This document shows, in pieces, positions 1 through 1,198 of a stretch of DNA of 1,198 nucleotides. How positions within the stretch are numbered: position 1 is the stretch's first letter; the number at the start of each line of letters is the position of its first letter. The notes under the pieces were generated by a model that saw nothing but the letters and a program-made list of their open reading frames with translations, was not told where the DNA came from and made no database searches. Origin of the DNA: Escherichia coli (GTDB lineage: Bacteria; Pseudomonadota; Gammaproteobacteria; Enterobacterales; Enterobacteriaceae); NCBI RefSeq assembly GCF_003334765.1, contig NZ_QOWT01000083.1; one strand, given 5' to 3'. Made by a program: the position numbers and the translations under genes.

Positions 1-3
1 TAA

Positions 4-19
4 GGAAGGTGCGAATAAG
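4..19. repeat. IS5 terminal inverted repeat, transposase-distal end (16 bp, GGAAGGTGCGAATAAG)
   Basis: Matches the reverse complement of 1183..1198 at 15 of 16 positions (mismatch at IR position 13, window position 16: T here versus C at the other end). Complementarity does not extend inward beyond 16 bp. Confidence 0.9.
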
Positions 20-149
20 CGGGGAAATACTTCTCGGCTGACTCAGTCATTTCATTTCTTCATGTTTGAGCCGATTTTTTCTCCCGTAAATGCCTTGAAC
101 CAGCCTATTTAGACCGTTTCTTCGCCATTTAAGGCGTTATCCCCAGTTT
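20..149. promoter_or_regulatory. Non-coding subterminal region of IS5 downstream of the transposase; AT-tract-rich, candidate for the bent-DNA/IHF-binding region reported for this end of IS5
   Basis: Seen in sequence: no long ORF; several T/A runs (e.g. 'catttcatttctt' 48..60, 'gatttttt' ~73..80, 'agttttta' ~145..152) and an 11-bp palindrome TGACTCAGTCA at 39..49. Established knowledge: the transposase-distal end of IS5 is reported to carry an IHF site and intrinsically curved DNA that can activate adjacent promoters. I could not locate a clean IHF consensus (WATCAANNNNTTR) by eye, so exact site placement is unresolved. Confidence 0.3.
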
Positions 150-1175
<1,026 letters not shown>

Positions 1176-1182
1176 TCAGGGA

Positions 1183-1198
1183 CTTGTTCGCACCTTCC
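1183..1198. repeat. IS5 terminal inverted repeat, transposase-proximal end (16 bp; + strand CTTGTTCGCACCTTCC)
   Basis: Reverse complement GGAAGGTGCGAACAAG pairs with 4..19 at 15 of 16 positions. The element terminus coincides with the last base of the window. Confidence 0.9.

Follow-up and report, generated by a model that had tools for sequence, protein, structure and literature searches.

A TAA flank beside a complete Escherichia coli IS5: very probably a remnant of the target site, in a record whose layout fits a collapsed repeat

The window, by which we mean the whole stretch of 1198 bases that was analysed, is the entire source record, and it consists of the bases TAA at 1-3 followed by a complete copy of the insertion sequence IS5 at 4-1198. 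The three flanking bases are very probably a remnant of the site into which IS5 inserted. Our best explanation for the layout as a whole, which we regard as probable though well short of secure, combines this target site with the collapse of several IS5 copies into one contig during assembly. A 4-bp YTAR target that is duplicated on insertion leaves eight bases of interest beside an element, four on each side. The record contains three of these eight, and all three fit. The final base of the record is also the final base of IS5, and the right flank is therefore missing from the whole record, not only from the window. An earlier note on this DNA, made from the letters alone, had warned that the duplication could not be confirmed within the window. 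That caution was well placed, as the record stops at 1198 bases and both the fourth target base and the right flank lie outside it. The features of the window are collected in Table 1.

Table 1. Features of the 1198-base window, numbered from its first base.
Feature	Positions	Strand	Remarks
Flank TAA	1-3	.	Very probably bases 2-4 of a YTAR target (here YTAA); 42 of 106 flank-free junctions end in TAA
IS5, complete, 1195 bp	4-1198	-	Transposase runs right to left; 99.9% identity to E. coli IS5 records
Transposase-distal inverted repeat (IRR in the standard orientation), GGAAGGTGCGAATAAG	4-19	+	16 nt; end identical to K-12 IS5A
Non-coding stretch from the inverted repeat to the transposase stop codon	20-149	.	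Holds the private base C100
Transposase gene, InsH type, 326 aa	150-1130	-	Same protein as RefSeq WP_000019402.1
Transposase-proximal inverted repeat (IRL in the standard orientation)	1183-1198	+	The window closes on its last base

The element is IS5. Every IS5 feature that is testable in the record is present, namely the length, the terminal repeats, the transposase family and near-identity to the reference element. The outer ends enclose 1195 bp, which is the length of IS5, and the element is colinear with K-12 IS5A without a gap. The repeat that starts at position 4 has its partner, CTTGTTCGCACCTTCC, at 1183-1198, and 15 of the 16 bases are complementary in inverted-repeat pairing (16 nt, 94%). 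These are 16-bp imperfect terminal inverted repeats of the form GGAAGGTGCGAA(T/C)AAG, and the ends are identical to those of the annotated K-12 IS5A. Aligned over its full length (1-1198), the window is 99.9% identical to sequences in many complete E. coli genomes and plasmids, all of them annotated as IS5. The K-12 MG1655 copy IS5A/insH1 (NC_000913.3 273955-275149) has the same 1195 bp, the same terminal repeats and the same transposase architecture. It is identical to the window at 1190 of 1195 positions (99.6%), and the five substitutions fall at window positions 29, 100, 310, 552 and 1145. The earlier note's naming of the element as IS5 is borne out by the 99.9% DNA identity, by the five mismatches in 1195 positions against IS5A and by the score of the transposase against its family model, given below.

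The near-identity to the reference element marks this as the same insertion sequence and not a relative of it. Members of the wider IS5 group, found in Edwardsiella anguillarum and in several prophage contigs at about 93-96% identity, have the same length, the same 21-nt end and the same YTAR 4-bp duplications, mostly CTAA-IS-CTAA. They are, however, 4-7% diverged, and the window is clearly E. coli IS5 proper and not one of these. The biological weight of the record is small, since IS5, its inverted repeats and its YTAR duplication are textbook knowledge. All three were known before this work, and the only departure from them in the window is one non-coding substitution.

That substitution is a C at window position 100; all other IS5 copies examined carry T there. 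It is the only difference between the window and the commonest E. coli variant of IS5, the one that encodes WP_000019402.1. Neither the 8,390 places searched in 5,426 complete E. coli genomes nor the 2,357 searched in plasmids contain C100. The base may mark this lineage alone, or it may be a consensus or sequencing error.

The element carries a single DDE transposase of the IS5 family. Its protein scores 365.5 bits against the NCBIfam model NF033581 ('IS5 family transposase'), for which the cutoff is 140, and its Pfam domains are DDE_Tnp_1 (3.6e-35) and DUF772 (6.3e-21). In the list of open reading frames, the minus-strand frame at 150..1166 is uninterrupted and spans 338 aa. The 326-aa version in Table 1 is the one annotated by RefSeq, placed here by the RefSeq CDS coordinates (150..1130). 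The frame remains open for a further 12 codons upstream of the annotated start (1131-1166, minus strand), up to an ATG at 1166. On the evidence of its sequence, the window is three flank bases joined to a complete, apparently intact and apparently functional IS5. On the plus strand, opposite the transposase, two further open reading frames of 88 and 98 aa are predicted at 199-465 and 558-854. A scan of the window for sigma-70 promoters found none, and an Rfam search of the window found no family. The terminator scan gave one site where 1.1 are expected, which is chance level. The same is true of the IHF consensus WATCAANNNNTTR, with a single match in the window that carries one mismatch and lies at 1174-1186, at the other end of the element from the flank.

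To read a flank of three bases one needs to know what stands beside IS5 elsewhere. We collected junctions with patterns taken from the IS5 end that contain no flank bases, and in this way selection on the flank was avoided; we call these junctions flank-free. The sources were metagenome contigs, searched with a 27-mer; species-representative genomes and viral and prophage contigs, both searched with one and the same 21-mer; and K-12 IS5A. The other ten K-12 copies were left out, as the pooled sample was judged sufficient. The 27-mer had no match in the species-representative genomes; K-12-type copies differ at window position 29, within the pattern. The 21-mer found copies there. Once duplicate junctions had been removed, 106 non-redundant junctions were left.

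The boundary between flank and element at 3/4 is real. The 106 independent junctions, which come from unrelated contexts, agree inward from G4, and outward they diverge upstream of position -4, with a conserved 4-mer between (window position 4 is +1). In most complete copies this 4-mer is repeated directly after ...CACCTTCC, at the far end of the element. We also considered whether TA(A/G) might be part of the element, as an extension of its inverted repeat. This is ruled out by the non-palindromic 4-mers CTAA and TTAG, which recur directly on both sides.

The conserved 4-mer was CTAA at 34 of the 106 junctions, CTAG at 24, TTAG at 22, TTAA at 7, CTTG at 5 and CAAG at 3, with other 4-mers at the remaining 11. 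The pattern YTAR thus describes 87 of the 106 (82%), and 18% are non-YTAR. By position, -4 is C at 71 and T at 32 junctions (C/T at 103/106), -3 is T at 101/106 (95%), -2 is A at 98/106 (92%), and -1 is G at 58 and A at 43 (A/G at 101/106). Beyond -5 the composition of the 106 flanks is close to the background, and from -9 outward it is that of the background. This sample agrees with the motif (C/T)TA(A/G) that Lee et al. 2016 (PMC5009759) obtained from 220 reconstructed new IS5 insertions. The sample shows no significant orientation bias between CTAA and its reverse complement TTAG (34 versus 22, binomial p = 0.14).

TAA itself stands at 39.6% of the junctions (42/106), against 2.3-2.4% of the 3-mers in the distal flanks, and the likelihood ratio in favour of a target is about 16.5. 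TAG is found at 44% of the 106. The earlier note's reading of the TAA that abuts the repeat at position 4, as the last three bases of YTAR, agrees well with these numbers. It could still be that the three bases read TAA by chance and have nothing to do with target choice. Three bases are little to go by, about 2.3% of distal-flank 3-mers are TAA in any case, and 18% of real junctions do not fit YTAR. The likelihood ratio of about 16.5 for the target model, together with the T at -3 in 95% and the A at -2 in 92% of junctions, makes coincidence very improbable. As a single observation of three bases, TAA is consistent with the target and is supporting evidence for it, not proof.

The base that precedes the TAA is outside the record. 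Of the 42 flank-free junctions with TAA, 34 have C before it, 7 have T and one has A. The E. coli copies nearest to the window, at 99.9% identity and chosen for having TAA as their flank, occupy nine distinct sites, six with TTAA and three with CTAA. Judged from these sequences, both CTAA and TTAA are realistic for the target site of the window.

The DDE transposase of IS5 binds the terminal inverted repeats, and the ends of the element are joined to cuts in the target that are staggered by 4 bp. Repair of the resulting gaps duplicates the 4 bp. The TAA of the window would then be the inner three bases of a 4-bp YTAR site that was cut with a 4-nt stagger by the transposase and duplicated at insertion, and it would adjoin the transposase-distal inverted repeat of a complete IS5. 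In the flank-free sample, 19 of 30 complete copies have a perfect 4-bp direct repeat abutting GGAAGG...CCTTCC. Where the left flank is TAA the share is higher, with perfect repeats in 11 of 13 flank-free copies and at 7 of the 9 closest E. coli sites (18/22 together). The earlier note had stated that IS5 is reported to insert at 4-bp YTAR-type targets and to duplicate them, and both halves of that statement are upheld here, by YTAR at 87/106 junctions and by direct repeats in 19/30 flank-free copies and at 7/9 TAA-selected sites. The TAA of the window very probably arose in this way.

Matching repeats are missing from 11 of the 30 flank-free complete copies and from 2 of the 9 closest E. coli sites. 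Seven of these 13 non-matching copies have YTAR on both sides, e.g. TTAG/CTAG, CTAG/TTAA and TTAA/TTAG. This is expected where two IS5 copies have recombined and swapped their flanks. The earlier note would have taken flanking 4-mers that are not direct repeats as evidence against its reading, which is too strict. Non-matching copies mostly still have YTAR on both sides, and a mismatch is therefore a sign of rearrangement, not a sign that TAA is unrelated to the target. K-12 IS5A, in prophage CP4-6 (positions 3956-5150 of our locus L019), has no target duplication, and its flanks, TTAT and GGAG, are non-YTAR; this copy must have undergone rearrangement or replacement of its flanks.

The TAA of the window might accordingly come from a rearranged copy with a different 4-mer on its other side, such as a hybrid formed by recombination between IS5 elements, a cointegrate or the product of an adjacent deletion. 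Such copies exist: they are the 11/30 and 2/9 without matching repeats, most with YTAR on both sides. One pair of copies described below has the flanks of an inversion, and Lee et al. 2016 (PMC5009759) counted 98 deletions between IS elements in their lines, with IS5 copies among them. We nevertheless consider this origin improbable for the window. The duplication is intact in 18 of the 22 complete copies with a TAA left flank, and some of the apparent mismatches come from metagenome contigs that are possibly chimeric (L010 and L018, below).

Three of the loci with unusual flanks are worth describing. In the contig IMGVR_UViG_2851268780_000001 (L083) there is an inverted pair of IS5 copies, at 2387 on the plus strand and at 5310-5330 on the minus strand, with flanks CTAG-IS-TTAG and TCAG-IS-CTAG. 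These have the form X-IS-Y and Y'-IS-X, as expected from an inversion through recombination between the copies, and Y and Y' differ by one base. In two other contigs, L018 (OGDL01000538.1, 519-5121) and L010 (ERZ791810.2107, on the reverse strand), the same 3.35-kb segment, which encodes a MobV-family relaxase (158.8 bits), lies between two direct IS5 copies. Its inner junctions are CTAG-IS5 and IS5-CTAG; the outer flanks differ, being TTAA and TTAG. The segment looks like a small mobilisable plasmid into which one IS5 has inserted normally, and its joining to another IS5 flank is either a cointegrate or a chimeric assembly path through the repeat. In Shimwellia pseudoproteus (L039, NZ_WBXP01000011.1, 309-1503) an IS5 is flanked by CTGG and CCAG, which are reverse complements of one another and not direct repeats, and which lengthen the inverted repeat by 4 bases. 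This may be chance, or it may reflect insertion at a palindromic site that has since changed.

We now turn to why the record should begin three bases before IS5 and end exactly with it. Such a record does not resemble a piece cut from a genome, but short-read assemblers do turn multi-copy repeats into contigs of the element alone. From its layout, we think that the record is probably a repeat-collapsed contig of this kind, which extends up to the point where the copies begin to differ. If the source had at least two IS5 copies with the duplications CTAA and TTAA, their left flanks would agree for three bases and their right flanks (C... versus T...) for none. The TAA would then be the part of the target common to several copies, and not the flank of one insertion. 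On that reading, the layout of three shared left-hand bases and no right-hand ones (3/0 for short) would be an indirect sign that the copies differ in their first target base, and do so in step at the two ends, as is expected of intact YTAA duplications.

This layout is reproducible. When real E. coli copies with CTAA and with TTAA are combined in a de Bruijn graph, the repeat unitig is exactly 1198 nt and reads 'TAA', then IS5, then nothing, at both k=21 and k=31. With identical duplications the outcome changes: the unitig from two CTAA copies measures 1204 nt and that from two TTAA copies 1203 nt, and each gains bases at both ends. The record is the repeat alone, it ends where copies would stop agreeing, and it is matched by the simulated collapse. 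Repeat-collapsed IS contigs in short-read draft assemblies have been described by Adams et al. 2016 (PMC5343135), and the window is likewise the element alone, ending where copies would diverge.

The contigs that hold the flanks of IS5 in other assemblies have a related look. Most of the public flank contigs that we fetched stop at a fixed distance into IS5. Those assembled with SPAdes contain 55 IS5 bases, or 81 (26+55) where the copy has a variant at IS base 26 (window position 29) that sets it apart from K-12-type copies. The 55 bases would be consistent with assembly at k=55.

How often the 3/0 layout should arise was computed under the empirical distribution of 4-mers. Its probability is 0.15 for two copies in the source, 0.095 for three, 0.023 for five and 0.0003 for ten. 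The layout is thus a frequent outcome at low copy number, and it suggests a source with about 2-5 IS5 copies in which CTAA and TTAA sites are mixed. Among 3/0 outcomes in the pooled sample, however, a common TAG (from CTAG and TTAG) has about double the probability of a common TAA. A 3/0 layout with a shared TAA is thus plausible, not favoured.

The simplest competitor is a single IS5 insertion with an intact YTAA duplication, in a record that was cut for some unrelated reason, e.g. extraction driven by annotation or trimming with a 3-base offset. The evidence for the target also speaks for this account: perfect 4-bp repeats are found in 11/13 flank-free and 7/9 closest E. coli copies with TAA, and TAA is about 16 times commoner at the junction than in the background. 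A person or a tool that trimmed to the element with an offset of three bases would also have left a record of identical appearance. Yet a single insertion leaves unexplained why the record ends on the last base of IS5 and starts three bases before the first. Besides, an IS5 present in a single copy would normally assemble into its surroundings, and this record has only 1198 bases. We hold a single insertion to be rather unlikely.

An origin of a quite different kind would be a circular or tandem junction form of IS5, with the ends of the element joined by a 3-bp TAA spacer and the molecule linearised at the junction. Some other IS families do form circles with a few spacer bases. Such a form, extremely improbable here, would carry the junction ...GCACCTTCC-TAA-GGAAGGTGC..., and if true it would be direct evidence of a circular or tandem intermediate in IS5 transposition. 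What speaks for it is the length, 1195 + 3, by itself. The window, however, lacks both wrap-around sequence and an end-to-end junction, the junctions that we examined in the fetched loci included no such form, and in the simulation repeat collapse explains the same layout in full.

Repeat collapse, our preferred reading of the layout, has a practical side. Where a record is made up of an IS and nothing else, a collapsed repeat is the likeliest origin, and its few flank bases then describe what the copies share and not one site. The questions of duplication and of IS-mediated deletion that the earlier note wished to settle from the neighbouring bases cannot be answered from such a record.

Finally, the junction sample holds two minor observations on the choice of target. 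Outside the 4-bp site a weak bias is present (n=106): C is under-represented at -8 (9/106), and A at -6 (44/106) and G at -5 (36/106) are over-represented. The chi-square p of each is about 0.001-0.003, uncorrected for the 12 positions compared, and the bias may come from a wider target preference or from the sampling. The four YTAR sites also appear to be used unequally, at 27 insertions per 1000 available sites for CTAG, 4.5 for CTAA, 3.0 for TTAG and 0.33 for TTAA. These rates are indicative only, as the site counts in the denominators are those of E. coli K-12 (Lee et al. 2016, Table 5; PMC5009759) and the junctions come from many species.

Follow-up and report, generated by a model that had tools for sequence, protein, structure and literature searches.

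The closest described system to the DNA analysed here is the IB ('internal bend') region of IS5, defined by Zhang & Saier (2009) as the 3'-terminal 177 bp of the element (PMC2753651) and made up of the 146 bp of subterminal non-coding DNA at the 3' end together with the last codons of ins5A. The sharp curvature of this end of IS5 and its putative IHF site are credited there to Muramatsu et al. (1988) (PMC2753651). Schnetz & Rak (1992) is a further reference for the region. Activation of glpFK without Crp was found to require IB and to need nothing else of IS5, and the lac promoter was activated likewise (PMC2753651). In crp cells IB alone was as active on the glpFK promoter as the whole of IS5, and an unrelated 178-bp fragment of IS5 did not activate glpFK (PMC2753651). 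Placed alone before lacZ, in a construct that tested the outward direction, IB had no promoter activity, and the transposase is not needed because glpFK activation was also seen in the IS5-free strain B (PMC2753651). Activation depended on helical phase: a 5-bp spacer abolished it and a 10-bp spacer did not. Deletion of ihfA, or mutation of the IHF site, removed 50-60% of the activation. Mutation of A-tracts 1-3 caused a strong loss of glpFK activation, which was abolished on further deletion of ihfA, and mutation of the distal tracts ('4-8') left 85% of activation intact, a cost of about 15% (PMC2753651). Additive activation by bend and IHF, in which the transposase plays no part and IB supplies no promoter, is experimental for glpFK, at -126.5, and for lac, and preliminary evidence indicated that RNA polymerase's alpha-subunit C-terminal domain is dispensable (PMC2753651). 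What IB evolved for was left open by Zhang & Saier (2009) (PMC2753651).

Sigma-70 promoters are also activated by curved upstream DNA and by A-tract or UP-like elements (Bracco et al., 1989, and Aiyar et al., 1998, both through PMC2753651), which are described as likewise phase-dependent, as relying on an intrinsic bend and as able to substitute for Crp. In IB, by contrast, a mobile element brings the bend, which is situated over 100 bp upstream and works together with IHF.

IHF, as a host bending protein, also binds close to both IS1 ends and to the outside end of IS10/Tn10; within the Tn10 transpososome it folds that end. IS5 differs from these elements in having its IHF site at one end only, approximately 85-97 bp from the tip and within a static A-tract bend, and the IHF sites of IS1, unlike that of IS5, bring about no gene activation. 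Loss of IHF reduces insertion of both IS1 and IS5 about 10-fold, an effect similar in size to that on Tn10 in vitro. For IS5 the reduction was seen as about 10-fold fewer Bgl+ insertions on loss of ihfA, with IS5 promoter activity unchanged, and was read by its authors as IHF shaping the end of the element for the transposase.

Identity of the element and location of the segment

We analysed a stretch of 1198 bases (the window), within which positions 20-149 had been flagged as a candidate promoter-activating region by a first-pass annotation made from the sequence alone. The window consists of TAA followed by a complete IS5 of 1195 bp, whose transposase is encoded on the minus strand. In a megablast search the whole window matched E. 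coli records annotated 'IS5-like element IS5 family transposase' with 99.9% identity over 100% of its length, and matches were present in 2874 of 5426 complete E. coli genomes. Five substitutions, at positions 29, 100, 310, 552 and 1145, distinguish it from IS5A of K-12. The features considered below are as follows.

1-3, no strand: flanking bases TAA, outside the element; IS5 starts with GGAAGG at position 4
4-1198, minus strand: complete IS5, 1195 bp (megablast)
4-19, no strand: terminal inverted repeat of the 3' (transposase-distal) end, GGAAGGTGCGAATAAG, pairing with 1183-1198
1183-1198, no strand: terminal inverted repeat of the 5' (transposase-promoter) end, pairing with 4-19
150-1130, minus strand: ins5A (insH) transposase coding sequence, 326 aa as annotated (open reading frame list; K-12 annotation 'IS5 transposase and trans-activator')
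4-180, no strand: IB ('internal bend') region, 177-bp 3' end of IS5 (published primer; curvature and phasing computed)
39-49, no strand: perfect palindrome TGACT-C-AGTCA, exact in the sequence, with no supported function
50-80, minus strand: promoter-proximal phased tracts at 50-52, 55-57, 65-67 and 75-80, the published 'A-tracts 1-3' (oligos IB-Atract-1F/R and 2F/R)
87-100, minus strand: IHF binding site, GTTCAAGGCATTTA (window) or ATTCAAGGCATTTA (K-12) (oligos IHF-mod1 and IHF-mod2)
100, no strand: private substitution, C for T, at a W position of the IHF consensus beside the TCAA core
108-151, minus strand: distal phased tracts at 108-110, 117-119, 128-130 and 147-151, among the published 'A-tracts 4-8' (oligos IB-Atract-3F/R)

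The assignment to IS5 agrees with the organisation of the element: about 1195 bp in length, with 16-bp imperfect inverted repeats of the form GGAAGGTGCGAA(T/C)AAG, of which 15 of 16 positions are complementary (94%), and a single long open reading frame predicted to encode the InsH/Ins5A DDE transposase (100% identity to annotated IS5 transposases in tblastn). The open frame of ins5A reaches an ATG at 1166, which would give 338 aa, and ends with a stop codon at 150-152. The TAA of the left flank is compatible with positions 2-4 of a 4-bp YTAR target such as CTAA, the window ends without a right flank, and related copies are flanked by CTAA, CTAG or TTAG duplications. Two further observations were made outside the 3' end. 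A GATC (Dam) site at 1167-1170 lies immediately upstream of the distal transposase ATG (1166), at the promoter end of IS5, and antisense open reading frames of 84-98 aa with TTG or GTG starts lie on the plus strand within ins5A (199-479 and 558-854).

The flagged segment is situated between the inverted repeat of the 3' end and the transposase stop codon. IB corresponds to positions 4-180 because the primer with which it was cloned, AATGATACGTCAGTGGGAGAG, matches 160-180 in reverse complement; this primer and all of the published mutagenic oligos map exactly onto 29-180. The segment thus belongs to a region already known as IB, the 3'-terminal 177 bp, which lies downstream of ins5A and takes in the last part of that gene. 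IB of this copy and the published IB of K-12/BW25113 are the same object, with two differences within it, A29 and C100; A29 is a common variant, found also in copy H116. We put the probability at about 0.9 that positions 20-149 are the core of IB, a static bend and an IHF-induced bend that together activate a resident promoter, and that the palindrome within them is most likely a chance occurrence.

An imperfect inverted repeat, AGTGAGA-TC-TCTCCCACT, was seen at 152-169, where ins5A ends; it shares bases with the final codons of the gene and includes a GATC (Dam) site (157-160). No other clear local hairpin appears in the fold of the transposase strand, and no U-run follows this one on either strand. 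Copies of IS5 and ISKpn26 hardly vary in the repeat, the exception being a frameshifted copy with a 1-bp deletion in 152-181.

Phased A-tracts and predicted curvature

The flagged segment had been described as non-coding, with runs of T or A at roughly helical spacing, and a curvature prediction had been proposed as a check. No open reading frame of at least 30 aa overlaps 20-149 on either strand, and the non-coding DNA at this end extends over 146 bp (4-149), compared with 32-68 bp at the other end of the element. Runs of three or more identical bases were found at 25-27 and 88-90 (A) and at 50-52, 55-57, 65-67, 75-80, 108-110, 117-119, 128-130 and 147-151 (T); those at 50-80, being T on the plus strand, are A-tracts on the transposase strand. 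AA/TT dinucleotides recur with a period of 10.3 bp in 4-180, with a power of 2.12 as against 0.67 ± 0.27 in dinucleotide-preserving shuffles (1000 per test), one of which (1/1000) matched it.

Curvature was predicted using three dinucleotide wedge models (AA-wedge, Bolshoy-Trifonov and De Santis). All three placed the strongest sustained bend of the element at approximately 60-150, and in all three the most curved 177-bp windows of IS5 were at the IB end. The ratio of end-to-end distance to contour length for 4-180 was 0.73-0.80 across the models, compared with 0.92-0.94 for the shuffles, of which 0-26 in 1000 were as compact, and with a median of about 0.97 for 177-bp windows of the element; the wedge-angle parameters and the models are approximate, so that these absolute values are indicative only, and the test of periodicity is free of such parameters. 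Phasing of the tracts is real and well above chance, because shuffled sequences rarely reach this periodicity or compactness. The ten A/T runs, their periodicity and the predicted ratio together point to in-phase A-tracts with a permanent bend, as described for IB. A scan of 1-200 against Rfam (E ≤ 1) detected no known RNA family.

The IHF site and a substitution at position 100

A central IHF site with a TCAA-N4-TT core, putative in this copy, lies within the bend. On the minus strand the core occupies 98-95 (TCAA) and 90-89 (TT), and exactly these bases were altered in the published oligos. The match to the IHF consensus WATCAANNNNTTR is weak, with two mismatches in K-12 (ATTCAAGGCATTT), three in the window (GTTCAAGGCATTT) and three in ISKpn26. 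The third mismatch in the window is due to C100, and a scan of the window allowing up to two mismatches consequently misses the experimentally defined site in this copy; the same scan returned 9 matches as against 8.4 expected, indicating that the consensus alone is uninformative.

T at position 100 was invariant in all 10 of the IS5 and ISKpn26 copies compared, and the window has C. The 61-mer at 70-130 had no perfect counterpart among 20,395 E. coli records or 72,556 plasmids. C100 may be a mutation private to this copy or may reflect an error of sequencing. It leaves the predicted curvature essentially unchanged and might weaken IHF binding in this copy. The published activation data were obtained with the K-12 IB sequence and not with this exact copy (PMC2753651). 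A copy bearing C100 offers a natural test of the weight of the flanking base in IHF binding.

Promoter activation by the bent end

By the mechanism established with glpFK and lac, the phased A-tracts on the transposase strand (spacing of about 10.3 bp) would give a static curve to the DNA, and the IHF site at 87-100 would add a protein-induced bend. When IS5 lies upstream of a promoter with the IB end proximal and on the correct helical face, the two bends would act additively to activate transcription without Crp.

The first-pass annotation had identified IS5 and linked its bent, IHF-related end to the activation of bgl, glpFK, flhDC and fucAO. Its recognition of the element and of a promoter-activating end was correct, as was the route for glpFK, but the extension to the other three operons went too far; activation through this end has been shown only for glpFK and for an engineered lac promoter. 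For fucAO, involvement of IB was tested directly and not found (PMC11894529). That operon is activated from a fusion promoter which uses the opposite, transposase-promoter end of IS5 together with an upstream Crp site (PMC11894529). Secondary accounts describe activation of bgl by IS1, IS2 or IS5 in either orientation, attributed to lost H-NS binding and looping, and propose relief of H-NS repression for flhDC, in which system IS1 and IS3 insertions are also reported.

Comparison with ISKpn26

The closest relative of IS5, ISKpn26, is found in Klebsiella and on E. coli plasmids and has the same length, the same inverted repeats and a 98% identical transposase. Identity between the two is about 91% over the whole element and about 82% over 1-260 of the window, and the subterminal part at 20-100 is heavily diverged. 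The tracts at 75-79, 108-110, 117-119, 128-130 and 147-151 are common to both. ISKpn26 has an AAAATTT tract in place of the TTT pair of IS5 (50-52, 55-57), a core of TCGA at the IHF site where IS5 has TCAA, and no right arm of the palindrome. Its equivalent of IB is predicted to be more curved than that of IS5 (ratio 0.52-0.68, as an indicative value).

Two copies, L004 (H137) and L005 (H138), are mosaic, being ISKpn26-like from the tip to approximately position 70 and 100, respectively, and IS5-like beyond, which indicates recombination between IS5 and ISKpn26 within IB. In five ISKpn26 loci (L006-L010, approximately 1-229 of the locus) PGAP annotated short 'hypothetical protein' coding sequences on the transposase strand, which start in the 3' end of the transposase gene and exit through IB and the tip into varied flanking DNA. 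These are probably context-dependent, spurious calls.

Curvature across the IS5 group

The plasmid matches listed in a tblastn search with the transposase were all IS5 or ISKpn26, with no distant relatives among them, and we therefore turned to phage records and two scans of viral contigs. Element ends were set by inverted repeats and target duplications. This gave 130 elements with validated ends and transposases approximately 51-100% identical, which fell into 26 clusters at ≥85% identity over the 3'-terminal 177 bp. One Pseudomonas element (L012), whose ends were undefinable, was left out. The sample was taken from viral contigs, and its clusters lack phylogenetic independence, some being 72-81% alike; the counts that follow should be read with this in mind.

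In 24-25 of 26 clusters the predicted curvature of the 3' 177 bp was greater than that of the 5' 177 bp, and the sequences concerned are unalignable. It ranked in the top 5% of windows of its own element in 17, 14 and 22 of 26 clusters with the three models (in 13 of 26 with all three together), and no more than 5% of dinucleotide shuffles were as curved in 20, 15 and 22 of 26. A test free of wedge parameters agreed: for 17 of 26 clusters, periodicity of AA/TT at 10-11 bp in the 3' 177 bp was stronger than in 95% or more of the shuffles, and for 19 of 26 it was in the top 5% of windows of the same element. A-runs were biased to the transposase strand, with 113 on that strand as against 37 on the other over the 26 clusters. 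The length of 3' non-coding DNA in the 26 representatives was 115-169 bp; it was 115-157 bp in all except L157, which has 169 bp and an inverted-repeat match of 11/16. Curvature at the 3' end is not obligatory, because two of the 26 lineages, L013 (RSY1-type) and L117, are without it. No earlier family-wide survey of curvature in the IS5 group was found in the literature that we searched.

A motif, GAAAATTGCAAC(C/T)TGCC, was common to L011 (ISBmu23; approximately 1660-1680) and L092 (approximately 1940-1960), in both at about 50-60 nt from the 3' end, and the 3' 177 bp of the two elements gave no BLAST alignment with each other. This may be a conserved subterminal site within the ISBmu23/L092 sub-lineage.

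What the bend may be for

The recurrence of a curved 3' segment in most relatives, despite sequences that cannot be aligned, indicates that the bend is probably for the benefit of the element itself. It would most likely shape the 3' end for the transposase and IHF in transposition, and activation of host promoters would then be a by-product. The comparison suggests such a role in transposition, which we infer from the pattern across relatives. We propose, tentatively and at somewhat less than even odds, that the curved, A-tract-phased 3' segment is a conserved architectural module of the IS5 group, selected on shape and not on sequence, which would make the two ends structurally unequal and aid assembly of the transposase, with or without IHF. 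Selection on shape for the sake of the element fits with the approximately 10-fold effect of ihfA on IS5 insertion.

Two other explanations of the curved segment were weighed, and we regard both as unlikely, to a similar degree. One is that the segment is simply an unconstrained, AT-rich 3' untranslated region or spacer, with curvature as a side effect of composition and activation as an accident. Its GC content is indeed lower than the element average (0.44 as against 0.53), and it is the most diverged part between IS5 and ISKpn26, at about 82% identity when the elements are about 91% and their proteins 98% identical. However, shuffles that keep composition were rarely as curved (0-26/1000) or as periodic (1/1000) as the segment, and curvature recurs in most of the 26 diverged lineages, GC-rich ones included, when primary sequence does not. 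The strand bias of the A-tracts (113 to 37) and the conserved length of the 3' non-coding DNA (115-169 bp) also speak against an unconstrained spacer.

In the other explanation the curved segment would serve the antisense promoter Pins5C, which reads rightward on the plus strand, as an upstream activating region, so that bend and IHF would drive the two small accessory genes of the ins5CB operon. Pins5C has been placed at the IB end in the literature, overexpression of ins5CB is reported to double IS5 transposition, and promoters can be activated by curved upstream DNA. Against this, the activity of Pins5C was reported as negligible and as unchanged on deletion or overexpression of ihfA. A consensus scan found no sigma-70-like site anywhere in the window, and IB alone before lacZ had no promoter activity in the outward direction that was tested (PMC2753651). 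Predicted curvature is kept in relatives only about 51-59% identical. Of these readings we prefer a bend that probably serves the element itself.

The palindrome at 39-49

The first-pass annotation had also pointed to TGACTCAGTCA, a palindrome with 5-bp arms, as a possible protein-binding site or part of a weak terminator of the transposase transcript. The palindrome is present at 39-49 exactly as described, but neither function was borne out. As a functional element it would bind a dimeric protein, or else form the stem of a weak terminator, either to stop the transposase transcript or to keep outside transcription from reading into the element.

Its position, as a perfect palindrome 36-46 bp from the end of the IS, is suggestive, and the distant relatives L013 and L014 likewise have a TGACTC, at 37-43 nt from the 3' end. 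In those elements, however, it has the other orientation from that in IS5, and the positional argument is weakened by the three occurrences of TGACTC/GAGTCA within IS5. Palindromes with 5-bp arms and spacers of 0-3 nt are not above chance in number, with 9 in the window as against 5.3 ± 2.5 expected, and 29% of shuffled 130-bp segments hold at least one of this class. ISKpn26 keeps the left half, TGACTC, but its right arm has become GCTGA or GTTGA, so that it reads TGACTCGCTGA, and relatives whose transposases are 81%, 70%, 59% and 53% identical do not have the motif. Conservation of TGACTC as a motif about 37-43 nt from the 3' end (IS5, ISKpn26, L013 and L014) was considered in its own right and rejected, the motif being absent in L082, L088, L092, L094 and ISBmu23 and inconsistent in orientation. 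In the published experiments the A-tract 1-3 mutant retained ATGACTGAGTCAGCCGAGAAG (oligo IB-Atract-2F) and gave zero activation in the ihfA background (PMC2753651). The palindrome is therefore not sufficient for activation, since it was intact in a mutant that was inactive in that background.

As for a terminator, a consensus scan did detect a weak terminator-like feature on the plus strand, a stem at 36-48 followed by ATTTCATTTC; this is within chance (1.1 ± 1.2 expected per window). On the transposase strand the palindrome gives a stem of 4-5 bp with a loop of 1-3 nt followed by GCCGAGAAG, which lies outside the minimum-free-energy fold (z = -0.9). It thus has neither the stable GC-rich hairpin nor the U-run on the transcribed strand that characterise an intrinsic terminator. 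RNA folds of 1-180 on the two strands were unremarkable (z = -1.7 and -1.4), as were those of the subterminal 54 nt (z = -0.9 and -0.4). Significant hairpins near the 3' end do occur in two relatives, ISBmu23 and L015. As a feature of the family a subterminal hairpin was rejected, it being significant in these two and not in IS5, ISKpn26, RSY1 or YO199.

The hairpin of L015, an IS5-family element from a fecal metagenome (433-1882 of its contig), is terminator-like, with the structure CCCCCATC-N7-GATGGGGG followed by TTTT at 1840-1870. It lies directly inside the 3' inverted repeat, where IS5 has nothing comparable.

A functional palindrome is the least probable of the readings considered, and the 11-bp palindrome is most likely a chance occurrence with no separate role.

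Implications for IS5 and its relatives

IB is a textbook-level case of a mobile element that activates a silent or Crp-dependent operon by means of DNA shape and not of a promoter that it carries. Finding it again from raw sequence adds nothing new to that account. Conservation of the bend across the family is a modest new lead, and it points to a role in transposition. If the bend is indeed a conserved module, elements of the IS5 group in Burkholderia, Ralstonia, Klebsiella and other hosts could be portable activators of promoters, dependent on orientation and on helical phase.
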